A DNA stretch of 49,909 nucleotides, from positions 1-49,909 of the forward strand of contig JBFMCP010000025.1 of NCBI GenBank assembly GCA_040754455.1, read 5' to 3'. The stretch's first letter is position 1. Each line of letters begins with the position of its first letter. A program made the translations under genes and the position numbers. Below, piece by piece: positions 1-49,909 of the stretch. The notes beneath the pieces are model-generated. The model searched no databases. It saw only the letters and a list, made by a program, of their open reading frames with translations, and was not told where the DNA came from. Origin of the DNA: Nitrospirota bacterium (GTDB lineage Bacteria; Nitrospirota; Thermodesulfovibrionia; Thermodesulfovibrionales; Dissulfurispiraceae).

Positions 1-2
1 AT

Positions 3-791
3 TTAGAAAAATGGGCAGTGTTTGTGAACGATACCACTGTCTGGGGTAAACTCTCCATTACGCCGGGCATTCGCTATGATTTCACAAATACAAATGGTGA
101 TTTTACAAGTCCGAGCCTCGGGCTTACATATACACTGAATCCCAAAACCTTATTGAGGGCGTACATTGCGAGGGGGTTCCATATCCCCGCTTTCGACAAA
201 ACGTTTGTAGATATTTTTGGCTTTGATCCCAACCCAGACCTCAATGTTGAAAAGGTCTGGTCTTACCAGGGAGGAGTAGAGACCTCTCCTTTTGATCACC
301 TCTGGCTGAAGTTCTCGCTGTTCATGCACGATATCAAGGATGTCGTTACACAGGTGGGGTCTACTTTTGGGAATAAAGGGAAGCAGAGGAGGCAGGGGAT
401 GGAGATAGAGGTAAAGACTGTTCCTGTGTATAATACTTCTCTCTCCGCTGGTGCAACGTTTATTCGTGCAAAAGACTTGGATGACGAGACGGTCTTAAGA
501 AATACTCCCCGGTATACCTATGACATCGGTCTCACCTATGATGACCATAAATCATTGAGAGCGCTCCTGAAGGGCCGCTATATTTGGTGGAATGCAGATT
601 CGTCTAAAGGGGGCAGATACGACGCCTTCATCTTCGATTTCAGCATAAGCAAGATCATATTAAAAGGAAATGACCACACATTTGAAATCATCGCAGCTGC
701 GCATAATATATTCAACGGCGCTCAGCATCTAGCAGGAACATCAAAGAACCCGGGAAGATGGATCGAGGGCGGCATCAGATATACGTTCTAA
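3..791 (+). CDS. TonB-dependent outer-membrane receptor, C-terminal part (5' end outside window)
   Basis: Frame is open from position 3. Alternating beta-strand pattern, PGIRYD, LRAYIARGFHIP and NPDLNVEK (TBDR barrel motifs), and a C-terminal Phe (GGIRYTF). Confidence 0.9.
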   Translation, partial: LEKWAVFVNDTTVWGKLSITPGIRYDFTNTNGDFTSPSLGLTYTLNPKTLLRAYIARGFHIPAFDKTFVDIFGFDPNPDLNVEKVWSYQGGVETSPFDHLWLKFSLFMHDIKDVVTQVGSTFGNKGKQRRQGMEIEVKTVPVYNTSLSAGATFIRAKDLDDETVLRNTPRYTYDIGLTYDDHKSLRALLKGRYIWWNADSSKGGRYDAFIFDFSISKIILKGNDHTFEIIAAAHNIFNGAQHLAGTSKNPGRWIEGGIRYTF

Positions 792-800
792 TGTGTCTTG

Positions 801-825
801 CCCCTCCTGGGAGGGGAGTATTTTT
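801..825 (+). other. Short GC hairpin upstream of the precursor RBS
   Basis: CCCCTC-CTGG-GAGGGG (801-816) followed by AGTATTTTT. Confidence 0.4.
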
Positions 826-846
826 AAAGAAAGGAGGTATATCGAC

Positions 847-948
847 ATGAAATCACGCATTGTTGTGCTCAACAAGGGAATTGAAAAAGGAAAGCTGGCT
901 GAAGGAGTCTGTTGTGTTTCAGCGTATGTTTTCCTCTGGTGGGCTTAG
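847..948 (+). CDS. 33-aa putative RiPP precursor (geopeptide-like): MKSRIVVLNKGIEKGKLAEGVCCVSAYVFLWWA
   Basis: Strong RBS AAGGAGGT at 831-838, ATG 847, TAG 946-948. Lies between the TBDR and the radical SAM/SPASM gene. Leader-like IVVLNKGIE followed by a CC motif. Below the ORF-track length cutoff. Confidence 0.88.
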   Translation: MKSRIVVLNKGIEKGKLAEGVCCVSAYVFLWWA

Positions 949-964
949 TATTGTATAGGTCATC

Positions 965-997
965 AGAGGGGGAGCGCTAGCACTCCCCCTTTCTTTT
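965..997 (+). terminator. Intrinsic terminator-like hairpin after the precursor gene
   Basis: AGGGGGAG (967-974) pairs with CTCCCCCT (983-990), followed by TTCTTTT. Confidence 0.7.
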
Positions 998-1083
998 CTA
1001 CTTTTAGCAGGAGGGGGGCCTGAAAAGCGCTACACCTTCTCTCTCTTCCCTTTGGGAGCAGGAAGGGGTGCGCAAAAGAAGTT

Positions 1084-2397
1084 ATGTTGTTATCAAGGTA
1101 CTGTTCACTATATCCCTGCCACGGGGACCCGGACTCTTTGATGCTGTTTTCGGCAAAGAGGGGGGCAACTATTCTAATACCCGCATCCATGCTCGACGAC
1201 ATCAGGACCGGTGCGCTTGCTGACGAGGAAAGGGAGACACTCATTGAGCTTGGGTTCCTCACTTCCGATATCGAGGCGGAAAGAGCGGAAATGCTCGGCT
1301 TTATTGATGAGCTGAACGCCCTCCACAAGAGTCTCGATATCACGGTCGTGCTGAACCTCGACTGCAATCTCGCCTGTACCTACTGTTTCGAGGGGAAGCG
1401 AAAGGGGCGCTTCTTCCTCTCTCGTGAGACAGCGAATAGAATCGTTGATTTTATAAAGAGCAGAGACTTTACAGACAAAACGGAAATAAAAGCTACGTTC
1501 TACGGCGGTGAGCCGCTGCTGAGCACCGAACTTATTGCATATATATCAGAGGAACTAAAATCCTTTGCCGAAAGCAAGGGACTGGATTACCGCTTTTCAT
1601 TGGTGACCAATGGGACACTCCTCACGGCAAAGATGGTTGACAGACTGCTCCCACTCGGACTGCATGGGGCAAAGATAACGCTCGACGGTCCTCGAGAACT
1701 GCATGATGCGTTCAGGCCCTTTACGTCGGGCTCGGGCTCGTTCGATGCCATCATCGACAACATCAAGGCAGTGAACGGCAAGGTCAGGATACAGATAGGC
1801 GGCAATTATACCCGTGACAATTACCAGGAGTTCCCCTGTCTCCTCGATTACCTTTCGGAGGAGGGACTCGGCCCTGACAACATTGCCGCAATCAAATTCG
1901 ATCCCGTCATGCGGGAGAGCGAGGAGTTCGCACTGCCTGATTTCAATGACGGCTGCTGCTCGATCAATGAGCCGTGGCTTTTCGGGGCGAGCGTTTTTTT
2001 GCGCAATGAAATTTTAAGAAGGGGATATCGTACCCCAAAGATCGTTCCGTCGCCGTGCATTGTGGAGCTCAGGGACAGCTACGTGGTGAATTACGACGGA
2101 GCGCTCTATAAATGCCCGGGACTCATCGGCAGAGAGCACTACTGTATCGGCACTGTAAAGGACGGCGTCAAGGAGTACCGGCAATCCCATAATCTCGACA
2201 ACTGGAAAAACGAGGAGTGCCTGGGCTGTGTGCACCTCCCGCTCTGCTTCGGCGGCTGCAGGTACATAAAAGTGGTGCACGATGGAACCATGAGCGGCAT
2301 AGATTGCAAGAGGCCCTTTCTCGACGCGGTGCTCGGCGAGCTTGTTTTCCAGGATATAGCCTATGGTAGAGAAGAGGAAAAAGAGGAAAGGAGTTAA
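1084..2397 (+). CDS. Radical SAM/SPASM peptide maturase (geopeptide maturase-like)
   Basis: CNLACTYC (CxxxCxxC), FYGGEPLL, VTNGTLL and a SPASM Cys pattern (C..YKC..CLGCVHLPLCFGGC..C). The ~85-aa N-terminal extension could be an RRE. Adjacent to the Cys-Cys peptide gene. Confidence 0.92.
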   Translation: MLLSRYCSLYPCHGDPDSLMLFSAKRGATILIPASMLDDIRTGALADEERETLIELGFLTSDIEAERAEMLGFIDELNALHKSLDITVVLNLDCNLACTYCFEGKRKGRFFLSRETANRIVDFIKSRDFTDKTEIKATFYGGEPLLSTELIAYISEELKSFAESKGLDYRFSLVTNGTLLTAKMVDRLLPLGLHGAKITLDGPRELHDAFRPFTSGSGSFDAIIDNIKAVNGKVRIQIGGNYTRDNYQEFPCLLDYLSEEGLGPDNIAAIKFDPVMRESEEFALPDFNDGCCSINEPWLFGASVFLRNEILRRGYRTPKIVPSPCIVELRDSYVVNYDGALYKCPGLIGREHYCIGTVKDGVKEYRQSHNLDNWKNEECLGCVHLPLCFGGCRYIKVVHDGTMSGIDCKRPFLDAVLGELVFQDIAYGREEEKEERS

Positions 2398-2431
2398 TCC
2401 GGCGCGGTGATCGTTGCCGGCAGAATAACAA

Positions 2432-3364
2432 TTGATACCGATGAGATGCCATAAGTCTCATACGTGCTCGCGACGTGTACTCCCGATCGCGTTGCTTTTC
2501 GTGTTGCTGCTCTTTTCAGCTTCCGGCGTGCTCGCAGCGGAGATCGTTGTCGTGAAGAGCGGCGGCATCAAGCCCTACAATGAGGCCCTCGAGGGATTCA
2601 AAAGCGCGTATGACTGCGTCATCACGGAAATAAATCTCTCCGATTCGGGAAGACAGGATGTCACCGGCAAGATCGCTGAGCTTGCTCCCGACGCGGTCCT
2701 CGCCATCGGCACCGATGCCTTCAGGGCGGTGCGCTCGATCAAGGACCTTCCGGTCTTTTATACCATGATGCTTCCGTCGGAGTCCCTCGGTTCGTCCTCC
2801 AAAAATGTATCCGGTGTCAGCATGCTCCTCTCTCCTGAGTTGTATCTCGACACTATTGCGGGAATATTCCCCAGTGCACGGCGCGTCGGCCTTATCTACG
2901 ATCCCAGGAACATGGGGGGCTTTGTGCGAGAGGCGATGAAGGTTGCTCAGGCAAAGGGAGTCGAATTGATCGTGAAGGAGGCCAACAGATCGCGAGACGT
3001 GCCGGCAGTGATTGATATGCTGAGGGACAGGATCGACGTCTTCTGGATGCTTCCGGACCCGACGATCATCAATGGAGAGACGGTGAATTACCTGCTCCTC
3101 TTCTCCTTCCAGAATAATATTCCAATCCTTACGTTCTCGAATAAATACGTCGACATGGGAGCGTTGGCAGCACTGAATGTCAACCCTTTTGATCTTGGCG
3201 TTCAAACCGGAGAGATCGCAAGGGCGGTATTGACGGGAAAGAGCAGTAGAAATCCTGTGCGGGTCGATGCACGGAAGGCCTCCCTGACGATCAACAGGAA
3301 AGTGGCCAAGAAGTTGGGCATAAAGATAAACGACGAAATCAGCCAAGAGGTTGAGAACAGATAG
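2432..3364 (+). CDS. Periplasmic ABC-type substrate-binding protein, probably a sensor partner of the downstream kinase (start uncertain, ATG 2441 possible)
   Basis: Signal peptide (LLFVLLLFSASGVLAA), RVGLIYDP, DVFWMLPD and INRKVAKKLGI (ABC_sub_bind-type motifs). No permease or ATPase nearby. Stop overlaps the kinase start. Confidence 0.85.
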   Translation: MIPMRCHKSHTCSRRVLPIALLFVLLLFSASGVLAAEIVVVKSGGIKPYNEALEGFKSAYDCVITEINLSDSGRQDVTGKIAELAPDAVLAIGTDAFRAVRSIKDLPVFYTMMLPSESLGSSSKNVSGVSMLLSPELYLDTIAGIFPSARRVGLIYDPRNMGGFVREAMKVAQAKGVELIVKEANRSRDVPAVIDMLRDRIDVFWMLPDPTIINGETVNYLLLFSFQNNIPILTFSNKYVDMGALAALNVNPFDLGVQTGEIARAVLTGKSSRNPVRVDARKASLTINRKVAKKLGIKINDEISQEVENR

Positions 3365-4971
3365 TGACTACGGGACGTCGGAGGTATCGCTCCTTTCTGG
3401 CTGAATACAAAAAAAGCTTCGGCATCAAAATAATCCGGGCGTTTATAGCGGTTATCGTTATCGTGCTGAGCGCCTTTACCTTCTTCCTTATGTACTATCA
3501 GAGCCAGGGGATCAGAAGGGACCTGGCGAGAGAGGGGAGAATGCTCGCCAGTCTTTTGGCGTACAGCTCGAAGACCGGCGTCTTTGCTGAGAATGCAGAG
3601 CTGCTGAGAGACGTGGTGCAGGGCATTCTGAATCAGAAAGAGGTGGTGTCGGTTTCGGTGTATGCTTATGACGGGAGACCTCTCCTTACGCTCAGAAAAT
3701 CGTCATCTGCACCTTCGCAAAGAGTGGAAAAAAATCTCGAAAAACCGATCATGGCCAAACTCCAGGAAGCGAAATCCTTTGAAATGGTCGAGACCTCCCT
3801 TGCGTTTGAATTCATGAAGCCGGTGGTTATGGAGGTTTTTTCCGACACCGAGGAGGCGCTCTATTACAACCAGGAACACCGGCAGAAGGCAGAGAAAGTC
3901 ATAGGATATGTACAGGTGGTGCTGGATAAACACGTTTTGAACGAGAGGATAAAATCGATTCTCTTTACGAATGCGTTTATAACGCTGATCTTTATTCTTT
4001 CAGGCGCGGTCATTATTTTTATTGCGGTACGGAAGGTAACCAGGCCGCTCGCAAAACTTACTGAGGGGGTCAGGTTGCTGGGCGAGGGTGAGTACATGGG
4101 AGGGGTGCCGGTTGAATCTGAAGATGAAATAGGCAGGCTGGCCGGGGCCTTCAACACCATGTCGGAGAATCTGCTCAAGCGGGAAGAGGAGAAGAAGGCT
4201 TTAGAGGAGCAACTGGTGCAGGCAAAGAAGCTCGAAGCAATAGGCACGCTTGCTAAGGGCATCGCCCACGACTTTAATAACATTCTGACCACTGTCCAGG
4301 GAGCGGTGTACATTTTACAGAAAAGACTCGGCAGTGACAATCCTCTGCAGCAGTATACGGAAAAGATGCGTCATTCTTTAGTGAGGGCGCAGGACCTCGT
4401 ACAGAGCCTCCTTATTTTCAGCAGGGGACAGGTTGTCCGCCCCGAGCCGGTGAATCTCAACAAGCTCGTCGAGATGATAGAGCCCGCCCTCAGGAGTTGT
4501 GCCGGCGATCAGATAAAATGCGTGATTACCCCATCCCATGAGGCGCTTATGGTGATGGCCGACCGGGTACAGATGGAACAGGTCTTCATGAATCTCGCCT
4601 CGAATGCACGGGATGCCATGCCCGAAGGTGGAATGTTGATTATAACGACGGAGATGGTGAGTGTTGATGGAGAAAACGGGTATAATACTATTTTGCTGGC
4701 GCCGGGAAGATACGCTCTTGTCTCTGTCTCCGATACGGGGATGGGCATCAGCGAACGGATCAAGGAGAGGATATTCGAACCCTTTTTTACCACCAAAGAG
4801 GTCGGAAAGGGAACGGGACTCGGTCTTTCCATCGTGTACGGTATTATCGAGCAGCATAAAGGGCGCATCGAGGTGGTCACCGAAGAGGGAAAAGGAACGA
4901 CATTCATGGTCTATCTCCCGCTTTTTGAGGAATACCGGATGGCGGATCGAGGAGCCCAGGAAACCGTTTAA
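3364..4971 (+). CDS. Membrane sensor histidine kinase (periplasmic domain, HAMP, HisKA, HATPase)
   Basis: Two TM segments, HAMP (RPLAKL..DEIGRLAGAFNTM), H-box AHDFNNIL, N-box NLASNARDAM, and G-boxes DTGMGI, FFTTK, GTGLGL. Confidence 0.95.
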   Translation: MTTGRRRYRSFLAEYKKSFGIKIIRAFIAVIVIVLSAFTFFLMYYQSQGIRRDLAREGRMLASLLAYSSKTGVFAENAELLRDVVQGILNQKEVVSVSVYAYDGRPLLTLRKSSSAPSQRVEKNLEKPIMAKLQEAKSFEMVETSLAFEFMKPVVMEVFSDTEEALYYNQEHRQKAEKVIGYVQVVLDKHVLNERIKSILFTNAFITLIFILSGAVIIFIAVRKVTRPLAKLTEGVRLLGEGEYMGGVPVESEDEIGRLAGAFNTMSENLLKREEEKKALEEQLVQAKKLEAIGTLAKGIAHDFNNILTTVQGAVYILQKRLGSDNPLQQYTEKMRHSLVRAQDLVQSLLIFSRGQVVRPEPVNLNKLVEMIEPALRSCAGDQIKCVITPSHEALMVMADRVQMEQVFMNLASNARDAMPEGGMLIITTEMVSVDGENGYNTILLAPGRYALVSVSDTGMGISERIKERIFEPFFTTKEVGKGTGLGLSIVYGIIEQHKGRIEVVTEEGKGTTFMVYLPLFEEYRMADRGAQETV

Positions 4972-4988
4972 GCTGCGGAAAGCATCAA

Positions 4989-6341
4989 GTGAATACTGCA
5001 AAGAAAAAAGTACTGATCGTTGATGATGACAAAAACCTGAGGTCTGTTGTGAGAGATGTGCTCAGCGATGAGGGGTTTTCAGTAGCTGAAGCGCCGGACG
5101 GTGTGAGTGCTCTCAAGATATTTAAAAAAGACCTGCCCGATGCAGTACTCCTCGACCTGAACATGCCTCATATGGGCGGGCTCGAGACCCTCCAGGAGCT
5201 CAAAAAGATAAACAGTCATGTGCCGGTCATCATTCTCACCGCGTACAGTGATATTCCCACTGTTGTGGAGGCTGTCAAGAGAGGCGCCTACGACTTTACA
5301 GTAAAGCCTCCCGATTTCGACCGGCTTATCATCACCGTGAAGCGGGCGGTGGAGCGGCGCGATCTCGAAATGGAGGTCAGGCGGGCTACAACGGCGCTGG
5401 AGTTATCGCTCGAGCAGGTCTTCGGCAGGAGCGACGCCATGAAGACCGTCATCAATCAGATCCGCCAGGTGGCACAGACCGAGTTCTCCGTTATTATCCA
5501 GGGTGAAACCGGCACCGGAAAATCCTTCGTGGCAAATACCATACACAACATGAGCAGGAGGGCCGACAAATCTTTTGTGCGTGTCGATATCGGCCTCATT
5601 CCCGATACGCTCGTCGAAAGCGAGCTCTTCGGCTACCGGAAAGGCGCTTTCACCGGTGCTGAGAAGAACAAGATCGGTTATTTCGAGACGGCAGGCTGCG
5701 GGACCATTTTCATCGATGAGCTCGAGAACATGTCTCCTTACGTGCAGAGCAAGCTGCTCAGTGTTATCGAGAGGAAAAAGGTGTATCCCCTCGGCAGCAC
5801 CGAGTCCGTGGCCGTGGATGTCCGCGTCATTGCCGCAACGAATAAGGATATACAGAGGAGCATGCGTGCGGGAGACTTCAGGGATGACCTCTTCTACCGG
5901 CTCGGAGAATTCATCATTAATCTCCCTCCCCTGAGGCAGCGGGCAGAAGATATTCCCTTCTTTGCGCAGAAATTTCTGCTGGATGCATGCACTGAGCTGA
6001 ACAAACAGATAAAGGGTATGCATGACAGCGCCGTTGAACTCCTGCTCCAGCACACCTGGCCGGGGAATATACGGGAATTGAAAAACGTTATTCGAAGGGC
6101 GGTGCTTTCAGCGGAGAGCGATGTTATTCAGCAGGAGCATATAGAGCTTCTGATCAAGAACCATCATACTGAGGTTCCGGCGTCTCCACTGTCCCTTAAA
6201 GACGAGATCAGGATGCTCGAAAAGAGAAGAATCCGGGAGGCACTGGCCAAAACAGGCGGCAACAAGACAAAGGCAGCCGAGCTGCTCAGGATAAGCTATA
6301 CCAATATTTGTGAAAAGATAAAGGAATACGGCATCGGCTGA
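4989..6341 (+). CDS. Sigma-54-dependent (NtrC-family) response regulator
   Basis: Receiver (VDDD, LLDLNMP), Walker A GETGTGKS, GAFTGA loop, WPGNIREL and a Fis-type HTH. Confidence 0.95.
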   Translation: MNTAKKKVLIVDDDKNLRSVVRDVLSDEGFSVAEAPDGVSALKIFKKDLPDAVLLDLNMPHMGGLETLQELKKINSHVPVIILTAYSDIPTVVEAVKRGAYDFTVKPPDFDRLIITVKRAVERRDLEMEVRRATTALELSLEQVFGRSDAMKTVINQIRQVAQTEFSVIIQGETGTGKSFVANTIHNMSRRADKSFVRVDIGLIPDTLVESELFGYRKGAFTGAEKNKIGYFETAGCGTIFIDELENMSPYVQSKLLSVIERKKVYPLGSTESVAVDVRVIAATNKDIQRSMRAGDFRDDLFYRLGEFIINLPPLRQRAEDIPFFAQKFLLDACTELNKQIKGMHDSAVELLLQHTWPGNIRELKNVIRRAVLSAESDVIQQEHIELLIKNHHTEVPASPLSLKDEIRMLEKRRIREALAKTGGNKTKAAELLRISYTNICEKIKEYGIG

Positions 6342-6344
6342 CGA

Positions 6345-6384
6345 TTATACATAATTTGTATAACACTATACAGATTTTGTATAA
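6345..6384. promoter_or_regulatory. Tandem palindromic enhancer (UAS) for a sigma-54 activator
   Basis: TTATACA-TAATT-TGTATAA (6345-6363) and TATACA-GATTT-TGTATA (6367-6383), centres 21 bp apart, about 80-110 bp upstream of a -24/-12 promoter. Confidence 0.75.
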
Positions 6385-6456
6385 TTCCCCTCTTTCTTCT
6401 CGACCTGTCTCTCTAAATAATCCATCAAAAACAAGTGCATATGATTGAAGAACACC

Positions 6457-6472
6457 TGGCATTTCTCTTGCA
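6457..6472 (+). promoter_or_regulatory. Sigma-54 (-24/-12) promoter
   Basis: TGGCATTTCTCTTGCA = GG-N10-GC with TGGCA/TTGCA consensus flanks. Confidence 0.8.
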
Positions 6473-6614
6473 ATAATACAGAGTGAATATGATTGAGAAG
6501 AGATTATATTTTTATGGTCCCGTACGATCTCGATACCTTCGGAACAGGAGTGGAGACTCAAAGACAGTGCACCTCATGAAAGACAATACGACTACGGCGT
6601 TACGGGGGAGCTTG

Positions 6615-6875
6615 ATGAGATTTCAGGTTGCGGTTATCGAAAAGAAAGGAGTTGCTTGTGCTGTTGCAATCGTCAACAAATCCATCATTGATAACAGGTT
6701 CGAGGCGGGGATGGCTATGCAGTCATTGAACAGCGTGCTTCCTGACAAGCATATCATCCTCATGGCATATGACAACGGAGGAACACCGACCTACTATGGA
6801 CGCAGCGACATCGTACAATCACTCGCTGCGACCCCGCTCAGTGACCTGTCCTGGAGGGAGTACCATATCGAGTAG
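6615..6875 (+). CDS. Small hypothetical protein (86 aa, MRFQVAVIEKKG...), probable target of the sigma-54 promoter
   Basis: RBS GGGGGAG at 6604-6610 before ATG 6615. The ORF-track start (6483) coincides with the predicted transcription start and is unlikely. Confidence 0.7.
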   Translation: MRFQVAVIEKKGVACAVAIVNKSIIDNRFEAGMAMQSLNSVLPDKHIILMAYDNGGTPTYYGRSDIVQSLAATPLSDLSWREYHIE

Positions 6876-7001
6876 CCTTGTAGGGCAGGGGCCCGGCCGG
6901 GTTCCTTATAGATATGTTCGTTACAGGCCCGGGGGAAAACTCGAGAGATCAAGGTTCACTATTAATAGATGATTCGTCGTGGCAGCAGAGAGTTGGGGGA
7001 G

Positions 7002-7064
7002 TGGGACGGATTCACCTTAACGTGCTCGTACGAGCTGGGGGGAAAGTTAAAGTGAACCGTCCCA
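7002..7064. repeat. Nested inverted repeat (REP/MITE-like)
   Basis: TGGGACGGATTCACCTTAAC (7002-7021) is nearly complementary to GTTAAAGTGAACCGTCCCA (7046-7064). Internal palindrome GCTCGTACGAGC (7024-7035). Confidence 0.5.
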
Positions 7065-7246
7065 TTTATTTTATAATGCTTTCAGCGGTATATTGTCAAA
7101 TGGTTAATGAAAAAAACCGGAGCAGAAAGAGCCTTGTAATCAAAATCTTACAATAAAAACAATCCCTTATCGATTTTTTGGCGCCTGACGTGCCTGCCTG
7201 CGATCGAGTAAAACCTGTCGACCTCTTAGCGATAGAGCCCTGCACC

Positions 7247-7284
7247 TTCACGGATGTGCTTTTCCATGCTATGGTTTAAGAAAG
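7247..7284 (+). promoter_or_regulatory. Putative promoter (shared motif)
   Basis: TTCACG-17 nt (ending TGC)-TATGGT-TTAAGAAAG upstream of the 7303 ORF. Confidence 0.45.
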
Positions 7285-7302
7285 AAGCAAAGGAGGCTGC
7301 TT

Positions 7303-7437
7303 ATGACTATGCACGTATCGCTGCAGCCGCTCATTGCGCTGATTGCGGGGATATTGATTCTCGTCATGCCGCGGCTGCTCAACTATATTGTTGCCGTATA
7401 CCTGATCATCATAGGGGTCCTGGGACTGATACGCTGA
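7303..7437 (+). CDS. DUF3096-like small membrane protein (44 aa)
   Basis: RBS AGGAGG. MTMHVSLQPLIALIAGILILVMPRLLNYIVAVYLIIIGVLGLIR contains the characteristic PRLLNYIVA. Not in the ORF track. Confidence 0.85.
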   Translation: MTMHVSLQPLIALIAGILILVMPRLLNYIVAVYLIIIGVLGLIR

Positions 7438-8577
7438 CTATCCTCTCTCGGCATGGACCAACTCGATAATCGTCACCTCGGGAGGGGCCAGAAAACGGAT
7501 CGGCGGTCCCCATGTGCCCGATCCTCTGCTCACATAGAGGTGGGCATGCCACGGCAGCCGTGAATATCCCGCGTGCACCGGATAGTAAAGATAGGTCAGG
7601 ATGCTAAAAGGGAATATTTGCCCCTTATGAACATGCCCTGAAAGCTGCAGATCAAATAAGGGGAGTGCATCCTGATCGAGGAGTGGCCGGTGTTTGAGGA
7701 ACAGGGTGAACTTTTCTTTCGGAAGACCTGAAAGCAACTCTCTGTCGGATATTTCCTTATAAGTTTTAAAAGCCTTTCCCGCAGTGTCGTCGACGCCGGC
7801 AATATTGATAATTCCTGAAAAGGCCTCTCCCCTCAGGATCACAAACCCTGCGTCTCTGGTAAAGGCGAGCGCCTGATCGAGTCCGGCATAGAACTCATGG
7901 TTTCCGGTAATGGCGAATTTCCCGTAGCGGGGATTGACGGCCCTGAGCATTCCGGCAAGCCCGTTCATCTTTGCGAGCTGCCCGTCCACCAGGTCGCCTG
8001 TGGAAATGAATATATCGGGATTCGCTTTTTTTACTTCGTCGAGTATCCTGCCCAGCCGATCCTCTCTGACGATGAGGCCGAGGTGGACATCTGATATCTG
8101 GGCTATGGTGAGTCTGCCGATGTCCTTCGGAATCTTCGGTGTTCTGATAACGATTCTTTCAGTGCGGATATTTTTTGCCTCGAAATAGCCGTAGCATGCG
8201 ATTGCCAGAGAGAGAAGAAGGGGAATCATAAAGGACAATGTTCCCGATGGCATGAGAGGGGAAATATCCTTGCGCATAATGAAGCCCCCCGCGCTCACGA
8301 GGAGCCGAGAGGCATCGATAACCATCGAAGCGGAACAGAAGAGAAACAGGACGCCCATCCATGTGTACCCCACATACGCCATTATCTGTGCAAATGTCTC
8401 GTGGCCCTGTTTTTCGGATAGGCGAATGATAACCGGGGCCGCAATCATTATCAGCATGAAGAGCAATAAAAGTGCCGTTGCAGCGGCTGACAGCGTGAAC
8501 GCCGCCCTGATTTTCAGAAAGGCGTAGAAGTGAAGCCCTGCATAGAGTACAAAGAAGGTGAGCAGGAAAAGTCTCAT
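7438..8577 (-). CDS. Membrane-anchored metallophosphoesterase (YkuE/YaeI-like)
   Basis: N-terminal TMs plus SDVHLG, TGDLVD, TGNHEFY and LSGHVH motifs. Confidence 0.92.
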   Translation of the reverse strand: MRLFLLTFFVLYAGLHFYAFLKIRAAFTLSAAATALLLLFMLIMIAAPVIIRLSEKQGHETFAQIMAYVGYTWMGVLFLFCSASMVIDASRLLVSAGGFIMRKDISPLMPSGTLSFMIPLLLSLAIACYGYFEAKNIRTERIVIRTPKIPKDIGRLTIAQISDVHLGLIVREDRLGRILDEVKKANPDIFISTGDLVDGQLAKMNGLAGMLRAVNPRYGKFAITGNHEFYAGLDQALAFTRDAGFVILRGEAFSGIINIAGVDDTAGKAFKTYKEISDRELLSGLPKEKFTLFLKHRPLLDQDALPLFDLQLSGHVHKGQIFPFSILTYLYYPVHAGYSRLPWHAHLYVSRGSGTWGPPIRFLAPPEVTIIELVHAERG

Positions 8578-9173
8578 CCTGCTGTTTCTCCGACGGCAAT
8601 GCGGATTTTCCGATAATCTTCCATGGTATCCATATCGAGCACGACACCGGGGTCGTCGACCGTAATGACCGATACGCTCGAAGGGTTCCGTCGTTGGAGG
8701 TCCCTCAACGTAGCTCCTGAGAAAACTTCATTGATGACGGCAGCAGGAAAAAGAGTGGGATGCCCTCTTTTTCCCCGGTGCTCAGGAATAATGATGTTGT
8801 CGGGGTGACTGCGGTGACGGCGTGCCAGCGTCCTGAGCGTTGCCGCTTGCACCAGCGGATGGTCGGAAAGGCAGACGAGAATGCCCGAGGGATCCCTGCT
8901 CAGAGCTCTCAGGCCGACCCTTACCGACGCTGCCATATCGCTTTGAGGTGCCCTGTTAAAGACTGTAGCAACAGGAAGGTCCGTAATGGCGTTTGCTATC
9001 TCTTCTCCTTTGTATCCCAGCACAACGATGACCTGTCCGATTCCCGCCTTAAGGACTGTATCAAGACAATGCCTGATGACCGGCTTCCCCTGCAGGGGAA
9101 GGAGCTGTTTGGGCCGGCCCATTCTCGTGGATGCGCCTGCTGCAAGAAGAAGCGCTGCGACGCGAGGGTGCAT
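8574..9173 (-). CDS. mocA: Molybdenum cofactor cytidylyltransferase-like NTP transferase
   Basis: LLLAAGASTRMGRPKQLL, GKRGHPTLF and DMDT. In an operon with XdhC and a molybdoenzyme. Confidence 0.85.
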   Translation of the reverse strand: MHPRVAALLLAAGASTRMGRPKQLLPLQGKPVIRHCLDTVLKAGIGQVIVVLGYKGEEIANAITDLPVATVFNRAPQSDMAASVRVGLRALSRDPSGILVCLSDHPLVQAATLRTLARRHRSHPDNIIIPEHRGKRGHPTLFPAAVINEVFSGATLRDLQRRNPSSVSVITVDDPGVVLDMDTMEDYRKIRIAVGETAG

Positions 9174-9930
9174 GATTCCTCCTGGTCTGTATGATCTGCG
9201 CCATGATGCTTATGGCGATCTCCTCGGGGGTGACCGAGCCGATAGGGAGTCCGACAGGGATGATCACCCTTTGTATATCTCTCCCGGAGAAGCCCTCCTG
9301 CTCAAGTGTTCTGAAGAGGACCGCCCTTTTCCGCTTGCTCCCCAGCAGCCCTATATAGGAGGCGTCGGTCCGTAATGCAGCTTTCAAGGCGTCAAGGTCA
9401 TGATTATGGCCGCGTGTTGCGACCACGATAGAGTCGGTGCGGTCGATGGACACGGCTGAAAACGCATCCTCAAATGGACTCACTATGAGCTCGTGGGCAT
9501 CGGGGAGGTGCTCTTTGTTGGCATAGTCTTCTCTATCATCAATCACCGTCACCCTGAACCCGGAGAACCGCGCTGCATGTGACAATGCCTTACCGACATG
9601 TCCTGCTCCGAGAATAATGAGACGCGGTTCGGGAATAACCGGCTCGATATAGACCAGAATTTTCCCTCCGCAGACCAGTCCGCCTTTGGCTTCGGTAAGC
9701 TCAAAAGGCAGCGTGCCGGGCGCGCCGTCTTTCAGCGCAATGAGCGCGGCCTGCACGACCGCCGCCTCGACACACCCGCCGCCGAGCGTTCCAACGAGGG
9801 TGCCGTCATCGCGCACCAGCATCTTTGCTCCCTCTTTCTGGGGAGAGGAGCCGATACTCTGGACAATGGTGGCAAGGGCACAGGGCCTGCCAAGCTTTTT
9901 CAGTCGCACTAATTCATCATAGATATCCAT
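9061..9930 (-). CDS. xdhC: XdhC/CoxI family molybdoenzyme maturation protein
   Basis: GSSPQKEGAKM, GTLGGGCVE, GAGHVG, VATRGHNHD, YIGLLGS and TPEEIAISI. The C-terminal tail overlaps mocA. Confidence 0.9.
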   Translation of the reverse strand: MDIYDELVRLKKLGRPCALATIVQSIGSSPQKEGAKMLVRDDGTLVGTLGGGCVEAAVVQAALIALKDGAPGTLPFELTEAKGGLVCGGKILVYIEPVIPEPRLIILGAGHVGKALSHAARFSGFRVTVIDDREDYANKEHLPDAHELIVSPFEDAFSAVSIDRTDSIVVATRGHNHDLDALKAALRTDASYIGLLGSKRKRAVLFRTLEQEGFSGRDIQRVIIPVGLPIGSVTPEEIAISIMAQIIQTRRNHAPSRRSASSCSRRIHENGPAQTAPSPAGEAGHQALS

Positions 9931-12101
9931 TTAAATGTTCTTTAATGCCTCCCTGACCCTTTCTGCAGTCATCGGCAACTGACGTATCCGTGCGCCTGTT
10001 GCGGCAAATACCGCATTCGCCACAGCAGGTGCAATCGGCGGCACCCCGGGTTCTCCGATGCCTCCCGGCTTTTCGTTGCTCTGCACAATGTGCACTTCGA
10101 CTTCGGGCATCTCATTGATGCGCAACACTTCATAGTCATTGAAGTTGCTTTGCTCAACCTTGCCGTTCTTGAGTGTGATCGCACCATGAAGTGCTGCAGA
10201 AAGGCCGAAGACGATTCCTGATTCCATCTGCGCCGCAATGATATCAGGATTTACCACCTTGCCGCAATCGACCGCGCAGACCACTTTATGAACGCGTACC
10301 GTTCCTTCCGGACTGACCGAGGCCTCAGCCACCTGAGCAATAAAGCTGCCGAATGATTCGTGCACCGCGATCCCGTGCGCACGGCCGTGCGGCAGCGGTT
10401 TCCCCCAGCCTGCTTTCTGTGCCGCAAGTTCCAGCACGCCGCGATGGCGCGGATGCCTGTCAAGCAGCTTGCGGCGGAACGCATAAGGATCTTTCCTCGC
10501 TGCATGCGCTACCTCGTCCAGAAAGCTTTCGACGACAAAGGCGGTGTGGGAATGACCGACAGAGCGCCACCAGAGCACCGGCACCCCTATCTTCGGGCTG
10601 TGCAGATCAACAAGGATATTCGGGATGGCATACGGTATATCTTTGGCCCCTTCGACCGACGACTCGTCTACGCCGTCCTTGACGAGTACTTTTTCGAACG
10701 GCGTCCCTGCAAGGATCGACTGTCCGACAATCGTATGCCGCCAGGCCACTGGATTGCCGTCCGCATCGAGCCCTGCGGAGATGCGGTCGAACCACATGGG
10801 GCGGTAGTAGCCCCCTTTGATATCGTCTTCACGGGTCCAGATTACTTTGACCGGCCTCCCTGCTGCTTTCGCGACCTGCACTGCCTCTACAACGAAGTCG
10901 GATTGAGGGTTCGCCCGGCGGCCGAAGCCGCCGCCCAGGAGTGTGGTATGGAGTTTGACCTGCTCGGGTTTGAGCCCTGCAACGCGTGCTGCGGCATCCC
11001 GATCAATGGTCTGGAACTGGGTACCGGCCCAGATTTCGCAACGGTCGGTGCGCAGATCAACCACGCAGTTCAAGGGCTCCATGGGTGCATGCGCGAGATA
11101 AGGGACTTCGTACTCGGCGCTGATATGCGTTGCTGCCTTTGCAAGCGCCTGGTCGGGGTCGCCTTCCTTACGGGTGACCACTCCGGCGGTTTTTGCCAGG
11201 TTTGCGTACTGTTCACGCATGCCTGCTGTTGAGAGCTGCGCGTTTGGACCTTTATCCCATACGATTTCGAGGGCGTCCCTTCCCTTTTTCGCCGGCCAGA
11301 AGCCCGTAGCAATGACAGCCACCCCTGCCGGCACCTGTACCACTTCTTTCACGCCGGGAACTGCTCTGGCCCTGTCTGCCTTGATGCTCACGACTTTTGC
11401 GCCGAACACCGGTGGCCGTGCAATTACCGCGGTGAGCATATCGGGAATATACACGTCCATGCCGAAGACAGCCTTGCCGTTGACCTTGCCGGGAGTATCG
11501 AGGCGGCGCATCGGCTTGCCGATGATCGTATACTTCGATGGATCCTTAAGCTTTATGTCCTTTGGCACGGGCAAAGCAGCGGCCTTGTCTGCGAGTTGGC
11601 CATAGGTGAGTGACGTGCCGCTCCGGTGGATCACCTTTCCGTTCTCGGCGCGGCAGCTTGCTCTGTCCACGTTCCAGGCGGCTGCTGCTGCGGCGATCAG
11701 CATCTCACGGGCCGCAGCGCCGACGTTGCGCAGCCGGTTGTATTCGCTCCAGACGCTGGTGCTGCCGCCGGTCATTTGCATACCGAAAGCGGTATGATTG
11801 TATGCAGGATCTACGGGGGCCGGTTCCACTCTGATCTTCGTCCAATCGGCTTCGAGCTCCTCGGCCACGAGCATCGGAAGCGATGTATATACGCCCTGTC
11901 CCATTTCGGAATGATTGACGATGATGGTCACTGTATTGTCGGTGCCGATGCGGATGAACGCGTTCGGTTCGAGCGGCGGTGCCGGCGGCACCGCTTCACT
12001 CGGTGGTACACGGAGCGGAAGAGAGATGCCAAGGATCAGACCTCCACCCAAAAGGGCGCCGGTCTTCAGGAGGCCGCGGCGGCTTATGTTGATGATGTCG
12101 C

Positions 12102-12105
<4 letters not shown>
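9931..12105 (-). CDS. Xanthine dehydrogenase family molybdopterin-binding subunit (IorB-like, Tat-exported)
   Basis: Start reassigned to ATG 12105 ([14 protein letters not shown], Tat motif). EMGQG, HAPMEP, GGGFGRR, WWRSVG and GIGEPG motifs. Confidence 0.92.
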
Positions 12106-12566
<461 letters not shown>

Positions 12567-12632
12567 GCCGGCTCCTTTCGTGTTCTTCAGGTATAGCTTT
12601 TCAGGGACGTTTAGTTGGCTGCATCATCTTAA

Positions 12633-12661
12633 ATTCTATCGCCTGGGGTAGTGAGTGTCAA
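12633..12661 (-). promoter_or_regulatory. Sigma-70-type promoter of the iorAB operon
   Basis: Minus strand TTGACA-17 nt-TAGAAT. Confidence 0.65.
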
Positions 12662-12726
12662 TTGAGGCACAAGGGCTCTCCTCGGAGGCAGGCTTTCGGG
12701 GGACCCCGCTGTGGTAAAATAAACGT

Positions 12727-14490
12727 ATGCCTAAAATTAACGTTCTTCCCTTGTCACTCCGCAACAAGATCGCTGCCGGGGAAGTGGTCGAGCGGCCGTC
12801 CTCGGTCGTCAAAGAGCTCATAGAGAATTCCATAGACGCGGGGAGTACGCGCATTACGGTCGAGACCTCCCATGCCGGCAAGCGGCTCATCAGGGTTTCT
12901 GATAACGGTATCGGTATGGAGCGGGAGGATGTGCTGCTCGCGTTCGAGCGTTATGCCACCAGCAAGATCAGCGACGAGCGTGATCTCTTTCATATAACGA
13001 CGATGGGATTCCGCGGTGAAGCGCTCTCTTCCATCGCTTCTGTTGCGAAGGTCAGGCTTACCACCGCCCCCCGAAAGAACAATGAGACCGTCCTTGCTTC
13101 AGGGACCTGTATTGAGCTGATCGGCGGAGAGGTAAAGGAGATAAAAGATTGTCCTGTGCTGGGTACCAGCATTGAGGTGAAGGACCTCTTTTTCAATACC
13201 CCGGCACGCCGCAAATTCCTCAAATCGGATACAACGGAGAATTACCATATCATCGATACGGTGACGAGAGCGGCCCTCGCCCATTTCCCCATCGGCTTTA
13301 TCCTGCATATGGATGGCAGCGAGGTGCTCCACCTCCCTGCTGCGTTTGCGCTGAGAGAGCGGCTCCTGCAGGTGTACGGAAAAGAGTTTATCGATGGTTT
13401 GCTCGAGACTGAATCAGAATCGGGGCAGGCCCGCGTCAAGGCGTTCTTCAGCACACCAGTCAATCTGAGGAACAACAAAAATAATCAGTTTCTTTTCATC
13501 AATGGGCGGCCGGTGAAGGACCAATCGGTCGCGTATGCGGTATATAAGGCGTTCGAAGGGATGCTCCCGAAGGAAAAGCATCCCATCTTTTTTATCTTTC
13601 TGGAGCTCGACCCTTCCCGTGTTGATTTCAATGTCCATCCGGCGAAACGCGAGGTGCGCTTCGAGAACAAGAGCAGTGTCTTTGAGCTGGTCTATCAGGC
13701 AGTGAGCAAAACCTTGAAACATGGCGTGACGGAGCCATGGAGGAATGAGAAAAAGAAAGACGGAGCGGGAGATAATGCCGGGGTAATGGAGTACTGGCGT
13801 ACCGAGAAACGAACAGAGGAAGTTCCCCACTACTCCAATGCCTCTGAATCTCCTCTGCTCCATTGCTCCGAGACATCATCTCCCTTCGTCGGTCCTTTCG
13901 CGGAATCTGTTCCGTTCCTTTACCTCGGCGATACTCTTGTTGCAGTGAGCGACATGAAGGGAGTGACGGTTATTGATTATCATGCTGCTCATGAGCGGAT
14001 CAACTATGAACGGTTCCTGAAGAAAACGGGCATTCCCTCTTATCCCCTTCTCTTTCCGCAGCAGGTGAAGCTCCCGCAGGGAGAGTACCGGGTTGTTCTC
14101 GACCATCTTGCGATGCTCAATGATTTCGGCCTGGAGGTGGATGACTTCGGCCACGGCACCCTGCTGGTCAGGAGCCTTCCCGAGCCGCTGAGGGATGCCG
14201 ATGCCGCTGCATTGATGAGCGATGTCGCAGCAGCGCTTCTGGAGAGGGACCGCGGAATGGGAAAGGAAGGGGACGCGCATCTTGAACCTCTGGAAGTAAC
14301 GAGAAAGAAAATCGCCGCGCGGCTGGCCTGCCACTCCTCAATACGGGGGAAGGAAGTTCCTGACGGGGCGAGGATCGCGGCATTGATGAAATCCCTCGAT
14401 GCAGCGGACAATCCCCATACCTGTCCCCACGGAAGACCGACGAGAGTCGTTGTATCGTTGGAAGAGCTGAGAAGGATGTTCAGAAAGTAA
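12727..14490 (+). CDS. mutL: DNA mismatch repair endonuclease MutL
   Basis: IAAGEVVERP, GFRGEAL, VDFNVHPAKREV, endonuclease motif DYHAAHERI, ACH and CPHGRP. Confidence 0.97.
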   Translation: MPKINVLPLSLRNKIAAGEVVERPSSVVKELIENSIDAGSTRITVETSHAGKRLIRVSDNGIGMEREDVLLAFERYATSKISDERDLFHITTMGFRGEALSSIASVAKVRLTTAPRKNNETVLASGTCIELIGGEVKEIKDCPVLGTSIEVKDLFFNTPARRKFLKSDTTENYHIIDTVTRAALAHFPIGFILHMDGSEVLHLPAAFALRERLLQVYGKEFIDGLLETESESGQARVKAFFSTPVNLRNNKNNQFLFINGRPVKDQSVAYAVYKAFEGMLPKEKHPIFFIFLELDPSRVDFNVHPAKREVRFENKSSVFELVYQAVSKTLKHGVTEPWRNEKKKDGAGDNAGVMEYWRTEKRTEEVPHYSNASESPLLHCSETSSPFVGPFAESVPFLYLGDTLVAVSDMKGVTVIDYHAAHERINYERFLKKTGIPSYPLLFPQQVKLPQGEYRVVLDHLAMLNDFGLEVDDFGHGTLLVRSLPEPLRDADAAALMSDVAAALLERDRGMGKEGDAHLEPLEVTRKKIAARLACHSSIRGKEVPDGARIAALMKSLDAADNPHTCPHGRPTRVVVSLEELRRMFRK

Positions 14491-15736
14491 CTCTTCTGAC
14501 ATCAGCACCGATCTTCTTGAGCTTTTCGTCCATCTTTTCGTATCCCCTGTCAAGATGGTAGATCCTATGGATGACGCTCTCGTCCTCAGCGCGCAATGCA
14601 GCGACAATGAGCGATGCCGATGCCCTCAGGTCTGTTGCCATGACCGGCGCTCCCATGAGTTTATCGACGCCCCTGATCGTGGCAGTGCCTCCCTCGATGC
14701 TGATATCGGCGCCCATCCTCTTGAGCTCTGCCACATGCATGAACCTGTTCTCGAAGACCGTCTCAGTGATGACACTGGTGCCGTTTGCAACGGCCATCAT
14801 GGCCATGAACTGGGCCTGCATATCCGTAGGAAAGCCGGGGTAAGGGATGGTTTTGACATCCTGGGCTGCCGGTTTTTTCGGGCCTATGACCCTGAGCCCC
14901 CTCTTTGTCTCTTTAAAGACAAGCCCGGCATCTTTCATCTTCATGATGACGGCGTCGAGGTGGTCGGGTCTGCATCCGTTCAGGACGATATCGCCCCGGC
15001 AGGCACCGGCAATCGCTATGAAGGTACCGGTCTCGATTCTATCCGGTATGACTTCATAGTTGCTGATGGGTTTCAGGGTGTCCACGCCCTCGATCTCGAT
15101 AACACTCTCCCCCGCGCCCCGTATCTTGGCACCCATGGAAATAAGGCAGTTTGCCAGGTCGACCACCTCGGGCTCACGGGCTGCGTTCTCCAGTATTGTC
15201 GTGCCTTTGGCAAGAGCTGCGGCCATCATGAGGTTTTCTGTTCCCGTAACCGTTACAGTATCGAAATAGATGGAAGCGCCTTTCAGTCGGCTTGCCTTTG
15301 CAATAACATATCCCTTTTCGAGCTTTATCTTTGCCCCCATTTTTTCGAGACCCATAAGGTGGAGATTGATCGGCCGCGCGCCGATGGCGCAGCCGCCGGG
15401 CAGGGAGACGCGTGCCTTGCCGTAGCGCGCCAGCAGGGGGCCCAGAACGAGCACCGAGGCGCGCATGGTTTTTACCAGCTCATAGGGTGCTTCGAACTTG
15501 TTGGTTGCCGCGCTGTTGATCGTTGCAACGCCACTCTTGTAGCTGTATTTTATCCCCATGTGGGAAAGGAGTCTCCCCATGGTGGCAACATCCCTCAGAT
15601 CGGGAACCCTCTCGATGCTGCTTTTTCCAGCTGCCAGTATGGAAGCGGTGAGGATAGGGAGCGCGGCGTTCTTTGCGCCGCTGATGGTTACTTCACCCTT
15701 TAACGGTTTATTCCCTCTGATGACCAATGCATCCAT
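14480..15736 (-). CDS. murA: UDP-N-acetylglucosamine 1-carboxyvinyltransferase
   Basis: [34 protein letters not shown] and HLDRGY. Confidence 0.98.
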
Positions 15737-15852
15737 GTCATGAAATCCTTGTCTCTTGACCCGAAATTCCGATCCGCATCAGGCGGATTCCTGGTGAGTA
15801 TCTGCGCTCAAGCATACTATCTTAACATATAATGAAAGAGTTATAATCACGT

Positions 15853-17964
15853 ATGGTTACGATCAAAACAGTCATTGAGAAAATCCTTTCATATAAGCCG
15901 CATGCCAATGTCGAAAGGATCAAAAAGGCCTATATTTTTTCTCGCGAGGCACATTGCAGTCAGAAGCGGGTCGAGGGGTCGCCGTACATAAACCACCCCC
16001 TCGCTGTTGCCGATATCCTCGCCGATATGCGGCTCGATACCCCGACGATCGCTGCGGGACTGCTCCATGATACGGTTGAAGATACCGGGACTACCACTGA
16101 AGATATCCGTGATATGTTCGGCAACGATATCGCCTTTCTCGTCGACGCGCTGACAAAACTCTCGAGGGTCGAATTCCAGACCAAAGAGGATGCCCAGGCA
16201 GAGAACTTCCGTAAGATGCTGCTCGCCATGTCGAAGGATGTACGGGTCATCCTCATCAAGTTTGCGGACCGGCTCCATAACATGAGGACGATCGAGTATC
16301 TTCCTGAGGAAAAGCGCAGGAGGATCGCGAAAGAGACGCTCGAAATCTATGCCCCCCTTGCGAACAGGCTCGGCATTGGATGGTTGCGGTCAGAGTTCGA
16401 AGACCTCAGCTTCAAGACCCTCATGCCCGACCTCTTCAATGACCTCGTTGCCAAGGTGGCAAAGCGCAAAGAGGACCAGGAGCGTTATATCAACGAGATC
16501 AAAAAGCTCATCACGGAAAAGCTTACCATGGCGGGGATTACGGCAAACATCAAAGGCAGGGCAAAGCATTACTACGGAATCTACCAGAAGATAATGAAAC
16601 AGAAGATCCCTTTTGAGCAGGTTCATGATGTGATCGGGCTCAGGATCATCACCGATACCCTGACCCACTGCTATGATATCCTCGGCATCATTCATTCTCT
16701 CTGGCCCCTTGTCCCCGGCAGGTTCAAGGATTTCATAAGCCTGCCCAAATCGAACATGTACCAGTCGCTCCATACCACCGTCGTCGGCCCCGGTGGAGAC
16801 CGGGTGGAGTTCCAGATACGCACGAAGTTCATGGATGAGCTTGCCGAGGAAGGTATTGCCGCCCATTGGAGATACAAGGAAAAGGACACCATCGACCATA
16901 AGAATGCGCGTTTTATCGCCTGGCTCAGGGAGCTGGTCAAGGATATTTCGGACGCCAAGGAGTTCCTCGAGGCGGTCAAGGGAGAAGTCATTCCCGACAC
17001 AGTGTATGTCTTTACTCCCAAGGGCGATATAAAGGAGCTCCCAGTCGATTCGACTCCTGTTGATTTCGCCTACAGCATCCACACACAGGTAGGCCATAAG
17101 TGCATCGGTGCAAAGGTGAACGGCAAGATCGTCCCGCTCAGATATAAACTCAACAGCGGCGATGTGGTCGAGGTCATTACCTCTCCCACGCATGGGCCGA
17201 GCAAGGACTGGATGAAGTTTGTCGTCACCCCCCGCGCCAAGAACAGGATAAAGCAATGGATCAAGACCGAGGAGCGCAAGAAGAGCCTTGAGCTCGGGAC
17301 AAAGCTCCTCGAAGACGAAATCAGGCGTCACAACCTGCCTCTTGCAACGCTTAAATCAGAGAAGATGAATGAGGTCCTTAAGACCATGAGCCTCCAGACC
17401 CTCGAGGATCTCTATGTATCTGTCGGTTATGGAAAAGTCTCTGCCCATCAGGTGGTCAACAAATTTATGCCTGAGAAAGCGGAAGAGACGGTGGCGCCCA
17501 AAATAGGAAAGCCGCACAAGAGCACGAAGAGCATCATCACCATCAAGGGAATTGATAATGTGCTCTACCATATCGGCAAGTGCTGCTTTCCAGTGCCCGG
17601 CGACAAGATTGCCGGCTTTATCACGAAAGGCAAGGGGGTTACCATACACCGCAAGGACTGCCACAGCCTTGAGCGGCTTGCGGTGAACAGCGAACGGCTG
17701 ATCGAGGTGGAGTGGAGCCATGACGTCGATATTCTCTCGACGGCGAAGATTTACGTGGAGAGTATCGACAAGCCCGGTATTCTCGCGAATCTAACTACGA
17801 TCATTGCCGCGGCGAATGTGAATATCAGCCATATGCAGGCAAGTGCCACCCATGACAAGCGGTCGCTGCTCGAGTTCACCCTTGAGGTCAAGAATAAGAG
17901 TCAGATTGTCGGTCTCGTGAACAAGATTTCGCAGGTGGATGGAGTTTTGGGAGTGAGGAGATAG
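15853..17964 (+). CDS. spoT: Bifunctional (p)ppGpp synthetase/hydrolase (Rel/SpoT)
   Basis: HD hydrolase LHDTVED, ADRLHNMRT, RFKD, YQSLHTT, plus TGS and ACT domains. Confidence 0.95.
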   Translation: MVTIKTVIEKILSYKPHANVERIKKAYIFSREAHCSQKRVEGSPYINHPLAVADILADMRLDTPTIAAGLLHDTVEDTGTTTEDIRDMFGNDIAFLVDALTKLSRVEFQTKEDAQAENFRKMLLAMSKDVRVILIKFADRLHNMRTIEYLPEEKRRRIAKETLEIYAPLANRLGIGWLRSEFEDLSFKTLMPDLFNDLVAKVAKRKEDQERYINEIKKLITEKLTMAGITANIKGRAKHYYGIYQKIMKQKIPFEQVHDVIGLRIITDTLTHCYDILGIIHSLWPLVPGRFKDFISLPKSNMYQSLHTTVVGPGGDRVEFQIRTKFMDELAEEGIAAHWRYKEKDTIDHKNARFIAWLRELVKDISDAKEFLEAVKGEVIPDTVYVFTPKGDIKELPVDSTPVDFAYSIHTQVGHKCIGAKVNGKIVPLRYKLNSGDVVEVITSPTHGPSKDWMKFVVTPRAKNRIKQWIKTEERKKSLELGTKLLEDEIRRHNLPLATLKSEKMNEVLKTMSLQTLEDLYVSVGYGKVSAHQVVNKFMPEKAEETVAPKIGKPHKSTKSIITIKGIDNVLYHIGKCCFPVPGDKIAGFITKGKGVTIHRKDCHSLERLAVNSERLIEVEWSHDVDILSTAKIYVESIDKPGILANLTTIIAAANVNISHMQASATHDKRSLLEFTLEVKNKSQIVGLVNKISQVDGVLGVRR

Positions 17965-18045
17965 AATTCAGAAGTCAGAAGAAGAAAAATTGATGATTTC
18001 AGAACTGCGCAGGATTGTATCCCAGACGTCAGAATCGACCAATTA

Positions 18046-18843
18046 TCAATCTGAAATCCGAGAGGGTACGGTGAGGCCCCGTGAGGCGAACCGGGCGTTA
18101 TGCCTTTTGCACTTCCTGAGCAGTGTCTCGACCCTCTCACTCGTCAGGCAGCCGTGCTCGACGAAGTATTCTCCGATCCGCCGCTGCAGGAGTCGCTGGT
18201 AATAGAGAATAGTGTTGACCTGGAGGGGGCTCAACAATCCCATCCGTAGAGCGGCCTCACCCATGGACTCACTGAACTGCCTGGCTGCGAGAATCGTTCC
18301 GATCTCCCTCTCGGTAAGATAGCGCCACTGTAGGGCGATGGTACCGAACCGCGGACGCTGCCTGCGCTGCCAGACGATTGCCTCTATGAAGGTCTTCCAT
18401 GAAATGATCCCTGAATAGTACAGGAACTCACCGAAGAGCAGCGAACGCTGCGGCAACACTCCCGCGTATAACCGGTCCGAATGAATCCGGCCATCAGTAT
18501 ATCGCCTGTCCCGGCAGGGATGCGCCGCATGCCCGTGTGCCGCTGTCGCGGGCGACCATGCCCCTTTCGAGCGGCACTGCCGTGCGCTGTCCCTGCTTTT
18601 GCAGAACAGTATCAGCCGCTCCCGTGCCCATTGCGCCTCAATGAACAATTCGATGCCCTTCTTTTTCGCTTCCTCATTTGCGGTAATGAGCCGGTCGGGA
18701 TGGACGGCGAGTGCCTTTTTCTTGAAGGCCTTCGAGATGCCGGAGGGCTGAAGGCGCACAAAAAAATCCCGGGAGATGGCGGTCTCCGGTCCGAAGAGTA
18801 TCCTGCAGGCACGGACAAGCTCGTTTTCCGGGGGGCAACGCAT
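18046..18843 (-). CDS. J-domain protein with C-terminal MshEN-like repeats
   Basis: KAFKKKALAVHPDR (HPD motif). Repeats LFGEFLYYSGII, RFGTIALQWRYL, SMGEAALRMGLL and RIGEYFVEHGCL. Confidence 0.75.
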   Translation of the reverse strand: MRCPPENELVRACRILFGPETAISRDFFVRLQPSGISKAFKKKALAVHPDRLITANEEAKKKGIELFIEAQWARERLILFCKSRDSARQCRSKGAWSPATAAHGHAAHPCRDRRYTDGRIHSDRLYAGVLPQRSLLFGEFLYYSGIISWKTFIEAIVWQRRQRPRFGTIALQWRYLTEREIGTILAARQFSESMGEAALRMGLLSPLQVNTILYYQRLLQRRIGEYFVEHGCLTSERVETLLRKCKRHNARFASRGLTVPSRISD

Positions 18844-19066
18844 TGGCTGTAATTATAAGTTGTCGCGCCGGATATGTAAATACGCGGAAACGACGAGACC
18901 GGAACAAAGGTGGGAACAGACGGAGAGAGAGGAAAAAAGTGCTGTCTCTCACAGGCGGGGAGAGGAAATCTTTTCCCCTGCTCGCCTGCTGCAGGATGCA
19001 AAAAAAAACACTGATGCGGCTGATTCCTCTTGCAAACAAGTCTTCTTCAGAGGTCGCAAGATGCGA

Positions 19067-19082
19067 TGGCGCCGAATTTGCA
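19067..19082 (+). promoter_or_regulatory. Sigma-54 (-24/-12) promoter of the GGDEF gene
   Basis: TGGCGCCGAATTTGCA (GG-N10-GC), 39 nt upstream of ATG 19121. Confidence 0.7.
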
Positions 19083-19120
19083 TGTATATTTTTCAGTCCT
19101 TGCAGAGAGGAGGTTTTGTC

Positions 19121-20257
19121 ATGGTCCGCAGACTGAAAAGGGCATTTACGAATGTGGGCACTATCATCGATATCGTGCAGAAGACTGCCCGGGGAATAGA
19201 TTACCGCACCTTGAATACCTACATCCTGAGGATAAACGAACTGCAGGATATAAACGGAATTTTGTATGAAGTTTCAATGTGTTTGAAGAGTATCCTGAAC
19301 TCCGAGCTCTTCGGCTTTGCCATAAAGGACGGTCCGGTGCTCGATGTCTGGATCGACCCCCGGGTCTACAAGGGGCATTTTATTGAAATAATCCAAAAGG
19401 ATTTTGATTGTCAGAATATTGACAATTTTCACTATTTTGACAACCATCATTCAATGGAATACCGCACCAGCGATATTGCTGCCGATAATGTCCTCTCTTA
19501 TAAGGTCATGGATAAAGAATATGCGGCACGGCTCTATATTCTGCCCCGGAGAAAGATGCTCTCCCACCACAACGAAATCATTTCGATCATCATTGAGACG
19601 ATGCGGATTGTGCTCGACAACTATATGAGCAGAAAGAAGCTCGAAAACGCAGCGGCTATTGATGCCCTGACCAATTGCTATAACCGGAGGGCGATGGACA
19701 GCTTCCTCGACCATCACGTGGCGATAGCCCACCGCTACGGCAGCGACCTCTCGGTGATCATGTTCGATATCGATCATTTCAAGCAGATTAACGACACCTT
19801 CGGACACCAGGCAGGCGATGCCGTGCTGAGGGATATCCCCCGCATCATACTCCCTTCGATACGGAAAAGCGATTACATTGCACGGTACGGAGGCGAGGAA
19901 TTTGTGCTGGTGCTTCCCAATACAAAATTCTACTTTGCTGTGGAGCTCGCCGAGCGGCTCAGGGTAAAGCTTCAGAACCATGCCGTTGCGTTCGGCAATC
20001 AGCTCATCGGGATCACTTCGAGTTTCGGCGTGGCATCACTGAGGAAGGAGTATGATAAGCACCAGCTCCTGAAGGAAGCCGATACCATGCTCTACAAAGC
20101 GAAACACGCGGGCAGAAACAAGGTCATGCCCGATCTGGAGCTCTGCGCAGAAGACTTCGCCGCTCTGCGCAAGATCATGAGCCGCAATGATCTGACGAGA
20201 TTGATTACGTTCTTGAGTATGTCCCTCGATTTTGAAGGAGCCCGCGAGGAAAGCTGA
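19121..20257 (+). CDS. Diguanylate cyclase (GGDEF) with an N-terminal GAF-like region
   Basis: Start reassigned to ATG 19121 (RBS GAGGAGG). DIDHFKQINDTFGHQAGD, RKSD I-site and RYGGEEF. Confidence 0.92.
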   Translation: MVRRLKRAFTNVGTIIDIVQKTARGIDYRTLNTYILRINELQDINGILYEVSMCLKSILNSELFGFAIKDGPVLDVWIDPRVYKGHFIEIIQKDFDCQNIDNFHYFDNHHSMEYRTSDIAADNVLSYKVMDKEYAARLYILPRRKMLSHHNEIISIIIETMRIVLDNYMSRKKLENAAAIDALTNCYNRRAMDSFLDHHVAIAHRYGSDLSVIMFDIDHFKQINDTFGHQAGDAVLRDIPRIILPSIRKSDYIARYGGEEFVLVLPNTKFYFAVELAERLRVKLQNHAVAFGNQLIGITSSFGVASLRKEYDKHQLLKEADTMLYKAKHAGRNKVMPDLELCAEDFAALRKIMSRNDLTRLITFLSMSLDFEGAREES

Positions 20258-20303
20258 TTCTCGGAAGGATAGTACTCGACTCAATTCCAGAGCCGCTCTA
20301 GGG

Positions 20304-20330
20304 TGGCGGGAGCATGTGGGAATCGAACCC
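20304..20330 (-). other. 3' fragment of tRNA-Sec (selC), probable integration (att) scar
   Basis: Minus strand GGG-TTCGATT-CCCAC-ATGCTCCC-G-CCA: T-loop, 5-nt T-stem, 8-nt acceptor strand, G73 and CCA. The rest of the tRNA is absent. Confidence 0.75.
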
Positions 20331-20404
20331 GTAGAAGTTGGCTCCCAGACAGGGTTTGCCGGCACCATGGTGGCTATTTGATGGCGGTCTTCAGTTCTAC
20401 CACT

Positions 20405-20773
20405 TTATTTTTTCCGCTCCTGGACCTCACGAGAACATCCGCCACTTCCAGTTTTGCATAATTTCTTCAATCGCTTTGCAACAAGCCTGTATATCTCTTT
20501 CTTATCACGTTTGCCGATGCCGACTATCTCGATTACTTCTATCTGCTCACCACGCAGCCGGTAGACGATGCGATATTTTTTTTTCGCAAAATAGAGCTTG
20601 TAAAGCCCTGTTAGGTTTATTCCAAATTTGTTTCCGAGTGAGGCGCCTAAAAAGGGGTTTCTCGAAAGGGCGTCGATCTTTTTTGTCGCTTCTTTTCTTA
20701 TCGATTTATCAAGGGAAGCGAAGTCTTCTGCGGCATCGGGGATGAATTCAACCTTATGCGCCTGCTCCCACAA
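20405..20773 (-). pseudogene. RelE/ParE-family toxin, native start and antitoxin apparently lost
   Basis: KVEFIPDAAEDFASLD...LYKLYF..KYRIVY..IGKR. The 5' end is fused to an IS3 orfB remnant and no antitoxin is adjacent. Confidence 0.75.
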
Positions 20774-21305
20774 AACGGCAACTTCAGGTGAATCTCGTCG
20801 ATCAGTCGCATAAGTTCCAAGTCTCGCTCACTTATCGGCACTGCTTCGTAGTACAGGCTTGCCCGTGAAAGTTCAAGTAGCTCGCATTGCCGGGTAATGG
20901 GCAAGGAATGATCCCGGTCAATCATCTCTTTGCGCTCGACCCGGCTATGCGCCCGAGCGCGATTGATAAAAAATCGTTCTCCATCGTCAGCTGCCCTATC
21001 TTGGCATGGAGCTCTTTGATACTCGGTCCCTCCTGGAACTTTTTGTCTTTCCCAAACACTTCCTCCGCCCTCTCCAGCATCTGTTTCCTCCACTCTACGA
21101 TCAGGTTCGGATGTACCCCGAATCGTTGTGCCAACCCCGAGATCGTCTGTTCCCCCTTAATTGCCTCAAGTGCCACTTTCGCCTTGAATGCCGCTCCGTG
21201 ATTCCTTCTCTGCCTTTTTGCCATGCTCGCTACTCCTTTCTGTTTCATTATTTTAGAGCAGCTTTATCACTTATGTCCCTGTCTATTTTTCTCCGGCCAG
21301 CTCTT
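20752..21305 (-). mobile_element. Truncated IS3-family insertion sequence (IRL, orfA, start of orfB)
   Basis: IR-like AGAGCTGGCCGGAGAAAAATAGACA at ~21280-21304, intact orfA, slippery GATTTTTTA at 20967-20975, and orfB start (ITRQCELLELSRASLYY...FCGSRRI) ending with no DDE domain. Confidence 0.85.
20922..21224 (-). CDS. IS3-family transposase OrfA
   Basis: RRNHGAAFKAKVALEA...GVHPNLIVEW...LHAKIGQLTMENDFL. RBS AAGGAG before ATG 21224. Confidence 0.9.
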   Translation of the reverse strand: MAKRQRRNHGAAFKAKVALEAIKGEQTISGLAQRFGVHPNLIVEWRKQMLERAEEVFGKDKKFQEGPSIKELHAKIGQLTMENDFLSIALGRIAGSSAKR

Positions 21306-21860
21306 GATTCCCTGCCCTTTGCCGAGGAGCAAAAGGACAAAGTGGTAAAACGGGTGAAAAATATTACGTTCTCTACCATGCTCGGCGGCGTTGTTATCGC
21401 AGTAGCTCAAGGCCTTGTGGGGGGCATGATCCTTTTTGTGCTCGGCTTTTCATCTCCTGCCGTATGGGGCCTTGTCATTGCGATTGTTTCGTTCCTGCCC
21501 GGGATCGGTCACTTTGTAGTATGGGCGCCTGTGGCCGTATACCTTCTTATTCAGGGTGAGGTCATAAAAGGACTCGGCCTTATAGCTGCCGGAGTTCTTG
21601 GACTGGGTATGATAGACGATTTTGTGAGGCCGTATGTGATCGGCAGCAGGACGAAGATGCCGTTCCCCGTACTGTTCTTCAGTGTCATCGGCGGCATAAA
21701 GCAGTTCGGACTTCTGGGGTTCATCTTAGGACCGATGAGCCTTGTCCTCTTCATATCAGTCATGGAGGTTTTAAGAGGGATTGAGAACGACAGGAGAGCA
21801 GAGGAATCAGCAGAAAGCCGTTTGCGGGGTTTTAGGTGTGCTACAGAGAGAGTGCATTGA
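21306..21860 (+). pseudogene. AI-2E family transporter, 5'-truncated by the IS
   Basis: AQGLVGG, SFLPGIG, DDFVRPYVIG and SVIGGIKQFGLLGFILGP (C-terminal half only). Begins at the IS end. Confidence 0.85.
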
Positions 21861-21896
21861 CTGTGTACAGAAATGGTGCTAAACCTTTAAATAAAG
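21857..21896 (+). promoter_or_regulatory. Putative promoter (shared motif) for PPGVP microprotein 1
   Basis: TTGACT-17 nt (ending TGC)-TAAACC-TTTAAATAAAG. Confidence 0.55.
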
Positions 21897-21962
21897 GTAT
21901 GTCTACAACAGAGTTCTTTTTGTTTGTAACAAATCGGCTCACAATCTATGGGAGGGTGGATT

Positions 21963-22121
21963 ATGATTACTAAGAAGAGAACGGTAAAAGGCGCGCCTAA
22001 AATGAAGAAGTCAGAGCAAAGGACGGTGATAAAACCTCCAAAGCCGCCCGGGGTGCCGTCGGAGATTCCACCGAAACCGCCGAAAAAGCCGAAAACGCCC
22101 AAGATGCCGCCGTCTGCTTAA
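21963..22121 (+). CDS. Basic Pro-rich PPGVP microprotein 1 (52 aa)
   Basis: RBS GGAGGG. MITKKRTVKGAPKMKKSEQRTVIKPPKPPGVPSEIPPKPPKKPKTPKMPPSA; motif shared with three other small ORFs. Confidence 0.7.
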   Translation: MITKKRTVKGAPKMKKSEQRTVIKPPKPPGVPSEIPPKPPKKPKTPKMPPSA

Positions 22122-22271
22122 AACTTGCCACACGTCTATAGAGATAAGATAAGCGTTGGTTCAGCATGTCGTATTCACAGCTGCGCGTGCATACAGTCTC
22201 GAATCAAGAGGTAATATCCACTGCTGCATTGATTTGCTCTTAGAATAAGGAGTGATTCGAGGGGTACAAGA

Positions 22272-22607
22272 ATGCTAAAGGGAACGATAGCTGCAATAGG
22301 ATGTATCCTCGCGGTATTGTCCCTGCCTTCCTGCAGGACAGAGCGTGATACATCGGAAAAGGGGTCAGATTCAGTATACCGTTTGAGCATTAACATTATC
22401 GGCGCAGGCATCGTGACAGGGCCGGATATCAAGTGTAAAGGCGTGTGTGAGATAGAGCTTGCAAGAGGAGCGAAGGTGATTCTCAACGCTGTCCCGGCAA
22501 GCGAATGGACCTTTGTCGGATGGGACGGTGCATGCAGAGGGAAAAACACTTGTTCGCTTACCATGGAGAGTGACCTGAGCGTCAAAGCGATATTCACCTA
22601 TCCATGA
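22272..22607 (+). CDS. Lipoprotein with a divergent InlB-B/bacterial-repeat-like domain
   Basis: Lipobox-like LPSC and LNAVPASEWTFVGWDGAC...SVKAIF. Confidence 0.7.
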   Translation: MLKGTIAAIGCILAVLSLPSCRTERDTSEKGSDSVYRLSINIIGAGIVTGPDIKCKGVCEIELARGAKVILNAVPASEWTFVGWDGACRGKNTCSLTMESDLSVKAIFTYP

Positions 22608-22666
22608 TAATAATCTTGCTTACGACAGCTCCTCATAAACTTCAACAGGACAAGGAGGAACTACCA

Positions 22667-22999
22667 ATGAGAATGTATGGTGTCATTGCAACCTTTTTAC
22701 TGATGATCGCCTTGGTTGCAGCACCCGGCTGCAAAAAGGCGGAAGAGCCTGCATCGCCGCCCCCGGTGCCCAAGGCGGAACCCGCGCCCCCTGCAGAAGT
22801 TCCGCCTACCCCCGCTCCCGGCCTGACCCCGACACCGGGACCGGAGAAGTCCGTTACCCCTCCGCCCACTCAAACACCGCCGACCCCTGCGCCGGGATTA
22901 ACGCCGACACCGGGCCCTGAAAGGACACAAAAGGAAGAGAGGCCTAAAGAGAAGGCGGCCGCCGGGAAGTCTTCGAAAAAGAAATCCGGCGGATATTAA
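22667..22999 (+). CDS. Pro/Thr-rich lipoprotein with an internal repeat
   Basis: RBS AAGGAGG, ATG 22667, signal ending APGC, and two copies of PPTPAPGLTPTPGPE. Confidence 0.75.
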   Translation: MRMYGVIATFLLMIALVAAPGCKKAEEPASPPPVPKAEPAPPAEVPPTPAPGLTPTPGPEKSVTPPPTQTPPTPAPGLTPTPGPERTQKEERPKEKAAAGKSSKKKSGGY

Positions 23000-23081
23000 T
23001 CCCCTGTGACAGCGGAGTGAGAGCAAATTCTCCTGTTGCCGCCAGCTGCAAACGTTTTTGTATATAAGGAAAGGAGTTGAA

Positions 23082-23456
23082 ATGATGAAGAAGAGCGCTT
23101 CTGTAACGTCAAGAACACCGGGAAAGGGAACAGGGCGTAGAACGACGCATGGGAGAGCACTCCCTTCGGAGCTGAAGCTAAAGCAGCCGTTTGTAAAGCC
23201 GCAAACCGCGAAGACCAGAAGAGATCAAGCGATTGAGTACGCACGAAAGACAAGCGCGAATGTCGACGTATCGGATGTGGTAGGCAGTACGCAGTTGGCG
23301 GAGGGCGAAGCAACAAGAAAATTGTGGGAGCGGCACAGGAAACGCAGTACAGCGAAGGCCGCCGAGGATAGGGCTGCTAAGTCGATCTATGGAAGCAGAA
23401 CAAAAGTATCCGTAGCAAGGATTGAAAAAGATAAAAGAGGAGGGACAAAGAGGTAA
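23082..23456 (+). CDS. Basic hydrophilic hypothetical protein (124 aa)
   Basis: RBS AAGGAG before ATG 23082. Lys/Arg/Thr-rich, no recognisable domain. Confidence 0.6.
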   Translation: MMKKSASVTSRTPGKGTGRRTTHGRALPSELKLKQPFVKPQTAKTRRDQAIEYARKTSANVDVSDVVGSTQLAEGEATRKLWERHRKRSTAKAAEDRAAKSIYGSRTKVSVARIEKDKRGGTKR

Positions 23457-23673
23457 AACGGATCTCGTCACTTTGTACACTTGTAGTTTACACCGCTTGG
23501 CATGGTGGACAGAGTATGATCAGGTTGTATTGTGAGCGCGAGCGAAGTGCGGCAGTAACTCTTTCTCCGGTTGTTTGATTCTCAAAGTTAAGGCTGATCT
23601 GTTGATTCCAACCTGCCACCAGGGAGCTACCGCTTTTTCTTGCTCAGTTTTAGCTTCCAATTGTGTCCATTAG

Positions 23674-24591
23674 ATGACGATCCCCGAGGAGCCCGCGATG
23701 ATCTATGGTATTTCTATAAAGCAGTTTTTGCTCGATCTCAAACGAGAGATCAGCGACGACAATGTTTCCAACGGTGCTGCAGCATTGGGCTTCTATTTGA
23801 CGCTGGCGGTCTTTCCGACGATGATTCTATTAATGACCGTCATCCCTTATCTGCCGATCCACAATGTTGACAAGGCGATCATGGACCTGCTGGGACAGGC
23901 GCTGCCGGCCGAGGCCTTCGACATGGTTGCCGGGGTAGTGAACGAAGTCACCAGCAAACGGCGCGTAGGTCTGCTGTCGTTCGGCTTGCTGGGGACACTC
24001 TGGGCGGCTTCTGCTGGAATGTACGCGATCATGCAGCAGCTCAACATCACCTACGATGTCAAGGAGGAACGCAGCTTTATACGCGCACGGGCAACGGCGC
24101 TCATCCTGAGCCTGCTGTTCGCTCTGCTGGTGATCGGGGCATTTTCGCTTATCGTGCTCGGCGGCGTTATCCAGGATTGGATCGGCTCCCGGCTTGGTTT
24201 CACCGGTGCGCTGCTCAAGTTTTTTGCCGTGTTCCGGTGGATCGTGATCGTAGTCGCACTGTTGCTGGGATTTGCGATGATCTATCGCTATGCACCTAAC
24301 GTCGAGCAGAAGTTCATGTTCATTACACCCGGCAGCGTGCTCGGGGTGACACTGCTCATCGTAGCTTCACTCGGGTTTGCTATTTACACCCGTAACTTTG
24401 CCAATTACAGTGCGACCTACGGCAGTATCGGCGCAGTGATAATTCTGATGCTGTGGCTCTACATCGCGGGGCTGGTGGTCCTCGTCGGCTCGGAAATCAA
24501 TGCACTCATCGAGCACTACAGCCCGAAGGGGAAGCGGAAGGGCGAGAAGAGGGAAGGGGAGCGCCACGGAAGCAGCCCGTCGGCGGGCTAG
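23674..24591 (+). CDS. YihY/virulence factor BrkB family membrane protein
   Basis: AAALGFYLTLAVFP, LWAASAG, YRYAPN and YSATYGSIGAVIILMLWLY. Confidence 0.92.
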   Translation: MTIPEEPAMIYGISIKQFLLDLKREISDDNVSNGAAALGFYLTLAVFPTMILLMTVIPYLPIHNVDKAIMDLLGQALPAEAFDMVAGVVNEVTSKRRVGLLSFGLLGTLWAASAGMYAIMQQLNITYDVKEERSFIRARATALILSLLFALLVIGAFSLIVLGGVIQDWIGSRLGFTGALLKFFAVFRWIVIVVALLLGFAMIYRYAPNVEQKFMFITPGSVLGVTLLIVASLGFAIYTRNFANYSATYGSIGAVIILMLWLYIAGLVVLVGSEINALIEHYSPKGKRKGEKREGERHGSSPSAG

Positions 24592-24634
24592 CCGGAAATG
24601 CGCTGTCGGCAGGCATGGTATTCGACAGAGCACT

Positions 24635-24751
24635 TCAGACCTTCGGCGTCGGTGTTTTCGGCACTCCCGGCGGTCGGGAAGGTGTTGAGGTGCTCTTCGT
24701 CCGCGTCCTTTTTGTTGCTGTAGATTTGGCCTTTTTTTGCTTCGATGCCAT
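24635..24751 (-). CDS. Basic Pro-rich PPGVP microprotein 2 (38 aa)
   Basis: RBS AAGGA. MASKQKKAKSTATKRTRTKSTSTPSRPPGVPKTPTPKV. Confidence 0.7.
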   Translation of the reverse strand: MASKQKKAKSTATKRTRTKSTSTPSRPPGVPKTPTPKV

Positions 24752-24850
24752 TCTCTGGTTCCTTTCTTTGTTCTTTAGTGAGATCAGCTAAGCCTGACAC
24801 TCATACCAAGAGATCTTCTTACCACTTCAATACAAACGACAAATCAGACC

Positions 24851-25219
24851 TTATTGCTTCTCTTGCATGCTACTTTTGGAGATATCCTGCCATGGCCATC
24901 GGCCTGTCATTTCAAGCTCAAGCGTAAAGCTCAGGAATGTCCTTATCAGGACAATGATCACGAGCACCCCTGCGCTGTGAAACGAGGGCTCGACGGCAAC
25001 AGTTTTGATGATATCTGCGGCAACCAGAAACTCCAGTCCAAGAAGAATGCCGCGACCGAGCTCACGGCGATAGGTCAGGAAGACCTCGCGGCGCGCAGCT
25101 TTTCTGGCCAGGAGAGCTGCCACAATTGTTGAGTACAATGCCCCCAGGGCAATGACGCCGACCCCAAATGCCTCAAGTACCGTTGCCACCTCTTCAACAA
25201 GCGGCTTTATCGAGCTCAT
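24851..25219 (-). CDS. DUF1622 family membrane protein
   Basis: LGRGILLGLEFLVAADII and IRTFLSFTLELEMTGRWPWQ. Confidence 0.9.
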   Translation of the reverse strand: MSSIKPLVEEVATVLEAFGVGVIALGALYSTIVAALLARKAARREVFLTYRRELGRGILLGLEFLVAADIIKTVAVEPSFHSAGVLVIIVLIRTFLSFTLELEMTGRWPWQDISKSSMQEKQ

Positions 25220-25302
25220 AGGGTAGTCCTCCCGATCCCTTAGAGGGGTTAAAGGGAATCCGGCCGTAAAAGCCTGGAACTCACCATCTGATGCACGGCG
25301 CT

Positions 25303-25473
25303 TCAGGCTCTCGGCTTCGGCTTTTTCGGCACTCCCGGAGGGCGGGTAGGGTGCGTAGGTGGCGACTTCGGCGGCATTTCCGGAGGTGACGGAGTCCTTA
25401 TCTTCCCCTTGGCTCTTTTTGTTCCGGCGCCCTTTGATGTTGAAGATGCAGCTGTTCTCGGTATCTTTGTCAT
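25303..25473 (-). CDS. Basic Pro-rich PPGVP microprotein 3 (56 aa)
   Basis: MTKIPRTAASSTSKGAGTKRAKGKIRTPSPPEMPPKSPPTHPTRPPGVPKKPKPRA, directly downstream of the PRC-barrel gene. RBS weak. Confidence 0.65.
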   Translation of the reverse strand: MTKIPRTAASSTSKGAGTKRAKGKIRTPSPPEMPPKSPPTHPTRPPGVPKKPKPRA

Positions 25474-25516
25474 AGTCTCACTTCATTGGAATTGTGGAAA
25501 CTCATAGCCTCTACGA

Positions 25517-26290
25517 TCAAATCCAGTAATGCGGTCTGCTGTAATAATCGTAGAGCCGTGCCTCGTAGTACCTGTCCACGGTAACATTAGGATTGTATTC
25601 GGGGCTGTTCCTGACGGCATCTTTGGTGAGATCGACATGTACCTTTTCTTCGGCCCAATCGATATGCTTGATCCACTGCGTGGCAATCAGTACCTTCTTG
25701 CCCGGCAACCATTTGCGGGTGTCCACAATGATATAGCGCATAATCCAATCTTCATCATTGACGAGAAAATCCTCTACCTCACCGATTTCTCCATCAGTGG
25801 CCTGAATGCCGTAGCCTGTTACTTCTTTCGTGCTCCTCAGGTGAGGGTCCCCTCCCTCCTGCTTACCGATGTCTTCCGGGCGCACCTCCGTGAGAGGAGG
25901 TACATTGTGGTACATATCGCCGATCCAGTACGGAGACCAGCCATAAAACCGGTATAACTCGCTCTGATGCTGTCGCGAGATCGGCTTATCGGCCTCAATG
26001 CCTGGGCTGTTCTCCACCTGCTCTCGGGTGAGCACAACAGGGAAGATTTCCTGTTCCCAGTCAGGCTGTTCGAAGGCAGCCGGAGCAATAAGGACCTTTC
26101 TGCCCGAGAGCCATCCGCCGGTGTCGGCCACAAGGTAGCGCACCGTCCACGATATATCGTCGAAAAGAAACTCATCCGCCTTGCCGATATCGCTATCCCG
26201 TGCGCGGAGTTTGAATCCGGTAAGCTTATCGATACTCCGCAATGTGCCTACTCGTTGTATAACAGTCCCTTTTGTCTCTTGTGCTGCCAT
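25517..26290 (-). CDS. Tandem PRC-barrel domain protein (paralog 1)
   Basis: RBS AAGGAGG before ATG 26290. IGKADEFLFDDISWTVRYLVADTG, DPHLRS and IGEVEDFLVND. Confidence 0.9.
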   Translation of the reverse strand: MAAQETKGTVIQRVGTLRSIDKLTGFKLRARDSDIGKADEFLFDDISWTVRYLVADTGGWLSGRKVLIAPAAFEQPDWEQEIFPVVLTREQVENSPGIEADKPISRQHQSELYRFYGWSPYWIGDMYHNVPPLTEVRPEDIGKQEGGDPHLRSTKEVTGYGIQATDGEIGEVEDFLVNDEDWIMRYIIVDTRKWLPGKKVLIATQWIKHIDWAEEKVHVDLTKDAVRNSPEYNPNVTVDRYYEARLYDYYSRPHYWI

Positions 26291-26373
26291 AGGGTCCTCC
26301 TTTTTAAACACGCCGTATCGGGTTTGGATCTCTCGCCCTCATCGAACCACTACTGCGGAACTCGGCACTATCC

Positions 26374-26511
26374 CTACTTATCACTTACCAGCTGATCTAC
26401 ATACAGTCAAGGGAAATAACCATATCAGTAGTAAGGAATGGCTCTGTCCGATAATGAGGCGTCTCCATAATGGCTTGACAGACGCCCCGGTCCGGTTTAA
26501 AAGTTAAGTAT
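26374..26511. promoter_or_regulatory. Divergent promoter pair (PRC-barrel / mscS) with the shared motif
   Basis: Minus: TTGACT-17-TAAGTG-ATAAGTAG (26410-26374). Plus: TTGACA-17-TAAAAG-TTAAGTAT (26475-26511). Confidence 0.6.
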
Positions 26512-26569
26512 AAGATACTGCATTCCCGGACACATCATCCCGCCTATAAGCGGACAAGGAGCACATGAA

Positions 26570-27574
26570 ATGCCGTTCGACTTGTTGCCTGCATTGAAGC
26601 GTCTTGACGAGCTCGCCGACACCTTCGTACGATCACTGCCGGGCGTTCTTACAGCGTTACTCGTATTCCTCTTATTCTATGCTGTAGCAAAAGCAGTAAG
26701 AATGCTGGCGCGGCGTGCTGCCGAGCGGCGCGGACATGTGCATGCCGCGGGACTGGTGATCGGGCGACTGGCCCAGGGAGGCATCGTCCTCATCGGCACG
26801 CTTGTTGCGCTCTCAGTGGCGCTGCCGACGTTCAGGCCGGGCGATATCGTCGAGCTGCTCGGCATCGGGAGCATCGCCATCGGCTTTGCCTTTCGCGATA
26901 TCCTTCAGAATTTTCTTGCGGGGATACTGCTTCTCATAACGCGCCCCTTTTACATCGGCGACCAGATCGTCGTGAGTAACAATGAAGGGACGGTCGAGGA
27001 TATACAGACAAGGGCGACATTTATTCGTACCTATGACGGCAGGCGTATCGTTATTCCGAATGCCGAGCTTTTTACACAAAAGGTAACGGTCAACACCGCC
27101 TTCGAACAACGTCGCCTCGAATACGATATCGGCATCGGCTATAGCGATAATATTGATCAGGCGAAACGGATCATTCTCCAAACCATGCGGGAGACGGAAG
27201 GAGTGCTGAAGACGCCGGAGCCCGATGTGCTCGTTATGGACCTTGCGCCCTCGAGCCTCAATATCCGCGCCCGCTGGTGGATCACCCCCCCGCGCCACGC
27301 CGATGCCCTCGATGCGCGCGACAAGGTGCTCGCCGCAATAAGAATCAAGTTGAAAGAAAACGGCATCGACCTGCCGTTCCCGACGCAGCAGGTGCTCTTC
27401 CATGATCAGACCGAAGAGACCGATGGAGACCGGTCGCGGCAGCGCGAGGGATGGCCCGCAGGAAAGGATCCGGCTCCGCGTCCCCGCAGCGTAGCAGGAG
27501 CAATAGCGCAGTATGCGCGTGTGTGCGGGCAAGAGGATGGTGATGACGCACGCAGGTCACCGGGTCAGGCATAA
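26570..27574 (+). CDS. mscS: Small-conductance mechanosensitive channel (MscS family)
   Basis: AIGFAFRDILQNFLAG, RPFYIGD, GRRIVIPN and GIDLPFP. Confidence 0.92.
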   Translation: MPFDLLPALKRLDELADTFVRSLPGVLTALLVFLLFYAVAKAVRMLARRAAERRGHVHAAGLVIGRLAQGGIVLIGTLVALSVALPTFRPGDIVELLGIGSIAIGFAFRDILQNFLAGILLLITRPFYIGDQIVVSNNEGTVEDIQTRATFIRTYDGRRIVIPNAELFTQKVTVNTAFEQRRLEYDIGIGYSDNIDQAKRIILQTMRETEGVLKTPEPDVLVMDLAPSSLNIRARWWITPPRHADALDARDKVLAAIRIKLKENGIDLPFPTQQVLFHDQTEETDGDRSRQREGWPAGKDPAPRPRSVAGAIAQYARVCGQEDGDDARRSPGQA

Positions 27575-28923
27575 TGAATTTTCACAATACAAAGCTCAGC
27601 GCCTTCTGGGATACGCTCCGCACGAGCTACTGGTTTGTCCCGATGCTCATGGCGATCGGCTCGGTCGCGCTCTGGGCCGTTCTTTATAATCTGGACACTC
27701 AGATGGAGAGCTCGTATGTGCGCAGACTGGGTTGGATCTACACGGGAGGGCCTGAGGGGGCGCGCGAGGTGCTTGCGGTAATAGCCGGGTCGATGATCAC
27801 GGTTGCCGGCGTCGTCTTTTCCATTACCATCGTTGCCCTTACCCTTGCCTCTCAGCAGTTCGGGCCTTTCCTGCTCCGCAACTTCATGCGGGATGCCGGC
27901 AATCAGATTGTCCTCGGCACTTTTATTGCAACGTTCATCTTCTGCCTGCTCACCCTGAGAACAGTGCGCGGCACCGATACTGTCAACTTTGTGCCTCAGC
28001 TCTCCGTAACCGCCGGCGTTCTGCTGGCGCTGCTCAGCCTCGGCGTCCTTATCTACTTTATCCACCATGTATCGGCGTTTATTCAGGCATCGAACATCAT
28101 CTCCGTCGTAAGCCGGGATCTGGAAGAGGCCATAGACCGGCTCTTCCCGGAAAAGCTCGGACACGGCGCCGAATACCTTCGTGCCGAAGAACAGTGGGAG
28201 ATCCCCGAACGGTTTGAAGCTGAATCAGGACCAATCACTGTTCGCGAGTGCGGGTATATAAAAGCAATCGACAACGATGCATTGCTGGGGGCGGCGAGAG
28301 AGCATGACGTCGTTATACGCTTGATGAAGCGGCCGGGTGATTTTGTCGCCGGCAATGATGTCATCGCTATGGTCTGGCCCGCTGCAGAGGTGAACGACAG
28401 CGTGGCCCGCGCAATCAATGATTCTTTCGTAATCGGCGCACAGCGTACGGCGACGCAGGATGCGGAATTCGTGGTCAGTCAGATCGTCGAGGTCGCGGTC
28501 CGCGCGCTGTCGCCCGGCATCAACGATCCGTTCACCGCCGTCATCTGCATCGACCACCTCGGCGCGGGACTCAGGCGTCTCGCGGGAAGGGCGATCCCCT
28601 CTCCCCTGCGCTATGATGATGACAAAACCCTCCGCATCATCGCTCACCCGATGACTTTTGCCGATATGGTTGCCGCTGCATTCGACCAGATACGGCACTA
28701 TGGGAGAGCGAATGCAACGGTAACCAGGCGTCTCCTTGAAACTATCGCTTCTATTGCTCCCCATATCCGGCGGGAGGAAGACCGCAGTGCGCTCCTCCGT
28801 CAGTCGGAAATGATCGAGCGCGGAAGCCGCGAAGGTATTGCCGAAGAGGAGGATTGCAGGGAGGTCCGGAAACTGTACCGCGCAGCGCGTGAAGCGCTCC
28901 ACGCCGAACGCATCACCGTGTAG
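27574..28923 (+). CDS. DUF2254 family membrane protein
   Basis: VALTLASQQFGP and VAVRALSPGINDPFTA. Confidence 0.88.
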   Translation: MNFHNTKLSAFWDTLRTSYWFVPMLMAIGSVALWAVLYNLDTQMESSYVRRLGWIYTGGPEGAREVLAVIAGSMITVAGVVFSITIVALTLASQQFGPFLLRNFMRDAGNQIVLGTFIATFIFCLLTLRTVRGTDTVNFVPQLSVTAGVLLALLSLGVLIYFIHHVSAFIQASNIISVVSRDLEEAIDRLFPEKLGHGAEYLRAEEQWEIPERFEAESGPITVRECGYIKAIDNDALLGAAREHDVVIRLMKRPGDFVAGNDVIAMVWPAAEVNDSVARAINDSFVIGAQRTATQDAEFVVSQIVEVAVRALSPGINDPFTAVICIDHLGAGLRRLAGRAIPSPLRYDDDKTLRIIAHPMTFADMVAAAFDQIRHYGRANATVTRRLLETIASIAPHIRREEDRSALLRQSEMIERGSREGIAEEEDCREVRKLYRAAREALHAERITV

Positions 28924-29260
28924 CAAGGTGACTTCTTGACTCATGAAATAAAATTAGTAACCGGCCGACATCCTCTACATACTCCACAAGGCTTTTAATC
29001 ATACGGATATTTATGTCTGACAGCCGAAAGGACCTGAATCATAAGGAGTTCAGAAAGAAAGCATAAAACCGGATACATGCACAAGCTCTCTTGAAATGGC
29101 CCAAGCCCTGCCGGCGCTCCCCGAGGTCGATGCCCCTCTGGATCGCATCGATGCTGCCTTCGCCTGCTCCATAGAGGGCATGACGCTCCTTAATCTTATT
29201 CACGCGGGCACAGTTAAGGAGCAAGACAGATCAATGCCCCTCCCTTAACAAGACGTCTCC

Positions 29261-29298
29261 TTGAATGTACTCACCTTATACCCTAAACTTTTAAGTAG
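29261..29298 (+). promoter_or_regulatory. Putative promoter of the GGT-LctP operon (shared motif)
   Basis: TTGAAT-17 nt (ending CCC)-TAAACT-TTTAAGTAG. Confidence 0.55.
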
Positions 29299-29399
29299 GA
29301 TAAGGCAACCGCATGGAGGTCATACAAGACCTGCCCTCAACCCTCTCTCAAGCACTTTAGACTGAGCTGAAACATCATAACCATTAAGAGGAGGCGACT

Positions 29400-31052
29400 A
29401 TGAGCGTAGCATCTCAGCAGTACCGGCACTCTACAGGACGTCCCGTTACTATGGGCGCTATGGCCATGGTGAGCACTTCGCACTACCTCGCCAGCGCGGC
29501 AGGATTCTCCATGCTCGACAGGGGAGGTTCCGCTGTTGATGCGCTCATCGCCGCCAATGCGACACTTGCAGTGGTTTACAACCATATGGCCGGCCTCGGC
29601 GGCGATCTGTTTGCCCAGGTATGGGATCCAAAAACAGGAAAGGTCGAGGCATTGAACGGGTCCGGCCGCTCCGGTGAACGGGTCACGATCGATGCGTATC
29701 GTTCCAAGGGGTGGGACAAAATCCATCCGAGAGGCCCGCTTGCCGCCAACACCGTTCCCGGCGTAGTGGATGCATGGCGGAAGCTCCACGAGCGGCACGG
29801 AAAGCTGGAATGGAAAGAGCTGTTTGGACCGGCTCTCCGCCACGCCCACGGCTTTCCGGTCTCGCAGAAGCTCCGCGATTACATCGAGCAGTATTCCGAC
29901 ATGCTGAAGGAGTTCGAGACCGCATCAGCTATCTTTCTGCCCGGCGGACAGGCGCCGAAAGCAGGTTCAATTGTGCGACAGCCGGACCTGGCGAGCAGCC
30001 TCTCTCTGATCGCCGAAAAGGGTGCTGACGTTTTCTATCGGGGAGAACTGGCGGAAAGGATGGTGCGCGGGCTCAAGCAGGCGGGCGGGCTCCTGACCGA
30101 GGATGATTTCGCTTCCCACTCCTCCGATTGGGTGGAGCCGCTGCGCACCAATTATAAGGGATACGAAGTCACCGAGCTTCCGCCGAACACCCAGGGTATC
30201 GCCACCCTGATGATCCTGAACCTGATCGAGGCAATGGACCTGCGGGATATCGGCGAGGGCACGGCGGATTACTACCACCTGATGACCGAAGCGGTGAAGC
30301 TTGCCTTTGCGGACCGCGACCGCTGGGTGACCGATCCCGATACGATTGAGGTCCCCTATGACCGGCTGCTCTCGAAGGAGTATGCCGCGGAGCGCAGCCG
30401 CAAGATCGATATGAACCGGGCCACACCCGAGGACGATATACACCCCGGCGTAACCGAACCGGCAATGGCAGGGCACGGCGGCGATACGGTCTATATGTGC
30501 GCGGCGGATGAGGACGGCCTCTGCGTGTCGCTCATCCAGAGCGTTTACTTCGAATTCGGATCGGCGTTCATACCGCCCGGCACCGGCATACTCCTGCAGA
30601 ACAGGGGCTCGTTCTTCAAGCTCGACCCCGACCATCCCAATGCGCTCGCGCCGCGAAAGCGTACCTTCCATACGATCATCCCGGCGATGGCGCTCAAGGA
30701 CGGAAAACCTGCGCTCCTGTTCGGTACCATGGGCGGTGAGGGCCAGCCCCAGACCCAGACGGCGATGCTCACCCGCATGGCTGACTTCGACTTCAATGTA
30801 CAGGAAGCGATCGAGGCGCCGCGCTGGCTCTATGGAAGGACGTGGGGCGAATCCTCACGGTCGCTCAAGCTGGAGGGGCGCATACCGGACGGCGTCGTCG
30901 CGGAGTTGAAGCGCCGCGGCCACGATGTCCAGATGATGGAGGACTGGTCGCAGAAGATGGGGCATGCCCAGGCGATCTGGATCGATAGAGAGCAGGGTGT
31001 GCTGCATGGCGGCGCCGACCCCCGCGGTGAAGGGCTCGCTATCGGCCACTAA
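29400..31052 (+). CDS. Gamma-glutamyltransferase-family Ntn hydrolase (YwrD/HpxW-like clade), cytoplasmic
   Basis: HMAGLGGD, PPNTQG, autoprocessing GGDTVY, GTMGGEGQPQ and PRWLYGRTWGESSRSLKLEGR. No signal peptide. Confidence 0.9.
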   Translation: MSVASQQYRHSTGRPVTMGAMAMVSTSHYLASAAGFSMLDRGGSAVDALIAANATLAVVYNHMAGLGGDLFAQVWDPKTGKVEALNGSGRSGERVTIDAYRSKGWDKIHPRGPLAANTVPGVVDAWRKLHERHGKLEWKELFGPALRHAHGFPVSQKLRDYIEQYSDMLKEFETASAIFLPGGQAPKAGSIVRQPDLASSLSLIAEKGADVFYRGELAERMVRGLKQAGGLLTEDDFASHSSDWVEPLRTNYKGYEVTELPPNTQGIATLMILNLIEAMDLRDIGEGTADYYHLMTEAVKLAFADRDRWVTDPDTIEVPYDRLLSKEYAAERSRKIDMNRATPEDDIHPGVTEPAMAGHGGDTVYMCAADEDGLCVSLIQSVYFEFGSAFIPPGTGILLQNRGSFFKLDPDHPNALAPRKRTFHTIIPAMALKDGKPALLFGTMGGEGQPQTQTAMLTRMADFDFNVQEAIEAPRWLYGRTWGESSRSLKLEGRIPDGVVAELKRRGHDVQMMEDWSQKMGHAQAIWIDREQGVLHGGADPRGEGLAIGH

Positions 31053-31085
31053 GCCGCCGGACGAGAATTCTCGGAGGAGGTCGTC

Positions 31086-32756
31086 ATGAAGGAAAGCATT
31101 GACGTATCCTTTTGGCCCTGGATCGTTGCCGCCACTCCTCTGGCGGCGATACTCATCCTGCTGGTGGGGCTTCGGTGGAAAGCGGCAACTGCCGCTCCCG
31201 TCGGTTACTTCATCGCTACGATCGCGGCCCTGACACTCTTCCGGGCATCGCCCCGCATCATCGCCCTGCAGACGGTCAAGGGAATATGGGATGCGATCTT
31301 CATTCTCTATGTGATCGTCCCGGCGCTGCTCCTCTACCAGGTTTCGAAAGAGGCCGGCGCGTTTCAAGCGTTGCGACGCGGTATCGAAGCGTACACCCCG
31401 AACGACCTGCTGCATGTCCTTGCCTTCGGCTGGGTCTTCGCCAGCTTCCTGCAGGGTATCACCGGCTTCGGCGCGCCCATAGCCGTAACCGCGCCGCTGC
31501 TGGTCGCCGTCGGCGTAGTCCCGGTCTGGGCGGTCATCATCCCTTTGATCGGCCATGCCTGGGCCAATACTTTCGGCACACTGGCTGTGGCCTGGAACGG
31601 GCTGCAGCTGGTAACCGAGATGCAGAGCCCGGCTACGACCGCTATCATAGCCGCGGTGATGCTGCTCCTGGCCAACCTGCTGGCCGGACTCACCATCGCC
31701 TGGCTCTTCGGGAAGGGGAGGGGCATTCGCGAGGGCCTGCCCGTAGTGTTGATCGTATCAGCGGTCCATAGTGTCGGACAGCTTATCCTTGCGCCGCTCG
31801 TGCCCGAGCTGGCCAGCTTCCTTCCGGCAACCGTAGCGGTGGGCGTCGTAATCATGCTGGGAAGGAGCCGCTGGTACCGGAACCCCACCGGGGTCGAGAC
31901 CAGCCGGGTCATGCAGAAAGGGGAGCTGCAACAGCAACGGGGAGAAGACCGGAAAAAAGAGAGGACAGGAGGCGGTTCCGAACAGGAAGAGATGTCGCTC
32001 CCGCTGGCCCTCTCTCCCTACTTTGTGCTGATTGCCTTGATAGTCCTGGTGCTGCTTATTCCTCCCGTTAAAGACGCTCTTTCCGCCTTCCAGATCGGCC
32101 TTTCCTTCCCGGAGCTCGAGACGGGACGGGGAGTCGTTACCGAGGCTGCCGACGCTTACAGCGCCTTTTCCCCGCTCACACATCCCGGTACGTTTCTGCT
32201 CCTCTCTGCGATCTTTGCCTTTGTGACGTTCCGCTGGGCAGGCACAATAGATCGGGGCAGGATGGATGAGGTGCTGATCAGAACCATTCGCACCAGTATC
32301 CCTTCCGCTATTGCCCTTTTCGCCTTGGTGCCCCTGGCAAAAGTGATGGAAGGCTCCGGTCAGACCCTCGAGCTGGCGCTCGGCATTGCCGGTGTCGCGA
32401 CCGGAACGGTGTACGCATTCGTCGCGCCGCTGATCGGAGCGGTCGGGTCGTTCATGACCTCCAGTAATCTGTCGTCGAACATCCTCTTCGGCCCGCTCCA
32501 GGAACGTACCGCAGCCGCCCTGGGCGTTGCGCAGGCGGCGATCCTTGCAGGACAGACTGCGGGCGCTGCGATAGGCAACAGCATCGCGCCGAGCAACGTC
32601 CTGCTCGGTATCGGTTCGGTAGGTTTGACCGGCAAGACCGGCGAAGTAATTCGCCGTACCATCACGTACATGCTGGCCGGTGTGCTCCTGGCGGGAGCCG
32701 TCTCACTTCTCTATGTGCTCTTTTTGTCGGGAGGAGCAGGAGGGTCTGCACAATGA
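31086..32756 (+). CDS. L-lactate permease (LctP) family transporter, paralog 1
   Basis: FLQGITGFGAPIA, ANTFGTL, TSSNLSSNILF and GAAIGNSIAP. Confidence 0.88.
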   Translation: MKESIDVSFWPWIVAATPLAAILILLVGLRWKAATAAPVGYFIATIAALTLFRASPRIIALQTVKGIWDAIFILYVIVPALLLYQVSKEAGAFQALRRGIEAYTPNDLLHVLAFGWVFASFLQGITGFGAPIAVTAPLLVAVGVVPVWAVIIPLIGHAWANTFGTLAVAWNGLQLVTEMQSPATTAIIAAVMLLLANLLAGLTIAWLFGKGRGIREGLPVVLIVSAVHSVGQLILAPLVPELASFLPATVAVGVVIMLGRSRWYRNPTGVETSRVMQKGELQQQRGEDRKKERTGGGSEQEEMSLPLALSPYFVLIALIVLVLLIPPVKDALSAFQIGLSFPELETGRGVVTEAADAYSAFSPLTHPGTFLLLSAIFAFVTFRWAGTIDRGRMDEVLIRTIRTSIPSAIALFALVPLAKVMEGSGQTLELALGIAGVATGTVYAFVAPLIGAVGSFMTSSNLSSNILFGPLQERTAAALGVAQAAILAGQTAGAAIGNSIAPSNVLLGIGSVGLTGKTGEVIRRTITYMLAGVLLAGAVSLLYVLFLSGGAGGSAQ

Positions 32757-32971
32757 AATGGTACAAGCAGCGGGTGTGGCAGATGGGAGCAGGAGCACTG
32801 ATGATTCTGTTCGGCGCATGGCTCGCCTATAGCGCTGCCGCAGGGGAGATGACGAACACTCCGCTCCTGTGGACCGCCCTTGCCCTCATTTTTTTCGGAC
32901 TTCTCATTCCCCTTATGGCAAAAGCCCTCGAAGCTGCGCAGGATAAAGGGGGGGAGGAGAACGAAAGCTGA
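32753..32971 (+). CDS. Small two-TM protein following LctP paralog 1
   Basis: ATGA overlap with the upstream gene; two hydrophobic segments. Confidence 0.7.
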   Translation: MKWYKQRVWQMGAGALMILFGAWLAYSAAAGEMTNTPLLWTALALIFFGLLIPLMAKALEAAQDKGGEENES

Positions 32972-34650
32972 TGAACGCCGCTCCGCCGGTCACATCCCTT
33001 ACCTGGCTTGCGGCGTTCCTCCCTATTCTGGTTCTCCTGGTGCTGCTGGTGTGGCGCCGCTGGAGCACCTCGGCCGCAGCCCCCCTCGCTCTGGCCGGAG
33101 CAGTCGCTGCCGCGCTGCTCTTTTACCGCACACCGCTGCACACGCTGGCGGTTGCGGCAGGAAAGGGCATCTGGGACGCGATCTTCGTGCTGTACGTCAT
33201 CTGGCCGGCGCTCATTCTGTACAATGTCGCCCACGAGGCCGGGGCCTTCGGCGCTATGCAGCGCGGCCTGCGCCACCTCATTCCCGACCGGCTGCTGGTA
33301 GTGCTGGCCTTCGCATGGGTGCTCGCCTCATTCATACAGAGCATCGCCGGCTTCGGCACGAACCTGGCGGTAACGACGCCCCTGCTGATCGGGCTGGGTG
33401 TACAGCCGGTGTATGCCGTCCTGCTTCCGATGATCGGGGCGGCGTGGGCCAATATGTTCGGCTCGCTGGGCACCGCATGGCTGGCCACCCAAACCGTCGT
33501 CGATATTCCCGATACCACCGTTATACTGCGGTATGCTGCGGCACTCATCTGGGTTCCCAACTTGATGGCAGGGATTGCGATCGCCTGGTTTTACGGAAAG
33601 ACCTGGGCGCTGAAGCGCGGCGGTCCTGCCATTGTAGCGCTCTCGCTTATTCAAGGCGGGTTGCAGTTTCTCCTGGTGCCGATAATCCCTACCATAGGTA
33701 CGTTCCTTGCGACCTCCGCCTCTCTCGGGGCGCTCTTCATCCTTAATCGGTGGGGGTTCTATCGTCAGCAGGACCGGGATGAGCCGCACCTGATTTTCAC
33801 GGAATCCGGAAAACGGGCTTTTTACGAGGAGAACAAAGAACGTGAGGCGAAACTGTCGGTGAAGCCGACTGAGCCTTCCCCAACGCCGGGGCCGCGTGAG
33901 AGACCGGGGATGTCGCTTGCGCTCGCCTTTGCCCCCTATGCCGTTCTCGCCGTCCTCGCCGTCACAGCGCTGCTGATACCACCCGTCAACCATATCCTCG
34001 AACAATTCCGGGTGGGCCTGCCATTCCCGGACGCTACCACCGGGTTCGGGGTGGAGCAGAAAGCGGTCGACGCTTACGCCGCCTTTACTCCGCTGACGCA
34101 TCCCGGCACACTGCTGCTGCTCTCGGCTACGGCGGGCTATCTCCTCTACCGTAAGAGGGGGCTATATGGAAAAGAGGACACGCCGGCGGCCCTACTTTCA
34201 CTGGCGGCAGAGGACGCCTTGCCCGCCACCACCGCAATCGCCGCACTGCTGCTGATCAGCAAGGTGATGGACCACTCGGGTGAAACGACGGTGCTGGCCC
34301 TGGGAATAGCGCAGGTATCCTCTCCGGCAGTCTACGCGGGGGCGAGCGACTTCATTGGCATTCTGGGATCGCTGGTCACCTCATCCAACACGGCCTCGAA
34401 TGTCCTGTTCGCCCCGTTGCAAGCCACTGCTGCGCGTGCCCAGGAGCTTTCCGTCAATTTGATACTTGCGGCGCAGTCCGCCGGAGGAGCGGTGGGCAAT
34501 GCGATGGCTCCCGGCGACGCCCTCCTGGGCGCCACGGTGGCGGGCCTGTCGGGGAGGATAGGGGCTGTGCTGGCGAGAGCGCTGCCGTGGACATTGATAA
34601 CCGGCGCGCTCGTCTCGGCATTTACGCTCGGGATCTACTTCTTAATGTGA
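32971..34650 (+). CDS. LctP family transporter, paralog 2
   Basis: FIQSIAGFGT, ANMFGSL, TSSNTASNVLF and GGAVGNAMAP. Confidence 0.88.
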   Translation: MNAAPPVTSLTWLAAFLPILVLLVLLVWRRWSTSAAAPLALAGAVAAALLFYRTPLHTLAVAAGKGIWDAIFVLYVIWPALILYNVAHEAGAFGAMQRGLRHLIPDRLLVVLAFAWVLASFIQSIAGFGTNLAVTTPLLIGLGVQPVYAVLLPMIGAAWANMFGSLGTAWLATQTVVDIPDTTVILRYAAALIWVPNLMAGIAIAWFYGKTWALKRGGPAIVALSLIQGGLQFLLVPIIPTIGTFLATSASLGALFILNRWGFYRQQDRDEPHLIFTESGKRAFYEENKEREAKLSVKPTEPSPTPGPRERPGMSLALAFAPYAVLAVLAVTALLIPPVNHILEQFRVGLPFPDATTGFGVEQKAVDAYAAFTPLTHPGTLLLLSATAGYLLYRKRGLYGKEDTPAALLSLAAEDALPATTAIAALLLISKVMDHSGETTVLALGIAQVSSPAVYAGASDFIGILGSLVTSSNTASNVLFAPLQATAARAQELSVNLILAAQSAGGAVGNAMAPGDALLGATVAGLSGRIGAVLARALPWTLITGALVSAFTLGIYFLM

Positions 34651-34658
34651 GAGGGAGA

Positions 34659-34841
34659 ATGAGAAAAGAGACACTGTTTATCGCTGCCGCCCTGCTTCTT
34701 GCGGCCTCTTTGGCTCTTATTGTGTACGGTCTGCAGAACGAAACATCATGGTTATGGCGCACCGGCTTATGGGCAATCCTTCTGGCAATGATCCTTTCCC
34801 TCGCTTCGCACTGGAGCGATCAGGGGAGCCGCAAAGATTGA
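34659..34841 (+). CDS. Small two-TM protein following LctP paralog 2 (60 aa)
   Basis: RBS GAGGGAG, ATG 34659. MRKETLFIAAALLL...YGLQNETSWLWRTGL... Confidence 0.7.
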   Translation: MRKETLFIAAALLLAASLALIVYGLQNETSWLWRTGLWAILLAMILSLASHWSDQGSRKD

Positions 34842-34925
34842 TCGAAAGAATCCGCCATAGACACTCTTCGGGACGAGGCGAAGTATTCATGCCCTTTACG
34901 GAACGCAGCAACGAGAGGTGATGCA

Positions 34926-36551
34926 ATGCAGAATCAACTTCCTATAGGTCTGTTTCATTGGATAGTGGCCCTTCTTCCGATACTCGTTCTCCTCTTCCTT
35001 CTGGTCTTCCTCAGGTGGAAGGGGCCGCAGGCAGGGCCGGTGAGCATGTTCACCGCCTGGGCGGTGGCGCTCCTCTTCTTCCGCACCCCTTTCGAAACCC
35101 TGGCGGTCGCCAGCGCCAAGGGCGTATGGGATGCCATTTTCATCCTCTATGTTATCTGGCCTGCCCTCCTCCTCTACAAGATAGCTGACCGGGCCGGGGC
35201 CTTCGAGGCTCTCAGAATAGGCATACGCCGGTTCAGTCGGAACAGGCTCTTTCTGGTGCTCGCCTTCGGCTGGATATTTGTCTCCTTTCTCCAGGGGATC
35301 GCGGGATTCGGCGTTCCGATAGCGGTTGCCGCGCCCCTGCTCGTCGCCATCGGTGTGCGGCCGCTGTACGCCGTCGCCATTGCGCTGATCGGCCATTCCT
35401 GGGCAAACATGTTCGGCACCCTCGCGGTCGGCTGGCTTGCGACCATTAAAGTGGTAGAGCTTCAGAATGTGACTGGAACCGCTTTTCAGACCGCGATCCT
35501 GCTCTGGATCCCCAACCTCCTGGCGGGCTTTACTATCGCATGGCTCTTCGGCAGGATGAATGGGATCAGGCATGCCTGGCCCCTCGTCCTCATCATCTCT
35601 CTCATCCACGGCGGGGGACAGCTCGCGCTGGTGCTCTGGAACCCGGTCGTTTCGACCTTTATCCCCGCAACCGTCGCACTGGGTGCGCTCTACCCTCTTT
35701 CGCGCTGGGAGAGGTACAGTGAGCCTCAAGATATCGAGAGCGAAATCATGCAGGAGCGGAAGGGAAAGAAGGAGACGGAAGAGAAAGAGCCTGTCATGGG
35801 GCTCTGGATGTCCGTACTGCCCTATGTCGTTCTGGCGGTATCAATTGTAATAGGGTCCGGCATCCCCCAGGTCGAAAGCATTCTGGGTCAGTTCGAGATC
35901 GGCTTGCCCTTCCCGGAGACGACAACCGGATACGGGCTCACCACAGAAGCGATCCGACCCTATTCACCGTTCAGTCTTTTCACCCATCCCGGCACGTATC
36001 TCCTGCTCGCGTCGCTTATAGGCTGGACAGTATACAGAGCTAAGGGCTATTACCGGAAAGCAGGCCGTGAGAAGGAGGGCATCTGGAGCGGACTGATCGG
36101 CAATGCGATCCCCGCCTCGATAGCGGTCACCTCGTTCCTGGTGCTGAGCAAGACAATGGACGATTCGGGGCAGACGAACGTGCTGGCGCTCGGCATCTCG
36201 GCGGTGTCTCCTCCCCTGGTGTACGCATTTTTTGCAAACTGGATCGGGATTGTGGGAGCCTTCATCACCTCGAGCAACACCGCCTCGAACATCCTCTTCT
36301 CGCCTCTTCACGATACCGTGGCACAGACGGAGCAGGTACTCTCACAGACAACGCTCATTGCCGCCCAGTCTACCGGCGGCGCGATCGGCAACGCGATAGC
36401 GCCCGCCAATATAATTCTGGGGACGAGCACGACGCAGCAGACCGGCAAGCTCGGCGAGATACTGAAGATGACGCTTCCCTGGGCTGCCGTTGCCGCGGTA
36501 TTGACCGGCATTGTCACTGTTCTGATAAACAATGTAACCTTCGTGAGGTGA
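34926..36551 (+). CDS. LctP family transporter, paralog 3
   Basis: FLQGIAGFGVPIA, ANMFGTL, TSSNTASNILF and GGAIGNAIAP. Confidence 0.88.
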   Translation: MQNQLPIGLFHWIVALLPILVLLFLLVFLRWKGPQAGPVSMFTAWAVALLFFRTPFETLAVASAKGVWDAIFILYVIWPALLLYKIADRAGAFEALRIGIRRFSRNRLFLVLAFGWIFVSFLQGIAGFGVPIAVAAPLLVAIGVRPLYAVAIALIGHSWANMFGTLAVGWLATIKVVELQNVTGTAFQTAILLWIPNLLAGFTIAWLFGRMNGIRHAWPLVLIISLIHGGGQLALVLWNPVVSTFIPATVALGALYPLSRWERYSEPQDIESEIMQERKGKKETEEKEPVMGLWMSVLPYVVLAVSIVIGSGIPQVESILGQFEIGLPFPETTTGYGLTTEAIRPYSPFSLFTHPGTYLLLASLIGWTVYRAKGYYRKAGREKEGIWSGLIGNAIPASIAVTSFLVLSKTMDDSGQTNVLALGISAVSPPLVYAFFANWIGIVGAFITSSNTASNILFSPLHDTVAQTEQVLSQTTLIAAQSTGGAIGNAIAPANIILGTSTTQQTGKLGEILKMTLPWAAVAAVLTGIVTVLINNVTFVR

Positions 36552-36555
36552 CCGA

Positions 36556-36720
36556 ATGCTTATAAAAGGTGTCGCACTGATCTTCATGCTGATCTCTTTT
36601 CCCTTCATCAGCTATGGGGCGATGCGCGAGATATCATGGCTCTGGTGGAGCGGGCTCATTGCACTGGCTATAGGCGGTCTTATCCCTGCGGCTTCGCGCT
36701 TTTTCGAGTCGAGCGGGTAG
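36556..36720 (+). CDS. Small two-TM protein following LctP paralog 3 (54 aa, not in ORF track)
   Basis: RBS GAGGTG. MLIKGVALIFMLISFPFISYGAMREISWLWWSGLIALAIGGLIPAASRFFESSG resembles the 34659 ORF. Confidence 0.7.
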   Translation: MLIKGVALIFMLISFPFISYGAMREISWLWWSGLIALAIGGLIPAASRFFESSG

Positions 36721-36777
36721 AGGTCGCCGGTCCAACGGGACACGCCCGCATCAATAGGAAAGCGAAGATCAGAACGA

Positions 36778-37761
36778 TCAATAAATGAAGCTGAGGCCTG
36801 CAGTGCCATAGACAACGGTGTTATCTGCATCATCAAGGGGCTTCTCGGCATTGGCTATTGCCTTGTCACGAACAATCATATGGACTCCGGCGCTGAAGCT
36901 CCAGTTGCCGTACTCCTTCGGGATGAACTTCAGCGGCAGCGATGCGACCAACCCCGCGCTTCCGTATGCCAGGACATCGTCGTCATCGGTGCCATAAAAA
37001 TCATCGAACCCCAGACCCGCCTCGATCGGCACCTTCAGGGTAAGACCGCTGCCCTGTATCGGGTTGAAGCCGGGAGTAATAGACACCCCTGCAAAATAGC
37101 CGTCGCCCGCATCTACGGGAAAAACTATCTTGGCCTGTGGTGAAAGACCGCCGATGAAGTTTTTGCCGGTGTACAGCACTGCCGCGGCGACCTCCTCCGA
37201 GGTGCCGGAAACATCGTTGGGACTCGTAAAGGCGGTGTAGGTCACCCCGAAGAGCAGGTCATCGGAGGTCCGCGTCGTCAACGCGGCAAAGTTGTTGGAC
37301 TCGTACCAGATCTTGGGATCAGTGGCATTATCGAAAGGAGCTTTATCACTCAGGGCATTCTGTGAGGCGACTACGAGGTTCAGGTTGCGAAGCCAGCCCT
37401 GATTTCGCTCGAAAAGCCCGAAGACGACCTTCAGTGTTCCGGATACCGCGATATCGTTCAGTTCTTCCCTGACATCGTCGAATTTTCCGCGTGTGTAGTC
37501 CGCCGTGCTGATGCCCAGGCTGCCTATAACATGAACCTTGCCCGGGCTCGGCGTCGTATCTTTCAGGATAGTCCCGAGCGAATCCACGGAGATAACCTCC
37601 TTCTGTTCAGCGGCAAGGGATATCCGAGTCCCCAGCAGCCCCAGCACCAGCGAAGCAATCAATAAGACATGCATACAGAATCCGCTTCCCCTGCAGCTCC
37701 TCTTCATTGTTAACTCCCCTTCCGCACCCGCATTATTTTTATCAGAGCAACACTTCTCCAT
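36778..37761 (-). CDS. Exported hypothetical protein, probable outer-membrane beta-barrel (start uncertain)
   Basis: Signal-like hydrophobic stretch, amphipathic strands and a C-terminal YGTAGLSFIY. Confidence 0.65.
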   Translation of the reverse strand: MEKCCSDKNNAGAEGELTMKRSCRGSGFCMHVLLIASLVLGLLGTRISLAAEQKEVISVDSLGTILKDTTPSPGKVHVIGSLGISTADYTRGKFDDVREELNDIAVSGTLKVVFGLFERNQGWLRNLNLVVASQNALSDKAPFDNATDPKIWYESNNFAALTTRTSDDLLFGVTYTAFTSPNDVSGTSEEVAAAVLYTGKNFIGGLSPQAKIVFPVDAGDGYFAGVSITPGFNPIQGSGLTLKVPIEAGLGFDDFYGTDDDDVLAYGSAGLVASLPLKFIPKEYGNWSFSAGVHMIVRDKAIANAEKPLDDADNTVVYGTAGLSFIY

Positions 37762-38334
37762 TAAGATAAAATCAGAAAGCGGCCCTTACATAAGTACATA
37801 GCACATTTCCTTTCAGGCCACAACAGAATTTTTTCTGCTGCATTGAATTCGTGCTCTGCGGCAAGTCACTTGGCCTGGCAGAACAGGTCGCCGAGATGCC
37901 TTCGTATTTTTACCGGGTCCGTAGGAGCCACCCATTCCGAATATGGCTCGTAAGCCGAAGAGCTTTACCGAGCGGAGGATTTAGCTCTCTACAGGGCAAC
38001 AAAAAAAGGAAGGGATTGCATGGCCGTAGGGCAAGCCGAATAAATTGCCTATCTTCTCTCAATGTCTTGGAGAAAGTCCACAAACGACGGGAACATATAT
38101 GTGCTTATACTTCGCCGCGACCCGCCTAAATTACCCGCGAGCATTTCCAGAAAAACAACGCGGCTCTGCGGGCACTCCTATCCTGCGATGTTGGAGGAAA
38201 GCACGCATCCAGCAGGTGTAGGTGTCCTCTAAATGGGTGTGGTTGTACACTGCGCTGTATTCTTAAATTCAAAAGAGTGGATAGTGAAGTTGTCGAAAAA
38301 AAACAGGTTGTGCTTGTGTGCAGCCTTGTCATAG

Positions 38335-38904
38335 CTACAGACGACTGGGCCGCTCTTGCCCCCCCTTACCATCACTCGTTCCCGAATTATAGTTGCTGAC
38401 GTATTCCAGTGATGAGCGGCCCTCGGCATTGGCAGCGCCGGTCCTTGTGATGATGGAGAAGGTTCCGTCCGTTTCCAGTACTACTGCCTCCACGTTGTCG
38501 AGCGACGGCACTTTCTCCCGTCGTGCTGCGGCGGCAATCTCTTCCTCGGTGACCCGTTCACGTTTCATTACGTCATAGAGAAATTCTCCGCGATATAACA
38601 GCATGGTCGGCTCCGCTTTTATGAATCGCTTGAAGCGCTTCGAGCGCACCGATACCCAGGTAACGGCAAACTGCAGGAATATGAGCAGCGTAAGGGCGAG
38701 TACTCCCTCGGCGAGCGCCACCTGGTTCGAGAGCAGCACGGTGGCGAGTGTGGAACCTATGGCGACCGTGACTACAAGATCAAAGGCGTTCATCTTAGAC
38801 AAGGTCCTCTTGCCCGAGATCCTCAATAGAATGACCAGAGAGATATACGCGAGAGATCCCACTACCGCTACTCTCAGCAAGCCGGTCCAGCTGTCAAAAA
38901 GCAT
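38335..38904 (-). CDS. DUF421 (YetF-like) membrane protein
   Basis: LRISGKRTLSKMNAFDLVVTVAIGS and VVLETDGTFS. Confidence 0.92.
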   Translation of the reverse strand: MLFDSWTGLLRVAVVGSLAYISLVILLRISGKRTLSKMNAFDLVVTVAIGSTLATVLLSNQVALAEGVLALTLLIFLQFAVTWVSVRSKRFKRFIKAEPTMLLYRGEFLYDVMKRERVTEEEIAAAARREKVPSLDNVEAVVLETDGTFSIITRTGAANAEGRSSLEYVSNYNSGTSDGKGGQERPSRL

Positions 38905-38990
38905 TGCTCCTCCTCATCAATGTGGTGTGGATCGGCAGAGCATACTGCAGAGTATGCTGCGAGACAATTGCCCTGGGCAGCTTAAAGAGA

Positions 38991-39314
38991 TCACATGCGT
39001 CTGCGCAAGGGGAGCTGATAGAGTTTTACCAGGGCACCGGTCAGCCCCCCGGTTGCCGCTCCTATTCCGGCTCCGGTAAAGAGCGCAGGGCCGAGATCTG
39101 AGGCGAAGAAGTGGCCGAAATAGGGCACTGGGATTATTGCACGATATATTCCATAGGTGATGACACCTAAGGCTGCAGCGCCGATGAGCCCGCCGATGAG
39201 CGCAAGCCTCAGTATATCGGCATGGTAGACCGGCTGCCCGTCGGCTTCATTTACTACCGGCACCACCGGAACGGTTGCCTTACCTCTTTCTTGAGCGTGT
39301 CCGCCGTGCTCCAT
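38991..39314 (-). CDS. Small hypothetical membrane protein
   Basis: Two Gly-rich TM segments; overlaps the upstream gene in the operon. Confidence 0.6.
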   Translation of the reverse strand: MEHGGHAQERGKATVPVVPVVNEADGQPVYHADILRLALIGGLIGAAALGVITYGIYRAIIPVPYFGHFFASDLGPALFTGAGIGAATGGLTGALVKLYQLPLRRRM

Positions 39315-40521
39315 CTTGATGTTTCTCCTTCAGAGCTGCTTGCGGTCTCATGAGCATATCGATCTCTTTCTGCACCTGCCACGACACATGGCTTTTTCCG
39401 CCGATGATAAATGCATGATTGAGAATCGTCTCGGCCGGGCCGGCAGGATACGGCTGCACCGACGTGAGATAACGTACGACCGGCTCGGGCACGCGATTCC
39501 GTTCCACCAGAAGTAGCGGGCCGTGCTTTCCCATGTGGCCGAGCAACACGGCGGGAATCATCATGAGGAGGTCATCGGCGCTGCCGATGATAAAATTATG
39601 CCCGGCCTCTGATATGCCCCACCCGAAGTCGCGCCCCTTCCATCCGGTCCACCATCCGAAATTGCGTCCGAAATCCTTGTATCCTGCATTGACGGTGTTG
39701 GAGGAGTAGATATCCGGACCGTAGACGCGCCGCACCTGGCCGTATTCGCTCAGCTCTTTTGCGACCTTATCGGAAATGATCTCGGGCCCCCCGGTGAGAT
39801 ACATGAATGCACCGTGGCCGCCGTAGCGCCGCTTCAGCATCTTCCGCGTCTCTTCCGGTACCGAATCCTTATAGACCCATGCGAACCCTCTCCCCATATG
39901 CGCATTCCATCCCATGGCGCCGATGCCGTGTGCCATACCCTGCGGATGGTCTAGCGCAGAAATGACGACCTCGTCGGGATGGTCCGATTTCAGGGCGGCC
40001 TGCCACCGGTCCAGCAGCTCCGCAAGCTTGACCGGATCTTCTGCGCGGAGTTCTCTCACCTTGTATCTGAGCTCTTTGCGAATAGTTTCAGCTACCGACG
40101 GATCGACACTCCCCACCACATATACCTGCACCTTGCCGTCCTGCACAACGCCGTCCGGCCTCAGCCGCGTCATCTCATTCATTACCGCCTCGGAGAGCTT
40201 GCCGTCTTTTCCCAGATAGAGAAGCGGTGCGTTGACCGGCATATGGGTGACCCGCTGCATTGCCGTGAACGCCTCGGCCGTATTCTGCCGTGTGATAATA
40301 ACTGCCCCGGCAGCATGCTCCTCTCTCGTTGCCGGATAGACCGTCTGGGCAATGCCGATGGCCTGTGTTTCGGGATCAGCCGCAGCTATGCGGGTGGTGA
40401 AGGCGGTCGGGATCGATTTGAGATGAAGGTCTTTATTCTCCTGCCCGATCATCCGATCTTCAGAGGTGCATGACAGAAGAAGAAGTACTAACAGTAATGA
40501 TGCCGTGGCTCGCATCATCAC
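39280..40521 (-). CDS. Lipoprotein with cell-wall-binding-repeat-2-like domains
   Basis: Lipobox LLSC, NAPLLYL, GGPEIISDKV, FGWGISEAGHNF and IIGGKSHVS. Confidence 0.65.
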   Translation of the reverse strand: MMMRATASLLLVLLLLSCTSEDRMIGQENKDLHLKSIPTAFTTRIAAADPETQAIGIAQTVYPATREEHAAGAVIITRQNTAEAFTAMQRVTHMPVNAPLLYLGKDGKLSEAVMNEMTRLRPDGVVQDGKVQVYVVGSVDPSVAETIRKELRYKVRELRAEDPVKLAELLDRWQAALKSDHPDEVVISALDHPQGMAHGIGAMGWNAHMGRGFAWVYKDSVPEETRKMLKRRYGGHGAFMYLTGGPEIISDKVAKELSEYGQVRRVYGPDIYSSNTVNAGYKDFGRNFGWWTGWKGRDFGWGISEAGHNFIIGSADDLLMMIPAVLLGHMGKHGPLLLVERNRVPEPVVRYLTSVQPYPAGPAETILNHAFIIGGKSHVSWQVQKEIDMLMRPQAALKEKHQDGARRTRSRKR

Positions 40522-42146
40522 ATTGCTCCCGATTTCAGCTTTATGCGGATCATAACGTAGTTAAGCGGCCATGCGGCGAGGAATCCTGCTGTTGAGGCAA
40601 ACCACAGGGCGCCGAACCACATGATTTCATCCTCATGCGGCATCATGGGGACCTTCTCCATGAGCATGTGCCATGACATCGGCATCATGCCGAGGCTTAC
40701 CGCCGCCATGCTGAGAGCGGTCACTACAAAGGCCGCTCGTGCCGTAGCGCTATCAAAGGCGCCCCCCATCATTGCTTTCAGGGGCAATTGAGCAAACAGC
40801 CAGGCGATAAGTAATGCGCCAACGTACATACCCGCCATCATCAACGGCATACCCGCACCGAAGAGAAACTGCCATCCGCTTGCCCAGGGGCCGAAAAAGA
40901 GAGGGAAGCCGAAATAAACAAAAGCATAACCTACTATGATCATCAGTGGCGCACCGTAGCCGAAGCCCATCGCCGTCGCCGCGGCGCTCTGCACCGACGG
41001 AGGACGCTGCCAGTGTACCATGTTGTCCTGTTGTTTCATCGGACGACGATACGCTGAAAGGTAGAGTACAACGCCGACGACCGGAACAAGGAGTGCAGTA
41101 AATGCCCATCCTATGAGAGCGGCTGGCATTACCTCCGGAAGCAATCGATGCGTATGGAGCACTACGAAGATCGCTCCGGCTATGCCGAAAGCGATGTATA
41201 TGATGAAGAGCGCCTCCATCGGTCCGAGGGCGACGGAGCCGCGGTCCGGATAAGGGGACTTTTCGAGCGCAAGATCGATCCGAGATTGGGAGGCGTAACT
41301 TGTACGGTTCCCGACGATCCAAGCATGCCGAAACGGTCCCTCGGAAGGAACGGTGAAGAAGTCGGTGCGCTGCTCCCAGAGATACCGGTCCGTTACGGCA
41401 GGAATGCCGCCGTCAAGCCCGGTAAAGAGGAAGGGTGCTGCATTCGATTTTGCAAGCGGTAGCGCCATAAGTGAGTGTTCCGTCTCGAGCGGCGTTGCAA
41501 GTACATAATGAAAATAGCCGTTCCGCCGATCATGGGTACGTCCCCATCCGAAGCCGGTCGAATAGTCTCTGTATTCGGCGATTACGACGGCGTGTGCGGC
41601 CGGATTTCTTCCTGCAATTCGCTTTGCTGGTCCGAGAGCAGCTATCTGCCGTAGCACCGAATCAGCGACTAATGACGCAGGAGCGAGCAGGTAGACCGGC
41701 GCTTTGAATCTCTTTATGGCCTGTTCCGCCTCGGCGTCGAGCTGTTCGCGGCCGACGAAGACAACAGGTACTCCGGCGTACGCCGCCCAGTAGGCGCCGG
41801 GGACCGCCCAGACCTTTGCATCCCTTCCTTCCGCTGCCAGTGCAACGATGTGCGGGGGCTTTGCCGATGTGGTGATATGGCCTCTGATGGCCGATATCCA
41901 GTCTTCGGACGACTTCTGCCGTGAAGGAGCATCTCTCAGGAACACGGCACGATCTACCGAAGCTCGGACATCATCGGCAGTGCCCACCAGACGGGTCACA
42001 TTCTTCATGTGGTAATGCACCCTGTTGTTCTCCGCCTGTCTGGCCCACGGCGCGCCGGTGAGGTTCTTCTTCAGGACTGTTACTAGTCCGAGCGCCAGAA
42101 GAAGCGCCATCAGCACTGCGAGGATTGGATGAATGCGGTGCGTCAT
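40518..42146 (-). CDS. Membrane protein: CWB2-like periplasmic region fused to a Met-rich DUF4396-like TM domain
   Basis: GFGWGR and NAAPFLF; C-terminal AGFLAAWPLNYVMIRIKLKSGAM resembles the DUF4396 end. Confidence 0.6.
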   Translation of the reverse strand: MTHRIHPILAVLMALLLALGLVTVLKKNLTGAPWARQAENNRVHYHMKNVTRLVGTADDVRASVDRAVFLRDAPSRQKSSEDWISAIRGHITTSAKPPHIVALAAEGRDAKVWAVPGAYWAAYAGVPVVFVGREQLDAEAEQAIKRFKAPVYLLAPASLVADSVLRQIAALGPAKRIAGRNPAAHAVVIAEYRDYSTGFGWGRTHDRRNGYFHYVLATPLETEHSLMALPLAKSNAAPFLFTGLDGGIPAVTDRYLWEQRTDFFTVPSEGPFRHAWIVGNRTSYASQSRIDLALEKSPYPDRGSVALGPMEALFIIYIAFGIAGAIFVVLHTHRLLPEVMPAALIGWAFTALLVPVVGVVLYLSAYRRPMKQQDNMVHWQRPPSVQSAAATAMGFGYGAPLMIIVGYAFVYFGFPLFFGPWASGWQFLFGAGMPLMMAGMYVGALLIAWLFAQLPLKAMMGGAFDSATARAAFVVTALSMAAVSLGMMPMSWHMLMEKVPMMPHEDEIMWFGALWFASTAGFLAAWPLNYVMIRIKLKSGAM

Positions 42147-42187
42147 GAGTGCTCCTTAATGAAGGAATGTGATAGCGGAAGTAGCCT

Positions 42188-42224
42188 CTACCTATCAAGT
42201 AGCTTATTTGGAGAGCATTGTCAA
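42188..42224 (-). promoter_or_regulatory. Putative promoter (shared motif)
   Basis: TTGACA-17 nt (ending AGC)-TACTTG-ATAGGTAG. Confidence 0.55.
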
Positions 42225-42264
42225 GAAGCGTCTTAAGCTGTTTTCCGAATTCCAGCTCTTCGAC

Positions 42265-42732
42265 TTATACCTGCTGACGATCATGCTCAAGCAGCACGGA
42301 GAGAATCAATGCGCTCATGCCGATTGAGGCAAGGGCGAGACGAACGGCATGAAAGAAATGCCAGCGGTCACGTAGCTGTATCCAGTTTGATGGCAGCATC
42401 TCCCGCCAGGTGATCATATGCAGATTGATAGGGTTAATGAGCAACAACCAGACGAGGAACATGACTACTATGCAGACCAGACCTATGAGCGTGAGAACGC
42501 AGGCACTCCGTCGCTTGCGAACCAGGAAGAGCACTGCCGTTGTTGAGATCATTGCACTGGATTCGATTATTCCGCCTGCAAGACCGTAATAGGTGTATAA
42601 ATATTGAGACCACAGATACATCTCCGCAGGAAAGGAAGCCTTTATCGGCCATTGGAGCGCATGGGAGAGCGAAAGGCCTGCCTCCAGTCCCATGGTGAAC
42701 AGACTGATAAATCTAAAAAGCTTTACTATCAT
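42265..42732 (-). CDS. DUF1772/anthrone-oxygenase-like membrane protein
   Basis: Four TMs and INPINLHM..W...LPSNWIQLRDRWHFFHAVR. Confidence 0.75.
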   Translation of the reverse strand: MIVKLFRFISLFTMGLEAGLSLSHALQWPIKASFPAEMYLWSQYLYTYYGLAGGIIESSAMISTTAVLFLVRKRRSACVLTLIGLVCIVVMFLVWLLLINPINLHMITWREMLPSNWIQLRDRWHFFHAVRLALASIGMSALILSVLLEHDRQQV

Positions 42733-42830
42733 GGATAGTTCCGGCTATATGCCATGGCCATAAAGATGAGAACGATCACAAATAAGAGCACAGCTAATAC
42801 TGCCTGCTTTTTCGTAGCCCTTTTCTCCAT
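42729..42830 (-). CDS. 33-aa single-TM microprotein translationally coupled to the DUF1772 gene
   Basis: RBS GGAGG. MEKRATKKQAVLAVLLFVIVLIFMAMAYSRNYP; stop overlaps the next ATG (ATGA). Confidence 0.55.
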   Translation of the reverse strand: MEKRATKKQAVLAVLLFVIVLIFMAMAYSRNYP

Positions 42831-42977
42831 ATCGCCAGCCCTCCAAAGTGGCTCTCATTCGATATGTGCTTCTCTTGGACTATGGTGTACTCTCCTAAAG
42901 CGAGATGGTGCAGGCGCCTGTTCTCGTCGCATGGTTGCGTATGATTGCGCTGTGCTTGCGCAAGGGAGACGCACAGT

Positions 42978-43058
42978 CTTACTTAAAGCTTAGCGAAAAG
43001 CCTGCTTACCTTCAATTCTATTTGACCCAGCAAAGGATAGCTGGTAAAAAATAAGTAG
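42978..43058. promoter_or_regulatory. Back-to-back divergent promoters (shared motif)
   Basis: Minus: TTGAAG-17-TAAGCT-TTAAGTAAG (43015-42978). Plus: TTGACC-17-TAAAAA-ATAAGTAG (43022-43058). Confidence 0.6.
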
Positions 43059-43164
43059 AGAGGTCCTCTCTGAGCATAACGCCTCTCTGAAATCCGCTGC
43101 AGCTGCTCGCCGGCTGTCTTCTCTGTCTCATGCTCTGTTTCAGTCTAACCCACTAGAGAGTGAG

Positions 43165-44310
43165 GTGATCGATATGTTCGGCAAAGGTATAAAGTTATTC
43201 AAGCTGTTCGGTTTCGAGGTGAAAATTGATGCAAGCTGGATCATCATCGCCGTCCTGGTCACCCTGACGCTTGCCGTCGGGGTGTTCCCTTTTTCCTATA
43301 AAGGGCTTTCTTCCGGTATCTATTGGGCAATGGGAATTATCGGGGCTTTGGGTCTGTTTGCTTCCATCATTTTCCATGAGTTTTTCCACTCCATCGTGGC
43401 GCGAAAATACGGACTCCCCATGAAGGGGATTACCCTGTTTATCTTCGGAGGCGTTGCCGAGATGGAAGACCAGCCGCAGAATGCAAAAACCGAATTCTTC
43501 ATGGCCCTTGCCGGTCCTCTATCGAGCATTGCCCTGGGATTTATATTCCAGGGGGTGCTGGAGATCATCTCCGGGCTTCCGGTCTATATCAGCGGGGTCC
43601 TCGCCTATCTCTCCTTCATCAATTTCGTTCTGGCGGGCTTCAATCTGCTCCCCGCCTTTCCCCTCGACGGCGGCCGCATCCTGCGGTCTGCTCTGTGGCA
43701 CTGGAAAGGGAACCTGCGATGGGCGACGAGGATTGCGTCTCAGCTTGGATCGTTGTTCGGCCTTTTCTTGGTTCTTATAGGGGTGCTCAATGTCTTCCAG
43801 GGCAATGCCGTAGGAGGCATATGGTTCTTTCTGATCGGCATGTTCATCCGCAATGCCTCGCAGATGTCGTACCAGCAGGTGTTGCTGCGAAAAGTCCTGG
43901 AAGGCGAGCCGGTGAGCCGCTTCATGCAGAAGAACCCCGTGACCGTTGCTCCTTCAACTTCGGTTGAGCAGTTCGTGGAAGATTATTTTTATAAATACCA
44001 CTTCAAGATGTTTCCTGTGGCGAACAACGGTGATCTTTCGGGGTGTGTCAGCATTGATGAAGTAAAGAGTATCCCCCGTGAGCAGTGGAGCCGGAGCGCG
44101 GTCGGAGAGCTTGTCCATGCATGCTCTCCTGACAACACCATTGCACTGGAAGCGGACGCCATGAAGGCGCTTGCCCACATGAGCAAAACGGGAAATGATA
44201 AGCTTGTGGTGGTAAAGGACGGCCACTTGGAAGGTATAGTAACGCAAAATGATATCCTCAGGTTCTTTACCGCGAAAATGGAGCTCGGTGAGACCGGGGA
44301 GAAAACCTGA
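43165..44310 (+). CDS. Site-2 protease (M50) with a CBS pair
   Basis: HEFFH, ALAGP, FNLLPAFPLDGGR and C-terminal CBS domains. Confidence 0.95.
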   Translation: MIDMFGKGIKLFKLFGFEVKIDASWIIIAVLVTLTLAVGVFPFSYKGLSSGIYWAMGIIGALGLFASIIFHEFFHSIVARKYGLPMKGITLFIFGGVAEMEDQPQNAKTEFFMALAGPLSSIALGFIFQGVLEIISGLPVYISGVLAYLSFINFVLAGFNLLPAFPLDGGRILRSALWHWKGNLRWATRIASQLGSLFGLFLVLIGVLNVFQGNAVGGIWFFLIGMFIRNASQMSYQQVLLRKVLEGEPVSRFMQKNPVTVAPSTSVEQFVEDYFYKYHFKMFPVANNGDLSGCVSIDEVKSIPREQWSRSAVGELVHACSPDNTIALEADAMKALAHMSKTGNDKLVVVKDGHLEGIVTQNDILRFFTAKMELGETGEKT

Positions 44311-44375
44311 AATCCGAGGCCCCTATGGGATCAAGCGAGTCCGGCAACTCCAATGAGAGGAATCAGTATAACGGG

Positions 44376-44519
44376 TTAAGCTTTCGGTGTAGGTGTCTTT
44401 GGCACTCCCGGCGGCTGTGGAGGCTCCTGCGGCGGCCTCTTGGGCACTCCCGGCGGTTGAGGCGATGCCGCAGCTTTTTTAGTCCTCTTGGTTCCGGTCT
44501 TTCCCGTTCTCCCTGCCAT
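44376..44519 (-). CDS. Basic Pro-rich PPGVP microprotein 4 (47 aa, motif duplicated)
   Basis: RBS AAGGAG. MAGRTGKTGTKRTKKAAASPQPPGVPKRPPQEPPQPPGVPKTPTPKA. Confidence 0.75.
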   Translation of the reverse strand: MAGRTGKTGTKRTKKAAASPQPPGVPKRPPQEPPQPPGVPKTPTPKA

Positions 44520-44599
44520 GGTTGCTCCTTTATCCGCTATGGGCGGTACTCTGGGTTATCACATCAGCCGATTCACCCTGCATGCCGACACATGAGTGT

Positions 44600-44776
44600 C
44601 TATAGCCTTTCAAGGATTCCCTTCAGAATTTCTTTCTCTCGGTGCAGCGGTTCTCTTCCGTGCTCCGTGTCGGCTATTGTAAATCTTAGGTCGGAGAGAT
44701 ACGAATCCAGCGCCTTCTTCAACGTGTTCCTTTCCTCTTCGTTCAGCTCCAGGCTTATCTTCGCTCCGATCACCAT
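44600..44776 (-). CDS. Small helical hypothetical protein (58 aa, not in ORF track)
   Basis: RBS AGGAGG. MVIGAKISLELNEEERNTLKKALDSYLSDLRFTIADTEHGREPLHREKEILKGILERL. Confidence 0.7.
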   Translation of the reverse strand: MVIGAKISLELNEEERNTLKKALDSYLSDLRFTIADTEHGREPLHREKEILKGILERL

Positions 44777-44841
44777 GGCTTAGGCCTCCTTTCGTTTGCC
44801 AGGATGTATCAGCGATGCAATGGAAAAGAATTCATCCGCAT

Positions 44842-44879
44842 CTTACTTAAATTGGAGCATATGAAAAAGAGAAATGCAA
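44842..44879 (-). promoter_or_regulatory. Putative promoter (shared motif)
   Basis: TTGCAT-17 nt (ending TGC)-TCCAAT-TTAAGTAAG. Confidence 0.45.
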
Positions 44880-45009
44880 GTGCCCGGCGCATCATTATTG
44901 CGCACGTATCGGAATGAGTGTCCTGCTTTTGGTGAATAATGCTAGCGGGAGGTATCTCCACTTAACGCTCACTATCCGGCAACCTAAAACGAAACTCTTT
45001 TGCGGCCAA

Positions 45010-45144
45010 TTGACCCAGCAAAGGATAACTGATAAAAAGTAAATAGAAAGACAGAAAGCCACTGTGGGAACATTGCGGTGTGAAGCGATATTCCCAGGTC
45101 CTTAGCTCGGAAATGGAGATCGGCGAAAGCGAGAGGAAGACTGA
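45010..45144 (+). pseudogene. Collapsed duplicate of the S2P-CBS unit: copied promoter plus decayed 3' end
   Basis: 45010-45046 is nearly identical to 43022-43058, and 45058-45144 resembles 44222-44310 (EMEIGESERKT vs KMELGETGEKT). Confidence 0.6.
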
Positions 45145-45167
45145 GCTGTATTCAGCAGGAGGAAATT

Positions 45168-45947
45168 ATGTCAACCTCAAAAGCAGCAACAGAGCAGAAA
45201 AGAGGCACTCTCAGAAGTGTGAAGCGCCTTTCCGGATTCACCATCTTTGCAAAGGACGGCGATATCGGGATAGCGCATGAGCTTCTCTTCGACGATGACA
45301 CATGGGCAATTAAATATCTCGTGGTGCATACCGGTCCCATTATCGCGGGCAGAAAGGTTCTCATTGCACCGGAGGCATTCAGCTATCTGGTTCCAAAGGC
45401 CGAGCAATTTCATTTAAAGCTTACCCGGGAGCAGGTGAGCAATAGCCCTACCATTGAAGCGGATAAGCCCGTTTCTCTTCAGCATCAGAGGGAAGTGCAC
45501 CACTACTTCGGATGGCCGTGGATATTCATGGGATCGCGCTCCGCTATCCCTGCTCCCCTTCCCGAAACGGAGGAGAGAGAGAAACAGCTCACCGAGCAAA
45601 CCGAGGAGCGCGATCCCCACCTGAGGAGCAGCAAGGGGATCATCAACTCCTATGATATCGAGGCCGCAGATGGGAAGCTCGGGCATGTGGAGGACTTCCT
45701 GGTGGATGATGCAAGCTGGATCATCCGGTATATGGTTGTCGATACCCGCGACTGGCTGCCGGGCAAGAAGGCGCTCGTTGCCACACAATGGATCGCGCAT
45801 ATCGATTTCGAGCGCGCGCGCGTGCACGTCGATCTTTTAAAGGAGAAGATCAAGAACAGTCCTGAATACGATCCGCTGAAAACAGTCGACCGCGATTACG
45901 AGGAGCTCATCCATAACCACTACGGCAGACGGGGGTACTGGTGGTGA
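45168..45947 (+). CDS. Tandem PRC-barrel domain protein (paralog 2)
   Basis: Collinear with 25517-26290 (GTLRS, DPHLRS, WLPGKK..ATQWI.HID, NSPEY). Confidence 0.9.
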   Translation: MSTSKAATEQKRGTLRSVKRLSGFTIFAKDGDIGIAHELLFDDDTWAIKYLVVHTGPIIAGRKVLIAPEAFSYLVPKAEQFHLKLTREQVSNSPTIEADKPVSLQHQREVHHYFGWPWIFMGSRSAIPAPLPETEEREKQLTEQTEERDPHLRSSKGIINSYDIEAADGKLGHVEDFLVDDASWIIRYMVVDTRDWLPGKKALVATQWIAHIDFERARVHVDLLKEKIKNSPEYDPLKTVDRDYEELIHNHYGRRGYWW

Positions 45948-46001
45948 TCGCAGACGATATGCACAATGTCCTCTCGGGTGACTTTGTGCCGGCAAGCAGT
46001 G

Positions 46002-47249
46002 CTATCGCAGTAACTTATAGTCGGCCTCGAATGAACTGAACAGATCGAGATGTTGTTCGACGAGCCTGGTGAGCAGAAAGCGCTCCTTCACTGTTTCCCG
46101 TGCTTTGTGGCCCAGCGCTCTCCTGAGGTCTTCATTCCTGAGGAGCGCAACTATCCGCTCCGCCGCCTCCTGAACGGAGGAGACGAGAAAGCCGTTGACA
46201 CCGTCGTTGATCTGGTGGCGGATCCCTCCGGTTTTTCCTCCAATGACGGCTGTCCCCTTCCACATAGCCTCGGCAACAGTGAGGCCGAAGCCTTCGCAGA
46301 TCGACTTCTGGAGGACCACCGCCGCACGCCGCTGCAGCGCATTGACGAGGGCGGTATCCTGGTGGCTGAGAATAATGATGCGATCCTCTTTGTGCTGAAG
46401 GAGCGTCTCATAGACTTCCTCGCCTTCCGGATCATCCGTAGCCACATTCCCCAGCAGCACAAGGGTGCAGTCAACCTCTTTTCTCGCTATCTTGAAGGCC
46501 TCAATAACGCCTTCGGGATCTTTCCAGCGGTCGAACCGCGACACCTGTACTACCAGCGGGAGATCGGACGGAATGTTGTAGTGATTGAGGCGCTCGTCGA
46601 TATCCTGATCGCTGAGCTCCTTGTTCTTGATCGAAAAGGGGTTGATGGCAGGCAGGAAGAACACCTGTGGCGTCTGCAGTTTCCGCCGATACTCTTCGAG
46701 ACTCAGCACCACCGCATCATATTTTTCGATAAAAGGTTCGAGATACGACCACAGCTCAGGATGCGGGTTCGACAGATCGACATGGCAGCGCCATATCCAC
46801 GGACCCCGTTTTCGGTAGTGGTTGATCATGGGAAGAGGCTGAGGATCATGAATAACGACGATATCATGGTGCAGGTGATTGCGCACCGCGTTTTCGTAGA
46901 TGACATCCTCGTAGATCTCCATTTTGAGCTTGCTCAGGTTGATCTTGCCTCCCTGAAGGGCGTTATGCATTTTCTTGGTGATACTGAAAAAGTCAGGTGA
47001 GCCCTGGATCACTCTCCAGCCGGTCTTGATCGACAGGCTGTTCATGAGGAGGATTAGAGAAGACAGGAGCTCTGCTACCCCTCCACCGTAATAGGTGGAG
47101 TTGATATGCGCTACATGGAGGTCCCGGAGGGGCCTCGATTTCTTGATGATGCGCTCAACCACTTCGGGGCCGATATAGCGCTCGTAGTCTTCCACTTTAA
47201 TGAGCGGATGGTGTCCTATTATGTCTGCTGCTCCTGAAGGTGAGGACAA
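46002..47249 (-). CDS. treT: GT4 glycosyltransferase, trehalose synthase TreT-like
   Basis: INSTYYGGGVAELL, TKKMHNALQG, IHDPQP, WRCHVD, VSRFDRWKDP and EGFGLTVAEAMWKG. Confidence 0.85.
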   Translation of the reverse strand: MSSPSGAADIIGHHPLIKVEDYERYIGPEVVERIIKKSRPLRDLHVAHINSTYYGGGVAELLSSLILLMNSLSIKTGWRVIQGSPDFFSITKKMHNALQGGKINLSKLKMEIYEDVIYENAVRNHLHHDIVVIHDPQPLPMINHYRKRGPWIWRCHVDLSNPHPELWSYLEPFIEKYDAVVLSLEEYRRKLQTPQVFFLPAINPFSIKNKELSDQDIDERLNHYNIPSDLPLVVQVSRFDRWKDPEGVIEAFKIARKEVDCTLVLLGNVATDDPEGEEVYETLLQHKEDRIIILSHQDTALVNALQRRAAVVLQKSICEGFGLTVAEAMWKGTAVIGGKTGGIRHQINDGVNGFLVSSVQEAAERIVALLRNEDLRRALGHKARETVKERFLLTRLVEQHLDLFSSFEADYKLLR

Positions 47250-47284
47250 TTCAGAAGAATGCTCTCAACAGTATGACGACTTCT

Positions 47285-47322
47285 CCTAATTAAAGTGTAA
47301 TGCGAATCCAAAAAGATTGCAT
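47285..47322 (-). promoter_or_regulatory. Putative promoter of the treT-like gene
   Basis: ATGCAA-17-TACACT-TTAATTAGG. Confidence 0.45.
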
Positions 47323-47596
47323 CACCTGTGATCCAGAACTCATGCTTAGTGCTGCAGAAGAACTCCTGTGCAAGCCCAAACATTCGAAGTCCTGTAGCTG
47401 GAAAGGATTGATTCTACACGCCGAGTCAATCAGCCCTCTCTATCCGCCCCGTTCTTCACTCCTTTATCTGGCACTCCTCCTCCTGCCATTTTGAATTTGC
47501 TTTGACCTTCATTTTGAGGGTGGGACAGGCTTCTGCTATCGGGAGAACATGGCCGGAAACATACATTAGAGAACGCAGAGAGAACCACTGAGCCTG

Positions 47597-48336
47597 TTAT
47601 TTCCTTGCAAGAAAGATTGTTCTGCCGATGGAAAGGTGCCCAGGCATCTTCAGATCACGTCGGGCGTCGCAAAGAGTGACCTCCCTAAACCCGCACTGCT
47701 GCAATGCAGACTTCACCTCTTTTGGCGAATGACACTTCTGGTAGAGCATGGCATCCGAGCGTCTCCAGTTCCCTTCCAGGTGGAACATGGTAAGCCTGGT
47801 AATTCCGATTTTTTTACGGCGATCATAGTCACCGCTGATGATGCAGACATTATCATTCTTGATGATGGATGTAGATTTGTGCCATTGGGTCTCAAAAGCC
47901 TCCTCCATGTTCAGATCGAAGAGGAAATAGCCGCCTTCTTTCAGGACTTCGAAAACATTCCTGAATACTCTGTTCAGGTCTTCTGTGGTCAGTATATGAT
48001 TCATGCTGTCAAAGGTGGAAACTGCGGCATCAAAGAACGGCGAGATTTCGAACTCCCGCGCATCTGCTGTGATAAACTCTCCATCGGGCACTCTCTTTTT
48101 TGCATACGAGAGCATTTCTGATGAGCCGTCGATCCCGACCACGGTGAAACCGCAGGATACCGACGCCTGCGCCAGATGCCCCGTGCCGCAGCAAAGGTCG
48201 AGGAGGCGACTACCATCGGGCAACCCGGAGAATAAAATCTTTTGAGGATAAAGAGCGACTGCTCATAAAAATCGAAATAAGTATCATAGAACCAGACAAG
48301 GGGACTGTAGGCGTCACTTCTCGTGGTGTCCAGCAT
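47597..48336 (-). pseudogene. Class I SAM-dependent methyltransferase, frameshifted near 48240
   Basis: The N-terminus (DAYSPLVWFYD) is in one frame and motif I (LLDLCCGTG) in another. One base is missing at CTCAAAAGATT. Confidence 0.75.
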
Positions 48337-48563
48337 ACATAACCTCTGTTTAAAAAGATGGTTGGTACTACGGCGATGGAACTGCTCCAGGCAGGCAGCT
48401 CTGTCCTGTGTATCTGGGTGTAATCAGGGGGAAATCTCATCATCTGATATCATCATTTTAAGGAGTCGCAGTGCTATATTCAACTCTGATGGCAGAGATT
48501 TCCCTGTGTGCTGAAACGTCGCATCTCTCGACAAGATTTTTCCGATTATGTGGCCAAAAATGG

Positions 48564-48602
48564 TTGACATAGTGGCTTCAAATAAAATAAAATGTAACTA
48601 CA
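48564..48602 (+). promoter_or_regulatory. TA operon promoter with operator-like palindrome
   Basis: TTGACA-18-TAAAAT, overlapped by the near-palindrome TGTAACTACA. Confidence 0.55.
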
Positions 48603-48623
48603 AATAATCGAGAGGTAACCATA

Positions 48624-48884
48624 ATGGAAGCGGTGGGAATTAGAGAGCTGAAGGCGAAATTGAGTTGCTATGTGGAGAAGGCCCGAAAGGGCGAACGGAT
48701 TATTATTACTGACCACGGCGAAGAGGTAGCCATGATCGTGCCGCTCTCAAAGGAACGAAAGGTAATCAAGTCTCTTGCGGAAGCGGGGAAGGTCCGCTGG
48801 ACGGGTGGGAAACCCAAAGGGACGGAGGGGATTACCATAAAGGGCAAGCCGCTGTCGGAGACCATCCTGGAGGAGCGTCGATGA
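48624..48884 (+). CDS. Phd/YefM family antitoxin
   Basis: VGIRELKAKLS.YV..ARKGERIIITDHG; ATGA overlap with the PIN gene. Confidence 0.9.
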   Translation: MEAVGIRELKAKLSCYVEKARKGERIIITDHGEEVAMIVPLSKERKVIKSLAEAGKVRWTGGKPKGTEGITIKGKPLSETILEERR

Positions 48885-49306
48885 TCCTCTACTTGGGGAC
48901 GAGCAGCCTTGTGAAGCTCTATGTGCAAGAGCCTTATTCTGACCTGGTAAAGGAATGGGTTCAAGAGGCCGAAATCGTAGCCACCTGCCGTGTCGCCTAC
49001 ACCGAAATCATAGCCGCTCTCGACATACGGTTCAACAGCAGGGATCTGACCAAGAGCGACTATGATCTGCTGGTTAAGGAAATCTCCCGTGACTGGACTA
49101 ATTTTGCCATTGTTGACTTCAATGAGGTTGAGGCCGCTCAGCTGGTTAAGAAGTATGGGCTGCGACGCTTCGATGCGATTCACCTGTCCGCCGCCAAGCT
49201 TATAAAAAAGGCGCATAAGGATATTTCAGTAGCATTTTCCTCTGCTGAAGAAAATTTGTGCAAGGCCGCAGCAGCGGAAGGTCTGAGGGTTCTGCGCCTT
49301 GGCTAG
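48881..49306 (+). CDS. vapC: VapC/PIN-domain toxin (degenerate active site)
   Basis: ILYL(G)TSSLVKLY.QE, YTE, LRRFDAIHLSAA and AAAAEGL. Confidence 0.85.
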   Translation: MILYLGTSSLVKLYVQEPYSDLVKEWVQEAEIVATCRVAYTEIIAALDIRFNSRDLTKSDYDLLVKEISRDWTNFAIVDFNEVEAAQLVKKYGLRRFDAIHLSAAKLIKKAHKDISVAFSSAEENLCKAAAAEGLRVLRLG

Positions 49307-49748
49307 AAAGAGAAATAAAATAATAATGTTCTTATTTCTTCTTTATTTTGTTTCCTATATTATTTCTCCTCTATCGTATACTTTCGCGGACAATCGTCCC
49401 AACCCGTCCTTTACATGGATCAAGCCGGTCGTCGACAGTTTCACAACAGCTACGAAAAGTATAAGGATCTTTCTGTGGGATACGCTCTATTCAAACCTTG
49501 TCCAGAAGGAGACTGGTTCTAATGCACCGCCAACCATCAGCTTTTTAATAAAAAAGAAGCGTGCCGTTGTCCGAGCGAATTCCCCTCTCAAACCACTACC
49601 TGTAGAATACGGATCTGGAGAAATTGGTGTTCCGCAGTTATCTATCTTTGATGCCATAAGTACAGTAGCTTATTGTCCTAGAGTAACATCATACAAGTAT
49701 TTCTATTTAGAGCCATCAGGACTTTCTCCTCCTTCCTCACTAGCATAA
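49299..49748 (+). CDS. Hypothetical exported/membrane protein ending in SGLSPP (start 49299 or 49326)
   Basis: N-terminal hydrophobic segment, FLIKKKRA and C-terminal SGLSPP. Confidence 0.6.
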   Translation: MARKRNKIIMFLFLLYFVSYIISPLSYTFADNRPNPSFTWIKPVVDSFTTATKSIRIFLWDTLYSNLVQKETGSNAPPTISFLIKKKRAVVRANSPLKPLPVEYGSGEIGVPQLSIFDAISTVAYCPRVTSYKYFYLEPSGLSPPSSLA

Positions 49749-49909
49749 CGTGCTACTGGCACTGTGCTTGTGTTTTTTACAAGGTAGTGTAAAGTTTCTT
49801 GTGTAAATTGCTGAGGGGAGCAAAAAAGGGCACACCTCCAATAAAATAGTTACGCCAATAACACTTTTATTGAGGAGGAGCACCCTTGGAAATCAGAATC
49901 AGTGTACCA

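Follow-up and report, generated by a model that had tools for sequence, protein, structure and literature searches.

Does the operon at the start of this contig make a modified peptide that its own host then imports and senses? The question arises from the first 6,875 nucleotides of the window, by which we mean the whole stretch of 49,909 nucleotides that was analyzed. The region had been described in an earlier note as a co-oriented run of a TonB-dependent receptor, a 33-aa peptide, a radical SAM enzyme, a periplasmic binding protein, a HAMP kinase, and a sigma-54 activator. All six genes were located as described in the window sequence, all on the forward strand, together with several candidate signals:

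3-791, forward strand: TonB-dependent receptor, C-terminal 262 residues (PF00593, 120 bits), the gene being cut by the contig end
G000:C60:3-1232, reverse strand: N-terminal part of the receptor, as translated, with a signal peptide, a TonB-box-like DLVVVSP stretch, and the plug region
801-816, forward strand: candidate element, a short GC-rich stem-loop with a T run behind it, right past the receptor stop codon (consensus scan; 5 GC pairs among 6)
831-839, forward strand: ribosome-binding site of the peptide gene, AAAGGAGGT, with 8 nt from GGAGGT to ATG, read from the sequence
847-948, forward strand: precursor peptide of 33 aa, MKSRIVVLNKGIEKGKLAEGVCCVSAYVFLWWA, a CC-containing small ORF recurrent in related loci
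965-992, forward strand: terminator-like hairpin between the precursor and maturase genes, a 10-bp stem followed by CTTTTCT (sequence scan)
1084-2397, forward strand: radical SAM/SPASM peptide maturase of 437 aa (TIGR04280 and PF04055)
2432-3364, forward strand: periplasmic PF04392 solute-binding protein (110 bits), bearing a signal peptide but lacking a partner permease or ATPase
3364-4971, forward strand: membrane histidine kinase comprising TM, sCache_4 (around residues 46-198), TM, HAMP, HisKA, and HATPase (Pfam)
4989-6341, forward strand: sigma-54-dependent response regulator with REC, AAA+, and HTH_8 (NCBIfam and Pfam)
6457-6472, forward strand: sigma-54-type promoter-like site, TGGCATTTCTCTTGCA (sequence scan)
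6615-6875, forward strand: 86-aa protein, function unassigned by profiles, within a longest ORF starting at 6483 (homologue in the related locus L075; GGGGGAG 4 nt before the ATG)

The window begins at a contig end, and the N-terminal 410 residues of the receptor sit on G000:C60. Strain contigs of two runs (X4 and X6) bridged the gap, as they span window positions 1-2500 and continue for more than 11 kb leftwards. It had been suggested that an exporter or a leader protease might lie upstream, but none was found there: the neighbor is a divergent oxidoreductase gene, and the upstream genes differ among relatives. Neither function is encoded in the operon or conserved among relatives, although the product may use general export routes. 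Candidates for the missing exporter were also sought by Pfam in the rest of the window, where the 36 further ORFs turned out to be unrelated genes. Both TonB and rpoN are encoded in the genome.

The maturase had been guessed to belong to the geopeptide family, and this assignment is borne out. The protein matched TIGR04280 at 593.2 bits (E-value of 3e-178; aligned over positions 1-427 of 428) against a curated cut-off of 400 bits, and a six-frame search of the genome was concordant. A maturase of this kind is expected to carry the CxxxCxxC cluster motif of radical SAM enzymes and, toward its C-terminus, a SPASM Cys pattern. The translation contains CNLACTYC, C-x13-G-x4-C, and C-x2-C-x5-C-x3-C (ECLGCVHLPLCFGGC); PF04055 was matched at 57.9 bits, and no match to the Pfam SPASM profile was found at E<=0.01. 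The next-best families were CefB (179 bits), TIGR04463 (168 bits), the PapB ranthipeptide maturase (141 bits), and the SCIFF maturase (107 bits), all far under their own cut-offs. These thioether-forming SPASM maturases are the closest other families and likewise act on Cys-bearing substrates, but their hosts are mostly Gram-positive and their systems lack the linkage to a TonB receptor. Clostridial ranthipeptides are reported to have a role in quorum sensing.

The peptide itself did not follow its enzyme into the named family. No match to the geopeptide precursor model TIGR04229 was found for the window peptide even at E<=10, and none of 45 related peptides reached the cut-off of 30 bits; sub-threshold matches, spanning the leader to the CC, were found in 19 of the 45, including 15.2 bits for the L075 peptide, a close relative. 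The best six-frame match of TIGR04229 in the genome (C29, 20.3 bits) proved spurious, being inside a gene for a 417-aa protein, and this search did not find the peptide locus. Thus the locus resembles the geopeptide system (TIGR04229 plus TIGR04280) in having a maturase over the cut-off along the whole model and a short Cys-Cys peptide gene directly upstream, and differs from it in the lack of a TIGR04229 match and in the host, which is a member of Nitrospirota and not Geobacter. The host is thus not one of the Geobacter-like bacteria of the earlier note. The cassette also occurs in a Geobacteraceae locus. TIGR04280 is graded as a hypothetical equivalog and the geopeptide system is defined by computation only; our literature search found no paper naming the family or describing this cassette.

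The unannotated 33-aa peptide with a good ribosome-binding site, as previously described, was confirmed as the ORF at 847-948 preceded by AAAGGAGGT. It consists of a leader (MKSRIVVLNKGIEKGKLAEGV), an invariant CC, and the core tail VSAYVFLWWA. A small ORF encoding CC precedes the maturase gene in all 14 loci of the first related set and in 44 of the 47 testable loci of the Nitrospirota sample described below. Because 44 of 47 related maturase loci carry such an ORF with the invariant CC, the 33-codon ORF is, as judged from comparative sequence data, a genuine precursor gene beyond chance. The consensus of the peptide family is CC-x-G-A-hydrophobic; in the alignment of related peptides, small residues at +2 and +3 are conserved besides the CC, and no other acceptor residue is. 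The core tail varies strongly between peptides, and where a genome has two cassettes their tails differ. Two tandem precursor copies were found in L057 and L070. Among the 40 of 129 strain differences listed, those in the peptide gene were two synonymous changes and one V21L. We considered whether the aromatic hydrophobic tails might imitate the C-terminal signals of outer-membrane proteins in the manner of darobactin, and dropped the idea, as it amounts to a resemblance and about 40% of the tails are hydrophilic.

The peptide ORF ends 135 nt before the maturase gene, and the hairpin at 965-992 lies in this interval. A stable stem follows the stop codon in 41 of 46 peptide genes. The 70 nt after the peptide in the window fold at -22.3 kcal/mol, and the window hairpin misses the z criterion because its z is only -1.4. 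The hairpin probably acts by partial termination or transcript stabilization, and in this way probably keeps the precursor RNA above the enzyme RNA.

Whether the remaining genes belong with the peptide depends on how constantly they accompany it. We examined 401 Nitrospirota genomes, 44 of which possess the maturase, and obtained 50 further maturase loci. The possibility that maturase homologs are usually unlinked to the sensing genes was not borne out. Of 46 testable loci, 45 have a TonB receptor adjoining the maturase. A PF04392 binding protein is encoded in 43 of 49 loci and absent from the other 6, and a kinase sensor lies beside it in 39 of these 43, an sCache_4/HAMP kinase almost always following the binding protein. 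The linkage is retained in three gene orders, namely the colinear one, one with the binding protein and kinase genes divergent upstream, and that of the Geobacteraceae locus, which extends the linkage to a second phylum. The receptors linked to the maturase form one subfamily of TonB-dependent receptors, in which the window receptor shares 54% identity with that of L001. Thus, the Cys-Cys peptide, the maturase, the importer, and the sensor constitute a real operon that is widely conserved in Nitrospirota.

Two loci, L118 and L119, possess the receptor, the binding protein, and the kinase but neither peptide nor maturase. No TIGR04280 match was found in their genomes at E<=1e-60, and the receptors and binding proteins of these receiver-only loci group within those of the linked loci.

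The binding protein had been described as an orphan. Neither an ABC permease nor an ABC ATPase was found in the window with the NCBIfam and Pfam profiles, and the operon copy is the sole PF04392 gene in the whole genome. The protein matched the profiles of 3lkv (136 bits), 3lft (104 bits), and 6hni (105 bits), which we take to be components of ABC importers. It is of the same fold family as these three, but they have free amino acids as ligands, whereas the window protein is without a transporter and has a kinase gene next to it instead. The coupling to the kinase is tight: as the earlier note had it, the kinase start overlaps the binding-protein stop, one nucleotide being common to the GTG start and the TAG stop. 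All 24 partner sensors scanned, which were selected by similarity to the sensor part of the window kinase, are HAMP kinases, and sCache_4 was detected in 15 of them at E<=1e-4. Since the transmitters and regulators of the partner kinases vary, the input side appears to be the part that is kept.

Sensor kinases that depend on a binding protein are known in LuxP-LuxQ and TorT-TorS. The window pair is akin to these in combining a transporter-less periplasmic binding protein with an adjoining, translationally coupled kinase bearing a periplasmic sensor domain. It differs in the domains employed (PF04392 and sCache_4) and in that the ligand would first need the TonB receptor to pass the outer membrane. 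As the peptide and maturase genes adjoin those for an outer-membrane importer and a periplasmic sensor, the host of the operon probably imports the modified peptide and senses it.

Downstream of the activator gene, the site at 6457-6472 is probably the target of the activator. Of 11 testable activator-type loci, 9 have an equivalent sigma-54 site immediately past the activator gene, and in relatives it precedes second-tier regulators of the LuxR or receiver-domain type. The 130-aa ORF initially read after the window site is more likely an 86-aa gene (6615-6875), considering GGGGGAG 4 nt from its ATG and the match to L075, in which an 86-aa ORF in the equivalent place shares 48% identity with residues 42-130 of the long ORF. 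This protein, the probable output gene of the sigma-54 site, matched no Pfam or NCBIfam family; its homologues comprise only one near-identical cluster, and the Atlas clusters are unnamed 86-aa hypothetical proteins.

Autoinduction, in which the regulator would drive the signal genes, found no support. The operon start bears sigma-70-like hexamers, in the window no sigma-54-like site precedes the receptor or peptide gene, and only one of 12 activator-type loci (L007) has such a site before the peptide; the sigma-54 site past the activator gene serves other genes, and no positive feedback was seen. As the wiring lacks positive feedback on the peptide gene, we read the circuit as "make, share, re-import and report" rather than as an autoinduction loop of the classical kind. 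Altogether, the peptide-signal loop of the earlier note stands in part: the conserved linkage, the sole PF04392 gene, and the receiver-only loci speak for it, while the exporter or protease, autoinduction, and co-variation of the peptide with the binding protein (see below) did not materialize.

The circuit would then operate as follows. The maturase would bind the leader and cross-link or otherwise alter the CC-x-G-A core, the nearest families being installers of Cys thioethers. The product would leave the cell, and the TonB receptor would return it across the outer membrane. The binding protein would present it to the kinase in the fashion of LuxP-LuxQ or TorT-TorS, and the kinase would phosphorylate the sigma-54 activator. 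The activator would fire the 6457 promoter for the 86-aa protein, its equivalent in relatives driving LuxR-type or receiver-domain regulators. That the region as a whole couples a geopeptide-type RiPP cassette with an import-and-sense module is a proposition to which we give even weight for and against.

The product may alternatively be a scavenging agent, the Cys-Cys peptide binding a scarce metal or nutrient outside the cell, the receptor importing the loaded form, and the binding protein and kinase reporting its arrival, comparable to siderophores and methanobactin. TonB receptors are the classical importers of metal chelates, and the best named matches of the window receptor are siderophore and haem receptor families, albeit at scores far under their cut-offs. 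Two adjacent invariant cysteines would suit such a role, as would a peptide gene without a feedback promoter, and receiver-only loci would suit piracy of a shared good. A precedent exists in methanobactin operons, which encode the precursor MbnA, MbnB/C, the TonB-dependent transporter MbnT, and the periplasmic binding protein MbnE. Like them, the locus encodes a RiPP alongside a TonB-dependent importer of its own and a periplasmic binding protein. Unlike them, it has a radical SAM/SPASM maturase in place of MbnBC and a PF04392 protein coupled to a kinase, and it gives no sign of metal regulation; no MbnB/MbnC-type family was found by Pfam in the window genes or in 147 ORFs from 10 related loci. 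The scan for Fur boxes before 35 receptor genes, made with the E. coli consensus, showed no enrichment (mean best match of 11.8 of 19 against 11.1 for shuffled sequences), and the 8-mers shared before receptor genes were A-rich words only. Furthermore, the loci show neither a linked inner-membrane permease, ATPase, or reductase nor conserved flanking genes, and the closest enzyme families spend the Cys sulfur on thioethers, so that the thiols would be lost. We regard scavenging as unlikely.

The two-component system may instead regulate without sensing the peptide: the pair would detect some unrelated ligand in the periplasm, for instance an aromatic amino acid, and be no more than a neighbor of the RiPP genes. 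Related binding-protein/kinase pairs are indeed a general module, occurring in 205 of the 401 genomes against 44 with the maturase, and one clade of 11 pairs is wholly without it. Of 20 loci picked from maturase-less genomes, 18 contain the pair and lack a radical SAM gene. The regulators differ from locus to locus, and the ligands of the solved PF04392 proteins are free L-Trp, L-Tyr, or L-Phe rather than peptides (PMC10443332, Table 1). The co-variation expected between the peptide core and its receivers also failed to appear in a partial Mantel test that controlled for the maturase, a small test on 19 loci with a crude distance. The core tail distance tracks the maturase (r = 0.36) and the receptor (r = 0.38), but the latter correlation fell to 0.16 (p = 0.15, not significant) once the maturase was controlled. 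The correlation with the binding protein was 0.15 (partial r = -0.23, p = 0.96), and the partial r for the kinase sensor was -0.17 (p = 0.93). On the other hand, the pair adjoins the maturase in 43 of 49 loci through rearrangements and in two phyla, and the only PF04392 gene of the genome sits in the operon. Neither in the window nor in 11 of 12 activator-type loci does the sigma-54 site precede the receptor or peptide gene, so that control of the peptide genes by the two-component system is not apparent. Free amino acids would need no TonB receptor, yet a receptor also accompanies the pair in 11 of the 20 loci from maturase-less genomes. On balance, we consider an unrelated ligand quite improbable.

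An antagonistic, bacteriocin-like RiPP, with the receptor as an entry port in targets or a means of self-protection and the sensor detecting attack by kin, seems very improbable: microcins and many other diderm RiPPs do enter cells through TonB receptors, the core tail is highly variable and differs between the cassettes of one genome, and the enzyme distantly resembles DynA, the dynobactin maturase (79.8 bits), but no immunity gene is conserved in the related loci scanned by Pfam, nor is an exporter or protease, a producer with the entry receptor in its own operon would sensitize itself, and the conserved periplasmic sensor would be left unexplained.

Returning to the import-and-sense reading, we put forward a broader proposal, tentatively and with more doubt than confidence: radical-SAM-modified Cys-Cys peptides may serve diderms of several phyla as diffusible signals between cells, which would be imported through dedicated TonB receptors and read in the periplasm by a binding-protein/kinase pair, with receiver-only genomes eavesdropping. 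Peptide pheromones typify Gram-positive bacteria, and well-established peptide signaling is rare in bacteria with an outer membrane. If true, the proposal would give Gram-negative-type cells a peptide pheromone system whose import-gated logic is new. Since the parts are small and separable (a 33-aa peptide, one enzyme, one soluble binding protein, and one sigma-54 promoter), the question can be decided at the bench. If the product is a scavenging agent, it would represent a new class of RiPP metallophore. If it is the ligand of the sensor, the function-less database family "geopeptide" would gain a testable role, and a new TonB-gated route of peptide sensing would be at hand in environmentally important anaerobes and their nitrite oxidizer relatives.

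Over its first 6.9 kb, the window carries a single co-oriented gene run from a TonB-dependent receptor to a sigma-54 activator, as the earlier note had described, and the GTG start of the kinase and the TAG stop of the binding protein share one base.

Features of the gene run (all on the + strand)
3-791, +: TonB-dependent receptor, C-terminal 262 residues (PF00593, 120 bits)
801-816, +: terminator-like hairpin on the 5' side of the small ORF (hairpin scan)
847-948, +: 33-codon ORF, candidate precursor, preceded by AAAGGAGGT
965-992, +: terminator-like hairpin on the 3' side of the small ORF, 10-bp stem with a T run (hairpin scan)
1084-2397, +: radical SAM enzyme, the maturase (TIGR04280, 593.2 bits)
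2432-3364, +: periplasmic binding protein (PF04392)
3364-4971, +: membrane kinase (sCache_4, HAMP, HisKA, HATPase)
4989-6341, +: sigma-54 activator (REC, AAA+, HTH_8)
6457-6472, +: sigma-54-like site TGGCATTTCTCTTGCA (sequence scan)
6615-6875, +: 86-aa protein, probable output gene (longest ORF 6483-6875), directly behind the sigma-54 site

The window starts at a contig end, and the N-terminal 410 residues of the receptor, which include a signal peptide and a stretch resembling a TonB box, were found on another contig of the same genome (G000:C60). Contigs of strain relatives from two sequencing runs (X4 and X6) cover positions 1-2500 of the window and extend more than 11 kb further left. As they bridge the break, we regard it as an assembly artefact. 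Elsewhere in the window, AAGGAGG precedes a 44-codon ORF (7303-7437) for a very hydrophobic peptide (MTMHVSLQPLIALIAGILILV…), with the 86-aa gene on one side of it and a convergent metallophosphoesterase gene on the other. Three tandem lactate-permease-family genes (PF02652; 31086-36548) are preceded by a gamma-glutamyltranspeptidase gene (29400-31049).

The window enzyme belongs, by its profile score, to TIGR04280 "geopeptide radical SAM maturase" (593.2 bits; cut-off 400). The next-best families, all of which are SPASM enzymes forming Cys thioethers, scored far under their own cut-offs (CefB 179, TIGR04463 168, PapB 141 and SCIFF 107 bits). Assignment to the geopeptide family, as first guessed, thus held for the maturase but did not extend to the precursor, as the window peptide gave no match to the precursor model TIGR04229. 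None of 45 related peptides reached the cut-off of this model (30 bits), and 19 of them matched it below the threshold (11.6-23.3 bits). A literature search of limited coverage found no paper on the TIGR04280/geopeptide family and none on the peptide-maturase-receptor-sensor cassette.

The 33-codon ORF at 847-948, noticed earlier as an unannotated Cys-Cys peptide, is, judging from its recurrence, real and not a chance ORF, because related loci (L numbers) also have a small ORF, in which CC is invariant, ahead of the maturase gene. All 14 loci retrieved in one maturase search (13 from Nitrospirota MAGs, one from a Geobacteraceae MAG) have such an ORF. Among 401 Nitrospirota genomes, 44 possessed a maturase over the cut-off, at 51 places including the window, and the other 50 loci were analyzed. 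The CC ORF was present in 44 of the 47 sampled loci with upstream DNA, namely 43 plus L098 with an 88-aa Lys/Ala-rich version. The two counts are not additive, since some records are common to both (e.g., L002/L069, L004/L078 and L012/L094 are identical). No CC ORF was found in L097 and L099 among these 47 loci, and L077 has only a single-Cys candidate of 85 aa in its place (oriented 3519-3776, in the receptor-maturase gap; cysteine near the end, …AHCFNWPAGPLK), which may be a one-cysteine precursor variant. L057 and L070 each carry two tandem copies of the peptide.

The CC-anchored consensus is CC-x-G (30/45)-A (27/45)-hydrophobic-hydrophobic-P-hydrophobic, and the tails are 7-13 residues long. 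Approximately 60% of the core tails of the 45 peptides are hydrophobic/aromatic, as is VSAYVFLWWA of the window, and the remainder are hydrophilic or basic. The leaders are of two types, KRIVVLxKGxxKK or long Lys/Ala-rich repeats. Very long leaders of the latter type (KKKA-type repeats, whole peptide up to 88 aa) occur in L059, L062, L063, L078, L090, L092, L093, L098 and L104, and these precursors weakly match histone-H1-like models; we are not aware of similar RiPP leaders. Of 46 peptide genes, 41 have a stable stem 3' of their stop codons; the 70 nt after the stop in the window (-22.3 kcal/mol, z -1.4) fail on the z criterion despite the 10-bp stem and T run. Among 40 of the 129 strain differences, at least four fall within the ORF, two being synonymous and one double change giving V21L.

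The linkage of the cassette genes proved largely conserved, as the earlier note had demanded of its proposal. Among the 50 sampled maturase loci, four of which had no upstream DNA, the receptor adjoins the maturase in 45 of 46 testable loci (same strand just upstream in 44, other strand in L099) and is absent in L097. A same-family binding protein was detected in 43 of 49 testable loci (36 downstream, six divergent upstream of the receptor, and L086, recovered with a Geobacteraceae query) and was not found in L056, L065, L089, L094, L096 and L097. In 39 of the 43 loci, the binding-protein gene has the kinase sensor part next to it; in three others the available DNA stops short, and L058 has no kinase sensor. 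The Geobacteraceae locus L013 possesses the same five parts in yet another gene order. The binding protein is an orphan as first described, no ABC permease or ATPase having been seen in the window. Its gene is the only PF04392 gene in the window genome, and the kinase follows it. Genes 5' of the receptor vary among loci (BrkB, ATP synthase, DUF2400 and others), and in the window genome this neighbor is a divergent oxidoreductase gene. The exporter or protease that, by the earlier note, might lie upstream did not appear there, and neither was found as part of the cassette in the operon, the upstream genes or the related loci.

In three loci the receptor gene stands divergent from a binding-protein/kinase pair. 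Neither peptide nor maturase follows the receptor in L118 (4954-9452) and L119 (5009-10301), and the contig of L117 (5461-9609) ends soon after its receptor. Their genomes (98-100% complete) gave no TIGR04280 match at E<=1e-60. These receptors group among those linked to a maturase, the L119 receptor being 55% identical to that of L055. Such receiver-only loci speak for a putative extracellular ligand shared with the producers. Furthermore, the binding-protein/kinase pairs of L126 and L127, without a maturase, fall deep within the linked clade, and three genomes (G209, G151 and G226) have only C-terminal-fragment or in-frame-stop maturase matches beside intact binding-protein genes, which may reflect loss of production in genomes that kept the sensor, or assembly errors.

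Our best reading, to which we give about an even chance as a whole chain, is that the enzyme would modify the CCxGA core, the product would be released from the cell by a putative step, the receptor would take it back in, the binding protein and kinase would read it in the periplasm, and the activator would fire the 6457 promoter. Linkage and family membership point to modification, re-import and reading, and the conserved promoter position to the last step. Methanobactin operons, LuxPQ/TorTS and ranthipeptides offer analogies to the cassette. That the product is a metallophore-like scavenger whose arrival is signaled appears rather unlikely, as inner-membrane uptake genes are not linked to the cassette and no Fur-box signal was seen before 35 receptor genes with the E. 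coli consensus.

Two results cut against a simple tie between sensor and peptide, namely the wide spread of the sensor and the absence of co-variation. Binding-protein profile matches (E<=1e-20) occur in 205 of the 401 genomes, whereas the maturase occurs in 44. In 20 binding-protein loci, chosen non-randomly from genomes that gave no maturase match, a radical SAM homolog was found in none, a kinase sensor after the binding protein in 18 and a TonB receptor within 7 kb in 11. A quick, midpoint-rooted tree (63 binding proteins) united 40 linked and six unlinked sequences in one supported clade (SH-aLRT 96) and placed 11 unlinked ones in a separate clade. Across 19 loci with complete gene sets, a small sample compared by a crude distance, core-tail distance correlated with the maturase (r 0.36) and receptor (r 0.38), and hardly with the binding protein (r 0.15) and kinase sensor (r 0.19). 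Controlling for the maturase, the co-variation that the earlier note had asked about failed to emerge at these loci with the same crude distance (partial r -0.23, p 0.96 for the binding protein; -0.17, p 0.93 for the kinase sensor; 0.16, p 0.15 for the receptor). No co-variation with the tail is expected if it is the invariant CCxGA part, once modified, that the binding protein reads. The two-component system could instead respond to an unrelated ligand, for example aromatic amino acids, which the solved PF04392 proteins bind (Table 1 of PMC10443332), and we consider this quite unlikely. An antagonistic peptide is very improbable.

Returning to peptide sensing, each of 24 scanned partner sensors, chosen for similarity to the sensor part of the window kinase, is a kinase with sCache_4/HAMP input (sCache_4 at E<=1e-4 in 15), while their transmitters (HisKA, HisKA_3 or hybrid with REC) and partner regulators (sigma-54 activator, LuxR-type response regulator or phosphorelay) vary. 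The conserved portion of the sensor system is, by domain content, its input side. The sigma-54 activator is used in only 12 loci including the window. Leaving out L068, whose DNA ends after the activator, a sigma-54-like site lies directly 3' of the activator gene in nine of 11 testable loci, the exceptions being L100 and L014, which has a transposase at that place. In L100, the receptor gene contains a perfect sigma-54 consensus (TGGCACGCTAATTGCA) 1556 nt 5' of the maturase start. The window genome possesses both rpoN and TonB; sigma-70-like hexamers precede its receptor gene, and no sigma-54 site was seen there. Only L007 among the 12 loci has a sigma-54-like site between receptor and peptide. 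A simple form of the quorum-sensing-like loop first proposed is thus not favored, since the positions of these sites would make an output cascade without visible positive feedback on the peptide.

The genes behind the post-activator site vary by locus. In the window and its congener L075 they encode the 86-aa protein (48% identity), which matched no Pfam or NCBIfam family; in the Atlas, clusters of 86-aa hypothetical proteins, the largest numbering 2704, are predicted to fold similarly (TM 0.87-0.92). Receiver-domain proteins occupy this position in L007, L077 and L104, small LuxR-type HTH proteins in L092 (9458-9923, oriented), L093 and L098, and a LuxR with an autoinducer-binding domain (PF03472) in L003 (6002-6842, oriented). 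The LuxR genes suggest that, in these relatives, a cascade may join the peptide sensor to a LuxR-type regulator.
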